A DNA stretch of 61,518 bases from a virus (taxonomy: Duplodnaviria; Caudoviricetes), in the IMG/VR virus record IMGVR_UViG_3300020595_000037, positions 1 to 61,518 of that record, one strand, 5' to 3'. The position numbers and the translations under genes are program-made. The notes beneath the pieces were generated by a model. It worked only from the letters and a program-made list of their open reading frames with translations, made no database searches and had not been told where the DNA came from. Shown here one piece after another: positions 1-61,518 of this stretch (position 1 is the stretch's first letter; each line of letters opens with the position of its first letter).

Positions 1-148
1 ACTAATAAGTCGAATGTACCGTATCATGCTTGGTACAGAGGATATACCTACAAGTACACATCGAAACAAAATAATGAAGGGTAAAACCTATATGGATAAA
101 GTTATGATTACATCCATTAATAATGTTAACAAAGATAAAAACCGATAA
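1..148 (+). CDS. 3' end of a hypothetical protein (truncated by window)
   Basis: Frame 2 is open from the window start (LISRMYRIMLGTEDIP...KDKNR) to TAA at 146-148. Confidence 0.6.
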   Translation, partial: LISRMYRIMLGTEDIPTSTHRNKIMKGKTYMDKVMITSINNVNKDKNR

Positions 149-150
149 TC

Positions 151-255
151 ATGGGAAAAAAAGAAAAAAAAGTAGAGGTAAAAGAATTATCTCCTATTGA
201 CAAAAAGATTGCTAAGCTAAAAGAAGTTATTAAAAAATTAGAAGCTAAAAAATAA
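151..255 (+). CDS. 34-aa Lys/Glu-rich hypothetical protein
   Basis: ATG 151 to TAA 255 fills the gap between neighbours; too short for the ORF track. Confidence 0.5.
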   Translation: MGKKEKKVEVKELSPIDKKIAKLKEVIKKLEAKK

Positions 256-259
256 AGCT

Positions 260-943
260 ATGATCAATCCTAACAAATTTGCTAATCAAAAAATACAAGA
301 ACTAGGTCAAAACCTTTTTCAAGGTGAAGAGTTTGCTCAGCAAATAGCCAACAAACAATTAGACCAGCCAGTTCCACCTCCAGGCCCTTATGGTGATATA
401 AATCCTATTATGAATAAAGATAGTAGAGAGGCTAGAAGACAAGAGAGAAAAAATATCAGAATGGCCAACAAAGGTTTACGTCAAGCTAGAAGAGAAAGAG
501 CTAAAGGTGTAAAAGAGCAAGGTCAAGAAAATTATAGCTATGATGGTTATGAAAAAGGTAGATATAATAAAAAAGGTGATGATATAGAATATGGTAAAAC
601 ACCTAGATATTCTAAAAAAAATCCACCAAGTGGAAGTGATGCTAGTTTTGGTATTAGTGGTTATGTAAATGATAAAAAGCAATTTAAAAGTGCTTTAAAT
701 CAAGGTACAGAATCTAAATACAAAATGGTAAACGTACAAGATTTAGAAGACATGGGAGCTGTAAAATCTGATAAAAAAGGCAAATATGTTGTTAATTCTG
801 ATGAAATGAAAACTGGAACACCTAGAGATACATTAAGACTACCAAGAGGCGCTAAGCATTACACAGGTAGAGATTATAAAGTTGGAGAATTAATTGATGA
901 AAGTGATTTTGAAGACTTTGCAAAAGACGTAAATAAAAAATAA
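260..943 (+). CDS. Basic hydrophilic hypothetical protein
   Basis: 227-aa ORF in a tightly packed operon; no recognisable motif. Confidence 0.7.
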   Translation: MINPNKFANQKIQELGQNLFQGEEFAQQIANKQLDQPVPPPGPYGDINPIMNKDSREARRQERKNIRMANKGLRQARRERAKGVKEQGQENYSYDGYEKGRYNKKGDDIEYGKTPRYSKKNPPSGSDASFGISGYVNDKKQFKSALNQGTESKYKMVNVQDLEDMGAVKSDKKGKYVVNSDEMKTGTPRDTLRLPRGAKHYTGRDYKVGELIDESDFEDFAKDVNKK

Positions 944-947
944 TATT

Positions 948-1178
948 ATGGCAAAAAACCCAGGACAAGTTGGTGCTAACGCAACGTGGGACGGACCCCA
1001 CCAACCAACTAATTTAAAAGAAGGAAATCCAAGATATGGTATGGATCCAATGCAGGTATTAAAAGATCCACTACCTTATAAAGCAGGACCAATATCTTCT
1101 ATAGCTAAATCTAAGCTTGGAGGTGGTTGGCCTGACAGTATGGTTGCTGACAGATCTATAAATACAACAGCAAAGTAA
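948..1178 (+). CDS. Hypothetical protein
   Basis: 76-aa ORF with A-rich start context, operon packing. Confidence 0.65.
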   Translation: MAKNPGQVGANATWDGPHQPTNLKEGNPRYGMDPMQVLKDPLPYKAGPISSIAKSKLGGGWPDSMVADRSINTTAK

Positions 1179-1190
1179 AAATTCACTAAA

Positions 1191-1655
1191 ATGAGTGATA
1201 GAATAAGTGAACACATATCTCTTAAAGAAGGTATTAAATCTCACACAGCTACTAGGTTAAATATTGACAATATACCTAGAGAATTAGATTTAATTAACAT
1301 GAAAACTATTGCAGAACAAGTGTTTGAACCTCTACGTAAATGGGTGGGTGGTCCAATCGCTATTAATAGTTTCTATCGCTCGCCCAAATTAAATTCTGCT
1401 ATTGGCGGAAGTACAACCTCACAGCATTGTATTGGTTGTGCACTTGACATAGACGATAACTACGGTTATAAGACAAATGCAGAGATGTATGATTATATTA
1501 AGAATAACTTAGATTATGATCAGATTATTTGGGAGTTTGGAACAGAAGATAACCCAGACTGGGTACATGTAAGTTATGTTTCAGAAGATGCTAATAGAAG
1601 AAGATGTTTACAAGCTTATAAAGAAAATGGTAAAACTAAATATAAAATAATATGA
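1191..1655 (+). CDS. Peptidase M15 family Zn peptidase, probable endolysin
   Basis: SFYRSPKLN..IGG..SQH.xG.AxD and WVHVS zinc-ligand motifs. Confidence 0.88.
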   Translation: MSDRISEHISLKEGIKSHTATRLNIDNIPRELDLINMKTIAEQVFEPLRKWVGGPIAINSFYRSPKLNSAIGGSTTSQHCIGCALDIDDNYGYKTNAEMYDYIKNNLDYDQIIWEFGTEDNPDWVHVSYVSEDANRRRCLQAYKENGKTKYKII

Positions 1656-1777
1656 ATTCACCTTTTTTTAAAAAAATGATGAAAAACCCGTGCTGGAAAG
1701 GTTATGAAGCTTATGGTATGAAGACTAAAAACGGTAGAAAAGTACCTAATTGTGTTCCTAAGAAAAAGAAAAAGTAA
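1652..1777 (+). CDS. 41-aa basic protein with CWKGY...VPNCVP motif
   Basis: MNSPFFKKMMKNPCWKGYEAYGMKTKNGRKVPNCVPKKKKK; ATGA and TAATG overlaps with both neighbours. Confidence 0.75.
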   Translation: MNSPFFKKMMKNPCWKGYEAYGMKTKNGRKVPNCVPKKKKK

Positions 1778-2052
1778 TGGCTTTTAAATTACCTAACGGA
1801 CCACTTAACATGCGTAAAACTACACAAGGTAAGGGTAGAACTTTTAGAAAAGCTGAGGAAGGGGCTGGTATGACTGAAACAGGTGTTAAGCAATATAGAA
1901 AAGAAAACCCTGGAAGTAAATTAAAAACTGCAGTTACTGGTAAAGTTAAACCAGGAAGTAAAGCTGCTAAAAGAAGAAAATCATTCTGCGCTAGATCAAA
2001 AGGCTGGACCGGTGAAAGAGGTAGAGCTGCTAGAAGAAGGTGGAAATGTTAA
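1777..2052 (+). CDS. Small basic phage protein (resembles DUF6321-type family)
   Basis: GV..YR.ENPGSKL.TAVT...RRKSFCAR...RRRWKC pattern; MAFK N-terminus. Confidence 0.7.
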   Translation: MAFKLPNGPLNMRKTTQGKGRTFRKAEEGAGMTETGVKQYRKENPGSKLKTAVTGKVKPGSKAAKRRKSFCARSKGWTGERGRAARRRWKC

Positions 2053-2072
2053 ATAAAAAAAAATAAAAAAAA

Positions 2073-2591
2073 ATGATTAGAAATTATTACACTGACTCTT
2101 ATAAGTCTGGATTAGCTGTAACACCAAGTGATACACTATTATTAGATGGCAGAACAAAATCAACAACACCACAAAGCTCGTGGAAACAATATAATTTATA
2201 TGTTGGTAATTCACCATCAATATTACCAGTTACAACAACTAGTGATAACACTGTTGTTTCAAACTCAGCTAATGTAGGTTTAGCTTCACCTAACGCAGAA
2301 ATAAAAGCTGGCATGAGAGTAACAGGTGGTACATTACCTGCGGCTGGTGTTTTAATAGCATCTGTAACAGACGCAAGTAATTACGTTTTAGCAACTGCTT
2401 CAAGTATAGCTGCTGATTCAACTCTCACATATAGTTATGATGAAGTAGCGTCTATAAAAGTTCACACTGTTAATGATGAAGCAATAACATTTGTAAAACC
2501 TGCTGAAGGTTTTGTATTACCAGTAAGTGTAGTTATGGTTTATGCTACGGGTACAGGTGGTGGAATTTCAGATCTAATAGCTTTAAGTTAA
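2073..2591 (+). CDS. Putative head spike base/decoration protein with internal insertion
   Basis: AVTPSD, LYVG, ITF..PAEG.VLPV.V..VYATGT and DLIAL resemble the GTA head-spike base protein family. Confidence 0.55.
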   Translation: MIRNYYTDSYKSGLAVTPSDTLLLDGRTKSTTPQSSWKQYNLYVGNSPSILPVTTTSDNTVVSNSANVGLASPNAEIKAGMRVTGGTLPAAGVLIASVTDASNYVLATASSIAADSTLTYSYDEVASIKVHTVNDEAITFVKPAEGFVLPVSVVMVYATGTGGGISDLIALS

Positions 2592-2614
2592 AAATAAATA
2601 TAAAAAACAATATT

Positions 2615-2770
2615 ATGCCGAACATTAGTAAAAAAACAGCTTACGACGTAAAAGAAGCAAGCAATCAGTCACTTTCTAAAAGTGCAAGAAAACATTATGC
2701 AGAAAATGCACAAGCAGGTTCTAAATCAGATTCAAAGCATGGCTCTTGGATTTCTAAACATATGTCTTAG
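2615..2770 (+). CDS. 51-aa basic hypothetical protein
   Basis: MPNISKKTAYDVKEA...WISKHMS, ATG 2615 to TAG 2770, A-rich leader. Confidence 0.65.
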   Translation: MPNISKKTAYDVKEASNQSLSKSARKHYAENAQAGSKSDSKHGSWISKHMS

Positions 2771-2772
2771 TT

Positions 2773-3681
2773 ATGGGAAAATATAAACACGAAGGAAAAG
2801 GCAGGAACATCTCAGTAAGTGGTGGCCAAGAAAGAAAAGATCTATTTAAAGATATGTCTGGAGGTTATAACGCCATGGGTGACTCAAATAGCCCTAATTA
2901 TAAATATGACGGAAGCGCATTTAAACAAAGATATAGTTCACCTATGGAAAAGTATGGACCATTAAAAGGTAATGCTTTTGGTCACGCTATGCAAAAAGCT
3001 GGAGGTGATTACGATAAAGCAAAATCTATGTTAGAAATGAAAGGATCACATTCACCGACTTACAAAACTGGTTGTGTTAGTGGTAGTGGTTCTAATGCTC
3101 CTTATAAATTAATGGGAGATCCTAATAAAAAAATGGACAGATTATCTGCTAAACATAAATCACTTTATGATCGTTTTGAAATGGGTCAAACTAGTGAAGC
3201 TGAAGAACAAAGAATGTATAGACTAGAAGATCGCATGGATAAAGTAGGGAAAAAAATAAAAAAGTCTAAAAAATCTCCACTTAATCAAGGTAAAAAAGAG
3301 GTTAAAACTTTAGGAGAAAAAGAAACTAGACAAGATCGTAGAGCAGGTAAAGATAATCTAAGACAAGGTTATTTTGGCATTGGTGGTGATGATCCTAAAA
3401 AAACAAAACTACAAAGAGATGCTAAAGAAAGAACTAGTGATCCTGATTATAAAAAACCTAAAGCAAAAACTTTAAAAAAATCTCCACTTAACCAAGGTTT
3501 TGATGGCGATAAGGCTTTAAAAACCTTACCCGGTGGAAACTATCCAAAACCACCATTTAAGCCTGGTGTAAAAGCTGATGAAGATAGAACAAAAAAAGAT
3601 AAAAGAAAACATAAAAGAACCATGAAAAAACTTGGTCGACTTACAAAAAAAATAGTTTCAAAAAGTACAAGTAAAAAATAA
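2773..3681 (+). CDS. Lys-rich low-complexity protein with repeated (S/A)Pxx(K/Q) motifs
   Basis: 302-aa ORF; SPNYK, SPMEK, SPTYK, APYK and two copies of KKSPLNQG. Confidence 0.7.
   Translation: MGKYKHEGKGRNISVSGGQERKDLFKDMSGGYNAMGDSNSPNYKYDGSAFKQRYSSPMEKYGPLKGNAFGHAMQKAGGDYDKAKSMLEMKGSHSPTYKTGCVSGSGSNAPYKLMGDPNKKMDRLSAKHKSLYDRFEMGQTSEAEEQRMYRLEDRMDKVGKKIKKSKKSPLNQGKKEVKTLGEKETRQDRRAGKDNLRQGYFGIGGDDPKKTKLQRDAKERTSDPDYKKPKAKTLKKSPLNQGFDGDKALKTLPGGNYPKPPFKPGVKADEDRTKKDKRKHKRTMKKLGRLTKKIVSKSTSKK
3268..3498 (+). repeat. Direct repeat aaaaaatctccacttaaYcaaggt at 3268-3291 and 3475-3498
   Basis: Two 24-nt copies with one mismatch, both encoding KKSPLNQG. Confidence 0.85.
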
Positions 3682-3726
3682 ATAACAACAATCAATAAAC
3701 ATTAACAACAAACAAAAACAATTATT

Positions 3727-4014
3727 ATGGCAAAATTTATTTCAATTCCATCAAGCGGTTCGGGAATCGCAGGTGGTGACATCCTAGTAGGTGCAGACTT
3801 AATAACAGGAGTAGTTCAAGCAAGTTCTACTACTGTAGTTATCTATTTAGCAGGAGGTGCTGGTGGAGATGTGTGTACAATTACTCACGGCACAGTTAGC
3901 AAACCTTCAGTAAGAGATGCAGTTAACTATGCATTAACAGCTAATCCTGGAGGCGTAAAAGCTAAAGTTAAACTTCCTTCTGGAATAGAAGTTTCAGGAG
4001 TAGTATTCGCTTAA
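3727..4014 (+). CDS. Small Gly/Ala/Val-rich putative virion protein
   Basis: 95-aa ORF, beta-rich composition, A-rich leader. Confidence 0.65.
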   Translation: MAKFISIPSSGSGIAGGDILVGADLITGVVQASSTTVVIYLAGGAGGDVCTITHGTVSKPSVRDAVNYALTANPGGVKAKVKLPSGIEVSGVVFA

Positions 4015-4166
4015 TGAAACCAAAAGGCTTAGGTGATAGAATAGAAGATTTCACTAAAGCAACTGGTATTAAAAAAGTTGTTGATTCAGTGTCACAGGGT
4101 TTAAACATACCCTGTGGCTGTCAACAGCGTAAAGAAAAACTTAATAAATTATTTCCTGGAAAGTAA
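4014..4166 (+). CDS. 50-aa protein with GLGD...CGC..R...LN motif
   Basis: MKPKGLGDRIEDFTKATGIKKVVD...PCGCQQRKEKLNKLFPGK; TAATG overlaps at both ends. Confidence 0.75.
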   Translation: MKPKGLGDRIEDFTKATGIKKVVDSVSQGLNIPCGCQQRKEKLNKLFPGK

Positions 4167-4474
4167 TGGCTTTTAAAATTAATCCACCATACGTTATAGA
4201 CAACACCCCGATTTACAATGTAGATTTAGAGGATGGTGTGTTAGGAAAAGCAGACAGAAACGGAAGTATTTTAATAAATAAAAATATTAAAGATCCAAAA
4301 CAAATTGAAGATGTCGTTAGGCATGAGAAAGTTCATATTGATCAAATGAAACGAGGAGATTTGGATTATGATGATAGTGCAGTTTACTGGAGAGGTAAAC
4401 GTTATTCAAGAAAAACAATGGAGGAAGGTGCTAAAAACCTACCTTGGGAAAAAGAAGCTTATGCCAAATCCTAA
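4166..4474 (+). CDS. Small zincin-like metallopeptidase
   Basis: VVRHEKVH (HExxH) with distal PWEKEAY glutamate and upstream GKA..G.ILIN strands. Confidence 0.7.
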   Translation: MAFKINPPYVIDNTPIYNVDLEDGVLGKADRNGSILINKNIKDPKQIEDVVRHEKVHIDQMKRGDLDYDDSAVYWRGKRYSRKTMEEGAKNLPWEKEAYAKS

Positions 4475-4922
4475 AAAAAAATTTAAAGACACAACAGTAG
4501 GTAAACTATTATTCGGTGCTGCATCATTAGTTAACCCTGCATTAGGCAGTGTGTTAAGTGGTGTAACTTCACCTGCTGAAGCTATTGCTGCTATCGGTAA
4601 ATCTGATGTAAGTGGTGAAGACAAAATAAAATTACAACAGCTTATATTTGAACAACAGAATAAAGAAATGGAAGCTGTTACATCAAGATGGCAAGCTGAT
4701 TCAATATCAGATTCATGGCTTTCTAAAAACGTGCGCCCATTAGTTTTAGTGTGGTGTATTGTTATATTCTCACTAGCTGGAATATTAGATAGCGTGGAAT
4801 CAATACCATTTAACATAGGTGTTACATGGAACGATACATTTGAAAAAGTAATGATGGCTGTTGTTTTAGCATATTTTGGCGGGCGCACAACTGAAAAAGC
4901 TACAAGTTTATTTAAAAAATAA
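4461..4922 (+). CDS. Putative holin (3-TM, GTA-holin-like)
   Basis: RW.AD..SDSWLSKNVRP followed by TM segments and YFGGR; start moved to ATG 4461 to avoid a long overlap. Confidence 0.75.
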   Translation: MPNPKKKFKDTTVGKLLFGAASLVNPALGSVLSGVTSPAEAIAAIGKSDVSGEDKIKLQQLIFEQQNKEMEAVTSRWQADSISDSWLSKNVRPLVLVWCIVIFSLAGILDSVESIPFNIGVTWNDTFEKVMMAVVLAYFGGRTTEKATSLFKK

Positions 4923-4930
4923 ATAAAACC

Positions 4931-4940
4931 TGTAACTATA
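4931..4940 (+). promoter_or_regulatory. Candidate late/middle promoter motif TGTAACTATA
   Basis: Intergenic; identical 10-mer at 14404 and variants at 21183, 34156, 43934 (minus) and 52712. Confidence 0.4.
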
Positions 4941-4981
4941 TTAATAAATAAATAATTAAGTTAAATTAAATTAAATTAAAA

Positions 4982-5224
4982 ATGGAAATTAAAAAAGACC
5001 AATTAGAAAAAATCCAAGGATTTCAAAAAGAATTAAACAAATTGTTAAATGAAACTGGATTTTTAGAAGCCCAAAAAACCGCGGTATTATCTAAGTTTCA
5101 CGAAGTTAATCAGGAAACTGAAGACTTCAAAAAAGAACTTGAAGAAGAGTACGGATCGATTAACATTAATCTTGAAGACGGTACTTACACTCCTATCGAA
5201 AAAGAAGAAGACAAAAAGGAGTAA
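4982..5224 (+). CDS. Small acidic coiled-coil protein
   Basis: 80-aa ORF, heptad pattern ending YG..NINL.DG. Confidence 0.7.
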   Translation: MEIKKDQLEKIQGFQKELNKLLNETGFLEAQKTAVLSKFHEVNQETEDFKKELEEEYGSININLEDGTYTPIEKEEDKKE

Positions 5225-5451
5225 TGTCATCTGTTATTAGAAAGATCAGTATAGGATCTGATTACAAAACAGATGCTATGCATTATTCTTTGACTCAGTC
5301 GGTATATGGAGGTCACACTATATCTCATATACTCTTTGATTCAAAAGATAATTCTTATAACATTTACATTAAAAAGAACAGCGAAGTATTGCCGTGGAAG
5401 AAGTTTAATTCTAACATGGCAATATCAGTTGAATATGATTTAGAATACTAA
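5224..5451 (+). CDS. Hypothetical protein
   Basis: 75-aa ORF coupled by TAATG on both sides. Confidence 0.7.
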   Translation: MSSVIRKISIGSDYKTDAMHYSLTQSVYGGHTISHILFDSKDNSYNIYIKKNSEVLPWKKFNSNMAISVEYDLEY

Positions 5452-6056
5452 TGAAAAGTATATTTGATTTTATCGTTGAGCCTTATGGCCAGCGATATAA
5501 TAATGAAGTTAAAGTAGGTGACAAAAGCCTTATAATTAACACTCAATCAGAAAGTTTTAAATCAGTAAATAATATAGCTAAAGTTATAGCGGTACCAAAA
5601 GCATTTAAAACACCTATTAAAAAAGGTGATTTAATTATGATACATCATAATGTGTTTAGAAGATTTTATGATATACGAGGTGAAGAAAAAAATAGTAGAT
5701 CGTATTTTAAAAATGGTTTATATTTTGTTCAATTAAATCAAGTATATTTATACAAATCTAAAGACAGGTGGAAAGCTTTTGGTGATAGATGCTTTATAAG
5801 TCCAATTCATAACAATGATGATATAGACGCTAATTTAGAAGAACGCCTTGTTGGTATATTAAAATATGGTAATAGTTCATTAGAAGCGTTAAAAATCAAC
5901 GAGGGAGACCTTGTAGGTTATTCACCGTTTGGTGAGTTTGATTTTGTAGTTGATGGCAAGCGTCTTTATTGTATGAAATCAAATGATATTGTAATTAAGT
6001 ATGAACGTCAAGGAAACGAAACAGAATATAATCCTAGCTGGGCACAAAGCAGTTGA
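5451..6056 (+). CDS. Tandem GroES/Cpn10-like co-chaperonin
   Basis: Two repeats of the Cpn10 pattern (AKVIAVP..IKKGDLI; GILKYG..INEGDLVGY...VDGKRLYCMKSNDI). Confidence 0.6.
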   Translation: MKSIFDFIVEPYGQRYNNEVKVGDKSLIINTQSESFKSVNNIAKVIAVPKAFKTPIKKGDLIMIHHNVFRRFYDIRGEEKNSRSYFKNGLYFVQLNQVYLYKSKDRWKAFGDRCFISPIHNNDDIDANLEERLVGILKYGNSSLEALKINEGDLVGYSPFGEFDFVVDGKRLYCMKSNDIVIKYERQGNETEYNPSWAQSS

Positions 6057-6276
6057 GGAACTTATTAAGGTAGCAAAAGAAGCTATAGTTGATTCTGATG
6101 ATGATATATCAGCTGATAGATTAAAAAACGCTGCTGCAACTAAAAAGTTAGCTATATTTGATGCTTTTGAAATACTAAATCGTATTAAAGAAGAAGAGGA
6201 TATGTTAAATGATAAACCAAAAGAAGAAAAGAAAACTGAAGCTTTTGGAGGTTTTGCAGAAAGAAGATCTAAGTAA
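6001..6276 (+). CDS. Putative terminase small subunit
   Basis: Small helical protein coupled (TAATG) to the large terminase; positional call. Confidence 0.45.
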   Translation: MNVKETKQNIILAGHKAVEELIKVAKEAIVDSDDDISADRLKNAAATKKLAIFDAFEILNRIKEEEDMLNDKPKEEKKTEAFGGFAERRSK

Positions 6277-8480
6277 TGTATAAGCAAACGTTATATAAAG
6301 TAATTGATCACATAAAACCTCATGTAATAAAAAGATTAAATAAATCTAAAAAGTGGGATTATGGTTATAACAAAGAACATGATGTTATTGTTATATCTAA
6401 AACAGGTCAGATAGGTGAGATATACGAAATACAAAACTTAAAAATAGCATTACCAAAAGAGAAAGATGTTAACAAGGATTATGACAAATGGCAAGTACAT
6501 GAATATCCTAAAACATTAAAAAAAATTAAAACAATATTTGACTGGAAACAATATCCAGATGATTTTAAAGAAAAATGGTATGGGTATATTGATAGAGAAT
6601 TTGCTAGGCGCCACGAAGGTTACTGGTTCATTAATCAGGGTAAAGCTACTTATATTACTGGTACTCATTACATGTACCTGCAGTGGTCCAAGATTGATGT
6701 TGGGCAAGCAGATTTTAGGGAAGCAAACAGATTATTCTTTATATTCTGGGAAGCTTGTAAAGCAGATAAACGTTGCTACGGAATGTGCTACCTCAAAAAC
6801 AGACGGTCTGGTTTTTCATTCATGGCATCAGGCGAAACTGTCAACCTTGCCACTATCTCTAGTGATGCTAGATACGGTGTATTATCAAAGTCTGGGGCTG
6901 ATGCAAAGAAAATGTTTACCGATAAAATCGTACCAATTTCCGTCAACTATCCGTTTTTCTTCAAACCGATTCAAGACGGTATGGATCGACCGAAAACAGA
7001 ACTTGCATACAGAGTTCCTGCTAGTAGATTTACAAGACGTAAACTAGATAGCAATGAACAGTTAGAAGAATTAGAAGGATTAGATACAACTATTGACTGG
7101 AAGAATACAGGAGACAACAGTTATGATGGTGAAAAATTAAAATTACTTGTACACGATGAATCTGGTAAGTGGGAAAAACCTGATAATATATTAAACAACT
7201 GGAGGGTTACAAAAACTTGTTTACGATTAGGTTCTAGAATTATAGGTAAGTGTATGATGGGTTCAACGTCGAATGCTTTAGATAAAGGAGGTAGAAATTA
7301 TAAAAAATTGTATGATGACTCAGACGTTACCAGAAGAAACCGCAACGGGCAGACTAGCTCGGGATTATATAGCTTGTTCATTCCTATGGAGTGGAATTAC
7401 GAAGGATACATTGATTCTTATGGATTACCTGTCTTTGAGACACCGGAAGAACCTAAAAAAGGGCCAGATGGTTTCCCCATTGAAATCGGTGTTATCGAAC
7501 ACTGGGAAAACGAAGTAGATGGCCTTAAGAATGATCCTGATGCACTTAATGAATTATATAGACAGTTTCCACGTACAGAGAAACATGCTTTCAGAGATGA
7601 AACAAAACAATCACTGTTTAATCTTACAAAAATCTATGAACAAATAGATTATAATGAAGATTTAAAACACTCAAATGTTGTTACACAGGGTAATTTTATG
7701 TGGGAAGGTGGGATTAAAGATACAAGCGTTCAATTTGTTCCTAGTAAACAAGGTAGGTTTATAGTGTCTTGGGTTCCAGATGTTCAACAACAAAATAGAT
7801 TTATTATTAAAAATGGTATGAAGTATCCTGCTAATGAGCATATGGGTGCTTTTGGTTGTGATAGTTATGATATATCAGGAACTGTAGATGGTAGAGGATC
7901 TAAAGGTGCGTTGCACGGTTTAACTAAGTTTACTATGGATACTTGTCCACCTAACTTATTTTTTTTAGAATATATAGCTAGACCACAAACTGCTGAAACA
8001 TTTTTTGAAGATGTGCTTATGGCTTTACATTTTTATGGTATGCCCATATTAGCAGAGAATAATAAACCTAGATTATTATATCATTTAAAAAGAAGAGGTT
8101 ATAGAGGTTACTCTATGAACAGACCAGACAAAACAGCATATAAATTATCTGTAACGGAAAAAGAAATAGGTGGTATACCTAATTCAAGTGAAGATGTTAA
8201 GCAAGCTCATGCCGCAGCTATTGAATCTTATATTGAAATGTTTATAGGATATAATAATGAGCAGTATGGAACAATGTATTTTCAAAGAACATTAGAAGAT
8301 TGGGCTGCATTTGATATAAATAAAAGAACAAAACATGATGCATCTATAAGCTCTGGTTTAGCTATCATGGCTTGCAATAAAAATAAATATAGACCTATAC
8401 CGGAACATATAAAAGAAAAAGTAAGTTTAAGTTTTTCTAAGTATGACAACAAAGGTTCAAAATCAAAAATAATTAATTAG
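6276..8480 (+). CDS. terL: Terminase large subunit
   Basis: KNRRSGFS Walker A, LLVHDESGK Walker B, GST coupling motif, FGCDSY and KHD nuclease motifs. Confidence 0.92.
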   Translation: MYKQTLYKVIDHIKPHVIKRLNKSKKWDYGYNKEHDVIVISKTGQIGEIYEIQNLKIALPKEKDVNKDYDKWQVHEYPKTLKKIKTIFDWKQYPDDFKEKWYGYIDREFARRHEGYWFINQGKATYITGTHYMYLQWSKIDVGQADFREANRLFFIFWEACKADKRCYGMCYLKNRRSGFSFMASGETVNLATISSDARYGVLSKSGADAKKMFTDKIVPISVNYPFFFKPIQDGMDRPKTELAYRVPASRFTRRKLDSNEQLEELEGLDTTIDWKNTGDNSYDGEKLKLLVHDESGKWEKPDNILNNWRVTKTCLRLGSRIIGKCMMGSTSNALDKGGRNYKKLYDDSDVTRRNRNGQTSSGLYSLFIPMEWNYEGYIDSYGLPVFETPEEPKKGPDGFPIEIGVIEHWENEVDGLKNDPDALNELYRQFPRTEKHAFRDETKQSLFNLTKIYEQIDYNEDLKHSNVVTQGNFMWEGGIKDTSVQFVPSKQGRFIVSWVPDVQQQNRFIIKNGMKYPANEHMGAFGCDSYDISGTVDGRGSKGALHGLTKFTMDTCPPNLFFLEYIARPQTAETFFEDVLMALHFYGMPILAENNKPRLLYHLKRRGYRGYSMNRPDKTAYKLSVTEKEIGGIPNSSEDVKQAHAAAIESYIEMFIGYNNEQYGTMYFQRTLEDWAAFDINKRTKHDASISSGLAIMACNKNKYRPIPEHIKEKVSLSFSKYDNKGSKSKIIN

Positions 8481-10853
8481 ATGATTAATACGAGTACTAA
8501 TAGTTCCTTTCCTAGTCAGGTGGTACCTGTCGCGGAAAAGCTTAGTTTAGAGTATGGTCTGCAAGTAGGGCAAGCCATTGAATATGAATGGTTTAGAGGT
8601 GGTAGAGTTAATGGAACAAGATGGCAGAAAGGGTTTCAAAACTTTAACAGGTTAAGATTATACGCTAGAGGTGAGCAACCTGTGCAAAAATATAAAGATG
8701 AATTATCAATTAATGGTGATTTATCTTATTTAAACTTAGACTGGAAGCCAGTGCCAATAATTCCAAAGTTTGTTGATATTGTAGTAAACGGTATATCTTC
8801 TAAAAAATACGATATAAAAGCATATGCTCAAGATCCTTTTTCTTTAAAACAAAGAACAAATTATGCTTCGTCTATATTAAGAGACATGTTATCTAAGCCT
8901 TTACTTAATAGTATACAAGAAAACTTAGGGGTAGATGTTTATAATGTAGTTGATCCAGCTAATTTACCACAATCAAAGGAAGAGTTAGAAGTGCATATGC
9001 AATTAAACTATAAACAATCTATAGAAATTGCTGAAGAAGAAGTTATTAATAATGTATTAGATTTTAATAAATACGAATTAATTAACAAAAGAGTTATAGA
9101 AGATATAGTAACAGTTGGTATTGGAGCTGTTAAAACTAGTTTTAATAAAGCTGAAGGTGTTAAAATAGACTATGTTAATCCTTCTAATTTAGTTTATTCA
9201 TATACTAACGATCCTAATTTTCAAGACCTATATTATGTAGGTGAAATAAAATCTATAACACTACCTGAGTTAAAAAAAGAATTTCCTAATTTAACTAACG
9301 AAGAGCTTAAAACAATACAAAAGTATCCTGGTAGAGAAGGTTATATGCGTAACCGTAATAACGATGATGATTTAGTACAGGTTATATATTTTGAATACAA
9401 ATCTTATATAGATCAAGTTTTTAAAGTTAAAAACACTGATAATGGTTTAGAAAAAGTATTAGAAAAACCTGATACATTTAATCCGCCAGAAAGTGATAAT
9501 TTTGAAAGAGTATCTAGAACAATAGAAGTATTGTTTACAGGTGCTAAAGTTATGGGTGTAGAACAAATGCTTAAATGGGAAATGTCAGAAAACATGACAA
9601 GACCTAAGAGTGATTTAACTAAGGTTAATATGAACTACAATATTGTAGCGCCTCATATGTATCAAGGTCGTATAGATTCACTTGTAGGACGTATAACTGG
9701 TTTTGCTGATATGATACAACTTACATCACTTAAATTACAACAGGTGATTGCTAGAATGGTTCCAGATGGTGTCTTTGTAGATGTTGATGGTTTATCTGAA
9801 GTTGATTTAGGTAATGGAACTAATTATAATCCTCAGGAAGCATTAAACATGTATTTCCAAACTGGTAGTATAGTTGGTAGAAGTTTAACACAAGATGGTG
9901 ATCCTAATAGAGGTAAAGTACCTATACAAGAATTACAAACATCTAGTGCTAATGGAAAAATACAATCGTTGATCAACACTTATCAGTATTATTTACAAAT
10001 GATAAGAGACGTAACAGGATTGAACGAAGCAAGAGATGGCAGTTTACCAGACAAAGACGCGTTGGTCGGCTTGCAAAAAATGGCTGCCAATGCTTCTAAC
10101 ATAGCAACTAAACATATTTTAAATAGTAGTTTATATTTAACGCTTAGAACTTGTGAAAACATATCGCTTAGAATAGCTGATATGTTAGATTTTGATTTAA
10201 CTAATAATGCACTTAAAGCTAGTATAGGTAAATTTAATGTTGCAACACTACATGAAATAGATGATTTACATTTATATGATTTTGGTATATACATGGATTT
10301 AGAACCTGAAGAAGAAGAAAAAGCTATGTTAGAACAAAATATACAAATGGCTTTACAGCAAAATCAAATATACCTTGAAGATGCTATTGACATTAGAGAA
10401 ATAAGAAACTTAACTTTAGCTAATCAAGTTTTAAAATACAAGAGAGTTAAAAAGCAAGAAGCTGATCAACAAGCTCAAATGGCTAATATTGCTGCTCAAG
10501 CAGATTCTAATTCAGAAGCTTCAGAAAAAGCTTCAATGCAAGAAGTGCAAAAAGGAGAGGCATTAGCACAGACTGAAATACAAATTGAGCAAGCTAAGTC
10601 TCAAATGGAAATACAGAGAATGCAACAAGAGCTACAAAACAAACAACAGTTAATGGCTAAAGAGTTTGAGTACAACATGAAACTTAAACAAATGGAAGTT
10701 GATGCGTCAACAAAAAAAGAAGCTCAAATAGAAGATCGTAAAGATAAACGAACTAAAATACAAGCTTCTCAACAATCACAAATGATTACACAACGTCAAA
10801 CAGACGGGTTACCTACTGATTTTGAAAACAACATGGAAGAGTTAAGTATGTAA
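8481..10853 (+). CDS. Portal protein
   Basis: 790 aa directly after terL; PIIPKFVDIVVNG, VTGLNEARDG, Gln-rich C-terminal barrel helix. Confidence 0.85.
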   Translation: MINTSTNSSFPSQVVPVAEKLSLEYGLQVGQAIEYEWFRGGRVNGTRWQKGFQNFNRLRLYARGEQPVQKYKDELSINGDLSYLNLDWKPVPIIPKFVDIVVNGISSKKYDIKAYAQDPFSLKQRTNYASSILRDMLSKPLLNSIQENLGVDVYNVVDPANLPQSKEELEVHMQLNYKQSIEIAEEEVINNVLDFNKYELINKRVIEDIVTVGIGAVKTSFNKAEGVKIDYVNPSNLVYSYTNDPNFQDLYYVGEIKSITLPELKKEFPNLTNEELKTIQKYPGREGYMRNRNNDDDLVQVIYFEYKSYIDQVFKVKNTDNGLEKVLEKPDTFNPPESDNFERVSRTIEVLFTGAKVMGVEQMLKWEMSENMTRPKSDLTKVNMNYNIVAPHMYQGRIDSLVGRITGFADMIQLTSLKLQQVIARMVPDGVFVDVDGLSEVDLGNGTNYNPQEALNMYFQTGSIVGRSLTQDGDPNRGKVPIQELQTSSANGKIQSLINTYQYYLQMIRDVTGLNEARDGSLPDKDALVGLQKMAANASNIATKHILNSSLYLTLRTCENISLRIADMLDFDLTNNALKASIGKFNVATLHEIDDLHLYDFGIYMDLEPEEEEKAMLEQNIQMALQQNQIYLEDAIDIREIRNLTLANQVLKYKRVKKQEADQQAQMANIAAQADSNSEASEKASMQEVQKGEALAQTEIQIEQAKSQMEIQRMQQELQNKQQLMAKEFEYNMKLKQMEVDASTKKEAQIEDRKDKRTKIQASQQSQMITQRQTDGLPTDFENNMEELSM

Positions 10854-10881
10854 TTTTTATTAATTTTTATATTATTTTATT

Positions 10882-12063
10882 ATGTCAGAAACAAAGGAAA
10901 AAGCTGGAAAGCTTAAGGTAAAAGCTAAAATTCTTAAGCCTAAAAATTTATCAAATAATGATGAACCTATAAAAGTAGATTTATCAAAACCTAAAACAGA
11001 AGAACAAGATGCCATTCAAGTCAGAGAAACAAAGGAAATACCTGTGGTTGAAACATCCGGAGATAGCGAGAAAGTGGACGAACAAGTACAAGAGTCCAGC
11101 CCGATTGCTGAAGTTCAAGAAGAAAAACCTGTAATTGAAGAAGTTAAAGAAGAAGAAGAAGAGGTAATTTCTATAGGTGAAGAAATGGAACCACAAGCTG
11201 AGATTACAGCAGAGGAACCGCAAACTGTTAAACAAGATATTAATCTACCTGAAAACATCGAAAAAGTCGTAGACTTTATGAAAGAAACAGGTGGAACATT
11301 AGAAGATTACGTTAGATTAAACGCTGATTATACTAATGTAGATAATGATACTTTATTAAAAGAGTATTATAAAAACACAAAATCACATCTAGATTCAGAA
11401 GAGATTAGTTTTCTATTAGAAGATAATTTTTCATTTGATGAAGAAGTAGATGACGCAAGAGATATTCGGAAGAAGAAACTTGCATATAAAGAAGAGGTTG
11501 CAAAAGCACAGAAGCATTTAAATGGTTTAAAGAGTCAATATTACGACGAAATCAAGTTGAGACCCGGAGTAACTCAAGAACAAAAAAAAGCTATGGATTT
11601 TTTCAATCGCTACAACGAAGAGCAAAATGTAGCAGAGCAACAACATGAAGTGTTTAAAAACACCACTAAAGATTATTTTACCAAAGAATTCAAAGGTTTT
11701 GATTTTAGCGTAGGAGACAAAAAATTTAGATACGGTGTTAAAAACCCTAGTGAAGTTGCAGATAATCAATCAAACATCAGTAATATAGTTAAGAAGTTCT
11801 TAAACGATAAAGGTGATGTAACCGATGTAAAAGGTTATCACAAAGCTATGTATGCCGCACAACATGCAGATACTATTGCACAACATTTTTATGAGCAAGG
11901 CAAAGCTGATGCAATTAGAAATGTCGCTGCAAAATCAAACAACATTAGTAACGAAGCTAGAGCAAGTGCTCCAAGCGATGTATTTGTTGGTGGGTTTAAA
12001 GTTAAAAGTATAAGTGGTCTTGACTCTTCAAAATTAAAAATCAAAGCAAGAAAATTTAACTAA
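10882..12063 (+). CDS. Putative capsid scaffolding protein
   Basis: Glu-rich disordered N-half and helical C-half; lies between portal and capsid genes. Confidence 0.7.
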   Translation: MSETKEKAGKLKVKAKILKPKNLSNNDEPIKVDLSKPKTEEQDAIQVRETKEIPVVETSGDSEKVDEQVQESSPIAEVQEEKPVIEEVKEEEEEVISIGEEMEPQAEITAEEPQTVKQDINLPENIEKVVDFMKETGGTLEDYVRLNADYTNVDNDTLLKEYYKNTKSHLDSEEISFLLEDNFSFDEEVDDARDIRKKKLAYKEEVAKAQKHLNGLKSQYYDEIKLRPGVTQEQKKAMDFFNRYNEEQNVAEQQHEVFKNTTKDYFTKEFKGFDFSVGDKKFRYGVKNPSEVADNQSNISNIVKKFLNDKGDVTDVKGYHKAMYAAQHADTIAQHFYEQGKADAIRNVAAKSNNISNEARASAPSDVFVGGFKVKSISGLDSSKLKIKARKFN

Positions 12064-12081
12064 AACTAAAAATTATTTATT

Positions 12082-13560
12082 ATGGGACAAATTGCTCCAG
12101 TGTTTGGAAGTATCGTACCTTCTCAAACGCAACTACCGCTAGCTAACAATTACCTAGCGTTTAATACTGCTGCTGCAGGTGCAAATGATTTCGCACAACA
12201 GTATCTACCAGAGGTTTATGAAGCTGAAGTAGAAAGATATGGAAACAGAACTTTAGGTGGTTTCTTAAAAATGGTTGGCGCTGAAATGCCAATGACGTCT
12301 GATCAAGTTATCTGGTCAGAACAAAATAGATTACACATCTCTTATACAGGATGTACATTAACAGGACCTGGTGCTGGAACTTTCGTTTTCAGTGTACCTA
12401 CTAATGCTGCTGTTGGTGCAACTTCTATTAAAAATGCAATTGCTCCTAACGATACTATCGTTGTAATGAACCCAACTACTGGCGTTACATTAAAAGGTAT
12501 TGTAGGTGCTGTAGCTGCAAATGGTGCTTTAACAAACGTTACTGCTTATCCATTTACAACTGCTAACTGGGATACTTTAGGTATTGCTGCTGCTGCAGGT
12601 GCTGCTGGATTAAAGATATTCGTTTACGGTTCTTTATTTGCTAAAGGAACTGGAAGTGGAAACTTTTCAGTACAGCCACAATTTACTCAATACTCTAATC
12701 AACCAATCATAATCAAAGATAGATTTGAAATTAATGGTTCTGATATGGCACAGATTGGATGGGTAGAAGTTGCTACAGAAGACGGAACATCAGGATACTT
12801 ATGGTATTTAAAGTCTGAGTCTGAAACAAGATTACGTTTTGACGATTACTTAGAAATGGCAATGGTTGAAGGAGAATTAGCTGCTGCCGCTAGTGGTTTC
12901 ACTGCTCAAGCTGCTAACGTACCTGGATTCTCAGCTACTATTAATGCTCATGGTACTGAAGGTCTTTTCCAAGCTATTACTAATAGAGGTAATATTATGA
13001 GTGGATTCCAAGGTGCTACAGGTATTTCTGATTTCGATCAAATACTTAAAAACCTTGACACACAAGGTGCTATTGAAGAAAACATGTTATTCTTAAATAG
13101 AGATACAGACTTAGAGTTTGATGACATGCTAAGCCAAATTTCTGCAGGACAATCTGGAGGAACTGCTTACGGTTTATTTGAAAATTCTGAGGATATGGCT
13201 TTAAATTTAGGTTTCTCTGGTTTCAGAAGAGGTTCTTATGACTTCTACAAAACAAGCTGGAAATACTTAAATGACGCTTCAACAAGAGGTGCGGTAGCTG
13301 TAAACAATATCGATGGTGTATTAATTCCTGCGGGAACTTCTACAGTTTATGACCAAATTTTAGGTACAAACATTAGAAGACCATTCTTACACGTAAGATA
13401 TAGAGCTTCTCAAGGAGATGACAGAAGATACAAAAACTGGATCACTGGTACTGCTGGTGGTGCTTACACTTCTGAAATTGACTCGATGATCGTAAACTGG
13501 TTATCAGAGAGATGTTTAGTTACTCAAGCTGCTAATAACTTCGTGTTATTCCAAAGCTAG
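12082..13560 (+). CDS. Major capsid protein
   Basis: 492 aa after scaffold, strongly biased codons, followed by a strong terminator; W.EQ.RLH and TEGLF.AI..RG patterns. Confidence 0.85.
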   Translation: MGQIAPVFGSIVPSQTQLPLANNYLAFNTAAAGANDFAQQYLPEVYEAEVERYGNRTLGGFLKMVGAEMPMTSDQVIWSEQNRLHISYTGCTLTGPGAGTFVFSVPTNAAVGATSIKNAIAPNDTIVVMNPTTGVTLKGIVGAVAANGALTNVTAYPFTTANWDTLGIAAAAGAAGLKIFVYGSLFAKGTGSGNFSVQPQFTQYSNQPIIIKDRFEINGSDMAQIGWVEVATEDGTSGYLWYLKSESETRLRFDDYLEMAMVEGELAAAASGFTAQAANVPGFSATINAHGTEGLFQAITNRGNIMSGFQGATGISDFDQILKNLDTQGAIEENMLFLNRDTDLEFDDMLSQISAGQSGGTAYGLFENSEDMALNLGFSGFRRGSYDFYKTSWKYLNDASTRGAVAVNNIDGVLIPAGTSTVYDQILGTNIRRPFLHVRYRASQGDDRRYKNWITGTAGGAYTSEIDSMIVNWLSERCLVTQAANNFVLFQS

Positions 13561-13575
13561 AATTACTTTAAAGTT

Positions 13576-13614
13576 TATCTCCGTCTTCGGGCGGAGATAC
13601 TCTTTATTTTTTTT
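13576..13614 (+). terminator. Intrinsic terminator
   Basis: TATCTCCGTC-TTCG-GGCGGAGATA stem with UUCG loop followed by a T-rich tract. Confidence 0.85.
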
Positions 13615-13636
13615 ATTAATTATATTATATTATATC

Positions 13637-14401
13637 ATGTCAAAGACAAAACAAATTTCAACCCCTGAATGGGAGATCAAGGATAGAACTTATTTTTTAA
13701 CAAATCAAGTATCACCTTTAACATATACATTAGGAACAAGACATTCAAGACGTTATCCATTATTACATTTTGATGAAAAAAGTGGAGAACAAAGAGAATT
13801 AAGATATGCAACTAATATGAACTCACCGTTTGTTGATGAGCAAAAAGGAGAGGTTACATTAGGTCATGTTATTTTTGAAGAAGGAATGTTATTTGTACCT
13901 AAACAAAAACAAAACTTACAAAAATTATTATCATTATACCATCCAAGAAAAGGTCACGTTTATGCAGAGTTTAAACCTGAAGTAATAGCAACAGATGAAA
14001 TAGATGAAATAAACTTTGAAATAGATGCTTTACTTGCTGCTAAGCAAATGGAGATTGATGAAGCTGAGTCTGTTTTAAGAGTTGAAAAAGGATCTGCCGT
14101 TAGTACAATGAGCTCTAAAGAAATAAAAAGAGATTTACTTTTAATGGCAAAGAAAAATCCTGCTGGATTCTTAGCTATTGCTAATGATGAAAATGTTGGA
14201 TTAAGAAACGTAGGTATTAAAGCTGTAGAGCAAGGTATCGTTAAGTTATCTCAAGACCAAAGAACGTTCCATTGGGGATCTAATGATAGAAAATTAATGA
14301 CTATACCTTTTGATGAACAACCATACTCAGCATTAGCTGCTTGGTTTAAAACTGATGAAGGCGTAGAAGTTTTTAAAACAATCAATAAAAAGTTACAATA
14401 A
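13637..14401 (+). CDS. Conserved hypothetical protein downstream of capsid gene
   Basis: 254-aa ORF in the morphogenesis operon. Confidence 0.7.
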   Translation: MSKTKQISTPEWEIKDRTYFLTNQVSPLTYTLGTRHSRRYPLLHFDEKSGEQRELRYATNMNSPFVDEQKGEVTLGHVIFEEGMLFVPKQKQNLQKLLSLYHPRKGHVYAEFKPEVIATDEIDEINFEIDALLAAKQMEIDEAESVLRVEKGSAVSTMSSKEIKRDLLLMAKKNPAGFLAIANDENVGLRNVGIKAVEQGIVKLSQDQRTFHWGSNDRKLMTIPFDEQPYSALAAWFKTDEGVEVFKTINKKLQ

Positions 14402-14403
14402 TA

Positions 14404-14452
14404 TGTAACTATAATTATAGTGAAGGGTCACTTTGGTGGCCCTAATCACTAT
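14404..14452 (+). promoter_or_regulatory. TGTAACTATA motif followed by a long stem-loop
   Basis: ATAGTGA-AGGGTCAC-TTTG-GTGGCCCT-AA-TCACTAT at 14417-14452; no U tract on either strand. Confidence 0.5.
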
Positions 14453-14468
14453 TAACTAAAATATTAAA

Positions 14469-15407
14469 ATGGCAATAAACGTAAATACTGTATATCAAAC
14501 CGTTTTATTAATACTAAATAAAGAACAAAGGGGTTATATGACACCTGTTGAGTTTAATAAAATAGGTGGACAAGTTCAATTAGAAATATTTGAAAAATAT
14601 GCTGAAGATATGAATCAGCAATTACGTGTGCCACAAATAGATTTAGATTATTCTGATAGACAAATAAATGTAGATGAAAAATTATCTATATTCAAAGAAA
14701 TAGATACTGCTACATATACAACTAGTGGTCATCAAATACCTTTCCAATACTCTGGAAACTCTTCGACAACACAATCGTGGACGTCAATAACTAATCAACT
14801 TACATATCCTTTAATAGGAGACTCAATTAGTTTTGCTGCAAAAAATGCTATTAGTAATGTTTTTGTAGACGAAATACAGTATTCTCCAGATCAATACACT
14901 GTAAGTGGTGGTAATTTAATATTAAACGGTACAGCACCTCAAGCGGGTACTACAGTTGTAATAAATCTATATAGTAAACAGTTTTATAGACTTGGCACCG
15001 TTATATATAGTGCTGGAGGAACATTACCAATACAAGAGTTAGAGAGAGTTGGTTCTAGTGAACTCTATCATTTACTCAGTTCTAATCTAACTAAACCTAC
15101 AACTAAATATCCTATATACACTTATAAAAATAATTATATAAATGTCTATCCTGAATCTATTGATTTTGGTATTTCAGTAAACTATTTAAGAAAACCTATA
15201 CCACCAGTTTGGGGCATGGACACAAGTATAACAACTCAATATACTTTTCAAGCTAGTAGCTCTATGAATTTTGAATTACATAGTTCTGAACAAACTGAAT
15301 TAATATTAAAAATATTATTATATGCTGGTGTAGTAATTAGAGATCCAGAAATAATACAGGTTGCAGCTTCTCAAGTTCAACAACAAGAAATAAATCAAAA
15401 AAGCTAG
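14469..15407 (+). CDS. Head-tail adaptor/ring protein
   Basis: V..ILNKEQRGY.TP.EFN, VNYLRKP and FELH patterns; position after capsid module. Confidence 0.65.
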   Translation: MAINVNTVYQTVLLILNKEQRGYMTPVEFNKIGGQVQLEIFEKYAEDMNQQLRVPQIDLDYSDRQINVDEKLSIFKEIDTATYTTSGHQIPFQYSGNSSTTQSWTSITNQLTYPLIGDSISFAAKNAISNVFVDEIQYSPDQYTVSGGNLILNGTAPQAGTTVVINLYSKQFYRLGTVIYSAGGTLPIQELERVGSSELYHLLSSNLTKPTTKYPIYTYKNNYINVYPESIDFGISVNYLRKPIPPVWGMDTSITTQYTFQASSSMNFELHSSEQTELILKILLYAGVVIRDPEIIQVAASQVQQQEINQKS

Positions 15408-15410
15408 ACT

Positions 15411-16853
15411 ATGTCAATACCTAATGGAGGTTTAATAACCGAAACAAACAGACAATATTACGCTGGTGCACAGCAGTTTCAAGCGAAAGCTCAAACAGCT
15501 ACTAATATACCTAGTGATTATGTTGGTCAAACTTTTACTAGTACTTTTGATACTAATCTAACTTTTAGTAGCTCTGATAATGCTTCTAATGGTTTTAACT
15601 TAAACAATTTTAAAATATTCACAAGTCCAGATGCTAACACTTGGACAGAGTTACTACCTTCATCTGCTATATCTACAACAACAGGCACAAGTAACACAGC
15701 ATCAGCAATCACACAAAAAAACATAACTATTGCAGTAGCTAACACAAGCGTTCTAGTTGGTATGACAATACTTTCTGCTAGTGGAGCATTTATAGGTGTT
15801 ATTGCTAGCATCGCGGCAGGTAATCAAACATTCACATGTGTAAACAATTTAGCTGTAGCTGTTTCTAACTTAGACGTGTTAACATTTAGATTAGTTCAAC
15901 CGTATTCTGAGCTTAACAACGTAGTTACAATAAAAGCTTCGTTACCACCTAGCATATATGTTAAAATACAATTAAATGAAAATACTTTATGGGATAACAA
16001 TGGTAGTTATTCTTATACTAGATTAGATGATGTTATCGATAATTTTTTAATTGCATATGTTGGTGCTGGTAAATTAATACCTAGCATTAAAAGAACTGAT
16101 GTTATATTTCATGCTAAACGTGGTTTACAAGAATTTAGTTATGATACTTTAAAAAGTATAAGATCACAAGAATTAACTGTTCCTTTAAGTTTAACTATAA
16201 CTATGCCTCAGGATTATGTTAACTACACTAGATTTTCATGGACAGATCAAATGGGTGTGCAACACACGATATATCCGGCTAATGAATTAACATTAAGACC
16301 TTATTCTACACCAACACAAGCTGGAGACGGTAGTATAGTACAAGACAGTAATGATAATAACACAGAGCTAACATCACAAACAACAGAGGCTTGGAACGCA
16401 AATAATCCAAGAAAATTAAGTGGTGCATTTTTAAATGATTATAATGTAGCTGATTTATATTGGCAAAACTATTACAATAACGCTTTAGGTCAAAGATATG
16501 GTTTAAACCCTGTTACTAGTCAAAGAAATGGTTGGTTTATAGTAGACGATAGAAAAGGACAGTTTGGTTTTTCTAGTGATTTAAAAGAAAAGCTAATTGT
16601 TATGGAATATATCTCTGATGGTAATGCGTATGATTTAGATGCTAGAATACCTAAAATGGCAGAAGAAGCTTTGTATGCACATATAATATATTCTATATTA
16701 TCAACAAGTGTAGGTGTTCAGGAATACATAGTACAAAGATTTAAAAAAGAAAAAAGTGCTAAATTAAGAAATGCTAAAATAAGATTATCTAATATTAAGC
16801 TAAACGAAATAGTTCAAGTGTTTAGAAATCAATCTAAATGGATTAAATATTAA
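15411..16853 (+). CDS. Tail ring/structural protein
   Basis: AKRGLQEFSYD, MPQDYVNY, EYISDG and IPKMAEEALYAHI patterns; position. Confidence 0.6.
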   Translation: MSIPNGGLITETNRQYYAGAQQFQAKAQTATNIPSDYVGQTFTSTFDTNLTFSSSDNASNGFNLNNFKIFTSPDANTWTELLPSSAISTTTGTSNTASAITQKNITIAVANTSVLVGMTILSASGAFIGVIASIAAGNQTFTCVNNLAVAVSNLDVLTFRLVQPYSELNNVVTIKASLPPSIYVKIQLNENTLWDNNGSYSYTRLDDVIDNFLIAYVGAGKLIPSIKRTDVIFHAKRGLQEFSYDTLKSIRSQELTVPLSLTITMPQDYVNYTRFSWTDQMGVQHTIYPANELTLRPYSTPTQAGDGSIVQDSNDNNTELTSQTTEAWNANNPRKLSGAFLNDYNVADLYWQNYYNNALGQRYGLNPVTSQRNGWFIVDDRKGQFGFSSDLKEKLIVMEYISDGNAYDLDARIPKMAEEALYAHIIYSILSTSVGVQEYIVQRFKKEKSAKLRNAKIRLSNIKLNEIVQVFRNQSKWIKY

Positions 16854-16856
16854 TAC

Positions 16857-19800
16857 ATGGCTGAGATAAAAAATAGTTTTCTTAAGTCCAAAATGAACAA
16901 GGACTTAGATGACAGACTTATTCCTAACGGTGAGTATAGAGATGCAAGAAATATATCTGTAGGTAGATCTGAAGATGATGATATAGGTGCGTTAGAAAAT
17001 ATAAAAGGTAATACTTTAGTTCCAGGAACTAATATTGGGGCTTTACAAGTTATAGGTTATTTAACAAGTAATAATTCTGAAACTATTTATTTGTTTTTAA
17101 CTAACAATTCTACTGCTTCACCTGGAACTAGCCATTACATATACAAATATTTTAATAATTCATATACTAAAATACTTGAAGGTGCGTTTTTAAATTTTAG
17201 TGCAGATAACTATATAACAGGAGTTAATCTTGTAGAAGATTTATTATTTTGGACAGATAACAGGAATCAACCTAGAAAAATAAACGTTACTAAACCTTTT
17301 GGTTATTACTTTAAAGAAAATCAAATATCTGTAGCAAAATACAACCCTTATGAACCTATAGAGTTATTAAAAACTATAACAGCAACTGGTACTTCAACAG
17401 GGGTTAATTTAGTTTTAACAGCTGCAAATACTTTAATAAAAAAAGGTATGAGCGTAATTGTTAAAAATAATTCTAACGTTCAAAAAGTTGATGCTGATAA
17501 ATATATATACGTAACAAACGTTTCAGGAACTGCTGTAACTTTAAACGTTCAACCAACGGACGAAGCTGGTAATAATTATAATATTGTAAATACAGATACT
17601 ATAACTTTCCTTGTTACAACTATGACAGGTAAAGATATCACATATGATTTTAACGATAGTAATGATTGGCCTGGTGATCCAGATTTTTTACAAGATTTAT
17701 TTGTAAGGTTTAGTTATAGGTTTAAGTTTGATGATCAAGAGTATTCTGTAATGGCGCCATTCACTCAACCAACTTTTATACCTCAACAAAAAGGTTATTT
17801 TTTAGAGGGTGATGAAGATGCGGCTTATAGAAGTACTATATTAGACTTCATGCAAAATGGTGTACAAAACGTAGAATTAATTATTCCACTTCCAGACAGA
17901 CAGTCTAAACTAGGTGACGGAACTCTTGATACATATAAAATAGTACAGCTAGATATATTATATAAAGAATCAGACGCTAGAGCTGTAAAAGTTTTAGACA
18001 GTATAAACGTAGATAATTTAAACTCAAGTTCAAACACATACTTGTATAACTATCAATCAAGAAAACCTTATAAAACTTTACCAGAAAGACAAACTGTAAG
18101 AGTTTATGATAGAGTACCTGTTAGAGCTTTGGCACAAGAGGTTTCGGGTAATAGAATTATGTATGGTAACTTCCAGAGCCAACATACTCCACCGGCAACA
18201 ATAGATTACAACGTTGGCGCTAGCGCTAAAAACACAACTGTTTTTACTAATTGGGCTGAATATCCAAATCATACTTTAAAGAAAAATAGAAATTATCAAG
18301 TTGGCTTTATATTATCTGACAAGTTTGGTAGACAATCATCAGTTATATTATCATCTGTTGATGATAGTGCTCCAACAACATTAGGTGGCACTACATTTGG
18401 TGGTTCAACTTTTTATCACCCTTATACTTCGGCAACACAAAATTTAAAACAATGGTTTGGTGACGCTTTAAAAGTTGTTATAAATACTGAAATTACTTCT
18501 TCTGTAAATAGTGATGGCGAAGGTGCTCCAGGTTTATATGCTGATCAGATAGGAAACGGTTTTAATACAACAGCAAACAGCGTAGGGATAACTTCTCCTT
18601 TTATTTATACATTTACTCTAGGTTCAAATGCGGTTGACGTTCCGGTTTTAAATTCATATTTAAGAGGTGAGTTTACAGATTTTGTAAAAGTAACCAATGT
18701 AGATGATACAGCTGCTCCTATTTACACAATAACTACAGATGGGCAAGTAAATAATTTCTTATATTCTGACAATGCTTTAAATGCTCCAGACACTAAATAT
18801 GCTTATACAATAACAAACACTTTAGGTTGGTATTCGTATAAAGTTGTTGTTAAACAACAAGAGCAAGATTACTATAACTGTTATTTACCAGGTTTTTTAA
18901 ATGGTTACCCAAGTACAACAGGTGTAACTGATCCTCCAGTTTTTCCTACAACTGAAGACGATAAAACAGCTCACACAGTATTATTAAACGATAATATAAA
19001 TAAAATACCTAGAGATTTAAATGAAACTTCTGATCAACAAAAACAGTTTAGAAGCTCTGTAAGATTATATGGTAGAGTAAATAACACCGCCACGGACAAC
19101 GTACAATATTTTCCAGTTTCCACCGGAACTCAAACACTGCCATTAGCTATGACGGCAGACACTATATCTACAGCTTTTGATTTATCTATGTATAGCGATG
19201 ATATTTCAACAACTAATGTTCCTTTTTATCAATTAGAAACAAATCCTTTTATAGCTAGATTAGCAACGTCCAATGCTGGTACTACTGTTGTAGGTTTACC
19301 TAACTCTTCAATGACAATACAACTTTCTGTTGCTGAAACAGAACCTGTTGAAAGTTTATTACAATTATTTTACGAAACAACAACAGTTGGTTTAATAGCT
19401 GATTTAAATGCTGATATAAACACTGGTTTTGATGGTGTGGCTGGATTGTCAGCATTAGGTTATTCGCATTTTGAAAACATGGCTGCTAACACAGATATAT
19501 CAGCTGTATTTAAACCTCAAAACAATCAAGGTAGTGATTTTTTAAATACTCAGATAGAAAACGTTTCTATGACAGTTACAGATGGTAATGGTCTCACTAG
19601 AGCAACGGGAAATTTAACTGACGGTTTTACAGGCGATTTTAAACTGATAACATCTGGAACAGGATATAAGCTACAAACAGCAGTTGATACTTTTGTTTTT
19701 TCAAATGCTGGTTTTGATTCAAATAAAAACTCAAAAGAAACATATAATTTTAATTTTACTTGGACAACTGTACCGGCTTCAGGTGGTGATACTAGTTCAA

Positions 19801-21167
19801 CACCTTTCACGGGAAACTTAACTAATAATGATCCTATTTTTACAGACTGGATTTCAGGACCAAGCTTACCGGCTGTAACGGTTAGCGTTGGTGATAACAC
19901 TGGTGTTACTAGAGGAGCTGATAATGGTTCTGCTACAAATAATACAAGTCAAATAAAGTATAGTATAGTTTCTCAATCACCAGGTTCTTATTTTTCTATA
20001 GCTGATCCTTCTGTTGGCGTTGTTACAAAAAGTACAACAACACCACTAGGTGTTTATACTTTAAACTTAAAAGCTGAAGATGCTGTTGTGAGTGGTGTAG
20101 TACAAAATGGTTCGCTAAGCGTTACTAAACAACAAGTAATTACAGTTGGTGCGTTACAAATGAATACAAGTTCTAAATCAGGTTGCGAATCTAGTATTGT
20201 TCCTTCTCAAGGTATACCACCTATGTTTGGTGCTGTAGTACCACTTTCTGCAACTCAATCACAACCCCAAAGAGCAATATGGTATATAGCTAATGGAACT
20301 TTTACCAGTTCTAGTCCAGCTTCTGGTTATGCTTTAACTGATTTACCGGTTCAACCATCAACTAGCACAAGTGACTCTAACTTTTTATTTAGACTAGGAA
20401 CACCAAATAATTCAGCTTTATCAGTTGGAACTGTTGTATTTTCTTGTAATATGCAGCAGAAATATTCTAGCGGATCATCTGCTCCTAGGTCTGGTTCAAA
20501 AGTTCAATGGAAAGTTTATCACAGAGATAATGCCTCTGATGCAACATGGAGTCAATTAGCTGATATAAATAATTCTAATATTATTGCTGATGCGGAATTA
20601 ATAAACAACAGCTCTAATACTACTAAATACGCTTCAACAGCTTTTGCTTTTGACACAGTTGGTGAATACCTTATTGTTGCTGAAAATGCTTACCATACTT
20701 ATGCTGGTACGTTTAATGATTCATTAATTTTATGGGTTAATTCTGATGATTTATACTATGGTTCGTGTGTAGTTGAAAACGGTTCTCAAGTCTCACCATA
20801 CTCTACTAATCCAACAGCTTGGAATTATGAAATATCTAGTCATAAAACAGCATACGGTTGTTATGCTACTAGTACACCAAGATTTGCTCCAATGGCTTAT
20901 GCAGAATATGTTGATATATTTTACTTAAACAATACATTATCTTCACCAGCCAATGGTTCGACATATAACTATCCTAACTTCTTCGGTTTTGATGCTGCTT
21001 TTGGTAAACCTTTTGATCAGGTAAAAGTTTCAGCAAAATTTGATGCGGGTGGTATTAAAATAAGTGGAGATGCAAATACGTGTAGTGATAAACTTGCTAG
21101 ACCTTGTTCCTCTTCTTCATTACCTGTTTGTTCTAGACCTGTTCCAGGCGCAATAGGTTGGTTGTAA
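16857..21167 (+). CDS. Tail muzzle/stabilisation protein, N-terminal part with accessory domains
   Basis: KMNKDLDDRLIPNGEYRDARNI start, LLFWTDNRNQPRKIN, RFSYRFKFDD, NRIMYGN. Confidence 0.7.
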   Translation: MAEIKNSFLKSKMNKDLDDRLIPNGEYRDARNISVGRSEDDDIGALENIKGNTLVPGTNIGALQVIGYLTSNNSETIYLFLTNNSTASPGTSHYIYKYFNNSYTKILEGAFLNFSADNYITGVNLVEDLLFWTDNRNQPRKINVTKPFGYYFKENQISVAKYNPYEPIELLKTITATGTSTGVNLVLTAANTLIKKGMSVIVKNNSNVQKVDADKYIYVTNVSGTAVTLNVQPTDEAGNNYNIVNTDTITFLVTTMTGKDITYDFNDSNDWPGDPDFLQDLFVRFSYRFKFDDQEYSVMAPFTQPTFIPQQKGYFLEGDEDAAYRSTILDFMQNGVQNVELIIPLPDRQSKLGDGTLDTYKIVQLDILYKESDARAVKVLDSINVDNLNSSSNTYLYNYQSRKPYKTLPERQTVRVYDRVPVRALAQEVSGNRIMYGNFQSQHTPPATIDYNVGASAKNTTVFTNWAEYPNHTLKKNRNYQVGFILSDKFGRQSSVILSSVDDSAPTTLGGTTFGGSTFYHPYTSATQNLKQWFGDALKVVINTEITSSVNSDGEGAPGLYADQIGNGFNTTANSVGITSPFIYTFTLGSNAVDVPVLNSYLRGEFTDFVKVTNVDDTAAPIYTITTDGQVNNFLYSDNALNAPDTKYAYTITNTLGWYSYKVVVKQQEQDYYNCYLPGFLNGYPSTTGVTDPPVFPTTEDDKTAHTVLLNDNINKIPRDLNETSDQQKQFRSSVRLYGRVNNTATDNVQYFPVSTGTQTLPLAMTADTISTAFDLSMYSDDISTTNVPFYQLETNPFIARLATSNAGTTVVGLPNSSMTIQLSVAETEPVESLLQLFYETTTVGLIADLNADINTGFDGVAGLSALGYSHFENMAANTDISAVFKPQNNQGSDFLNTQIENVSMTVTDGNGLTRATGNLTDGFTGDFKLITSGTGYKLQTAVDTFVFSNAGFDSNKNSKETYNFNFTWTTVPASGGDTSSTPFTGNLTNNDPIFTDWISGPSLPAVTVSVGDNTGVTRGADNGSATNNTSQIKYSIVSQSPGSYFSIADPSVGVVTKSTTTPLGVYTLNLKAEDAVVSGVVQNGSLSVTKQQVITVGALQMNTSSKSGCESSIVPSQGIPPMFGAVVPLSATQSQPQRAIWYIANGTFTSSSPASGYALTDLPVQPSTSTSDSNFLFRLGTPNNSALSVGTVVFSCNMQQKYSSGSSAPRSGSKVQWKVYHRDNASDATWSQLADINNSNIIADAELINNSSNTTKYASTAFAFDTVGEYLIVAENAYHTYAGTFNDSLILWVNSDDLYYGSCVVENGSQVSPYSTNPTAWNYEISSHKTAYGCYATSTPRFAPMAYAEYVDIFYLNNTLSSPANGSTYNYPNFFGFDAAFGKPFDQVKVSAKFDAGGIKISGDANTCSDKLARPCSSSSLPVCSRPVPGAIGWL

Positions 21168-21199
21168 TAATAACAAAAAATAAGTGATAATAAAATAAT

Positions 21200-22564
21200 A
21201 TGGCTGCTACTTTAGAATTAAAATATTTTAACTCATACTGGTTGAAGAAAATATCAAGTGTTGTAGATGCTAACCCACAGCCTATAAAACCATATGACAC
21301 TATACCTGGAGGTAATGCTAATGCAACACCAGCTGTTGCGCCTTATGCTAATGACAATGCAACTGACTGGTTTATTGAAGAGTCTAGAATTAGAGGAGGT
21401 TATAATAACACATCGACAGATATAGGTGTGAAAGCTCACATAGTGGAAGATAACCCTAACAACCAAAATAGATTTAATGCCTTGATATATTCAGGCGTAT
21501 TTAATTCTAGAACAGGAGTTAATCAAACAAATGAGTTTTCTGTTGGTGAAGACATAACTAGAGGTGTAGATCCAGCACATGGACAAATAATGAAACTTTA
21601 TGCTGAAGATACTAATTTAATTATATTTCAAGAAGATAAAGTAAATAAAGCTTTAATAGATAAAGATGCTATATACACTGCTGAAGGCCAACCTTTGACA
21701 GCTTCTGGTAGAATGATTATAGGACAAATAGTACCTTATAAAGGTAAATACGGAATAGCTCAAGATCCTTTTAGCTTTGCTGTATATGGTTATAGAAAAT
21801 ACTTTACAGATAGAAGAAGAGGTTGCGTGTTAAGACTAACAACCGGTGGTGAAATTATAGAAATATCAGGTTATGGTATGCAAGACTTTTTTAGAGACAA
21901 GCTAACACAAAATGGTATAACTAATATAGTAGGTGGTTGGGACAATCATACTAAAAACTATATATTATCTATACAAACAGCTTCAGATTATGACACTGCT
22001 AGTTTTGATGAAACAGTACAGGGTTGGACTAGTTTCTTTGATTTTAAACCAAGCTTTATGTTTAGTTTAACTTCAACTTTCTTTTCTACTAATAGTGGCA
22101 AGCTTTACAGTCATTATGGAAGTAGTGCACATGGAAGATTCTACGATGCGCCTAACAATGTATTTGCTTCAACAGTTAAAGTTATATTAAACGGTTCTCC
22201 ATCAACAGTCAAAGTGTTTAAAACAATTAATTATGAAGGTAATAATGATTGGACTGTATCAAATGTTGTAGCAAGTTCTGGAGATATAGCTCAAGTACCT
22301 ATTGCTAAATACGGAAATGTTCCTACTAGTTTAACTGCTTTAGAAAACGAAATGTTTACTAACAAGTTTAAAAGAAAAGAAAATAAATACTTTGCTAATT
22401 TAATAAATACTTCACCCGTGACTCCTGGTGAAATACTTTTTGGTGCAAGTATGACAGGTGTAAAAGGATTTTTTACAACTTTTGAATTTAGCTTAGACAA
22501 TAGTATAAACCAAAAAAGAGAATTATTTGCAGTATCTTCTGACACTGTAGAATCATCATATTAA
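21200..22564 (+). CDS. Tail muzzle/stabilisation protein, C-terminal-like part
   Basis: G.I.KL.AEDTNLIIFQEDKV, YGI...P.SFA, YFTD..RG.VLRL, GWTSF, KVFKTINYEG, KENKYFA. Confidence 0.65.
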   Translation: MAATLELKYFNSYWLKKISSVVDANPQPIKPYDTIPGGNANATPAVAPYANDNATDWFIEESRIRGGYNNTSTDIGVKAHIVEDNPNNQNRFNALIYSGVFNSRTGVNQTNEFSVGEDITRGVDPAHGQIMKLYAEDTNLIIFQEDKVNKALIDKDAIYTAEGQPLTASGRMIIGQIVPYKGKYGIAQDPFSFAVYGYRKYFTDRRRGCVLRLTTGGEIIEISGYGMQDFFRDKLTQNGITNIVGGWDNHTKNYILSIQTASDYDTASFDETVQGWTSFFDFKPSFMFSLTSTFFSTNSGKLYSHYGSSAHGRFYDAPNNVFASTVKVILNGSPSTVKVFKTINYEGNNDWTVSNVVASSGDIAQVPIAKYGNVPTSLTALENEMFTNKFKRKENKYFANLINTSPVTPGEILFGASMTGVKGFFTTFEFSLDNSINQKRELFAVSSDTVESSY

Positions 22565-22570
22565 AAGATT

Positions 22571-23428
22571 ATGGAAGAAGTTTTAAATATATTATACGAA
22601 TTTTTATTTGCCGCACCAGAAGGGGTAAACATAGGTATAGCACCTATGGTAGCTGGCGCTATTCTAAGCGGTGCTGGTAAAATTATAGGTGGAATATTTG
22701 GTTCAGGTAGAGCAAGAAGAGCTAGAAGAAGAGCTGAAGCTGAAAAAAGAAGATTAACAGGAGAGTTAAAAAGCTTGGAAAATGGTAGACAGAAAGTAAT
22801 AAATCCATATTCAAACACTAAAGATTTAAGTTCACTAGCTAAAGATTTAAGTGGTAAGCTAAGTAATCCATATGCTAATTTAAGTGTAGCAACAGGCGCA
22901 TCTAAAATGCAAGCTGAAGAAGCGGATATTGCTTTAGCAAATACTTTAGATACATTAAGATCGTCTGGAGCAAGTGCTGGTGGTGCTACTGCGTTGGCTC
23001 AAGCGGCATTGCAAAGCAAAAAAGGTGTTGCAGCTAATATAGAACAGCAAGAGGCTTCTAATGAAAAAATGAGAGCACAAGGTGAGCAATACTTACAGCA
23101 AGCTGAAATAGGTGAGCAAAGAAGATTACAACAAATACAAATAAGTGAAGGTCAAAGAACTCAACAAGCAGATGCAGCTGGTAGATCATTTAAATTTAAT
23201 GCACAGGAAAGAAGAAAAGATGCTCAAATAAACTTCACAAGAGGTCAAATAAATCAACAAACACAAAGAGCACAACAAGCATATGACCAAGGTACACAAG
23301 CAATAACTGGAGCGATAACCGGTGGGTTTGGTGCTTTAGGTGATATAGCTAGTGCCGGTGGATTTTTTAAAGGTGGAGCAGAAGGTGCAAAAGCAGCAGG
23401 TTATAATTTGGCAGGTTCAAACAAATAA
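22571..23428 (+). CDS. Putative internal/ejection protein
   Basis: Gly/Ala-rich ends with Gln/Ala-rich coiled coil; the start may be the internal Met of MVAGAIL. Confidence 0.55.
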   Translation: MEEVLNILYEFLFAAPEGVNIGIAPMVAGAILSGAGKIIGGIFGSGRARRARRRAEAEKRRLTGELKSLENGRQKVINPYSNTKDLSSLAKDLSGKLSNPYANLSVATGASKMQAEEADIALANTLDTLRSSGASAGGATALAQAALQSKKGVAANIEQQEASNEKMRAQGEQYLQQAEIGEQRRLQQIQISEGQRTQQADAAGRSFKFNAQERRKDAQINFTRGQINQQTQRAQQAYDQGTQAITGAITGGFGALGDIASAGGFFKGGAEGAKAAGYNLAGSNK

Positions 23429-23434
23429 AATAGT

Positions 23435-24520
23435 ATGGCAATAAAAGAAAAATTAATAGAAAACAAAAAGCTTAATGAGCAAATTAAATTTGCCATATCA
23501 GAGCTTCAATCTAGACTTTCATACGAGCTTGGTTATAGCGATAGCAAAGTAAAACCTATTGATTATGCTGAATTATATGATCCATTTGTAAAACACTACG
23601 CAGATATACAACTTGCTTTAACACAAGGTACAAGTGAAAACCCTGTAGAAGATAGAAAATATATTGATATAATAAGTGGTAGTGTACAGGTTATTAAAAC
23701 GGGTTTAGAAAATATCATGAGTAATACAGAAGTTTGGCCTGAAATGGTACAAAAAGCTGGTGTTATGGGTGGTTTAGACATGATGGGAACACCTGTAAGC
23801 AGGTTTCTTTGTTTAAGCATACTAAACGGTGATTTAGAAGGAGAAGTGCAGATTAAAGCTATTGATAATAACTTAAATAAATTAGCTTGGGAAATATATG
23901 AAAAAGACGGAAGATTTGTAGAGAGAATTTATTTAAACAAATTAAATGAGTTATCTGAGAAACAGGACATGTTTGTAAGTATACCTAGTACATTAGAAGC
24001 AAATGAAAACTTTAAACTATCTAATCCTGATATATTTGAACAAGAGCAGGTTGGTAGCGATGAAAGCAACATATCATTAACAGGTGGTGTTACAGAAGTT
24101 TACAGAAAAAAGAAAGCTGATGGATCTCTAGATATTAAAACAAAAGATCTTGATGCTAACATGGTACAAGAATTTTATATCATAGATAAAGATTTAATAG
24201 GTGAAAGCTTACAGTTTAATCTTCAGATGGATAAAATTACAGCTGGTTTACTTGAAGAGTTTCAAAGCTTTGACCAAGTAATAGCATTTAACAACAATAT
24301 TATAGCTGAAGTAACAGATCATTATTTACCAACAGCTAAAGCGCTTAGAGACAATCAACAAAAAAGATTTCAAGAAGATTATAAAAAATGGTTTTTAGAA
24401 ACTCAAATAGGTGAAGAGTATCCTATGGGACCACCTAAATCTAAACAACAAGAAGAACAGCCTATGCAACAACCTCAAGTTGCGCAAGAAGAAATAGTTG
24501 AAGAGCAAGTAGTATCCTAA
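23435..24520 (+). CDS. Acidic hypothetical protein, possible ejection protein
   Basis: 361-aa ORF between the ejection-like gene and the giant gene. Confidence 0.55.
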   Translation: MAIKEKLIENKKLNEQIKFAISELQSRLSYELGYSDSKVKPIDYAELYDPFVKHYADIQLALTQGTSENPVEDRKYIDIISGSVQVIKTGLENIMSNTEVWPEMVQKAGVMGGLDMMGTPVSRFLCLSILNGDLEGEVQIKAIDNNLNKLAWEIYEKDGRFVERIYLNKLNELSEKQDMFVSIPSTLEANENFKLSNPDIFEQEQVGSDESNISLTGGVTEVYRKKKADGSLDIKTKDLDANMVQEFYIIDKDLIGESLQFNLQMDKITAGLLEEFQSFDQVIAFNNNIIAEVTDHYLPTAKALRDNQQKRFQEDYKKWFLETQIGEEYPMGPPKSKQQEEQPMQQPQVAQEEIVEEQVVS

Positions 24521-24529
24521 ATTTAATCA

Positions 24530-27500
24530 ATGGCAAACTGTAAAGAGTTACACGTAATAGGATCCCAAGCATACAAAGATTGTTTGGAGAAAAACAAAGA
24601 AAAAGACGAAGAAGTTGTAGAAGTTGTTGAAGATGAAGTTATTGAGGATACTGATCCTAATATTGAAAGAATAGCTTTAAATGAGCAGGTAATTTTATCT
24701 AATGAATCTAATGCTAAAGTTTTTGGAGAAGATGTTTTTACTCATGATTTAAGTTTAATTGATACTAAAAAGCTTTTTGATAAAATTGATACGCAAGAGT
24801 TTAAACCTGAAATAAATTTATTTGGATTTTTTAACAAACCATTTGACGAAACTGTAGGTTATAATTCATTAGAGAAAATGGATGAAAATGACATGAATTT
24901 ACCTACATTTCCTCTTTCTTTAGATATGACGCCAAGGCAACAGGCTTTTGTAGATCGTGTCGCTTCACAAGATGTTAGAGATATTGTGTTAAGTAACATG
25001 GCCAATGATAAAATATCCAAATCTTTACTTGATTGTAGAGATGGTATTCAAAGATGTTTTGATAAAATATATGATAATATAGATAATCAAGGTTTAAGAT
25101 ATTTAAAAGGAGATCAAAAAAGAATAGCAGAATTAAATTTAGAATTACAAAAAGCAGTTAAAAGTGGAGATCAAGATCTTGTTAGAGAAGTAAAAAAAGA
25201 TTTAATTAAAGTTAGAGGTAAGCAAAATAATAATAAATCTCAAATATTTGACCCTGAAGAAGGTGGAAAATTTAAATCTGTAAAGTATGTTGATGGTGAA
25301 TTAGATCCAGGTGATCTTTCTGATACAGCTATAGAAATAGAAGAAAACGCACTTACTTTAATTCAAAAAAATCGTGTTGAAAACAATGGAGATGTAGGTG
25401 TTTTACAGACTCAACAAACTAAACTTTATTATGAGTTAATATCGTTGAGTGATATTATTGTAAAAAACTACGATAAAGTTTCTAAAGGAAAAGATAAAGG
25501 AGTTACTCAAGAAGCGGTAGAAAAATGGTCTAATTTTTTTAATGGTAAAAATAGTTTAGAAGCTATAAAAAAAATGTCTGAAACTGGTATATTACCAAAA
25601 GATTTAAGATTAGATTATTTTTCTGAAGGTAATGGAACTATACTAGGTGACGCTTTTAATGAAAAAATAAAAGAATTTTTAGTATCATCAAGAGCTTTAC
25701 TATTAAATGAAAATCCTATAGATGAAGAAGAAAATGTTGTATTAGAAGGTTTTAATAGAAAATTTAAAGATTTTACTGGTTATAATATACTTAATCAAAA
25801 CGATGATAAGGTTGTTTTTCAAACTTATAACAAGCTTTTAGGTGATGTTGGTGTGGGTTTTGTAGATCAAATAAAGCAAGATCAAAGATTATACACTAGT
25901 ATTGCTGAATTAAGTTATAATACTACTTTAGATTTAGTTCCATTGATAACAGCAATGTATGGTCAAAATAAAATTAAAGGTTTTAAAAATATAGTTAATT
26001 CAGTTGGAAAAGTAGGTAATTATATAAATAAATCTTTTAATCCAAATAATTCTAAAACAATATCTACAGTAATAAACACCGTATTTGGTCTTGATGGAAA
26101 AGGTTCTTCAGGTATTAAAGAGATGATAAAATTAGGATCTGCTGATACTATATTAGAAACTCTTGTTGGTCAAGAGCCTATGCCTGCCGAATTTGGTTTT
26201 ATATTAGGTTCTACTAACTCCTTAATGGAACAAAAAATGGTGCAAGGTAGTTTGCTTAGATTAGCAAATAAAATACCTGCTGTAAAATATATATATGGAA
26301 GTCAAAGTGGAAGAAAATTAGTAAATACACTAATTGGAGCAGGAGGTGGTACTGGTGCTATGACTTTTACTGAAGCTGCACAATATGCTTTAAAAGAAGG
26401 TATTTGGGGAGAAAGCGAATATAACTCATTTGCAGAGGTTTTTATGTCACCTAACGCAATGGGTGAAAATCCTACAGAACCTAAGCTAGGTAAATTACTT
26501 TCTTTATATGTTTCTTTTGCTGCTATTGGTTTAGGTCAATCTTCTACAGCTAAAGCTATATATGCTGATTTAAAAAAGATAGATCGTAATAGTGGTAATA
26601 AACAAAGAATAAAAACTATAAATGATTTATCTAAAGGTTCGGTTATTGAAGTAGATGGTAAAAAAGCTTTTAGTGACATACAGATAAAAGATTTAAATTC
26701 AGAAAAAAATATACAAAGTGCTACAGAAAAAGCTATAGGAAATATTAAAAAAGATAAAAATCTTACTGACGTAGAAAAAATTAAAAAAATACAAGAAATA
26801 ACTGAAGCATCGGAATATTTAATGGTGTCTAGAGAATATGGTCTTGTTATGGATAGTTTTGCAAAAAGTGAAACATATAGTAGAACTATAGAAAAAGAAA
26901 GTGGAAAAGTAATACAGAAATTAACACAAGGGGGTAATGGTTTGTTTTCTTTAGAAGCAAAAGATATTGATTTTATTTCAGGTACGGATCCAATAATGCT
27001 TGCTAAAAGCTTAATGAAACAAAATCCAAATCTTTCACCTAGAAAAGCAAAGTATACTGCAATAGACATGCAACAAAAAGCATTGTTTATTTCTAATACT
27101 GCAACTAATTTTGTAGGTAATCAAAGAACTGGTGAAGGTGGAAAATTAAGAAATGAAATTATTAACGTTTTAAAAGAATCTCAAAAAATTGGAGAAGAAA
27201 TAATAACTTTATCTAAACCTGAGAATAGAAAGAAAAATGGTATAGCAGGAGATCTTAAGATTGAAAAAGCTAAAGCCAAGCTTGAAGAGTTAAAAATAAA
27301 ACTTCAAGAGCAAGAAAATAACGCTTCTGATTTAGCTGAAGCAAGAGCAATAGAAAAAGCTGCTTTTTTTGGAGATGCTAATGTTAAAGTAAATATACTT
27401 ACTGGGAAAGATTATAAAGATAAAGGCTACGAACCTAGTGAAGGTGTTTTTATACAAAAAAGTGGAGAAATAGATATAAATATCAACAAAATAAGAGAAA

Positions 27501-30500
27501 CTAAATCTCAAAATATTGTAGTGCATGAGGTTGGTCATAAAATAGTTTTAAATCAATTAAAAGATTTAAATGGAAATTTAACATCTTCTGGTGAAAGAAT
27601 TCTTACACAATTTAAAGAACTAATACCACAACAGCAAAGAAAAATAGTTGAAAGCGCTTTGAAGAGAAATTATAAAAATGATTCTAAAAGTAAACAATTA
27701 GAAGAATTTTTTACAATATTTAGTGAAAAATTTGCTGATGGTGAAATTATTTTACCAGGTGAAACGAGAAAAATAGAAGGAATAAATAATGCTTCAGATT
27801 TACTTAATCTTGTTAGAAGAGTACAAGGTGAACTTGGTCTTATATATGATGGTAAAACAGATAAGTTTAGTGCTAACTTACTTGAAGCAATAGAACTTGG
27901 TGCTAAAAATGCTAAAGTAGAAGGAGCTCAGTATAAAAAAATAGAATTTGATCCTAAAACAAAATTATCTTTACAGATAAACCCATTGGTTACAACAGAA
28001 ACGGTAGTTGATTTTCAAAAAAGAGATTATTTTAATATATCAGAAAATATTAGAAATGGATCATTTGATCTTTTAATGCCAGAAGGTTTAAATTCAAAAC
28101 AAAGAGAAATAATAAGAGAAAGACTTAGTGAAAGATTAATTAATTACGATCCATCTAAATCTGCTTTAAACACTTGGCTTATAAACAATATTGAATTCTC
28201 TAGAAAAGATGCAAATAAAAGATTGTATGAAGAAAGTAAAGGGCCTGATTATTTAGAAGAAAACTATAAAGAAGCCGCTTCTGTTTTAGATGGTCAAAAC
28301 ACTTTTGAAATATCAGGTGAAGCTCCAGCTTTACAAAGATCTACAATTAAAAAAATATTAAATTTACAACCTACTGAAATAGACAATGTAAAACGTAGTA
28401 TAGCTAAAATTGTATTTGGTAAAGAATCAGTTCAAGGTTTAGAAAATTTAACTAGAAAAGATATACAATCTATAAGACAAGAGTTTTTAAAATCTGAAAC
28501 AGGTGATGGAACTAAAATTAGAAAAATAGTTTTAAATAAAATAAATGAACTTGGTAAAAATGGTCTGTCAACAACTAGTGGTGTAGAATTAGTTCATAGT
28601 GGTATTTCTTTATCAAGAATGTCAAACTCTTTAAAAGGTGGTGGTAAAGGTTATGATATATTTTTAGAGCCAGTGTTGAAAGAAAATGGAGAACAAGCTA
28701 GATATAGTGTAGAAGAAGCTAATAAATTAGGTATAGCACTAGATAAAAGTGGTTCAGGACCTTTGAAATATAAGAAAAGACCATTAAGTGATTTTATAAA
28801 AGATGGTGTGCCTACGCAAGAATACTTGAATTGGATACAAGGAAAAGATATAGCTTCAGGTGCAAGAGGTAGAAAAAATTCATTAGTAAATGAAATAACA
28901 GGTGAACTTGGTATGGAAGCAATGCTTTCAACAATGGTAGATCAAAAAATTGTTATACCACCTGTATTAGATGTTAATGGTAAAGTTATAGAACCTGCAA
29001 GAACAGAAGATTTATTTCCAAACGCTACACCTGAACAAAAAATAAAAATGGCAACAGATGCTATTGTAAATTTTGTAGGTGATAAGGTTTCTAGAGTTTA
29101 TAAAAATACTCAAAACTTGTTATATTCTAAAAAAGATTTTACTAAGTTTAATGCAGATATACAAGGTATAACCGGTAAAGATGGTCTTATAGACATGACC
29201 AAGTTTGCTGAAATATTTAATAAACAAGGTAAAGATTTTCAAAAACTATTTAATGAATCACTACCTGGTAATGATTTTGTAGCTTATATAAATAGTTTAA
29301 ATGTTAAAAAAATAGAGGAAATGTTGCCTCTGTTAGAAACAGAACTAAAAAAAGGTAGTCCAGAGTATTATGCTGAAGTTGCTAACGTTTTAAAAGAACA
29401 AACAAACTTTAAAAGATATTTAAACAAAATAGGTGTAGAATATACTCCAGAAAAAGATTTAGTTAAGCCTGAGTTTAATGCTGATGGAACAAAAAATTCT
29501 CAAAATATAGTTAGAACCAAAGGTTGGATGAAAAGCTTTATAAAACAATTTGGACCTTGGGGTGAATTAACAAAAACACAGCAAAACTATATACTTGGAA
29601 CTGTTGGGTTTGGAAAAAACTTAAGAAAAGAATTAGGTTTAGTTAAAGGTGATAGAACTAGAGAGCAAATGTTAATTGACGCTTTTGGAAAAGACGTATT
29701 AACAGGTGAAAGAACAGTTGAACTACCTGATGTGTATCAGGTTGCTTATAATCAAACTACTAAAACTAAATTTGAAGAACTAATAAAGGATAAAGACAAG
29801 TATACGCCTAAAGAGTTAAGAGATAAAATGGTAAAGCTTTTAATACCTAAAGGAAAAGGTGTTGAGTATTTTGAAACAATGGTTGCTAACAATACTAAAG
29901 CTGTTAATTCAACTTTAGAAGGTTTTTTAAATATGTATGAAAAAAGCTCTAATAAAACTAGAACTTTTGAAGATATTACCAACATGTTAAAATTACAGAC
30001 AAATCACAATTCTGGTATAAAAGGTTTGTTTCCTATAACTTCTATTCTTTTAGAAGCAAAAGGATCTGTTAATAAAAAAGGTGAAATAACTAATAAAAAA
30101 TTACACTTTGAACATAATAAAGAATTATTTAATTTTAGTAAATCTTTTCTTGAAATACTAAAAAGCGATAGAACTTTAGAAGCTAAAAAAGAATTAATAG
30201 AAAAATTATCTAAAGATGCTACTCAATCTATAATAAGTGAGCAAATGAGGTTTGAAAAAGATGCTGATGGAAGAACTGTGTCTGGTTCTTTAGATGCAGA
30301 TATGGCAACTTATGGATATAGAGAAGGTGCAGCTGGAAACGCAATAGATCTTTTAAATCCTTATGGTGGAACTGTAGCTCAAAAAATACAAAATAAATTA
30401 AAAACAAAAATTGTAAATAATTTAATAAAATTAGATACTAAAGGTAATAAAAATATAATTATGCCAAAACCTGAAAATGGTTTGATTTTTGAAAGAAATT

Positions 30501-32860
30501 CAAAAGGTGAAATTATAGGTTCTTATTCTAAAAAACAACATAACTTAAAACTAAGTAAGGGTTTAAATGATATATTGTTTAGAACAAAAGGTATAGATGC
30601 TAATTTAAAAGTAAGTAGAGTACAAGGTAAAAAAGAAGGTGCAAGTAAAGGACGCTTTATGAATATGTTTTACGGAGCTGAAGATTTTGGTGGTTTGACA
30701 TATTCTATATTAGCTGGTAAAGGTAAAAGTGGTGAAGCAGATCAAGCGTTTTTTAAAGACAATTTAGTAACACCTTACAATAGAGGTGTTGCAAAAACAG
30801 AACAATATAAGATAACTTTAAAAAGAGACTATGCTAATACTTTAAAGCAATCTAAAATAAACGACATCGTTGGTAAATTACCTGGCAAAGGAGATGGTTT
30901 AACTAAAAAAATAGAAAACTCTAGTTTTACATATGATCAAGCTGTAAGATCTTATCTTTGGAATAAAAGTGGTTATGAAATACCCGGTATAAGTAAAGAG
31001 CAAAAAACACAACTAATTGAAACTATAACTAATAATCCAGAGTTACAAGCTTTTGCTGATTCGTTATTAAAAATTACTAAAAACAACAAATGGACAGAGC
31101 CTGGAGCACACTGGGACGTTAGAAATTTAAGTTATGATGTTTTAGTAAATCAGGTTGATAGAGCTCGTAAAGGTTATATAGGTGAGTTTACAAATAATGT
31201 TGATGCTATATTTTCTGAAGCTAATTTAAACAAACTAGAAGCAGCTTACGGGCCAGCATATAGATCTTCTTTAGAAAGTTCTATAAGAAGAATGAAAAGT
31301 GGAAGCAATAGACCTGGTGGAGGTACAGCTACTGAAAATGCTTTCATGAACTGGACAAATAATTCAATTGGTGCTATTATGTTTTTTAACAGAAGATCAG
31401 CAGTTTTACAAACATTATCGTCAGTTAACTTTATAAACTGGGGTGATAATAACCCTTTAAAAGCTGCTCAAGCGTTTGGTAACATAAAACAATGGACTAC
31501 AGATTTTACTACAATATGGAATTCTGATAAGCTTAAAGCTAGAAGAGCTGGTTTAGGTAGTGATTTAAATTCAGCTGAAATAGCTAAAGCTATAAAAGGT
31601 AGTACAAATAAACCTGCTGCTGCTTTATCTTATTTATTAAAACTTGGTTTTACACCAACACAACTTGCTGATAGTTTTGCTATTGCATCAGGTGGCGCTT
31701 CTATGTATAGAAATAGAACAAACACTTATTTAAAAGAAGGATTTGAACTAAAAGAAGCTGAGAAAAAAGCTTGGGAAGATTTTTCAAGAATATCTGAAGA
31801 GACGCAACAGTCAGCAGATGCTTCTCTTATTTCACAACAACAATCAAGTACATTAGGTAGATTAGTTTTAGCATTTCAAAATACACCAATGCAGTATACT
31901 CGTATGATAAGTAAGTCTGCTAGAGATTTAGCTAACAACAGAGGTGATTTTAAAACTAACGTAAGTAAAATAGCTTACTATGGTGTTGTACAGAATATGG
32001 CATTTGCTTCATTACAAAACGCTTTGTTTTCAGAAATAAATGGATTTGACGGTGATGATTCTGATCAACCGTTAACAGAAGAACAACAAGCTAAAAGAAA
32101 TAAAAAAATTACTAGAATAGTAAACAATATGTTTGACTCTGTAGCTAGAGGTTATGGTATATATGGCGCGATTGGCTCTAATGCTAAGAATACTGTAATG
32201 AAATACATGGAAGAAGAAGGTAAAGATGCTTTTCAAAAGGATCACGCAAAAACTTTACTTGAAATTATAAATTTATCTCCTCCTATAGGATCTAAATTAA
32301 GAAAAATATATAACTCTATACAAACTAAAGAATTTAATAAAGATATTATAGCTGAAAGAGGTTTTGATGTAACTTATGATGGTAAAGTAAACCTAAGCCC
32401 TGCTTATAGTGTAACTGGATCTTTAGTTGAAGGTGTAACTAACGTTCCACTTGAAAGAACTATAACAGAAATAAATAGTTTAGTTGAAGCGCTTGATGAG
32501 AAAAATTCTGCATTTCAAAGATTAGCTTTACTTATGGGTTGGAGAACTTGGGATGTAGGAGCTTCAAATGAAGAGATGGATGAATTAAGAGTTGATATTA
32601 AAGATAGAAAAAAAGAAGAAAAAAAGAAAGCTAAAGAAGAGGAAAAAGAAAAACTTAGAAAACAAGAAGAAGAAAGAAAATACTTAGGTAAAACAGAAGA
32701 GCAAATAAAAACTATAAAACAAAGAGACTCTTTAGTTGGAACTAATAAAAACTCTCAAATTGAATCTTTGTTAAAATTAGGTTTAACTAAAAAACAAATT
32801 AGAGAGTTAAAACTTGAAAAAGAAAGAGTTGATAAAATAATTGAATTAACAAACAAATAA
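24530..32860 (+). CDS. Giant multidomain (polyvalent) protein, probable injected virion protein
   Basis: 2776-aa ORF at the end of the virion operon; VVHEVGH zincin motif at 27524-27538; helical C-terminal region. Confidence 0.7.
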   Translation: MANCKELHVIGSQAYKDCLEKNKEKDEEVVEVVEDEVIEDTDPNIERIALNEQVILSNESNAKVFGEDVFTHDLSLIDTKKLFDKIDTQEFKPEINLFGFFNKPFDETVGYNSLEKMDENDMNLPTFPLSLDMTPRQQAFVDRVASQDVRDIVLSNMANDKISKSLLDCRDGIQRCFDKIYDNIDNQGLRYLKGDQKRIAELNLELQKAVKSGDQDLVREVKKDLIKVRGKQNNNKSQIFDPEEGGKFKSVKYVDGELDPGDLSDTAIEIEENALTLIQKNRVENNGDVGVLQTQQTKLYYELISLSDIIVKNYDKVSKGKDKGVTQEAVEKWSNFFNGKNSLEAIKKMSETGILPKDLRLDYFSEGNGTILGDAFNEKIKEFLVSSRALLLNENPIDEEENVVLEGFNRKFKDFTGYNILNQNDDKVVFQTYNKLLGDVGVGFVDQIKQDQRLYTSIAELSYNTTLDLVPLITAMYGQNKIKGFKNIVNSVGKVGNYINKSFNPNNSKTISTVINTVFGLDGKGSSGIKEMIKLGSADTILETLVGQEPMPAEFGFILGSTNSLMEQKMVQGSLLRLANKIPAVKYIYGSQSGRKLVNTLIGAGGGTGAMTFTEAAQYALKEGIWGESEYNSFAEVFMSPNAMGENPTEPKLGKLLSLYVSFAAIGLGQSSTAKAIYADLKKIDRNSGNKQRIKTINDLSKGSVIEVDGKKAFSDIQIKDLNSEKNIQSATEKAIGNIKKDKNLTDVEKIKKIQEITEASEYLMVSREYGLVMDSFAKSETYSRTIEKESGKVIQKLTQGGNGLFSLEAKDIDFISGTDPIMLAKSLMKQNPNLSPRKAKYTAIDMQQKALFISNTATNFVGNQRTGEGGKLRNEIINVLKESQKIGEEIITLSKPENRKKNGIAGDLKIEKAKAKLEELKIKLQEQENNASDLAEARAIEKAAFFGDANVKVNILTGKDYKDKGYEPSEGVFIQKSGEIDININKIRETKSQNIVVHEVGHKIVLNQLKDLNGNLTSSGERILTQFKELIPQQQRKIVESALKRNYKNDSKSKQLEEFFTIFSEKFADGEIILPGETRKIEGINNASDLLNLVRRVQGELGLIYDGKTDKFSANLLEAIELGAKNAKVEGAQYKKIEFDPKTKLSLQINPLVTTETVVDFQKRDYFNISENIRNGSFDLLMPEGLNSKQREIIRERLSERLINYDPSKSALNTWLINNIEFSRKDANKRLYEESKGPDYLEENYKEAASVLDGQNTFEISGEAPALQRSTIKKILNLQPTEIDNVKRSIAKIVFGKESVQGLENLTRKDIQSIRQEFLKSETGDGTKIRKIVLNKINELGKNGLSTTSGVELVHSGISLSRMSNSLKGGGKGYDIFLEPVLKENGEQARYSVEEANKLGIALDKSGSGPLKYKKRPLSDFIKDGVPTQEYLNWIQGKDIASGARGRKNSLVNEITGELGMEAMLSTMVDQKIVIPPVLDVNGKVIEPARTEDLFPNATPEQKIKMATDAIVNFVGDKVSRVYKNTQNLLYSKKDFTKFNADIQGITGKDGLIDMTKFAEIFNKQGKDFQKLFNESLPGNDFVAYINSLNVKKIEEMLPLLETELKKGSPEYYAEVANVLKEQTNFKRYLNKIGVEYTPEKDLVKPEFNADGTKNSQNIVRTKGWMKSFIKQFGPWGELTKTQQNYILGTVGFGKNLRKELGLVKGDRTREQMLIDAFGKDVLTGERTVELPDVYQVAYNQTTKTKFEELIKDKDKYTPKELRDKMVKLLIPKGKGVEYFETMVANNTKAVNSTLEGFLNMYEKSSNKTRTFEDITNMLKLQTNHNSGIKGLFPITSILLEAKGSVNKKGEITNKKLHFEHNKELFNFSKSFLEILKSDRTLEAKKELIEKLSKDATQSIISEQMRFEKDADGRTVSGSLDADMATYGYREGAAGNAIDLLNPYGGTVAQKIQNKLKTKIVNNLIKLDTKGNKNIIMPKPENGLIFERNSKGEIIGSYSKKQHNLKLSKGLNDILFRTKGIDANLKVSRVQGKKEGASKGRFMNMFYGAEDFGGLTYSILAGKGKSGEADQAFFKDNLVTPYNRGVAKTEQYKITLKRDYANTLKQSKINDIVGKLPGKGDGLTKKIENSSFTYDQAVRSYLWNKSGYEIPGISKEQKTQLIETITNNPELQAFADSLLKITKNNKWTEPGAHWDVRNLSYDVLVNQVDRARKGYIGEFTNNVDAIFSEANLNKLEAAYGPAYRSSLESSIRRMKSGSNRPGGGTATENAFMNWTNNSIGAIMFFNRRSAVLQTLSSVNFINWGDNNPLKAAQAFGNIKQWTTDFTTIWNSDKLKARRAGLGSDLNSAEIAKAIKGSTNKPAAALSYLLKLGFTPTQLADSFAIASGGASMYRNRTNTYLKEGFELKEAEKKAWEDFSRISEETQQSADASLISQQQSSTLGRLVLAFQNTPMQYTRMISKSARDLANNRGDFKTNVSKIAYYGVVQNMAFASLQNALFSEINGFDGDDSDQPLTEEQQAKRNKKITRIVNNMFDSVARGYGIYGAIGSNAKNTVMKYMEEEGKDAFQKDHAKTLLEIINLSPPIGSKLRKIYNSIQTKEFNKDIIAERGFDVTYDGKVNLSPAYSVTGSLVEGVTNVPLERTITEINSLVEALDEKNSAFQRLALLMGWRTWDVGASNEEMDELRVDIKDRKKEEKKKAKEEEKEKLRKQEEERKYLGKTEEQIKTIKQRDSLVGTNKNSQIESLLKLGLTKKQIRELKLEKERVDKIIELTNK

Positions 32861-32862
32861 TT

Positions 32863-33084
32863 ATGGCATTTAAAATGAAAAGCTCACCTTTTAATCAAGG
32901 TAAAAAATCGAGATTTGGTGGAACACCTGATTCTACAGATGAGCAAAAAAGAAGAGAAGAAGCTACAGATCAGTTATTTAATGAAGGCAAAATTACAGAA
33001 ACAAATAATAAAGCTTATAGAAAAATAAATAAAAGAGTTAGAAAAAACAAAAGAAAAGAAATTAGATCAATTAAAAAATCATGA
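32863..33084 (+). CDS. Small basic protein with MAFKMKSSPFNQG N-terminus
   Basis: 73-aa ORF, operon packing. Confidence 0.65.
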   Translation: MAFKMKSSPFNQGKKSRFGGTPDSTDEQKRREEATDQLFNEGKITETNNKAYRKINKRVRKNKRKEIRSIKKS

Positions 33085-33470
33085 AATTATGGAAAATTGT
33101 CCTTATTGCGGTAGTTGCTTCTGTCATTAGTTGCGGAACCTACAACACCAAACCTAAAATACAAATTACGCATGTTTTAGCAGTCACAGAACAAGGTGAT
33201 ACGTTAAGATTACCTATTAATATGATTAAACCAAACGTTTACTACAACGTTATATCATATCCTAATAGATATTATGGTGGTTGGTATAATAATTATTATC
33301 GACCAAGCTACTATAACAATAGACCTATATATGCCCCTGGAAACGGATCAAGTAGATCATCAAATAATAATAATAATAACAATAATAATAACAATAGTAA
33401 GGGTAAAGCTGAATCTAAAGATATATCAAGACTGGATGTCAACAACTCTAAACTGAAAATAAAAAATTAA
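33081..33470 (+). CDS. Putative lipoprotein
   Basis: Signal peptide ending VVASVIS-C; Tyr-rich segment and poly-Asn. Confidence 0.65.
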   Translation: MKLWKIVLIAVVASVISCGTYNTKPKIQITHVLAVTEQGDTLRLPINMIKPNVYYNVISYPNRYYGGWYNNYYRPSYYNNRPIYAPGNGSSRSSNNNNNNNNNNNSKGKAESKDISRLDVNNSKLKIKN

Positions 33471-33755
33471 ATGGCTCAAAAAATTTCAGAAAACACAGAA
33501 GTACAATTAGATTTAAAAACAATTGGGATGCTAGTTGCAGGTGCAGTTAGTTTAGCTGCTATGTACTTTACTTTGCAAAAAGATATTGATCTTGCAAAAG
33601 AACTACCTAAACCAGAGGTAAGTAGAACAGAATATGATCTTAAAGATGAGCTAGTAAGATCCACTATCATGGACATTGATGAAAAAGTTCAAGACAATAG
33701 TGAAAAGCTAGATAAGATAGATGATAAACTGTTCACAATTATAAACAATAAATAA
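33471..33755 (+). CDS. Single-TM coiled-coil membrane protein (spanin- or holin-like)
   Basis: TIGMLVAGAVSLAAMYF TM helix followed by coiled coil. Confidence 0.55.
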   Translation: MAQKISENTEVQLDLKTIGMLVAGAVSLAAMYFTLQKDIDLAKELPKPEVSRTEYDLKDELVRSTIMDIDEKVQDNSEKLDKIDDKLFTIINNK

Positions 33756-33756
33756 A

Positions 33757-34110
33757 ATGAAAAAGCTTTTAATTATATTTACTTTACTATGTGGTTACTT
33801 TTCAAACGCACAACTAAAAGTTTTACATATTAATTCTTCTTGGAACACAAGACATAATTTAGATTTGCAAGGGATACAAAATGCTCAAGTTCAATATACA
33901 TTTTTAGAAGACTTAGCACCATCTTTAAAGCAACAAATTAAATCAGTTCCTACTATTTTAATAATAGGTGAAGATAATAAAACAAAAATGATTTGGAGTG
34001 GTGGAATCGCATTAAAATTAAAGATAACAAAAGATGATGTTCAGTCTGTAATTGATAAAATTATAGCCCGTGACTCTGCGATACCCGTAAGAAGAAGATC
34101 AACAAATTAA
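33757..34110 (+). CDS. Exported thioredoxin-fold-like protein lacking CxxC
   Basis: Signal peptide ending SNA-Q; VLHINSSWN and IKSVPTILI match the Trx strand-1 and cis-Pro motifs. Confidence 0.55.
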   Translation: MKKLLIIFTLLCGYFSNAQLKVLHINSSWNTRHNLDLQGIQNAQVQYTFLEDLAPSLKQQIKSVPTILIIGEDNKTKMIWSGGIALKLKITKDDVQSVIDKIIARDSAIPVRRRSTN

Positions 34111-34191
34111 GACATTTGTAAAAGTGATTTTAAGGGTGTAAATAACAGGGAATCAAGTGATTATAATAATGTAACACATTAATTATTATCA

Positions 34192-34521
34192 ATGAACTTA
34201 ATTTTATCTTTCTTGTTATTTTTCAATATGTCTAATGATATTGAAACTGAACTCTTAAATGCTATTAATGATGGAAATTACAACAAAGTAAATACCATAT
34301 TAGTAGTAAATCAAATTGCTGCATGGGAAAAAATAGATGGTAAGCCACTATTAATACATGCGGTTATAGCAGATCAACCTAATATTGTTTATTTGCTATG
34401 TATAAGAGGCGCTCAAATGTATACAAACTTTTGTGATGAAGGTTTTAATGCTTTTGATTGGGCAAAAAAAAGTGGTAGTATCTACGCTCACGCAGAGCTA
34501 ATAGTTATTTCCAAACAGTAA
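34192..34521 (+). CDS. Ankyrin-repeat protein
   Basis: LLNAINDGNYNKV, GKPLLIHAVIADQPNIVYLLCIRGA, EGFNAFDWAKKSG. Confidence 0.7.
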   Translation: MNLILSFLLFFNMSNDIETELLNAINDGNYNKVNTILVVNQIAAWEKIDGKPLLIHAVIADQPNIVYLLCIRGAQMYTNFCDEGFNAFDWAKKSGSIYAHAELIVISKQ

Positions 34522-34568
34522 GGAATAATAAAATGGGCACCATACCCAAACATTCCTGTAACAAGAAA

Positions 34569-34597
34569 GGGAGCTATGAAAATAGCCCCCTTTTTTT
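34569..34597 (+). terminator. Intrinsic terminator at the convergence of the two gene blocks
   Basis: GGGAGCTAT-GAAA-ATAGCCCCC followed by T7. Confidence 0.75.
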
Positions 34598-34659
34598 ATA
34601 TAATCAACTCCCACCAACCACTCATTTCCTCCGTTGGTGATCAATCCAACGAACGTTGA

Positions 34660-36384
34660 TTATCCGTCACAACTAAGACAGCCTTCATCCATTGCTTGTT
34701 CAGCAATATCTCCACGTAACACTGACTCAGTTCTAGTGTAATATAAGGTTTTAATACCTTTCTTCCAAGCTTCAAAATGTACTTTATTAATCCACTTAGG
34801 TGTAGCAACACTAGGAAAAGCTAAGTTTAAACTTACGCTTTGATCTATATACTGTTGCCTTATACCTGCTTGATTAATTAATTCTAATTGATTAATCTCT
34901 TTAAATGTTTTAAATACATCTTTAACTGGTATATCATTATATGGTCCAGTCATTACGTCTTTCAACTCTTTTAAACCTTGTACTGATCCTCCGTCTTTTA
35001 AGATTTTAGACCAAGTAGTTTCATTATTGATTTTAAGCTTGCGAAGGAGCTTAACCAATGTGGGGTTTTTACGAATGAAAGTACCTTTAGCACTTTGCTC
35101 AGTAAATACATTAGCAGCCCAAGGCTCGATGCCAGGAGATACATTACCACTAAGCTTACTGTTACTAACGGTAGGAGCAATAGCCCTAAGGTGAGTATTG
35201 CGCATGCCAGTACCGACACACCACAAAGGTTCCCCAAACTCTTCAGCAAGGGCCATAGAGGCTCGTTCAGACTCAATTTTAATTTGTGAAAATATTTTTC
35301 TAGTTTCATATTGTGCTAATAATCCTTCAAATGGTAGGCCCTTTTCTTGTAAGTACGTGTGCCAACCTAAAACGCCTAATCCTAAAGCTCTACCTTTTTC
35401 AGCAGATCTTACAGAATTATGAAACCCAACTTTACCTTTGGATCTCTGTATAAACTCTTCTAATACACCATCTAAAAACCATATAGAATCATGTATTAAA
35501 TTAGTTCCTTTCCATTCATCGTATCTAGCTAAGTTTAAACTAGATAAACAACAAACAAAACTATGTGACTCATCTGTATGTAATGTTATTTCACTACATA
35601 TATTAGTCATATGTACTTTTAACCCGTGCTTTTTGTAAGCTGTTGGGTTATTCTTGTTTGTATTTCCCTTAAATAAGATATAAGGTTCTCCAGTTGCTTT
35701 ACGCTTTTGTAATAGCTTTCCCCATTTCTTTCTAGCTTTAGTATCTCCGCTTTCAACTCTTCGCATGAACTTGTCGCCGACCACAGCACACTGGTGGAGG
35801 TTGAGCGATTGACGATTAACGTCTCCTTTAGGTTCTCTAATTTCAAGCCATTCTTCAAAGTCGGGATGTTCAATATTAAGGTTAACTGATGCAGCTCCTC
35901 GTCGGACAGACCCTTGATTAGTGGCCAATATTGTTGAATCGTATATTTTACAAAAAGGCACAACTCCGTCACTTGTTCCATTTCCTTTAATTTTTGCACT
36001 AGCGGGTCTGATTTGATTAATCCCGATTCCTACCCCACCGCCGTGCTTTGCGAGTAGCATCATCTCTAAATTTTTACTTCCAATATCATATATACTGTCA
36101 GCAACATCTATACCAAAACAACTGATTGGTAAACCTCTGTCTGTACCTGTATTAGATAACACAGGAGAGGCTAAACACAACCAACCATTCCATATATATT
36201 CAAAAAACTTTTCAGCCATCTCAGGACGTTCTAAACGTCTTGCAACTGTATTACAAACTCTATTGTAAGCATCTCTAGGTGTTTCACCTTTTAAAAGATA
36301 ACCGCCACCTATTGTTTTTTTGTAAACATCTGTATCACCCCACGAAGGGTAATCCTCTCCTTTTTTCCAGTCTTTATTCCACAT
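34660..36384 (-). CDS. nrdA: Ribonucleotide reductase class Ia alpha subunit (no ATP cone)
   Basis: ASPVLSN, PISCF, GGGVG, RRGA, TNICSEI, APTVSNS, KTLYY, C-terminal CLSCDG; start placed at MWNKDW. Confidence 0.95.
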   Translation of the reverse strand: MWNKDWKKGEDYPSWGDTDVYKKTIGGGYLLKGETPRDAYNRVCNTVARRLERPEMAEKFFEYIWNGWLCLASPVLSNTGTDRGLPISCFGIDVADSIYDIGSKNLEMMLLAKHGGGVGIGINQIRPASAKIKGNGTSDGVVPFCKIYDSTILATNQGSVRRGAASVNLNIEHPDFEEWLEIREPKGDVNRQSLNLHQCAVVGDKFMRRVESGDTKARKKWGKLLQKRKATGEPYILFKGNTNKNNPTAYKKHGLKVHMTNICSEITLHTDESHSFVCCLSSLNLARYDEWKGTNLIHDSIWFLDGVLEEFIQRSKGKVGFHNSVRSAEKGRALGLGVLGWHTYLQEKGLPFEGLLAQYETRKIFSQIKIESERASMALAEEFGEPLWCVGTGMRNTHLRAIAPTVSNSKLSGNVSPGIEPWAANVFTEQSAKGTFIRKNPTLVKLLRKLKINNETTWSKILKDGGSVQGLKELKDVMTGPYNDIPVKDVFKTFKEINQLELINQAGIRQQYIDQSVSLNLAFPSVATPKWINKVHFEAWKKGIKTLYYTRTESVLRGDIAEQAMDEGCLSCDG

Positions 36385-36601
36385 CTGTTTCAAATTTCTT
36401 TTCTTGTTCTTTAGGTTTTTGTATCTCTTGTAGTTTATCAACTAACTCTTTCCACGTGTCTTCACCAATATGTAATTGAAAAGATGTTAATGTACCTTTA
36501 GCCATTGAATCTACTTGTTGAAGCTTTTGTATTAAACCATTAACTACATTAGTTAACTGCTCAATTTTTTTCTTCATTAATATTAATTCGTTTTCTTTCA
36601 T
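36374..36601 (-). CDS. Small coiled-coil protein between nrdB and nrdA
   Basis: MKENELILMKKK...; fills the intergenic gap. Confidence 0.6.
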   Translation of the reverse strand: MKENELILMKKKIEQLTNVVNGLIQKLQQVDSMAKGTLTSFQLHIGEDTWKELVDKLQEIQKPKEQEKKFETDVE

Positions 36602-36618
36602 ATCATTTAATTTTATTA

Positions 36619-37608
36619 TTACCAAACATCTTCAAAATCTTCGCCTTCATTTGCTTTACTATAGTCAGTCGGCCTAATAGCGAAAAAATCAGTGTGAGTG
36701 TGACCCCCAGTAAGATGGTCGAACCAAGCCATTTTGTCAATTGACTTTTGGTCATATTCAAACTTAAATTTTCCTTCTGCTTTATAGCCCAGTTCTTTAA
36801 TTTTATCACCTGTACGTTTTTTAATAAAATGTTTAAGGTCATATTCAGTTATACCTTCAATATCACCCATTTCAAATAACTTACTTATGTAAGTCATTTC
36901 TGCATTATGCATGGTTAACGCTGCATCATATATATGCTCTTTACATTCTTCTTTTAAACCAGGTATTTGAGAACACATATGTCTAAATAATTGACAACCC
37001 ATTTTGCTATGTAATGATTCATCTCTTACAGACCATTTCATTTGTTGGCCAATACCTTTTAATAAGTTACGCATTTGAAAACTATATAACACAGCAAAAG
37101 CTGAATATAAACTAACACCTTCTGCAAACGCAGAAAACGTAGCTAATGATTTACCTATTCCTACAGGATCACTACCTTCATAAGCAACAAGATTATCAAA
37201 TCTTTCAGCAGTTGCAGGCTCGTGTAAGAAAGCTTCATAGTCTTCAAGACCTAACGTTTCATTTAAATAACTGTATGCTACAGCGTGTATAGTTTCTTGA
37301 CTTCCAAACATCATAGCCATTTGCTGTATTTCATGTTTAGGAAACCAACCAACAACTTTTTGTGTCCAGTAATCTGACACAGCACATTCTGTTTGAGCAA
37401 AACCTAGTAAGATATTACCTACTAAGTTTTTTTCTTTATCATCTAGCTTTTCGTTCCAGTCTTTTAAATCACCTGACATAGGTATTTCAGTGTGTAACCA
37501 AAATGCTTGTGCTTGTTTTAACCAACCTTCTGTATAATACTCAGGGTACTCAAAAGGTTTATACGGTATTCTTTCTGTAAATAGTGGTACATTCATATTA
37601 TTCTTCAT
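36619..37608 (-). CDS. nrdB: Ribonucleotide reductase class Ia beta subunit
   Basis: ETIHAVAY, EGVSLYSAF, RDESLH di-metal ligands, DFFAIRPTDY. Confidence 0.95.
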   Translation of the reverse strand: MKNNMNVPLFTERIPYKPFEYPEYYTEGWLKQAQAFWLHTEIPMSGDLKDWNEKLDDKEKNLVGNILLGFAQTECAVSDYWTQKVVGWFPKHEIQQMAMMFGSQETIHAVAYSYLNETLGLEDYEAFLHEPATAERFDNLVAYEGSDPVGIGKSLATFSAFAEGVSLYSAFAVLYSFQMRNLLKGIGQQMKWSVRDESLHSKMGCQLFRHMCSQIPGLKEECKEHIYDAALTMHNAEMTYISKLFEMGDIEGITEYDLKHFIKKRTGDKIKELGYKAEGKFKFEYDQKSIDKMAWFDHLTGGHTHTDFFAIRPTDYSKANEGEDFEDVW

Positions 37609-37750
37609 AGTATAAGGTTAAACATATATCAAATATTCCTAAATATAAAACGTGATCTACTTGAAAATCACCGTCTTCATAACTTCTCATTCCAAAGAGT
37701 AATCCTGGAAACATTCCAGCTGATAACTCCCATTGTTTTGATTTACCCAT
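37598..37750 (-). CDS. 50-aa hypothetical protein
   Basis: MGKSKQWELSAGMFPGLLFGMRSY...; short overlaps with neighbours. Confidence 0.55.
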   Translation of the reverse strand: MGKSKQWELSAGMFPGLLFGMRSYEDGDFQVDHVLYLGIFDICLTLYYEE

Positions 37751-37907
37751 AGCATTTTATATTATATTTATTATGGATCTCTATTAGATCCTTCCATTTT
37801 AGATAACCTCTTTTATTAACTGTCCATTTAATATAAGTATCGATCTTACGTTCCTTATATTTAGTTCTAGCTATATGTTTAGAGGCTAGTTTGTTTTTTC
37901 TTTGCAT
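37743..37907 (-). CDS. 54-aa basic hypothetical protein
   Basis: MQRKNKLASKHIARTKYKERKID...; fills the gap. Confidence 0.5.
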   Translation of the reverse strand: MQRKNKLASKHIARTKYKERKIDTYIKWTVNKRGYLKWKDLIEIHNKYNIKCYG

Positions 37908-38367
37908 TTGTTCTAAGGTTTTTCCTCATAGTCTCTATATGTGTAATTGTTTCATCACAGTCTTTTTGATTCTGAGGTTTAAATAACGCAATGCCAGGTG
38001 AATGAAGAGAGATCCATGCTTTAAATAATTTCCATCTAAGTGGAAACGATTCGTTAGCTCTACCTTTACATTCAATTACAAAATCTCTACCTACAAAATC
38101 TGGTTTGTATTTTATAGGTAAAATCTTTTTGCAACCTCTATCTTTATATTCACCTTTGCCATTAGCTTGTTTTTCAAAGCATACACCTTCTAAATCAAAA
38201 CCGTTAAGCAGAGTATAGCTTGTGGGCTCATACTCAGCTACGATTCTAGCTTCTTTCAAAGCTTTATACATGTATACCTCTAATCCAGATGCAAATTTAA
38301 TACCATCATACATGGTTTTCTTTGCTCTAACAGGACCGCGTTTTTTTCGATTATAAGATTTCTTCAT
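37879..38367 (-). CDS. T7 endonuclease I-like Holliday junction resolvase
   Basis: FASGLE, YKPDF, IECKG PD-(D/E)xK motifs. Confidence 0.8.
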   Translation of the reverse strand: MKKSYNRKKRGPVRAKKTMYDGIKFASGLEVYMYKALKEARIVAEYEPTSYTLLNGFDLEGVCFEKQANGKGEYKDRGCKKILPIKYKPDFVGRDFVIECKGRANESFPLRWKLFKAWISLHSPGIALFKPQNQKDCDETITHIETMRKNLRTNAKKKQTSL

Positions 38368-38653
38368 TTTTTACGTCTATATTGTAAGAAGACTCAAAGC
38401 TATAATTATCATTTATTTTTTTAAGCATTGATTCTTCTATTTCATCTTGCAAGCAACGTTTAGCTGCTTCAATATACAATAACGCATCCATTAATTCTTC
38501 TTGTACGTCAATTAAGAAACGATTAAGATCTTTTTCTTGACCTTCAATCTCTTGCATCATTGTAGCGCCGTATTTTTTCTGGCCTATAAGGCTTCGTTCG
38601 TCCATCTTTTTTAAGACTTGTTGAACTATTTTATCTTGTGTTTTAATCTTCAT
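38351..38653 (-). CDS. Small all-alpha NTP-pyrophosphatase-like protein
   Basis: R...G.KKYG and QEELMDALLY (EExxD) motifs. Confidence 0.5.
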   Translation of the reverse strand: MKIKTQDKIVQQVLKKMDERSLIGQKKYGATMMQEIEGQEKDLNRFLIDVQEELMDALLYIEAAKRCLQDEIEESMLKKINDNYSFESSYNIDVKNEEIL

Positions 38654-39428
38654 CTTTTACAAATGTTCCGTTAATCATTTTACCTGTTCTTTTGTTTATA
38701 ACTTCATAAGCTGTTTGTATACACTCTTCTATATAAACACCTCGTTGATGAGCTAAGTTTGTTAATACTACAACCATATCACCAATAGCATCTATAACTT
38801 CTGGTTGATCATCTTTTAATAAAGCTTTAGCTAATTCACCAGCTTCTTCCTGAAGCTTAACATATTGAGTCATTGTATTGCCTTTGTCATATAAACCTCT
38901 TGTTTCAGCCCATGTTCTTATTCTATTAAACATCATCTGACTTTTAGTGTAGTCAGGCACTTGCATACTGTTATTTTTTAAATCCCTAACAGCTTTAAAA
39001 TATTCTGCAAAAGCTTTATTGTATATATACGATCTCTTATCATTATACATTGACATCTTTGCGTTGTCTATTATCCATTTGATTGTTTGCATATCTAATT
39101 CAAATGTGCCGTGAGATGTTTCCCAGGACATTCCTATGTTGTCCATTAGATGGCCTTTAAGTTTATTCAAAGGCATTGCAAAAGTTGAAGTTTGTTCCGT
39201 TACGTTTATTTTCATTTTCTTAAAAAGGTTTTTATATTTCTTTCTATCGACCTTATAGCCGTAAGACTTTTGAAGTTCTATCTCTTTGTCCGATATATAA
39301 TCTACATCGTCCGACTGATCAAGAACTTCATATTCACTAGGCTTATAGCCCTGAATTAACGTAACACGAGTATTAAGATCACGTGTTACACCAATCTTTT
39401 TACCTGGTATGTGGTATAAATAATACAT
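38643..39428 (-). CDS. GIY-YIG-like N-terminus fused to MazG-family pyrophosphohydrolase
   Basis: MYYLYH...KIGVT.DL..R at the N-terminus; KLQEEAGEL...DAIGD at the C-terminus. Confidence 0.75.
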   Translation of the reverse strand: MYYLYHIPGKKIGVTRDLNTRVTLIQGYKPSEYEVLDQSDDVDYISDKEIELQKSYGYKVDRKKYKNLFKKMKINVTEQTSTFAMPLNKLKGHLMDNIGMSWETSHGTFELDMQTIKWIIDNAKMSMYNDKRSYIYNKAFAEYFKAVRDLKNNSMQVPDYTKSQMMFNRIRTWAETRGLYDKGNTMTQYVKLQEEAGELAKALLKDDQPEVIDAIGDMVVVLTNLAHQRGVYIEECIQTAYEVINKRTGKMINGTFVKDED

Positions 39429-40078
39429 TATTTTGTTATTTTATCGTTATACAAATGTAAGTTATGTGCAAAATGGTAATATGTACCGATCTCATATCCT
39501 GTCCTCTCCGCAACTAATTGTTGTAGCTTTGAAAAACAATATTGATCATTACAAAAACCGTACCAGAGGTCATTAGATCGCATCACAACTGACATATTTA
39601 GTTTATTGTTTAATACTGTAAACTGAACCGCGTAAGTACAAGGTGTATCTTTAGCATAAGTGCTATGTTCTTTACCATCATATATACTTATTGCAGCGTG
39701 TCTAGTATTAGGATTATCTTTAAGCTTTGCAACTACATAGTCTAATTGATAGTTACGTTCCCATTGCCAACCATAGTTAGATCTTACCTCGTTATTACTG
39801 TCAACCATTCGTTGCCATATTTCAGGTACTTTACCGTATATATCTCCTAGCTTGTCTACATTAGGATTACCTGATAAGTACCATTGCCATTCAGCCTCTG
39901 CATATTCATCATTCCAGTTTCTGTGTTCAGCTAGTATATGATTCCACATAGGCTTTTCAATATAGAAACCTATATTAAATAAAGCCATAGTATTATCAAA
40001 CTTAACTCCGTCCCACATTATTTTAGGAAAAAAATAATTAAAAGCATCGCTTGCTGTTTTAAATTTTGTTTTTATCAT
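39428..40078 (-). CDS. Thymidylate synthase superfamily enzyme, dCMP hydroxymethylase-like
   Basis: SNYGW, DTPCT catalytic Cys, MRSNDLWYGFCND, NLHLY; start placed at MIKTKF. Confidence 0.8.
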   Translation of the reverse strand: MIKTKFKTASDAFNYFFPKIMWDGVKFDNTMALFNIGFYIEKPMWNHILAEHRNWNDEYAEAEWQWYLSGNPNVDKLGDIYGKVPEIWQRMVDSNNEVRSNYGWQWERNYQLDYVVAKLKDNPNTRHAAISIYDGKEHSTYAKDTPCTYAVQFTVLNNKLNMSVVMRSNDLWYGFCNDQYCFSKLQQLVAERTGYEIGTYYHFAHNLHLYNDKITK

Positions 40079-40331
40079 AATAAAATTTATATAGTTCAAA
40101 TATCTTTTCGTTGATTTGTTTACCGTTGTATTTAAATGGTGATCGTTTTTTTGCTCCATTAACCTCTACATCAATCCACCAGTAGTAATTATCTTGATCA
40201 CTACTTGCAGCCCATGGAGTTATTTTAATTCCATTGTTTATACACCATCTGTATGCCTCTGTGTTTTCAGTAGTCCATTCAGGCCCTAGTATGTTGACCT
40301 TTTTCTTACTCCAAGCATTCATTAATCCCAA
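40059..40331 (-). CDS. Hypothetical protein
   Basis: 90-aa ORF filling the gap between primase-helicase and the TS-like gene. Confidence 0.65.
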   Translation of the reverse strand: MGLMNAWSKKKVNILGPEWTTENTEAYRWCINNGIKITPWAASSDQDNYYWWIDVEVNGAKKRSPFKYNGKQINEKIFELYKFYYDKNKI

Positions 40332-42049
40332 GGCATTTGCTCATCATCAGCTATTGTTGCTAATACATGAGGTACAAAACAACCTGATCTTGGCTCCCAT
40401 TTAAAATGAGCTTCAGCTCCGTTCTCACCTAAGTTTTGAAACTTAACTTTAAGTATTTTAGCTTTAACAGTTTTTTCTTCATAATTTCTGTGAACTAATA
40501 TACCGTGATAACTAGCATCATACCATTCACCACCACCTTTAATGTTATACATTGTAGGCTCTTCAATATTACCATCTTTATCTCTGTACATTTTAGTTGG
40601 ATGAGCTACTATAAACACTAACACATCAAACTTTTTTGCAAAAGATTCAATTTTAGTTAAATATTCCATAGTGTAACGGTTTACATCTTCAGTTTTACAG
40701 TCAACATCTCTGATTTTATTAAATGGATCAATAACAAGACACTTAATACCTTTACGTTTAACAAGCTCAGCACCTTTACGTAATACAGATTCAAGAGTAT
40801 AACGTTCCATATCAATATGAAAAAAGTTGTCATTACAATGATCAGCAATTTTATTCCATTTGTCTGAATTTATATCTGCTTTTGTTGGCATATCTTGCCA
40901 AACTTTTCTCATCAATTTGTGAGCGTGTAAATATGTTGGTTGATTTTCAGGACTAGCAAAAGCTGTTTTCCATTGATACTTTTGGTTGTAACCTACAACC
41001 ATCTGATCAACGAAGTCAGACTTTCCGCTAGATGGTATGCCAGTAACAGTGATAAACTGCCCAGTATAAGTACTAAAAATATCATCAAAATTAGGTATAC
41101 CAATTTGATACCCAGGTTTGAAACCATTTCTAACAAAGTCTGTAATCTCATCTTCTATATCTTTAAAAGTTTTAACGTTCTCTAATGGCACAGGTCTTGC
41201 ACCTTCAATACGTTTAACTAATTTATCCTTGCCATACTTAATTAAATAATCATTAGCATCTTTACAGTCTTCAAACGTTGTTAAGAAACAAACTTCAGCA
41301 CCAAGACGTCTAATAAGTTCTTGTTGCAAAGCTATACCTGGTTCATCATTATCTACTGCTAGTATTACTTTTTCTTTATCTTCAAAGTAATCTATACAGT
41401 TATCTAAATAATCTAAGTTGTTAGAATTTAGAGTCGCACCGTTAGGAACTGATATTGCGTTTTTAATTCCGGCTTCATGTAATGCTAACACATCCATTTC
41501 GCCTTCAGTTATTACACATGTATCATAACCTACTGTACTATTTATATTATAAAATACTTTTTCAGCACCTTTATATAGTTTAAAGTTTTTTCTACCGTCT
41601 CTGTATTTAACATTAACTAGTTCATCACCTACTATATAATTAAACTGAATTGTATTCTCGGACTTGCCGGTCTGTGGCATATACTCAAGACCCTCTGTGA
41701 CCATAAGATCGTCGAGGGTTTTTTGAGATATTCCACGTGACTCAAACCATTTAAAGACCTTAGACGTTATTTGTTTTGGGTCTACAACGTTTAACGCATC
41801 TGGACGTAGATATGTCTTCTCAGACGATCCTTTACGTTGATACGTATGTAATTGAAATGATGAATCACAATGATGACAAGTACCCAGACCACGTTCCCAA
41901 TCATAACTAGCACATTTAAGCTTTTGATTTTTAGGTTGCCTTTCAGACGAACAAAGGGGACAAGTCCCCTGAGTTTTACCTACATCTAAATTATGTTGGT
42001 TGAACTGGTCGATTAAAAATCCATTAATCTCCGTACTGTTTACTTGCAT
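40322..42049 (-). CDS. Primase-helicase (T7 gp4/Twinkle-like)
   Basis: CPLC...CHHC zinc finger, TOPRIM EGEMD and DND, GIPSSGKS Walker A, VIDP, VAHP. Confidence 0.92.
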   Translation of the reverse strand: MQVNSTEINGFLIDQFNQHNLDVGKTQGTCPLCSSERQPKNQKLKCASYDWERGLGTCHHCDSSFQLHTYQRKGSSEKTYLRPDALNVVDPKQITSKVFKWFESRGISQKTLDDLMVTEGLEYMPQTGKSENTIQFNYIVGDELVNVKYRDGRKNFKLYKGAEKVFYNINSTVGYDTCVITEGEMDVLALHEAGIKNAISVPNGATLNSNNLDYLDNCIDYFEDKEKVILAVDNDEPGIALQQELIRRLGAEVCFLTTFEDCKDANDYLIKYGKDKLVKRIEGARPVPLENVKTFKDIEDEITDFVRNGFKPGYQIGIPNFDDIFSTYTGQFITVTGIPSSGKSDFVDQMVVGYNQKYQWKTAFASPENQPTYLHAHKLMRKVWQDMPTKADINSDKWNKIADHCNDNFFHIDMERYTLESVLRKGAELVKRKGIKCLVIDPFNKIRDVDCKTEDVNRYTMEYLTKIESFAKKFDVLVFIVAHPTKMYRDKDGNIEEPTMYNIKGGGEWYDASYHGILVHRNYEEKTVKAKILKVKFQNLGENGAEAHFKWEPRSGCFVPHVLATIADDEQMPWD

Positions 42050-42063
42050 TTATTGTTATTTAA

Positions 42064-42150
42064 TTATTCTCCGTCTCTACAATCAGGGCATATGTCGCAG
42101 AACATATATTCGTCCTGCGTCATACCTTGCCCACACATCTCACATTCCAT
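42064..42150 (-). CDS. 28-aa zinc-finger microprotein
   Basis: MECEMCGQGMTQDEYMFCDICPDCRDGE; TAATG-coupled to the SSB-like gene. Confidence 0.6.
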   Translation of the reverse strand: MECEMCGQGMTQDEYMFCDICPDCRDGE

Positions 42151-42461
42151 TAAAATGGAAGGTCGTCTTCTATTGCTGCCGGAGCTGCTACAGGCTGTGA
42201 AGCTTGTTGCTGCGGGTTATCAAACTTTTTAACTTCTCCGTTGGTCCATACTAATTTTACATTACCTAAATATGTTTTTGCCTGTTTCGCTTCGCGTTCT
42301 TCTTTGCTCTGCGATACAATGACTGGACCTTGATTACCGAACTGATCAAGCTCATCATTAAGAGTAATACTGATAGGTAAGTATTTACCTTTTTTACCAA
42401 TAATGATTTTGTCTTTCGGTATTTCATTTAGATTAATGCTTGCTGCTAATATTAATGCCAT
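42150..42461 (-). CDS. Putative single-stranded DNA-binding protein
   Basis: Small beta-rich core, Gln/Ala linker and acidic EDDLPF tail. Confidence 0.7.
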   Translation of the reverse strand: MALILAASINLNEIPKDKIIIGKKGKYLPISITLNDELDQFGNQGPVIVSQSKEEREAKQAKTYLGNVKLVWTNGEVKKFDNPQQQASQPVAAPAAIEDDLPF

Positions 42462-42679
42462 TATACTGCTGTTTGAAATAAATTATTAAACATAGTTCTT
42501 AATTCTGTTGCTCCTATGTCTGAGCCATTAGCTTGTAACCTTCTACGAAAGTTATCAGCTTTTTTACTATATGCGTGTAATCCATCTTTTGAATTGTTAT
42601 TTACATAAAATTCATTTGTTGGAAACGTCATTCCAGTAATTGCACATTGTTTTGATGTTACTTTTTTTCTTCTTGCCAT
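42461..42679 (-). CDS. Small basic protein, degenerate zinc-finger-like
   Basis: KQCAITG..FP.NEFY.....DGL pattern. Confidence 0.55.
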   Translation of the reverse strand: MARRKKVTSKQCAITGMTFPTNEFYVNNNSKDGLHAYSKKADNFRRRLQANGSDIGATELRTMFNNLFQTAV

Positions 42680-42691
42680 AATAATGGGGTT

Positions 42692-43420
42692 TTAAAGGGT
42701 TTTACTAATAAAATATTGTTTCGGATCGAAACTGTCTGTCTTATAAAACAGATCGTAAGCCTCAACGGCTCTTTTAACCTTGTCCTGCCCTGATTCATAG
42801 AATTTAGGGGAACAGTCGTATATACCTATTTGATGAGTCTTTTTGTCTATAACAATAAACATAAACTCGTAACCAAATAGACTACTATAAATATAAGCTT
42901 GGCTGTCGTAGTTGTACTTAGATGCTGAATATCTAAACTTCTGAAGATCTGCTGTCGTCTTTAAATCGATGATCAGTTTTTCGTCATGGTTTACAATGTC
43001 AGCTTTACCTTTCCACATTTGACCTTCAAGCTCTATAATACCAGGTTGTTCATATTCAACATTACCTGTTATTAAGCTTTTACAAACGTCGTTACTCATG
43101 ATTTTTTCTCTCATTAATTCTATTGAATCAACTTCATGTTGTAACAAGCATAACTCTCCTCCGGCTATGTCTTTGTAAGCTTTAGTATTTCTAGTAGACG
43201 ATTTCACAACTTTATACTTATCAAGCTTGTTAGGCTCTAGTATTGCTGTGTGAAAATAACCACCGACTAAAAATGCAGCCGATGGTGGTGACTGTTGTCC
43301 AAGTGCTAAAGGGTTGTTTAACAAAGCTGATATATCTGAATTACTAAGGTATTGTTTACCAAAGTCTCCATAGTAATGTTCATCAATTCTCAGCTTATCT
43401 AACACCTCTTGTTTAGTCAT
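42692..43420 (-). CDS. RecE/exonuclease VIII-like PD-(D/E)xK nuclease
   Basis: LSNS, G.YFHTAILEP, KGKAD, IIDLKTT, Y..QAYIY. Confidence 0.85.
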   Translation of the reverse strand: MTKQEVLDKLRIDEHYYGDFGKQYLSNSDISALLNNPLALGQQSPPSAAFLVGGYFHTAILEPNKLDKYKVVKSSTRNTKAYKDIAGGELCLLQHEVDSIELMREKIMSNDVCKSLITGNVEYEQPGIIELEGQMWKGKADIVNHDEKLIIDLKTTADLQKFRYSASKYNYDSQAYIYSSLFGYEFMFIVIDKKTHQIGIYDCSPKFYESGQDKVKRAVEAYDLFYKTDSFDPKQYFISKTL

Positions 43421-43421
43421 A

Positions 43422-43928
43422 CTATAATGTTATTTGTTTTTCAATTTCAGGAGTTACATTATATTTCTTTTTGATAGCTTCGAGCTTGCCACCTGCTTGT
43501 ACAAAGCTTTTAGCTTTTTCTATAGCTGCTTTGTTCATTGTTAAGCCATTGGTTGCATCAGCGTCTTTGGTATCATCAATTAGGAATAAATTACCTAATG
43601 CGTATTTCTTCCCGTAACTTGAAGCAGTACCGAACTGTTGTGGTGTTTGCATACCTTTTTGATTAAGATCAACACCTACTAATGCTGTAGCATTTAAAGT
43701 GTTTTCTCCATCAGATATAGTAGCACAACTTTCAATAATAGGCACAGGGCTAGTCTCAACTAAGTTTTCATTAATTGTTACTGTTACTCCTAGTTCTAAT
43801 AAATAGGGTTTTGTTGCTTCAAGAATGTCTTCGGCAGATCGGAAGTAATATTTGCCGAACGAATTAAATCTACTTTTCTTCGATTTAAATTTTGTCTGGA
43901 TCGTCGCCAGTTTTTGGTTTAGGGTCAT
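43422..43928 (-). CDS. erf: ERF-family single-strand annealing protein
   Basis: K..FN.FGKY.FRSAEDI and Q.FGTASSYGKKYAL..LF.IDD..DAD. Confidence 0.88.
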   Translation of the reverse strand: MTLNQKLATIQTKFKSKKSRFNSFGKYYFRSAEDILEATKPYLLELGVTVTINENLVETSPVPIIESCATISDGENTLNATALVGVDLNQKGMQTPQQFGTASSYGKKYALGNLFLIDDTKDADATNGLTMNKAAIEKAKSFVQAGGKLEAIKKKYNVTPEIEKQITL

Positions 43929-43971
43929 AGTTATATAATTACATATTTAAATTAAGTTTTACAAAGGTAAT

Positions 43972-44733
43972 CTACAGATAGTCAAGCACTTGCGAGTGAT
44001 CGACACTATTAATTAACTTATCTACAGCTTGCTTTTTTAGCTCTGAAACACGTACATAAGCACTGCTTCCTTCGATGTTTAAAATCTCTGCTATTTTGTT
44101 AGCTGAATGCTTTTCACAGTCTAATCCGTAGCTTAATCTTAGTACATCGTACTCACGGTCATCAAGATGTTTTCTTAACAGTCCAGTTAAATATACATTT
44201 AACAAACCTATATTATATGGCTCTGATTTATCTGCGATTTGATAGATCATAGATTCTTCATCGTCTTTAGGTTTTTCGTCAATTGATAAAAACATACTAT
44301 TAAAAAACATAGCAACCATCTTATGGTCTTTACCATTATCTTTACGTATTTCATTCAGTTTATGTTCAGGTATTCTTATGTCGCCTCTATTTTTATCAAT
44401 AGCACGTCTGATACCACCTTTAATACGTTTGGATAAAAAAGATTTTAATGTTTTTAGTTTATCATCTTCATCACCTGTTACTCTAGTCCAATCAATTCTA
44501 CGTACAGCTTTAGTTAAGTTTAAATTACCTTCTTGTATTATATCATTTATGCTCATAACACCTGATGCTTGCTGTGTTGTTGCAAACTTACGGCCTATGT
44601 TTTCTACAAGAGGTAAGAACCTGTAACAAAGTTGTTTTTCATTTAGATCTTCAAGAGCTATTTCTTCATCTGGTTGACAAGCAATAACATCTTTCTTATA
44701 TCTTACGTAATTAGGTACATTATATTTTTTCAT
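43972..44733 (-). CDS. Phage-encoded sigma-70 family factor
   Basis: Region 2 (LPLVENIGRKF, DIIQEGNLNL.KAV.RID, RIKGGIRRAI, IRIP) and region 4 (L..RE..VL.L.YGL...IAEIL...RVS.LKK.A..KL). Confidence 0.88.
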   Translation of the reverse strand: MKKYNVPNYVRYKKDVIACQPDEEIALEDLNEKQLCYRFLPLVENIGRKFATTQQASGVMSINDIIQEGNLNLTKAVRRIDWTRVTGDEDDKLKTLKSFLSKRIKGGIRRAIDKNRGDIRIPEHKLNEIRKDNGKDHKMVAMFFNSMFLSIDEKPKDDEESMIYQIADKSEPYNIGLLNVYLTGLLRKHLDDREYDVLRLSYGLDCEKHSANKIAEILNIEGSSAYVRVSELKKQAVDKLINSVDHSQVLDYL

Positions 44734-45364
44734 TTTCCATATTTAAAAGTTCTTTTTCTTTTTTAAGTTCATTACCCATATTTCTATGTATTGTTCTAAC
44801 AGAACAATTAAGTGATGACGCTAATTTAGTAATAGTTATTCTTTTGTTCATGTCATTAATATCTAACATGCATTGGTATATGTCATCTTGATGTATACGT
44901 TTAGTTTTACCTATAAGTTGACCTACAATAGTTAATTTTTCTGACAAGCTTAAACCGCTATTGTCATTAAATATAACTTTTCTTAGTTTGTTTTTAGGCG
45001 GTTCTTCAAGATCACACATGCTAACATCATATACCATTCGTTTTAATAACTCTGCAGGTATATCAAACGCAATAAATCCATATTTATAATTTGCTATAGT
45101 CTCTGCTAAGGCAGTAAACTTATTCATATCAAGTTTAGGATTTAAATACCACAATACTAACAAATGCCATTTTAAACTTTTGTATGTAGTTATTTTAGCT
45201 TTACTACGAAACAAATCATAGCATTCGTAAGTACCATTTTCATAAAACTTACCGTACTCAAATTCTAAGGTAGGTTTATCAGTGATAGGATTACGTCTGT
45301 ATACAATCCGCCTCTTGTTTAGATAGTGTAAGTAACGCGGTATTGATACGTAATTGTGTGACAT
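44720..45364 (-). CDS. HTH DNA-binding protein, possible replication initiator or regulator
   Basis: C-terminal ITITKLASSLNCSVRTIHRNM helix-turn-helix; start codon lies inside a palindromic site. Confidence 0.6.
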   Translation of the reverse strand: MSHNYVSIPRYLHYLNKRRIVYRRNPITDKPTLEFEYGKFYENGTYECYDLFRSKAKITTYKSLKWHLLVLWYLNPKLDMNKFTALAETIANYKYGFIAFDIPAELLKRMVYDVSMCDLEEPPKNKLRKVIFNDNSGLSLSEKLTIVGQLIGKTKRIHQDDIYQCMLDINDMNKRITITKLASSLNCSVRTIHRNMGNELKKEKELLNMENEKI

Positions 45365-45402
45365 TAGCCTCTTACTCCTTTATTCTTAGACCTATTGTCA
45401 CG
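45356..45402. promoter_or_regulatory. GTGACA-N32-TGTCAC element, copy 1
   Basis: Inverted 6-bp arms; similar to the reverse complement of 52618-52665. Confidence 0.65.
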
Positions 45403-45489
45403 TTTTGGCTTTTGAAAAGCTTTAACTTTTGTTTTTATTTTAAAAACATCAGTTGCCATTAAATGTTTTACATTAGTTACTGTGCTCAT
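45364..45489 (-). CDS. 41-aa basic hypothetical protein
   Basis: MSTVTNVKHLMATDVFKIK...NKGVRG; TAATG-coupled to the HTH gene. Confidence 0.45.
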   Translation of the reverse strand: MSTVTNVKHLMATDVFKIKTKVKAFQKPKRDNRSKNKGVRG

Positions 45490-45850
45490 ATAATTTAATT
45501 TTTACGTTAGTCCATTTACCTCCCTTCATTGTCTCATCGACCAGGAAGTCTATTCTATTTGTCCATCTTTTATTCATTCTATCTCTTATGACCCAAAGGC
45601 CATTCATTTTACCTGCATTGCTTATAACAACTACAGTATTCATTTTAAAACCTTTAGTTTCAAGATCTCGAGATACAGCTATTATTCTGTGTATCTCAGG
45701 GTTATCCATATTAATTTTAAAATTTGTAGCTGTTCTATCAGGCGTACTGTCTGTTTGCTTGATGGTAGCGTGATATATAGTTGCCGTTACTGTCAAGTCT
45801 GACTTCAATATCGTCGACATCAAAAGGGTACTTAGTATAAAGTATTTCAT
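45473..45850 (-). CDS. 3D (Asp-Asp-Asp) domain protein, putative lytic transglycosylase-like
   Basis: N-terminal hydrophobic segment; TATIY..QTDSTP..TA, IAVSRDL, RDRM..RIDFL. Confidence 0.7.
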   Translation of the reverse strand: MKYFILSTLLMSTILKSDLTVTATIYHATIKQTDSTPDRTATNFKINMDNPEIHRIIAVSRDLETKGFKMNTVVVISNAGKMNGLWVIRDRMNKRWTNRIDFLVDETMKGGKWTNVKIKLYEHSN

Positions 45851-46307
45851 TTTTATTAATTATAGATTTTTTATCGTTAATATAATAATTCCAATATGCT
45901 TTTAATGAATTGTTTAAAACTTTATATTCATCTGGCATACACTGTGGAGGTTGAAAAAAATGATGATTTTGCATACCTTTAGGAGGATTTAACAATACAT
46001 CTTCACATTTAGTTATACTTAAATGTTTTTTCTTATAACGTTTTGTATATTCCTCACCAAGCGCCATCATATAATCGTATAACCAGAAATAATGTTGCAT
46101 ATTTCTTCGTGCCCATTTTGTTGAGGGATGATTATAATGTGCTTTACGGTAAGGAATATAACCTGCGTCATACTCATACAACTCAGCATAATGATGATGA
46201 GCTGTACAGAGCATTTGGGCTGCTTCGAGTATCATCTTAACTTTATGTTTGTCATAATGATAAGCGGCAGCTTTATTAGGGTCAGGGTGTAAATAAAATA
46301 TATTCAT
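45738..46307 (-). CDS. Pyrimidine-dimer DNA glycosylase (DenV)-like protein
   Basis: MNIFYL..DP..AA..H.DKH.VKMILE.AQML, H.NHP...W, PQCMPD. Confidence 0.7.
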   Translation of the reverse strand: MNIFYLHPDPNKAAAYHYDKHKVKMILEAAQMLCTAHHHYAELYEYDAGYIPYRKAHYNHPSTKWARRNMQHYFWLYDYMMALGEEYTKRYKKKHLSITKCEDVLLNPPKGMQNHHFFQPPQCMPDEYKVLNNSLKAYWNYYINDKKSIINKNEILYTKYPFDVDDIEVRLDSNGNYISRYHQANRQYA

Positions 46308-46405
46308 GTCTTATTCACTCTGTTATAATGTTGATCAAGTAGCATGTTGGCAACTTCCATGCTGATCATATTGTCGTTGTATAATTGCCATACTAACTTA
46401 CTCAT
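46304..46405 (-). CDS. 33-aa hypothetical protein
   Basis: MSKLVWQLYNDNMISMEVANMLLDQHYNRVNKT; short overlaps at both ends. Confidence 0.5.
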   Translation of the reverse strand: MSKLVWQLYNDNMISMEVANMLLDQHYNRVNKT

Positions 46406-47252
46406 AGTTACGAATAGTTTTAAACAATGGATGTCTGTAGCTGCCATATTGAGTACGTTCAAAGTATGTAAACGTAGCTCGTTTGCCTATGTAGTCATGA
46501 ATATTATTTAGTATATTAGCTAGATCTTTGTAGTTGTAACCTTTACCTGGAGGACAACCAAACTCTATACCATCATCATCTTGCATTAAGAACTTGCCAA
46601 GAGTACCTTCACGTTTACCTTTACCTTCTTCATAACCAACAATTGTAGCTTCGGTGTCACTAAAGTCTTTAAACTTTTGTAAGTTGTAAGATCGTTTTTG
46701 CTGATAAGGTTTATCTAGACGTAGAATAGAGCCTTCGTAACCATTGTTTAAGTTATATTGATGTCTTAACTGTGCAGACTCTTTAGAATTAACTAGACTA
46801 GTTTCTACGTATTTAATAGATGCATTGTAAAAATCAGCACAAGCTAGTTGATCAGACCTGTAACCGTAAGGCTTATCCATTACTGTTTCTATATAGTCAT
46901 AGCAATGAAACTGTATAAGATGTTGAGCGTTAAGTCTGTCTTCAGGTGTTGGTTTTTGTTTTCTAACTAGAGATACAATCTTTTCAAAGTCATTTCTAAG
47001 TTTGTGGTTGTATAATTCACCGTCGAGTACAACATCTACATTAGCATAATCAAAGAAAAACTTTCTTAGTGATAATTTAATGTGTTCAAGATTGTGAAAT
47101 TCTTTACCTGTACGTGAGAAACATCTAATGTTTTCTTTGTCGTCAACATATATAACACAACGTATGCCGTCAAGCTTAGGTTGAATGTATACTTTCTCGG
47201 ACCAGTCGACAGGTTTTTTGTCTACTTTGTATGCGAGCATTGGTTTAATCAT
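46398..47252 (-). CDS. ATP-dependent DNA ligase
   Basis: KLDGIR adenylation motif, LDGELY, YD, EGSILR, KFK, C-terminal OB fold. Confidence 0.92.
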   Translation of the reverse strand: MIKPMLAYKVDKKPVDWSEKVYIQPKLDGIRCVIYVDDKENIRCFSRTGKEFHNLEHIKLSLRKFFFDYANVDVVLDGELYNHKLRNDFEKIVSLVRKQKPTPEDRLNAQHLIQFHCYDYIETVMDKPYGYRSDQLACADFYNASIKYVETSLVNSKESAQLRHQYNLNNGYEGSILRLDKPYQQKRSYNLQKFKDFSDTEATIVGYEEGKGKREGTLGKFLMQDDDGIEFGCPPGKGYNYKDLANILNNIHDYIGKRATFTYFERTQYGSYRHPLFKTIRNYE

Positions 47253-47518
47253 AATTTATCTATTTTATTTTGAATTTTAGTTATTTTATTTTGTATTATT
47301 GCAGCTTTTCTGTATTCTTCATCGTCTACATATTTATTTTGTATAAGACAAAGTCTACCTAATTCGTCTTGCAATATTTCTCTGTCAGTTAATGACTCTG
47401 GTGTAATCTCTTCATCTACATATTTAATACCATATGTAGCAGTGTCAGGGTCAATAAACTCTTTATATAGATCGAATTTAATTCTATCTAGTAGCTTTTC
47501 GTATTCTTTTTCTGTCAT
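47249..47518 (-). CDS. Hypothetical protein with C-terminal UVR-like motif
   Basis: VDDEEYRKAAIIQNKI resembles the UvrB/C E.YE.AA..RD.I motif. Confidence 0.55.
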   Translation of the reverse strand: MTEKEYEKLLDRIKFDLYKEFIDPDTATYGIKYVDEEITPESLTDREILQDELGRLCLIQNKYVDDEEYRKAAIIQNKITKIQNKIDKL

Positions 47519-47691
47519 TAATAAGGTAATTTTTTAGGGTTAGCTAAGAAGTATCTTATATCAGATAGTTGTTCTTCAAGTGTTTCGATACGTACTAACA
47601 TTTGTTTTAACGTGTATTTTTCACCGTCCATATGTGACTTAACGCCACCTGTAAGGTTTCCTATGTCCACGATTATATCTTCTTTAAACAT
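47518..47691 (-). CDS. Hypothetical early protein
   Basis: Start placed at MFKEDII, the ATG directly after the repeated motif. Confidence 0.6.
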   Translation of the reverse strand: MFKEDIIVDIGNLTGGVKSHMDGEKYTLKQMLVRIETLEEQLSDIRYFLANPKKLPY

Positions 47692-47729
47692 ATTATTATT
47701 ATCCATCATATTTCGTATTTAGTTTGTAA
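47692..47729 (-). promoter_or_regulatory. Repeated early motif, copy A
   Basis: TTACAAACTAAATACGA-N8-GGATAATAATAAT then ATG. Confidence 0.8.
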
Positions 47730-48205
47730 TTTTCTTCTGCATGGTTATCTACTAAAAACTTTTCAGTCCAGTTAGTATAACCCATATTGTTTTGCTTATA
47801 TTTTTTTATAAGTTTATCAGGTGTACCAACAAATTCACATACGTTATTATACTGATTGTAAGCACTTAGCCATACATCAGACTTACCTGTCCATATAATC
47901 CACGTGTATTCATGGTCACACGAGTCAACATTAGGATATAAGTATTGACTGTTATAATGAAAGTCATGTACTAAATGTGATGCTATTCTTGATCCATCAC
48001 CAAAGTTGTTAAAACCTCTGTATTCTTGCATATGGTTAATCCAGTTTGCAAGCTCTATACCTCTCCACTCAGGATAACCGTCGTGGTGCAGATACATGTG
48101 AACATAAGATTTATCACTAACCAATTGAGGTTTAAGCGCAAATCCCGCTTCATGATCTTCTGCGTGTGATCTGTCGATCACTAGTGTCATATTTCTTGTA
48201 CTCAT
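47699..48205 (-). CDS. Conserved hypothetical phage protein
   Basis: MSTR N-terminus and YLHHDGYPE..G motif. Confidence 0.7.
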   Translation of the reverse strand: MSTRNMTLVIDRSHAEDHEAGFALKPQLVSDKSYVHMYLHHDGYPEWRGIELANWINHMQEYRGFNNFGDGSRIASHLVHDFHYNSQYLYPNVDSCDHEYTWIIWTGKSDVWLSAYNQYNNVCEFVGTPDKLIKKYKQNNMGYTNWTEKFLVDNHAEENYKLNTKYDG

Positions 48206-48366
48206 TATACTAATTCTTCACCTATGCTGATTATTTCAGCGATTATTAATACTGCTACGCCTAATGACAATGATGACAATAGGATGCTAAAGCCCATGAC
48301 TCTAATCACTGACTTTGTTAAACTCACTTTAAAGTGTGGAGTTAATTTACTTTTTAATTTTTTCAT
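48205..48366 (-). CDS. 53-aa membrane protein
   Basis: MKKLKSK...IRVMGFSILLSSLSLGVAVLIIAEIISIGEELV; TAATG coupling. Confidence 0.6.
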   Translation of the reverse strand: MKKLKSKLTPHFKVSLTKSVIRVMGFSILLSSLSLGVAVLIIAEIISIGEELV

Positions 48367-48376
48367 AATTATTATT

Positions 48377-48628
48377 TTAGTCTAGTAAAACCATGTAAGC
48401 TTTACTGTTATGTGTTCTAAACCAGCTTAAACCGTTTTGCCAGTTTTTAATTGTTTTATCACTTAGTGTTGTAGATGGCAACATTGCACATCCCATCACA
48501 AAGTCATACATACTTAATTCTAAGTTGTTTAGTTCGTATGTCTCGCCTGAAAAAGGATTTGTTACTGTGTCGCCTTTCTCGTATACTGTACCGTCGAACC
48601 ATTTAGGTAATTGTGTTTTGTTTTTCAT
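48377..48628 (-). CDS. Hypothetical early protein
   Basis: 83-aa ORF, V.NPFSGE...L...ELS.YD..MG...AYMVLLD. Confidence 0.7.
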   Translation of the reverse strand: MKNKTQLPKWFDGTVYEKGDTVTNPFSGETYELNNLELSMYDFVMGCAMLPSTTLSDKTIKNWQNGLSWFRTHNSKAYMVLLD

Positions 48629-48857
48629 AATCTAAGTAATCTATTCTTTCGTGATCTTTTTCTATTAATGATGCTATATAATCCCACACTTCACGTTGTT
48701 GTTTTGTGTGTCTCAATACACCTTCTAGTTGGTCTATTGTTATAAAAGGTGTGTTATCATCTTTTATTTCTTGCTTTAGCCTGCTAATGTCAGTGTCTAG
48801 ACTGTATACATTAGCAAAAGCTTTGTCATGTGCTAAGTTTTGTATTCTTCTATTCAT
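48603..48857 (-). CDS. Hypothetical early protein
   Basis: 84-aa ORF, operon packing. Confidence 0.6.
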   Translation of the reverse strand: MNRRIQNLAHDKAFANVYSLDTDISRLKQEIKDDNTPFITIDQLEGVLRHTKQQREVWDYIASLIEKDHERIDYLDYEKQNTIT

Positions 48858-49091
48858 CTATTTATTAATTATAGAACTGCCATACATTATGTCTTGAGCA
48901 GATAAGTTGTAAGTTTTTATATCACAGTATACTGATATGTCAGATATTTGACTGATTGTTAAATCATACCATGATGTTTCAGACATAAGTGCATACTTAA
49001 GTCTTTTAGCACTAGAGTATTTTCTAGCATTTGTTTGCAGTGACGACTTAAAACCTGGTTTTAGTCTGTCATAAATTGTTTTTAATCTCAT
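48858..49091 (-). CDS. Hypothetical early protein
   Basis: 77-aa ORF whose ATG directly follows motif copy B. Confidence 0.65.
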   Translation of the reverse strand: MRLKTIYDRLKPGFKSSLQTNARKYSSAKRLKYALMSETSWYDLTISQISDISVYCDIKTYNLSAQDIMYGSSIINK

Positions 49092-49129
49092 ATTTATATT
49101 ATCCGTGTTAATTCGTATTTAGTCTGTAA
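49092..49129 (-). promoter_or_regulatory. Repeated early motif, copy B
   Basis: TTACAGACTAAATACGA-N8-GGATAATATAAAT then ATG. Confidence 0.8.
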
Positions 49130-49331
49130 CATATCTTTCTTTGTTACTATCGATTATTTCACCGATCTCATCTTGCATAGATATTATATCCATAGCAAGT
49201 AGTTGTATTTCTGCTAAGCCATTAACTTCATAAGTACTTAGATCATTGACTTCGTTTTCTTGTATAGCGTACACGCAGTCTTGCAACGCTTTTGCAGTAT
49301 TCTCAAACCTGCAATAACTCATATTTGGCAT
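49119..49331 (-). CDS. Conserved hypothetical phage protein
   Basis: MPNMSYCRFENT..L.DC N-terminal motif. Confidence 0.7.
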   Translation of the reverse strand: MPNMSYCRFENTAKALQDCVYAIQENEVNDLSTYEVNGLAEIQLLAMDIISMQDEIGEIIDSNKERYVTD

Positions 49332-49351
49332 ATTTAATTATTTAATATTAG

Positions 49352-49423
<72 letters not shown>

Positions 49424-49428
49424 TTTAG

Positions 49429-49512
49429 TGGAAGTGGGCGGAATCGAACCGCCGTTTGAGATTGCTACCGTTAATTTGTCGGTTCTAAAATCTCACTTAC
49501 CTTATCACTCCC
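49429..49512 (-). ncRNA. tRNA-like RNA resembling the isolated tRNA-like domain of tmRNA
   Basis: Acceptor GGGAGTG/CACTTCC-A with G3-U70, unpaired 10-nt D loop, helix TGAGATT/AATCTCA, 3-nt linker, T arm GGCGG-TTCGATT-CCGCC. Confidence 0.75.
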
Positions 49513-49515
49513 ATT

Positions 49516-49664
49516 TCGAGGCACCAGTTGTGGACAGGTAGTTAACTAGTATTGTCATTTATCCACACTTTCTGTTTCGTACTGGTACAGTAGAACGCCA
49601 TTTTTACTTGCCATTACACTATTGTACCGATCTACCTAACGTGACCTGTATGCCGCCGCCTCGA
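49516..49664 (-). ncRNA. Unassigned multi-stem structured RNA (149 nt)
   Basis: Closing stem TCGAGGC/GCCTCGA, internal stems and a possible pseudoknot. Confidence 0.6.
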
Positions 49665-49666
49665 TT

Positions 49667-49737
49667 GCTAGCTATTCAGTTATGTGATAACATCTTGCGT
49701 ATAAGATCGCTATCGCTAATTAACCTACTCGTCTAGC
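49667..49737 (-). ncRNA. Unassigned rod-like structured RNA (71 nt)
   Basis: Nested stems GCTAG/CTAGC, GGTTA/TAACT, GATAGC/GTTATC, ATCTT/AAGAT; G-U pairs favour the minus strand. Confidence 0.55.
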
Positions 49738-49742
49738 TTCTT

Positions 49743-49931
49743 TTATTTTCTACGCCAAGCTTTGTGTACTTGATCACTTAGTTCTTGACTTACTACTTGT
49801 ATTTCTAGAACTTGTTTGTTAGCAATAATAGGTATATAGCTATATTGCTGAGTTGAACTACAGTTTACACAATTTGAATAACCTAATGCTATTCTGCCTG
49901 CCGGTATTTTATTATTACATTTGCATCTCAT
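49743..49931 (-). CDS. Small zinc-finger protein (DksA/TraR-like finger)
   Basis: CKC...IPAGRIALGY..CVNCS; ATG directly after motif copy C. Confidence 0.65.
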   Translation of the reverse strand: MRCKCNNKIPAGRIALGYSNCVNCSSTQQYSYIPIIANKQVLEIQVVSQELSDQVHKAWRRK

Positions 49932-49969
49932 ATTATTATTATCCGTTTACAATCGTATTTAGTTTGTAA
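49932..49969 (-). promoter_or_regulatory. Repeated early motif, copy C (upstream of the RNA array)
   Basis: TTACAAACTAAATACGA-N8-GGATAATAATAAT then ATG. Confidence 0.8.
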
Positions 49970-50067
49970 TTAAATCTTCTATAATATTCTACTTCAAATC
50001 TTTCCGCTTCATACTTAGTTATTTTAATTAGTTTAATGTGCTTATGTCTTAGTTTTCTAGTCTTCAT
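49939..50067 (-). CDS. 42-aa basic hypothetical protein
   Basis: MKTRKLRHKHIKLIK...YKLNTIVNG; ends inside motif copy C. Confidence 0.45.
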   Translation of the reverse strand: MKTRKLRHKHIKLIKITKYEAERFEVEYYRRFNYKLNTIVNG

Positions 50068-50260
50068 CTAATTCTGAATGTAATTTTTCTATTGTAGCAC
50101 ACATAATCATGTGCATTAATTGGTTGTACTCGTCACCTTCTAGTTTGTTATGATCTAGTTCTGAACCATCAATAGCCCACTGAACAGAGTCATATAACGT
50201 TTCTTTGATGTAAGAGACTTGAGCGTCTGCTATTTCATCTATAATTTTCATTTTACTCAT
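50057..50260 (-). CDS. Acidic hypothetical early protein
   Basis: 67-aa ORF, ATGA overlap. Confidence 0.6.
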   Translation of the reverse strand: MSKMKIIDEIADAQVSYIKETLYDSVQWAIDGSELDHNKLEGDEYNQLMHMIMCATIEKLHSELDED

Positions 50261-50493
50261 GCTTTATTTATTATTTTTAATTGTTTTAAGTCATATTTCT
50301 GTGTGTTTTCACGCCACATTTTGTGCATTGTGTACTTACTTGATTGAGTATACGATGTTTTACCTTTAGTTTTAACATTTTTCCACTCACGATCAGTCAA
50401 ACCACTACACGAACCATGCGCTTTATTAAGCTCATAGTGCTGAAACGCACGCTTACGTCTGCTATTTTTAGAGTATTCTAGCAACTCACGCAT
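50257..50493 (-). CDS. Basic hypothetical early protein
   Basis: Start placed at MRELLEY, just after the upstream stop. Confidence 0.55.
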   Translation of the reverse strand: MRELLEYSKNSRRKRAFQHYELNKAHGSCSGLTDREWKNVKTKGKTSYTQSSKYTMHKMWRENTQKYDLKQLKIINKA

Positions 50494-50497
50494 GTTT

Positions 50498-50644
50498 TTA
50501 CACATATATTCTATCATTTATGCGATAAAACGTAGTATAATCTGTGTACTCTGTGTTTTGATGTAGTCGAGTAAGGACTTGGTAACCATTGTCAGTTTCT
50601 AAAACTGCATTACCTGTTTCTTGATTGAATTTAATTGATTTCAT
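50498..50644 (-). CDS. 48-aa hypothetical early protein
   Basis: MKSIKFNQETGNAVLETDNGYQVL...; ATG directly after motif copy D. Confidence 0.6.
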   Translation of the reverse strand: MKSIKFNQETGNAVLETDNGYQVLTRLHQNTEYTDYTTFYRINDRIYV

Positions 50645-50683
50645 ATATAATTATTATCTTACTTTATTCGTATTTGGTTTGTA
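50645..50683 (-). promoter_or_regulatory. Repeated early motif, copy D (divergent)
   Basis: TACAAACCAAATACGA-N8-AGATAATAATTATAT then ATG. Confidence 0.7.
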
Positions 50684-51112
50684 TTATAATTTACCATAAA
50701 AGTAGTTTTTTAAGTAAAAATCTAGCATAAATTTCATTCTAGCCATAGTATTCCAGATTTTAGTTCTAGTAAAACTTCTGTATTTATATGTTTTAAGTAT
50801 ACCTTCATCAGTTAAAAACATTTGTCTGCGCTCTGACTTATAAACTGGATTTAGTTGATAGTTAGATGAGCAAGAGTTTACATTTCTTACATAACCTGAT
50901 TTATACACTGCTAATCTTAGTTTTATTTTAGAAGCAAATTTCTCGCCTTTTAAATAAAAATACCTTGATGGTACAGGAAATTCAAACTCTCGTGTACTAT
51001 TTTTAGCTTGACGCTGTGTTGTGACTTCTTTGATATTATACTCGACTAGTAGTCGTCTAGCGAACGCATTTTCTAATGCTTCTTGCTCGAGTTTCCATGC
51101 TTTATATGCCAT
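50684..51112 (-). CDS. Basic hypothetical early protein
   Basis: 142-aa ORF. Confidence 0.65.
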   Translation of the reverse strand: MAYKAWKLEQEALENAFARRLLVEYNIKEVTTQRQAKNSTREFEFPVPSRYFYLKGEKFASKIKLRLAVYKSGYVRNVNSCSSNYQLNPVYKSERRQMFLTDEGILKTYKYRSFTRTKIWNTMARMKFMLDFYLKNYFYGKL

Positions 51113-51308
51113 AATTAGTATTAAAGTTAATTGATTTTGCTACGTTTTGACGCCATTCCCACTCTTTCTTGCGATATTCATAGCTATTACACCATTTTTT
51201 TACAGCAGTAACTTGTGGTATTTCACCGTATTTTGCTTCATAGTCAAGACATTGTTGTAACTTTGCTTGTATTTCTGAAGCGGGATAGTCTATATATTGT
51301 TTATTCAT
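51102..51308 (-). CDS. Hypothetical early protein
   Basis: 68-aa ORF. Confidence 0.6.
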   Translation of the reverse strand: MNKQYIDYPASEIQAKLQQCLDYEAKYGEIPQVTAVKKWCNSYEYRKKEWEWRQNVAKSINFNTNYGI

Positions 51309-51309
51309 A

Positions 51310-51423
51310 TTATTTATTTTCTAAGTAGTTTTCATATAAGCTTTTAATATACACTTTGTCATTAAGTTCTTCAGTAGTTAACTCGTGAAGTTGCAAGAAT
51401 TTATTAAATATTATATCATTCAT
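51310..51423 (-). CDS. 37-aa hypothetical early protein
   Basis: MNDIIFNKFLQLHELTTEELND...; ATG directly after motif copy E. Confidence 0.55.
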   Translation of the reverse strand: MNDIIFNKFLQLHELTTEELNDKVYIKSLYENYLENK

Positions 51424-51461
51424 ATTATTATTATCCATTAGTTATCGTATTTAGTTTGTAA
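51424..51461 (-). promoter_or_regulatory. Repeated early motif, copy E
   Basis: TTACAAACTAAATACGA-N8-GGATAATAATAAT then ATG. Confidence 0.8.
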
Positions 51462-51625
51462 TATAAATACAGTGTTAGTAGTAAATTTAATACTGTTATA
51501 CTTATGTTTATATAGTCATTATAAGAATGATCAAACACTAAATGATTTTGTAAGTCAGTTTGAATAGTGTGTAATTCTAGTGCGTCATTTAATTCTGCAC
51601 CTGTAAATACTTTTATTTCTTCCAT
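51431..51625 (-). CDS. Small protein with C-terminal TM helix
   Basis: YINISITVLNLLLTLYLYY hydrophobic stretch. Confidence 0.6.
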   Translation of the reverse strand: MEEIKVFTGAELNDALELHTIQTDLQNHLVFDHSYNDYINISITVLNLLLTLYLYYKLNTITNG

Positions 51626-51626
51626 A

Positions 51627-51761
51627 TTATATTATATTAAATTTGTGAGTTTCTATTATACCAAGAACATCTGCTCTTGTTAGTTCATCTTTCATTTGTA
51701 GCAATATTGCCCAAGTGAGATCTATGTTTTTAGCATAGTGTGTATTTAAATTGTATATCAT
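51627..51761 (-). CDS. 44-aa hypothetical early protein
   Basis: Start placed at MIYNLNT, just 3' of the minihelix. Confidence 0.5.
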   Translation of the reverse strand: MIYNLNTHYAKNIDLTWAILLQMKDELTRADVLGIIETHKFNII

Positions 51762-51763
51762 AG

Positions 51764-51804
51764 TTGACATGAGTGGAATCGAACCACTGCTAACCATTAT
51801 GTCA
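51764..51804 (-). ncRNA. tRNA minihelix-like element (acceptor stem plus T arm only)
   Basis: TGACAT-A-ATGGTTAGC-AGTGG-TTCGATT-CCACT-C-ATGTCA-A. Confidence 0.55.
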
Positions 51805-51883
51805 TTTGATAGACTCAACTTTGTTTTGAGTGGAGAGAATCGTCGACGCCCACTTATGCTACTACTGTAAGAAATGAGTTATA

Positions 51884-52111
51884 TTATACTAACTCTTTAT
51901 CTCTTAGTACTACTGGAATATTATTAGTAGCAGTGTATGATTTGTACTTTATGAAGCAAGCCATTTTTTCTAGATTACTTTTCATAATGTTGAAAGCTTT
52001 GTCGTGATTGTACACATACTTTTTACCTTTTTTGTTAGTGAATTCGATAGTTACATTTTTACCTACTAGTGACTGTCTGATGACAAATCTTTTTGAAATT
52101 AAATTACTCAT
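51884..52111 (-). CDS. Basic hypothetical early protein
   Basis: 75-aa ORF downstream of motif copy F. Confidence 0.7.
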   Translation of the reverse strand: MSNLISKRFVIRQSLVGKNVTIEFTNKKGKKYVYNHDKAFNIMKSNLEKMACFIKYKSYTATNNIPVVLRDKELV

Positions 52112-52141
52112 ATTATTATATTTATTTATTATTAGTTACAT

Positions 52142-52177
52142 TATTATTATCCACATCATGTCGTATTTAGTTTGTAA
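52142..52177 (-). promoter_or_regulatory. Repeated early motif, copy F
   Basis: TTACAAACTAAATACGA-N8-GGATAATAATA then ATGTAA. Confidence 0.8.
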
Positions 52178-52268
52178 TGTGAGTGTGGAATTGTTTAGTT
52201 CACATTAGTGTGTAAGAGGTATGGCACGCGAGTGCTAATTAACTTACATTATATTTAATTAATTACTA

Positions 52269-52409
52269 TTATCTTACTCTGTCATACTTTGAAATTGGTA
52301 TGAGTGCAATGAGTTCTCTCATGCGAGACTTTGACTCATCAGTTGGATTAAATGTAGAGTGAAATTCATCTAGCATTTGTAATTCTTTGTATATTTCTTT
52401 TAAATTCAT
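52269..52409 (-). CDS. 46-aa hypothetical protein, first gene of the leftward block
   Basis: MNLKEIYKELQMLDEFHSTF...; downstream of motif copy G. Confidence 0.55.
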   Translation of the reverse strand: MNLKEIYKELQMLDEFHSTFNPTDESKSRMRELIALIPISKYDRVR

Positions 52410-52434
52410 ATTGTATATTGTTTTTTACTTACAT

Positions 52435-52470
52435 TTATATTATCCACATGTAGTCGTATTTCTGTTGTAA
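52435..52470 (-). promoter_or_regulatory. Repeated early motif, copy G
   Basis: TTACAACAGAAATACGA-N8-GGATAATATAA then ATGTAA. Confidence 0.75.
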
Positions 52471-52617
52471 AAGTAAAAGATAAAACTTTTTACATAAATA
52501 TGTGAAAAAAGTGGCCCGTGGGGCTAAAATAAGTCAATTTCTGTAATGTGTTGGGTATCAGAGAGTTAGGAGCAACGCTTTACTTCCCTATAATTAACAG
52601 CTTTTCAGAATGAAAAC

Positions 52618-52665
52618 TGTGACATAAGGCTATTAAGGTATAAGAGTAACAGGCTATTGTCACAC
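52618..52665. promoter_or_regulatory. GTGACA-N33-TGTCAC element, copy 2, in the divergent intergenic region
   Basis: Inverted arms, internal AGGCTATT direct repeat, similarity to 45356-45402. Confidence 0.65.
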
Positions 52666-52781
52666 TATTAATATATACATCTATATATAAGAGTAAAATC
52701 GGTGCAAAACGTGTAATATTACCTACCATAGCGCGCTTCATAAAAAGTCCGTAAAAGAATAATGCAAATAAAAAAAGAAAA

Positions 52782-53435
52782 ATGGCAATAATCTATTCAT
52801 ACCCCACTCTAGTACCACAATTAGGCGACAAAGTGCTTGGATCAAACATCGTAGATTCAGCAGGACAGCCAGTTATTGGTAATCCCACGGTACAATACAC
52901 TCTAAACGACATAAAACTACTAGTTGATCAAAACTATGTACAGCAAATAGAATCATCTTCGGCTGTTGCTTCACAGGCATCTGTGGTAAACCAGCCTTAT
53001 AGCATACAATTTGGTGCTGAAACCGGTACAGCTGTTGATAATGTACAATTATTAAAAACAAATGGAAGTGATGTTGCTGCTAGTAAAATAAAATTCAACA
53101 CAGCAGGTACATATCAAATAACATTAACATATTCTGTTGGTGTTAACCAAGGAGCTAACACACCTTACTTAATATTTAGAACATTAAAAGACGGTACAAC
53201 ACAAGAAGGTCCAACTGTTGTTGTAAATGAGGCTTTTCCTACAATAAACACACCTATCCCACTTATTATTCCAGTTACAATACATGTAACAGAGCCTTGT
53301 TATTACAATTTTCAAATGATGCGTAGTAATGCTGGAGCAAATGATGGTGGTTTAGTTAAAAACGGTACACCAATAAATGTTTCAGGTGTTACAGAGCCTA
53401 GCATAGCAACAATAAAAATATCTAAACTAATATAA
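52782..53435 (+). CDS. Putative tail/fibre-associated structural protein
   Basis: 217 aa; shares the MAIIYSYP N-terminus with the next gene; beta-sandwich-like C-terminus. Confidence 0.6.
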   Translation: MAIIYSYPTLVPQLGDKVLGSNIVDSAGQPVIGNPTVQYTLNDIKLLVDQNYVQQIESSSAVASQASVVNQPYSIQFGAETGTAVDNVQLLKTNGSDVAASKIKFNTAGTYQITLTYSVGVNQGANTPYLIFRTLKDGTTQEGPTVVVNEAFPTINTPIPLIIPVTIHVTEPCYYNFQMMRSNAGANDGGLVKNGTPINVSGVTEPSIATIKISKLI

Positions 53436-53436
53436 C

Positions 53437-56400
53437 ATGGCAATAATATATTCATATCCCGTAGTAGATCCTACACTTAATGACCTAGTGTTGGGTACAG
53501 ATGTAGATGCACAGGGAAAACCAACGAAAAACTTTACTATACAAAGTATTGTAAGTTTAATTCAAGGTAGTGCAACAGGTTTAGAGGCTGTTTTAGCCGA
53601 TAGTCCAGACGGTGGAGGTTTAAACATACTAAACATAGGAAATATAACAGGTTCTGGAGTTTCTACTTCAGTTTCTTTTACAGACAGTACTATGACTATA
53701 TCTAACGGAACTGGTACTGGTTTTGTTAGTATAAGTTCTACAGATTTTGTTGGTGATTTAACAGGTGTTGTAAAAAACAGCTCAAGCATACAAGGAGATG
53801 TAACAGGTGTAACACAGCCAGTTGGTACTAGTAATACAAAACTAGCAACAACAGCGTTTGTTATGAATAAAGTTGATCCTTCTGTATTACAATACTTAGG
53901 TGATGCAACGGGTCCTTTTGATTTAAACCTTGTAGATGATGATTTTAAAATATCAGGTACAGCTAATCAAATAGAAACAACAGCAACAACGGTAGGAGGT
54001 AATGTAGGTACTATAAACTTAAAATTTCCTACAACAGGTGTAACTCTACCAGATGGTTCAACTGCTACAACACAAGCTGCAGCAGATAATTCTACAGATG
54101 TAGCTACGACAGCTTTTGTACAACAAGAAAATAGTGCTCAGGATTTAGATTTTATAGGGGATACTGGTACATCGTCAGTTCTTTTAAATAGCCAAACACT
54201 AGATTTTGAAGGAACAACTAATGAGATTACAACAGCGGTAACAGCTCAAAAGGTTAAGTTTAGCTTACCAAGTAGTGTTACTATCGGTGGTACTTTTACG
54301 GGTACTACATTTGCTGGTGATTTACTAGGTACTGTAAATACAGCTACAACAGGTACAACACAAAGTGCAGGTGATGATTCAACTAAAATAGCTACAACAG
54401 CTTACGTAGATGCTGCTGCTGGGGCTAAAATATTACAATACCAAGGAGATACAGGTGGACCATTTGATTTAAATTTAAAAGATGATGATCTTGATATAGC
54501 TGGTGGAAGCAATATTTCTACAACAGCTGCTACTGTAGCCGCAAACTTAGGTGTTATAACTATAGACTTAAATGATAGTGTAACTATATCTGGTACAAGT
54601 AAAGCAGATACATTTACAACCACACTTGGAGTTGCAACATGGGTTACAACAGTATTAGATGGATTTACAGCTATTACATCAGATTTATTTACAGGGGATT
54701 TAACGGGTAATGCAAGTTCAGCAACAGCTTTAGCTTCAGGAGGTGCATTAAGTTTTGGAGGAGAGGTTACATTAAGTAGTTCAACACCTAGCCCAGCAAC
54801 TTATACTAGTGGTGGTAATGTAAGTTTAAACCTTGGTTTAAATAATGATGCTGTTACAGCTAAAGTATTAAACGGTTTAGTTATTCCAGCTACAGGATCT
54901 AGCGTTGTACCTAGTGATTCTATACTTTCTGGTATTGGTAAACTACAAGCTCAAGTTAATACTGGAGCTACAGGTCTTAGATTTATGGGATCTTGGAATG
55001 CAAGTATGGACACAGGAGGTACTGATAATACGCCTGATGGAACACCAGCTCTTACTTCTGGTGGTGGTTTAGCAACATCAGGTACAAACTCAAGCGTTAC
55101 CGCTGGTAAATTAATAGATTCTTCAGCTACGTTCTCGTCAACAGTTACAGCTAATGATAGAGTATACAATGAAGCAGGTGCTTTTACAACAATAACATCT
55201 ATTGACTCTAATACTCAACTTACTTTAGTTGATGATATATTTTTAACAACTGGCCAAGCATATACAATAGATAATGATCCTGCATTAAGTCAAGGAGAAT
55301 ATTATGTTGTTAGTGCTATTGGTTCTAGTACATCAAGAAACGCAACATTAAATGGAACTCAAGACTGGGCTGTGGGTGATTGGGTTATAGCAGGTGCAGG
55401 TAACACGTGGGAGAAATTAGATCAAACAGGTGTTGATGGTACTGGTAGTGCTAATAGATTAGCTAAATTTTCTAGTACAAGCGTAATAGCTGATTCAATA
55501 ATACTAGAAGAAACAGGTGGTATAAAATTAGATTCGGGTAAAACAATAACAACACAAGGTTCTGGTGGTAATTTAATTATTGCTGGAGCTTCGAGTGTAT
55601 CAGGTTTAACAACTGCGGGTGCAGCGTTATCTTTAACAGGTGGTGTTAATCTTCCAACTGGTGCATACGGTGCGGCTAATCAAGTATTAGGTAATGCTAA
55701 CGCTGCTGGTGGTGCTGGTAATGATTTAGTTTGGATAACACCTACAACAGGTACAGTCGAAAGCGTAACAGCTGGAGACGGTATTGTTTTAACAGGTGAT
55801 GCGGTTGATCCAGTTGTTAATGTAGATTATGCAGGAACCGACAATATAGTGTTAAGTGCTGGAGCAGCGGTAACACCTGTAGGTGCAGATACTATAATTA
55901 TAAATGATGCTACTACTGGAAATGTTGTTCAAGCTTTAGTATCTAACTTACCATTTGATGCGTATAACAAGTGGGTGTTAACAGGTGATACTGGAACTCA
56001 AAACGTAGAATCAGGCAATACAGTTGATATTGCAGGTGGAACATATATAACAACAGCTGCCGCTGCAACTGATACTTTAACTATAAATCACGATACTACA
56101 AGTAGAACAGATACAGCTTCAACTGATGCACCTTCTTTTGGTGGAACTTTTGATGCGGTAACTAGTGTAACAAGTAATACAACAGGGCATGTAACGGCTA
56201 TAGATATTTCTACAGTTACTTTACCTTCTCCAGTTAATTTTACAGCTGGATCCGCCCCTGGCGCTACAGCTGCTGTTGGTACTGCAGGTTATGTTCCTGC
56301 TCCTGCGGCTGGAACTGGAAGCACGGCTTATTTCTTAAATGCAACCGGCACAATGACTATTCCACCTAATGATGACGGTGTAACTGCGGTAACAGCAACC

Positions 56401-56958
56401 GCTCCAATATCTTCAACTGGTGGTGATACTCCAGTTATAAGTCACGATACTTCTGGTGTAACTGCTGCTACTTATAAAATGGCAGATATAACTGTTGATG
56501 ATAAAGGTCATGTAACTGCAGCCGCAGACGGTCATAGTGGTGGTGGTGGTGGTACTAAAAAAGGTGGTATATTTACTAAACTATATACAACTGGCACTGT
56601 AGCGGCTGGAGCAGCTACCGCATTTAGCATATCAAGAGCTACTACAGGATCTATGGTATTTGATGTAATGTTTACTGGTGGAACAAGAGCTTCTTCTTCT
56701 GTAACAAAGAAATTTACTGTAGTAAAACAATTTGGAAACTCTAACGGTGTTATATCTAGTTTTAAAATATTAGATACTGGTCCTGGAATTGGTAACACAG
56801 GTACAGATGATTTTACAGTTGTTTTTGAGAAAAAAGGCACAGATGGTTTAGGATTAAATTGTACAATTGCCGCTGTGGCAAAAGATAGTCAAAAAATAGG
56901 TATTACAATTAACTTAGGATTTGGAGAAAACGATGCAACTGTTGTAATGAACGCATAA
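53437..56958 (+). CDS. Tail fibre protein
   Basis: Thr/Gly/Ala-rich; three T.(L/V/I)ATTA(F/Y)V repeats; Y....VD.KGHVTAA fibre motif. Confidence 0.8.
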   Translation: MAIIYSYPVVDPTLNDLVLGTDVDAQGKPTKNFTIQSIVSLIQGSATGLEAVLADSPDGGGLNILNIGNITGSGVSTSVSFTDSTMTISNGTGTGFVSISSTDFVGDLTGVVKNSSSIQGDVTGVTQPVGTSNTKLATTAFVMNKVDPSVLQYLGDATGPFDLNLVDDDFKISGTANQIETTATTVGGNVGTINLKFPTTGVTLPDGSTATTQAAADNSTDVATTAFVQQENSAQDLDFIGDTGTSSVLLNSQTLDFEGTTNEITTAVTAQKVKFSLPSSVTIGGTFTGTTFAGDLLGTVNTATTGTTQSAGDDSTKIATTAYVDAAAGAKILQYQGDTGGPFDLNLKDDDLDIAGGSNISTTAATVAANLGVITIDLNDSVTISGTSKADTFTTTLGVATWVTTVLDGFTAITSDLFTGDLTGNASSATALASGGALSFGGEVTLSSSTPSPATYTSGGNVSLNLGLNNDAVTAKVLNGLVIPATGSSVVPSDSILSGIGKLQAQVNTGATGLRFMGSWNASMDTGGTDNTPDGTPALTSGGGLATSGTNSSVTAGKLIDSSATFSSTVTANDRVYNEAGAFTTITSIDSNTQLTLVDDIFLTTGQAYTIDNDPALSQGEYYVVSAIGSSTSRNATLNGTQDWAVGDWVIAGAGNTWEKLDQTGVDGTGSANRLAKFSSTSVIADSIILEETGGIKLDSGKTITTQGSGGNLIIAGASSVSGLTTAGAALSLTGGVNLPTGAYGAANQVLGNANAAGGAGNDLVWITPTTGTVESVTAGDGIVLTGDAVDPVVNVDYAGTDNIVLSAGAAVTPVGADTIIINDATTGNVVQALVSNLPFDAYNKWVLTGDTGTQNVESGNTVDIAGGTYITTAAAATDTLTINHDTTSRTDTASTDAPSFGGTFDAVTSVTSNTTGHVTAIDISTVTLPSPVNFTAGSAPGATAAVGTAGYVPAPAAGTGSTAYFLNATGTMTIPPNDDGVTAVTATAPISSTGGDTPVISHDTSGVTAATYKMADITVDDKGHVTAAADGHSGGGGGTKKGGIFTKLYTTGTVAAGAATAFSISRATTGSMVFDVMFTGGTRASSSVTKKFTVVKQFGNSNGVISSFKILDTGPGIGNTGTDDFTVVFEKKGTDGLGLNCTIAAVAKDSQKIGITINLGFGENDATVVMNA

Positions 56959-56967
56959 CAATAAAAT

Positions 56968-58509
56968 ATGGCTAATTTATCTAATATAAATAATAAGTTC
57001 CTAGTAACAACTGCAGGAAACGTAGGAATCGGGACGACTAGTCCTGGATATAAACTTAACGTTATAAATGATAATACTGCTACTTGGACCGCAAGATTTA
57101 CAAATAATACTAATAATGTTTATTTATCAGTTAATGATGCTAATAATTATGGTATTTATGTATCAGGAGAAACAAAAAATTATTTTAGTGGCAACATCGG
57201 GATCGGAACGACTTCGCCTCAAGATAAATTAAATTTACATACTTCATCCGCTAGTGGTAATATTGGAATGAAGATTACAAGAGGTACAGAAACCCACGGA
57301 TTAAGATTAGGTGTTAATAGTTCTCATGCTTTTTTGTGGACTACTGAAGCTCAAAATTTAGTTTTTGCTACATCTGGCATACAAAGAATTTCTATACTAT
57401 CTGGCGGTAATGTCGGAATCGGAGTAACAGGTCCTACTTATAAGCTTCAAGTTGCTGGAACAACATTGATTTCAGGTGGCCTTAAAGTTATAGGGCCAGG
57501 TTCATATAATACTTTTCAATCAGGAAATGATTATACTTTAGGATTGAACGATTATAATTCTGTTAGTCAATGGTGGTTAAAAGCTTATACCACAGGAGAT
57601 TTTGCATTACACGAAAATACACAAGGAGATAGATTTACTATTAAAGCTGGCGGCAACGTCGGAATCGGAATTACTTCGCCTGGTACAACTTTACAAGTTT
57701 CTGGATCAAATCTAACAAACAATGTAGCTGCTTATATCGGAAGCGGGTTTGTTAATAATGATTTATATCATAGAGAAGGAGGGCTATTAGTTATAAGTGG
57801 AACAAATGCAACTCAAACATCAGCGGGAATTGCTTTTCAAACTAGAAATACAGGAAATACAAATTACTGGAAATCGTCTATTTTAATGAATAGAGGTGGT
57901 GAATTAGAATTTTATACAGGTGGAGCTGGAACAGGTCAAGGTTCTGAAAGAATGAAAATAACATCTGGGGGGAATATACAAATACCAACAGATTCAGCAA
58001 GTTTACAATTACGAAGTTCTGGTTCTGGTGCATATACATCTATTAGAAGAGATGCAGCAAATCAATTAATTGTAGCAAACACTGCAAATAATCAAGTTTT
58101 TGGAATTGGTAACGGTGGAGAATTAGCAATAACCAATGGGGCTTCATATACAACAACACTCACTTATACTACTGGGTGGAATTCATCTTACCAGACTTTA
58201 ATACCAGGAAATAGTTTATCTCCAAATGCAGTTTATATAGTAACTATTAAATGTGATTCATTTGGAACTCCACCATATTATGCATCAACAGTATTTCATA
58301 TTGCTACGTCTCCAGGCACAAATGGTAGTGGTGGTGGTAATGATAATATTGCACCGACCGCAACACATGTTAACAGTACTGTTTATTGGAAATATAGGCT
58401 TAGTACAATTGTTAATGGTAAAAATGGAGTAGAAGCCTACCTTTCAGGTGGTCCAACACCAAACGGTACTACTATATACGTTAAAGCTACTAAAATAATG
58501 ACAATGTAA
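56968..58509 (+). CDS. Tail fibre/spike protein
   Basis: Four GN(V/I)GIG.T.P repeats typical of Bacteroidota phage fibres. Confidence 0.8.
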   Translation: MANLSNINNKFLVTTAGNVGIGTTSPGYKLNVINDNTATWTARFTNNTNNVYLSVNDANNYGIYVSGETKNYFSGNIGIGTTSPQDKLNLHTSSASGNIGMKITRGTETHGLRLGVNSSHAFLWTTEAQNLVFATSGIQRISILSGGNVGIGVTGPTYKLQVAGTTLISGGLKVIGPGSYNTFQSGNDYTLGLNDYNSVSQWWLKAYTTGDFALHENTQGDRFTIKAGGNVGIGITSPGTTLQVSGSNLTNNVAAYIGSGFVNNDLYHREGGLLVISGTNATQTSAGIAFQTRNTGNTNYWKSSILMNRGGELEFYTGGAGTGQGSERMKITSGGNIQIPTDSASLQLRSSGSGAYTSIRRDAANQLIVANTANNQVFGIGNGGELAITNGASYTTTLTYTTGWNSSYQTLIPGNSLSPNAVYIVTIKCDSFGTPPYYASTVFHIATSPGTNGSGGGNDNIAPTATHVNSTVYWKYRLSTIVNGKNGVEAYLSGGPTPNGTTIYVKATKIMTM

Positions 58510-58519
58510 TTTTAAAATA

Positions 58520-61518
58520 ATGGCATCATTATCTAATATAAACGGCATATTTGACGTTCATTCCACTGGGGCTATACAATTTAATGGTAACCATGGTACA
58601 GCTGGACAGATATTAAAATCAAATGGTAATGCAGCCCCAACTTGGGTTGATGCTTCAACTGTTATTGGTGGACCATATTTACCTTTGACAGGTGGAACAC
58701 TTACTGGCAACTTAGCTATTAACGGTACTAATACTTTAAGCGTTGGTGGCACTTTATCTGCAAGTAATTTTTCAGGTTCTTCATCTGGAACAAACACAGG
58801 TGATCAAACAAGTGTTACAGGTGCGTCAGGTTATTTAGACACCAACAGAGGAACACCTAGTAATGCAGCACAATATTGGCAAGCACATAATTTAGGAACA
58901 ACCGAAGCACCAAGTACAGATTGGTACACAACTTTACGTTTTGGGCACGGTAATCCAACCACTTATTATGGCAATACACTAGCGATTAAAATGACTGGTA
59001 CTGGTGTTGGTGATATATATACACAAAATCTTCAAAATGGTACTTTTCAAGGTTGGAAAAAATATTGGAACGATGCAAATTTTAATCCAGCAAGTTATTT
59101 ACCTTTATCTGGTGGTACGCTTACTGGGGCTTTAACTGGAACAACCGCAACTTTTTCAGGAAACGTTACAGCTGGTGCTTCAATGTATTCTCCTATTTAT
59201 TATGATTCAGGTAATGGTGCTTATTATGGCGATTTTGCAGGAATGAGTGTGTTCAACAAATTAAACACAGGTATAGGTAATTTAGGAAGTAGTAGAAGTG
59301 TTAGTTATTCTATGACATCAGGAAATTGGTATCGTATAGCTAACGGAGCAGGAAGATCTTGTGGGGATATTTATATACAAGATGCAATTAGCGGTGGACC
59401 TCATGGAAATTTAACTTTTTATGCAGGTTCTTCATACAGTCAGTACGCGGGAACTATGTTAAAATTAAAAAGTAGTTCTTTTTATAATGTTATAGGTTTT
59501 ACAGAGATTAGATTATTAATAGGAACTACTTATCAAGATCAGTATGTAGAAATATATTGTCAAAGAACTGGTACTTATAATATAACAGTACAAGATACTC
59601 ATAGCGCAACTAATCAATGGATTCTTAGTACTTCAGCAACAGTAGGATCAGTACCTGCTGGATATAGTGATAGCACTAGATTGGATATTAATGGAATGTT
59701 AATAGCTGAAGCTGGAAATGGATCAAATAGATTTGCGGTTGATAGAGTTGGTGCAATACATTTAAGTGGAGGAACAAGCGGTAGCTCAGGTCAAGTATTA
59801 ACATCTGGCGGGACTGGATCACCAACATGGACAACGCCAACTACTGGTACATTAACTTCTTTAGTTGCAGGTACAGGTATAAGTTTAACTAATGCTTCAG
59901 GTCCAGCTGTAACTGTAACCGCTACAACTCAATTTGGTGGAAACACTTTTACATCTAGAAACAATACTAATCCTATTGCTGTAGATTCTGCCACATCTAA
60001 TATGTCTGGTTATTGTAATACATCTTCAGCTGCTGGTTATGCCGACGGAGGGCTTTTTGTTGCTGCGTATAGCTCATCTTGGGTTTCTCAGATATTTAGT
60101 AATTTTAGAACAGGTGAAATAGCCGTAAGAGGTAAAAATAGTGGAACATGGCAAGCTTGGAGAACGGTTTGGGATTCTGTTAATTTACCTAACCCTGTTC
60201 AGTCAAGTGGAGTAACTTCAGTCGCTACAGGTTCAGGACTTACAGGAGGAACAATAACATCAACAGGAACTTTATCAGTGGATAGTACTGTTATAAGAAC
60301 ATCAGGTAATCAAGCAATAACTGGTAATACAGTGTTTTACCCTTCAAGTACAAGCACAAGTTATCAGCATGCGGCTATAGAACTAATGGCTTCTTCGAGT
60401 GGCACAAGTGGAACTCCACCAAGAATATCTTGGCATTGGGGAGGTGTAGTTGCATCATTAATAACAATTGAAGCAAATGGTACAATAGCTGTTAGAAATA
60501 ATCCTGGTAATGCTTATGAACAATTTAAAGCATCAATTATAACAGCTACAAGTAATTTTTCAGGTAATTTAACAGGTAATGTGACTGGTAACGTGACTGG
60601 TTCTTCTGGATCATGTACAGGTAATTCAGCTACAGCAACTTTAGCTACAACGGCAACTAATGCTAACAATGTTGTTATCACTGGATATGGAAACAGCACT
60701 TTTACTTTTTATCAAAGCTCAGGATCATTTTCAGGTTTCAGTGGTTGGCATAATTATTATATAGGTAATCATGGTAATGGTTCAAATTATTACAACACAA
60801 TAATTGCATTTCCTTTTTGGGGATCTCCAAGATATTCAAGACTAGAAGGTAATGTACAGAGAGGACCTTTTGAATTTTGGACAAGCGAAAGAACAATTGT
60901 ATCAACTCACGATGTTACAGCGCCAAGATACTATGATACAAACACGACATACTATGGGGATTTTGCTAGCACAAGTAATATAAATGCTTTAACACTTGTT
61001 GGAACATTATCTGGTCAAAACGGTTATTTCAACCAAGATTTAGCTGTAGGTTTTAATTCAGGAGCTATAGGTGGTAAAGTAAATATACAAATAAATAGCG
61101 CAAATGGTATTGGTATTAAAAACAATCTTAATGGCAAAAGTGGTGCTCAAGGTTTATTACAATATACAAGTGCATCATATGCGTCAGGTGGATATAATAT
61201 GATATTCCAAGCAGCACCTCCATCAGGTTCAGACACTAATATGTTACTATGTTATTTAAATGGTAATATAGTAAACAGATTTAATAGTTATGGTCAATAT
61301 TCTGATAGAAAATTAAAAGAAAATATTGTTGATACAACACCTAAGTTAGAAGATGTTAAAAAAATAAGAATACGAAACTTTAACTTTAAAGATGATCCAT
61401 ATAAACAAATAGGTGTTATAGCACAAGAATTTGAAGAAGTTTTTCCAGGATTAGTGGAGGACAAAGAAGTACCTGATCAAGATGAAACAACAAAAACTGT
61501 AAAATATTCTGTTCTTGT
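58520..61518 (+). CDS. Tail fibre with C-terminal intramolecular chaperone (peptidase S74), truncated by window
   Basis: ATG 58520 (MASLSNIN); YLPL.GGTLTG repeats; in-frame SDRKLKENI at 61301 and IGVIAQE..EVFP; missing from the ORF track because no stop is reached. Confidence 0.88.
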   Translation, partial: MASLSNINGIFDVHSTGAIQFNGNHGTAGQILKSNGNAAPTWVDASTVIGGPYLPLTGGTLTGNLAINGTNTLSVGGTLSASNFSGSSSGTNTGDQTSVTGASGYLDTNRGTPSNAAQYWQAHNLGTTEAPSTDWYTTLRFGHGNPTTYYGNTLAIKMTGTGVGDIYTQNLQNGTFQGWKKYWNDANFNPASYLPLSGGTLTGALTGTTATFSGNVTAGASMYSPIYYDSGNGAYYGDFAGMSVFNKLNTGIGNLGSSRSVSYSMTSGNWYRIANGAGRSCGDIYIQDAISGGPHGNLTFYAGSSYSQYAGTMLKLKSSSFYNVIGFTEIRLLIGTTYQDQYVEIYCQRTGTYNITVQDTHSATNQWILSTSATVGSVPAGYSDSTRLDINGMLIAEAGNGSNRFAVDRVGAIHLSGGTSGSSGQVLTSGGTGSPTWTTPTTGTLTSLVAGTGISLTNASGPAVTVTATTQFGGNTFTSRNNTNPIAVDSATSNMSGYCNTSSAAGYADGGLFVAAYSSSWVSQIFSNFRTGEIAVRGKNSGTWQAWRTVWDSVNLPNPVQSSGVTSVATGSGLTGGTITSTGTLSVDSTVIRTSGNQAITGNTVFYPSSTSTSYQHAAIELMASSSGTSGTPPRISWHWGGVVASLITIEANGTIAVRNNPGNAYEQFKASIITATSNFSGNLTGNVTGNVTGSSGSCTGNSATATLATTATNANNVVITGYGNSTFTFYQSSGSFSGFSGWHNYYIGNHGNGSNYYNTIIAFPFWGSPRYSRLEGNVQRGPFEFWTSERTIVSTHDVTAPRYYDTNTTYYGDFASTSNINALTLVGTLSGQNGYFNQDLAVGFNSGAIGGKVNIQINSANGIGIKNNLNGKSGAQGLLQYTSASYASGGYNMIFQAAPPSGSDTNMLLCYLNGNIVNRFNSYGQYSDRKLKENIVDTTPKLEDVKKIRIRNFNFKDDPYKQIGVIAQEFEEVFPGLVEDKEVPDQDETTKTVKYSVL

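Follow-up and report, generated by a model that had tools for sequence, protein, structure and literature searches.

A phage gene family for a putative tag-less tmRNA reduced to the tRNA-like domain

A locus of structured RNAs in a podovirus-like genome

The window analysed here is an entire IMG/VR virus record of 61.5 kb (61,518 nucleotides), which is estimated to be 95% complete and has a GC content of ∼32%. The terminase and portal proteins match PHROG families. The terminase shares 63% identity with that of an uncultured podovirus (MW202828.1), 44% with that of Flavobacterium phage elemo, 36–39% with those of Cellulophaga phages and 31% with that of Tenacibaculum phage Gundel_1. On the basis of these identities the phage is judged to be a relative of Flavobacteriia podoviruses from marine samples, and the samples that carry matching sequence are mostly marine metagenomes. 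A tyrosine integrase (PF00589) was not found in the 95%-complete genome, and the phage is apparently lytic, without an integrase. Neither an SmpB gene nor a hydrolase of the RF-1/ArfB or Pth type was found in this genome.

The ORFs at 49119–49331 and 49743–49931 are separated by a gap of 411 nt that holds four RNAs: the modules W and X, an 84 nt element that we call the mini-tmRNA and a tRNA-Met. The first base of the mini-tmRNA adjoins the upstream module, while its discriminator base A73 lies 5 nt before the tRNA-Met. The features of the locus (TLD, tRNA-like domain) are as follows.

49743–49931, minus strand: 62-residue ORF upstream of the RNA array; its four cysteines are spaced C-x-C ... 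C-x2-C (ORF list)
49667–49737, minus strand: structured module W, with a GCUAG...CUAGC closing stem and a variable hairpin, just 3′ of the stop codon of the zinc-ribbon ORF (read by eye)
49517–49663, minus strand: structured RNA X, directly upstream of the mini-tmRNA, with a closing stem and an H-type pseudoknot
49429–49512, minus strand: mini-tmRNA (TLD-only) gene, 84 nt from G1 (49512) to the discriminator A73 (49429) (sequence, fold, RF00023 and the family model R2)
49506–49512, minus strand: acceptor 5′ strand GGGAGUG, paired with 49430–49436 in the fold
49496–49505, minus strand: D-loop analogue AUAAGGUAAG, stemless and 10 nt long, with A8 at 49505 and GG; unpaired in the fold
49457–49495, minus strand: P2-like helix and its loop; 7 bp UGAGAUU/AAUCUCA, 49489–49495 with 49457–49463 (fold)
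49464–49488, minus strand: 25 nt loop with a 4 bp hairpin (fold)
49454–49456, minus strand: AAC linker 5′ of the T arm, invariant in the 25 sequences of alignment A1
49437–49453, minus strand: T arm GGCGG-UUCGAUU-CCGCC with a perfect stem (fold)
49430–49436, minus strand: acceptor 3′ strand CACUUCC (fold and relatives)
49426–49428, minus strand: 3′ trailer CUA, followed by AA and then the 5′ end of the tRNA-Met (sequence)
49351–49423, minus strand: tRNA-Met (CAU), directly downstream of the mini-tmRNA (ARAGORN; RF00005, 70.1 bits)
46398–47252, minus strand: DNA ligase gene, 2.2 kb downstream of the mini-tmRNA

The fold predicted by ViennaRNA for the mini-tmRNA is exactly this tRNA-like structure. 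Its minimum free energy is −27.2 kcal/mol, compared with −17.1 ± 3.1 for shuffled sequences (z = −3.27), and one of 200 shuffles is as good. A sequence-only reading of this DNA had described a set of structural features, all of which are present on the minus strand: the pairs G1–C72, G2–C71 and G3–U70, which form part of a 7 bp acceptor stem in both sequence and fold, together with A73, A8, the stemless D loop containing GG, the 7 bp helix, AAC, the T arm and the 25 nt hairpin segment. The terminal CCA is not encoded and the DNA 3′ of A73 reads CUA. The mRNA-like domain, with its resume codon, tag frame with stop codon and pseudoknots, is absent from the window element, where there is only the 25 nt loop. 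ARAGORN, run on the window for tRNAs and tmRNAs, does not call the mini-tmRNA.

The neighbouring tRNA-Met (CAU) has a U1–A72 pair and, at the base of its anticodon stem, three G–C pairs in a row, and it is likewise followed by CUA rather than CCA. RNA X contains a 22 nt loop that is nearly invariant and reads GAUAAAUGACAAUACUAGUUAACU in the window, and it has a site at which an insertion is optional. In 19 distinct relatives of X, 96.6% of the cells are paired and nine of 17 pairs show double changes. Module W consists of the conserved arms ACGAGUAGCUUAAUUAGGU and ACACAUAAGUGAAUAGC flanking a variable hairpin. Its closing stem occurs in relatives in six Watson–Crick forms (GCUAG/CUAGC, GCCAG/CUGGC, GCAGG/CCUGC, GCCGG/CCGGC, GUCAG/CUGAC and GUUAG/CUAAC), with the register set by hand; the script that looked for W stems in the relatives missed the copy of W in the window. 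The 62-residue four-cysteine ORF has no family in a Pfam search, and relatives show the same C terminus, ...AWRRK*, 5′ of their arrays. The position of the tRNA-Met is taken in relatives by other stem-closed RNAs of 75–90 nt, namely Y (L002, L007 and L016), Z (L009 and L014) and V (L121, L124 and L127). For Y, Z and V there is no Rfam match at E ≤ 0.5, and for the flanking modules there is none at E ≤ 0.5 in 13 loci or at E ≤ 10 in the window stretch.

A further tRNA-like element of 41 nt lies at 51764–51804 on the minus strand. It has an acceptor stem of 6–7 bp, the sequence AAUGGUUAG, a T arm and an A that is followed by CUA; there is no helix and no G–U at position 3:70. It is called by neither ARAGORN nor Rfam and is located inside a weak 63-residue ORF that starts with TTG. 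About 20 variants with covarying acceptor stems are found in relatives, ∼2 kb upstream of the mini-tmRNA. This sister class, which belongs to the same phages, has A–U, U–A and others at 3:70, G–U not being kept. It may be a processing mark.

RNA-library contigs from three studies (P9, P10 and P12) match the locus, and the whole 3 kb stretch is covered in X15 and X16, although such contigs cannot show a transcript.

Conservation and synteny of the family

With Rfam at gathering thresholds, the tRNA-Met alone is reported in the window stretch. A search of 501 bases at a permissive threshold aligns the tmRNA model RF00023 to the mini-tmRNA over model positions 1–374, of which 294 in the centre are deleted (38.4 bits, E = 5.8e-14), and relatives score 35–38 bits. 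The sequence-only reading had proposed a check against tmRNA and tRNA covariance models, and the outcome is divided: RF00023 matches from end to end and is the best match within its clan, but the score remains below the gathering score of 47 bits. Against R2, a second covariance model built from the mini-tmRNA family itself, the window element scores 76.7 bits. An ordinary tRNA (RF00005) was considered and rejected, as there is no ARAGORN call, the best clan match is tmRNA and the fold contains no 7 nt anticodon loop.

The window element combines the traits by which a tmRNA TLD is recognized: an acceptor with G3–U70 and A73, a T loop of the tRNA type, a stemless D loop with GG and a P2-like helix. 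Judged by its sequence, it is a tmRNA tRNA-like domain that carries the identity elements for alanyl-tRNA synthetase (AlaRS) and lacks an mRNA-like domain. This is what the sequence-only reading had proposed, and it is borne out by the RF00023 match and by the retention of G3–U70 and A73 in all 63 distinct sequences of the family.

The family was collected from exact-motif scans of viral contigs, which gave at least 25 distinct elements; these were aligned as A1, from which a covariance model, R1, was built. In a scan with a degenerate 5′ pattern almost all of the new loci among the matches listed were chance occurrences, with L085 as the sole new member. At least 63 distinct sequences were gathered in all, from viral and MAG contigs. 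G1–C72, G2–C71, G3–U70 and A73 are kept in every one of these 63, while the acceptor stem occurs in seven variants and the T arm in 15. The length ranges from 69 to 185 nt (median 90 nt) and the length of the insert varies. According to a script parse, 16 of the 63 have the same D loop as the window element, and the rest have AAAUGGUUAG or a canonical-like ...GGUAUUGA(C). CUA follows A73 in 27 of 29 elements.

In 39 distinct rows, standard pairs occupy 96.8% of the cells, compared with 73.4% after column shuffling and 36–52% with slid partners, in an alignment that was fitted to the model and hence is biased toward structure. Double-sided changes are seen in ten of 17 pairs. Pair 4:69, for example, is C–G in 20 rows, A–U in 14, G–C in four and U–A in one, and T-stem pairs 2, 3 and 4 and all five of the modelled helix pairs also covary. 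Given how large this effect is, and from the raw sequences themselves, there is no doubt that the structure, as predicted, is conserved. The sequence-only reading had named a decaying ordinary tRNA without compensatory changes as the finding that would speak against it; the relatives instead show such changes in these ten pairs.

We further compared 80 viral loci that contain relatives of the DNA ligase gene. R1 finds 47 matches in 46 of these loci. The mini-tmRNA is thus syntenic, since all 47 lie on the strand of the ligase gene and upstream of it. In the relatives L151, L171 and L178 it stands alone between two ORFs. The other 34 ligase-linked loci have no R1 match at E ≤ 0.01, and in 22 of them the sequence upstream of the ligase gene extends over 3 kb or more. 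When these 34 loci are searched with R2 at E ≤ 1, all matches are weak, the best (27.7 bits) being to a 50 nt element, and ARAGORN found no full tmRNA in them. Judging from this distribution, the mini-tmRNA is dispensable among related phages.

Scanning contigs of bacterial genomes with the 3′ pattern gave 11 more R1 matches of at least 39 bits that ARAGORN does not call as a tRNA or a tmRNA. Each of them comes from a MAG contig, and several of these contigs are very short. TLD-only elements in MAG contigs (L210, L213, L215, L219, L227, L228, L234, L244, L245 and L247) are assigned to unrelated phyla, and four are in one Aliivibrio bin; most simply, these elements are mis-binned phage DNA. The element L210:2528–2606 (MAG, Actinomycetes, GC 0.70) resembles the actinophage type represented by Mycobacterium phage DS6A.

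ARAGORN was also run on ten loci with long variants and made one tmRNA call, at L178:7725–7910 (185 nt), with the tag ERTEVYYIC*. The frame of this tag crosses a conserved cassette motif, and in the related L145 it has no stop 5′ of the T arm; the tag peptide is probably spurious. More generally, tiny tag frames within the loops were considered and rejected, as stop codons fall in some frame of AT-rich loops and none is kept between related cassettes.

Among five GenBank relatives (MW202828.1, Flavobacterium phage elemoE, Cellulophaga phi19:3 and phi38:1, and Tenacibaculum Gundel_1) R1 gives no convincing match, the best scoring 21.7 bits. A blastn search of 50,697 phage records with the window element and the L127 type gave no match covering at least 80% of the query. 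From the comparisons among relatives we regard the mini-tmRNA as a real, conserved and unannotated gene. Its members are unannotated because they fall below the Rfam threshold and are missed by ARAGORN, with L178 alone being called.

The insert at the tip of the helix is related to the rest of the array. In 14 of 52 distinct mini-tmRNA inserts there are exact stretches of at least 18 nt that also occur in the W loop, in the insertion site of X or free-standing. One and the same cassette may be found in the loop of the mini-tmRNA, in that of W, at the X insertion site or free-standing next to the mini-tmRNA, and shuffling of cassettes between scaffolds is seen in L003, L006, L008, L012, L130, L145, L159, L163, L178, L179, L191 and others. 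In tmRNA this helix is directed outward, much as a long variable arm is (PMC3985003). Read most simply, the tip of the mini-tmRNA helix is likewise unconstrained because of this geometry, and so would tolerate the mobile hairpins of the array.

Relationship to tmRNA and to known tag-less forms

In some members of the family the D-loop region reads ...GGUAUUGAC..., which matches the Rfam consensus GGaUU.CGAC and resembles the 5′ end of one Bacteroidaceae tmRNA. The D-loop variant of the window is without the UUCGAC/GGAC letters of this consensus, which other members keep. The 3′ 25 nt of the window type are identical to those of this Bacteroidaceae tmRNA, whose tag is GNENNYALAA. Because GGUAUUGAC fits the consensus and the 3′ end matches a real tmRNA, the family looks like a reduced derivative of the TLD of bacterial tmRNA, and the D loop of the window looks like a shortened version. 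An attempt to name the host from the T arm and acceptor was abandoned: the identical 25-mer is present in tmRNAs of Bacteroidaceae, Saccharibacteria and Chloroflexi, and since it is common to several phyla the host cannot be named from it.

The closest known counterpart is found in Mycobacterium phage DS6A, which is entered as 'TLD only' in tmRNA database papers (Hudson, Lau and Williams 2014, PMC4131195; PMC11915505). Its element, at JN698994 28478–28560, is aligned by RF00023 from end to end with 43.2 bits and by R2 over all model positions with 39.5 bits (E = 8.7e-7). R1 with a fast first pass missed it. Since both RF00023 and R2 align the DS6A element end to end, the window RNA can be taken as the same kind of molecule and, by sequence and predicted fold, belongs to this phage 'TLD only' class. 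Both elements are phage-borne and ∼80 nt long, with a G3–U70 acceptor, A73, a stemless GG D loop and a T arm; in both, a short helix replaces the long P2 and the pseudoknots, there is no tag frame and the RF00023 score is below gathering (43.2 bits for DS6A and 38.4 bits for the window). They differ in their carriers, DS6A being a temperate actinophage with an integrase, whereas the window is an apparently lytic phage of the Flavobacteriia podovirus type without one. The GC content of the match is 0.70 in DS6A and 0.46 in the window, and the D loop is shorter in the window. Unlike DS6A, the window family has loop cassettes that are hypervariable and shuffled, and it lies among other structured RNAs in an array. 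What is new here is the phage lineage and the large family; the kind itself has already been published with DS6A.

The sequence-only reading had pointed only to jakobid mitochondria as a precedent. The TLD-only tmRNA of phage DS6A and the published inhibition of tmRNA by such a molecule had been overlooked (PMC4131195, PMC11915505). According to PMC11915505, tmRNAs without a CDS occur in mitochondria and in two plastids. The jakobid and oomycete mitochondrial tmRNAs and the ∼65 bp plastid forms of Mallomonadaceae likewise consist of a TLD without tag frame or pseudoknots (PMC11915505, PMC3985003), and they raise the same puzzle as the window RNA, namely how rescue ends without a stop codon. 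As described there, the organellar forms are vertically inherited, often two-piece or permuted, and served by a nucleus-encoded SmpB, whereas the window RNA is viral and in one piece and is predicted to rely on the SmpB of the host.

A synthetic TLD of T. thermophilus, closed by UUCG and in complex with SmpB (PDB entry 2CZJ), has the same design, in which the ends of tmRNA are joined by a short hairpin (PMC3985003). In vitro, synthetic TLDs of this kind both bind SmpB and are active on the ribosome (PMC3985003, PMC3929946); these are laboratory constructs, whereas the window carries a natural gene under selection. Full-length tmRNAs are also known from phages, as in the mycobacteriophage Bxz1 group, Bacillus phage G and, in two pieces, the OM43 phage Melnitz (PMC9004378), and these too are phage ssrA homologues among early and tRNA genes. 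They retain the tag frame and the pseudoknots, which the window element does not. Beyond the notes on DS6A, no wider phage family of TLD-only RNAs was found in the literature searched; the supplements of PMC11915505 may list more.

Proposed function and alternative explanations

The reading that we prefer, and to which we give about an even chance, is that the phage gene specifies a functional tag-less mini-tmRNA that would be charged with alanine, use the SmpB of the host, compete with host tmRNA and take over the nascent chain without supplying a degradation tag. As a family, the mini-tmRNAs probably interfere with the rescue-and-tag system of the host. The transcript would be cut at G1 by host RNase P, and the trailer that begins with CUA would be removed and CCA added, as for the phage tRNA-Met that has the same trailer. 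Host AlaRS would then charge the RNA with alanine, as the invariant G3–U70 and A73 suggest. From the homology to the tmRNA TLD, host SmpB is expected to bind the elbow and the D-loop region, and EF-Tu to deliver the complex to ribosomes with an empty A site. There, the mini-tmRNA would accept the stalled nascent chain but would lack a resume codon. On balance it would compete with the tmRNA of the host, both for SmpB and for stalled ribosomes, and would leave stalled products without the degradation tag, among them phage proteins whose mRNAs were damaged or cleaved. There is no evident route for release of the peptidyl-Ala-RNA, because it has no stop codon and the phage encodes no ArfB or Pth.

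Charging by AlaRS is favoured because G3–U70 never drifts to G–C or A–U in the 63 sequences while the neighbouring pair 4:69 does. The 41 nt class of the same phages, alike in overall shape apart from the absent helix, serves as a comparison in which G–U at 3:70 is not retained. SmpB binds to the TLD of tmRNA, in which G3–U70, the identity element for AlaRS, is wholly conserved (PMC3985003). In vitro, polyalanine is synthesized without mRNA when a TLD fragment and SmpB are supplied (Shimizu and Ueda 2006, cited in PMC3929946).

The RNA could instead be a passive sponge that titrates host SmpB and so stops trans-translation, with no need of charging or of entry into the ribosome. The sole published experiment suggests as much: Mao et al. 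2009, as cited in PMC4131195 and PMC11915505, reported that a similar TLD-only molecule in E. coli strongly inhibits tmRNA, and according to PMC4131195 the inhibition is independent of chargeability. Charging may therefore not be the point. Moreover, the D loop and the AAC junction, where SmpB is expected to bind, are the most conserved unpaired parts. A sponge, however, has no need of G3–U70 and A73, yet these never vary in the 63 sequences, in contrast to adjacent pairs; such invariance of the alanine identity set speaks for a charged RNA rather than a passive decoy. Neither does it need a precise tRNA-like 3′ end, yet CUA follows A73 in nearly all of the elements inspected (27 of 29). We consider the sponge a possibility of secondary weight. 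The arrangement of the array allows another explanation, in which the element is a processing mark or a carrier, i.e. a cleavage signal for RNase P or RNase Z that frees the neighbouring RNAs, comparable to the t-elements of plant mitochondria, or a scaffold that displays a functional cassette. The element is directly adjoined by RNA X on its 5′ side and followed on its 3′ side by a tRNA or some other structured RNA, 14 of 52 distinct inserts share exact stretches of at least 18 nt with array sequence outside the mini-tmRNAs, and the same phages carry the 41 nt tRNA-like element without alanine identity. However, recognition by RNase P or RNase Z is independent of G3–U70 and A73, both of which are invariant; in some relatives the element lies between two ORFs with no neighbouring RNA to free; and many members, including that of the window, have only a short plain loop. 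We therefore rate a processing or carrier role as unlikely.

A phage tRNA gene next to the mini-tmRNA and the retained alanine identity elements could also fit a decoy, either for defences and enzymes that target tRNA (anticodon nucleases and tRNA-modifying or tRNA-sensing systems) or for AlaRS. The anticodon nucleases known so far cut the anticodon arm, however, and the mini-tmRNA has none. Nor is there a defence-related gene nearby: nine of ten neighbouring ORFs have no Pfam family and the tenth gives a borderline match to a UvrB/UvrC motif. A decoy for anti-tRNA defences, one of three functions put forward in the sequence-only reading, has no specific support and appears very improbable. 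Least credible, to the point of being nearly discounted, is a non-functional remnant, either a decaying tRNA or tmRNA or a tmRNA-derived attP core. Phages that integrate into ssrA do carry its 3′ end (PMC9004378), and the 3′ 25 nt of the element are identical to those of real tmRNAs from Bacteroidaceae and other bacteria. An attP core was nevertheless rejected, as the element also has a 5′ half, which is paired with its 3′ half, and the 95%-complete genome contains no match to the tyrosine integrase family PF00589. Decay is contradicted by covariation, with compensatory changes in ten of 17 pairs. The element is also syntenic in 46 loci, and its relatives are 63 distinct sequences rather than assembly duplicates of a single one.

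Alanine tailing is performed by RqcH. A phage-run, tmRNA-derived counterpart of this process would exist if the charged mini-tmRNA and host SmpB acted repeatedly on the mRNA-free A site of a stalled ribosome and added one or several alanines to the nascent chain without a template, as might be imagined because a TLD fragment with SmpB does so in vitro (PMC3929946). On the same speculative extension, the tip of the helix, expected to face away from the ribosome, would display the shuffling hairpin cassettes, giving a second, sequence-specific function in some members. We hold this extension to be improbable.

Tag-less tmRNAs have so far been little more than curiosities, known from jakobid mitochondria, two plastids and one mycobacteriophage in the sources cited above. 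The family described here adds natural variants by the dozen, from marine phages whose hosts are of the Bacteroidota type; in these variants the alanine identity is fixed while other positions of the stems drift, which argues that charging matters. Quite apart from the mini-tmRNA, the array of structured RNAs and the hairpin cassettes that shuffle within it form unexplored material. The family would provide a ready mutational series with which to ask whether, in an infected cell, trans-translation is blocked, replaced or put to another use by such RNAs.
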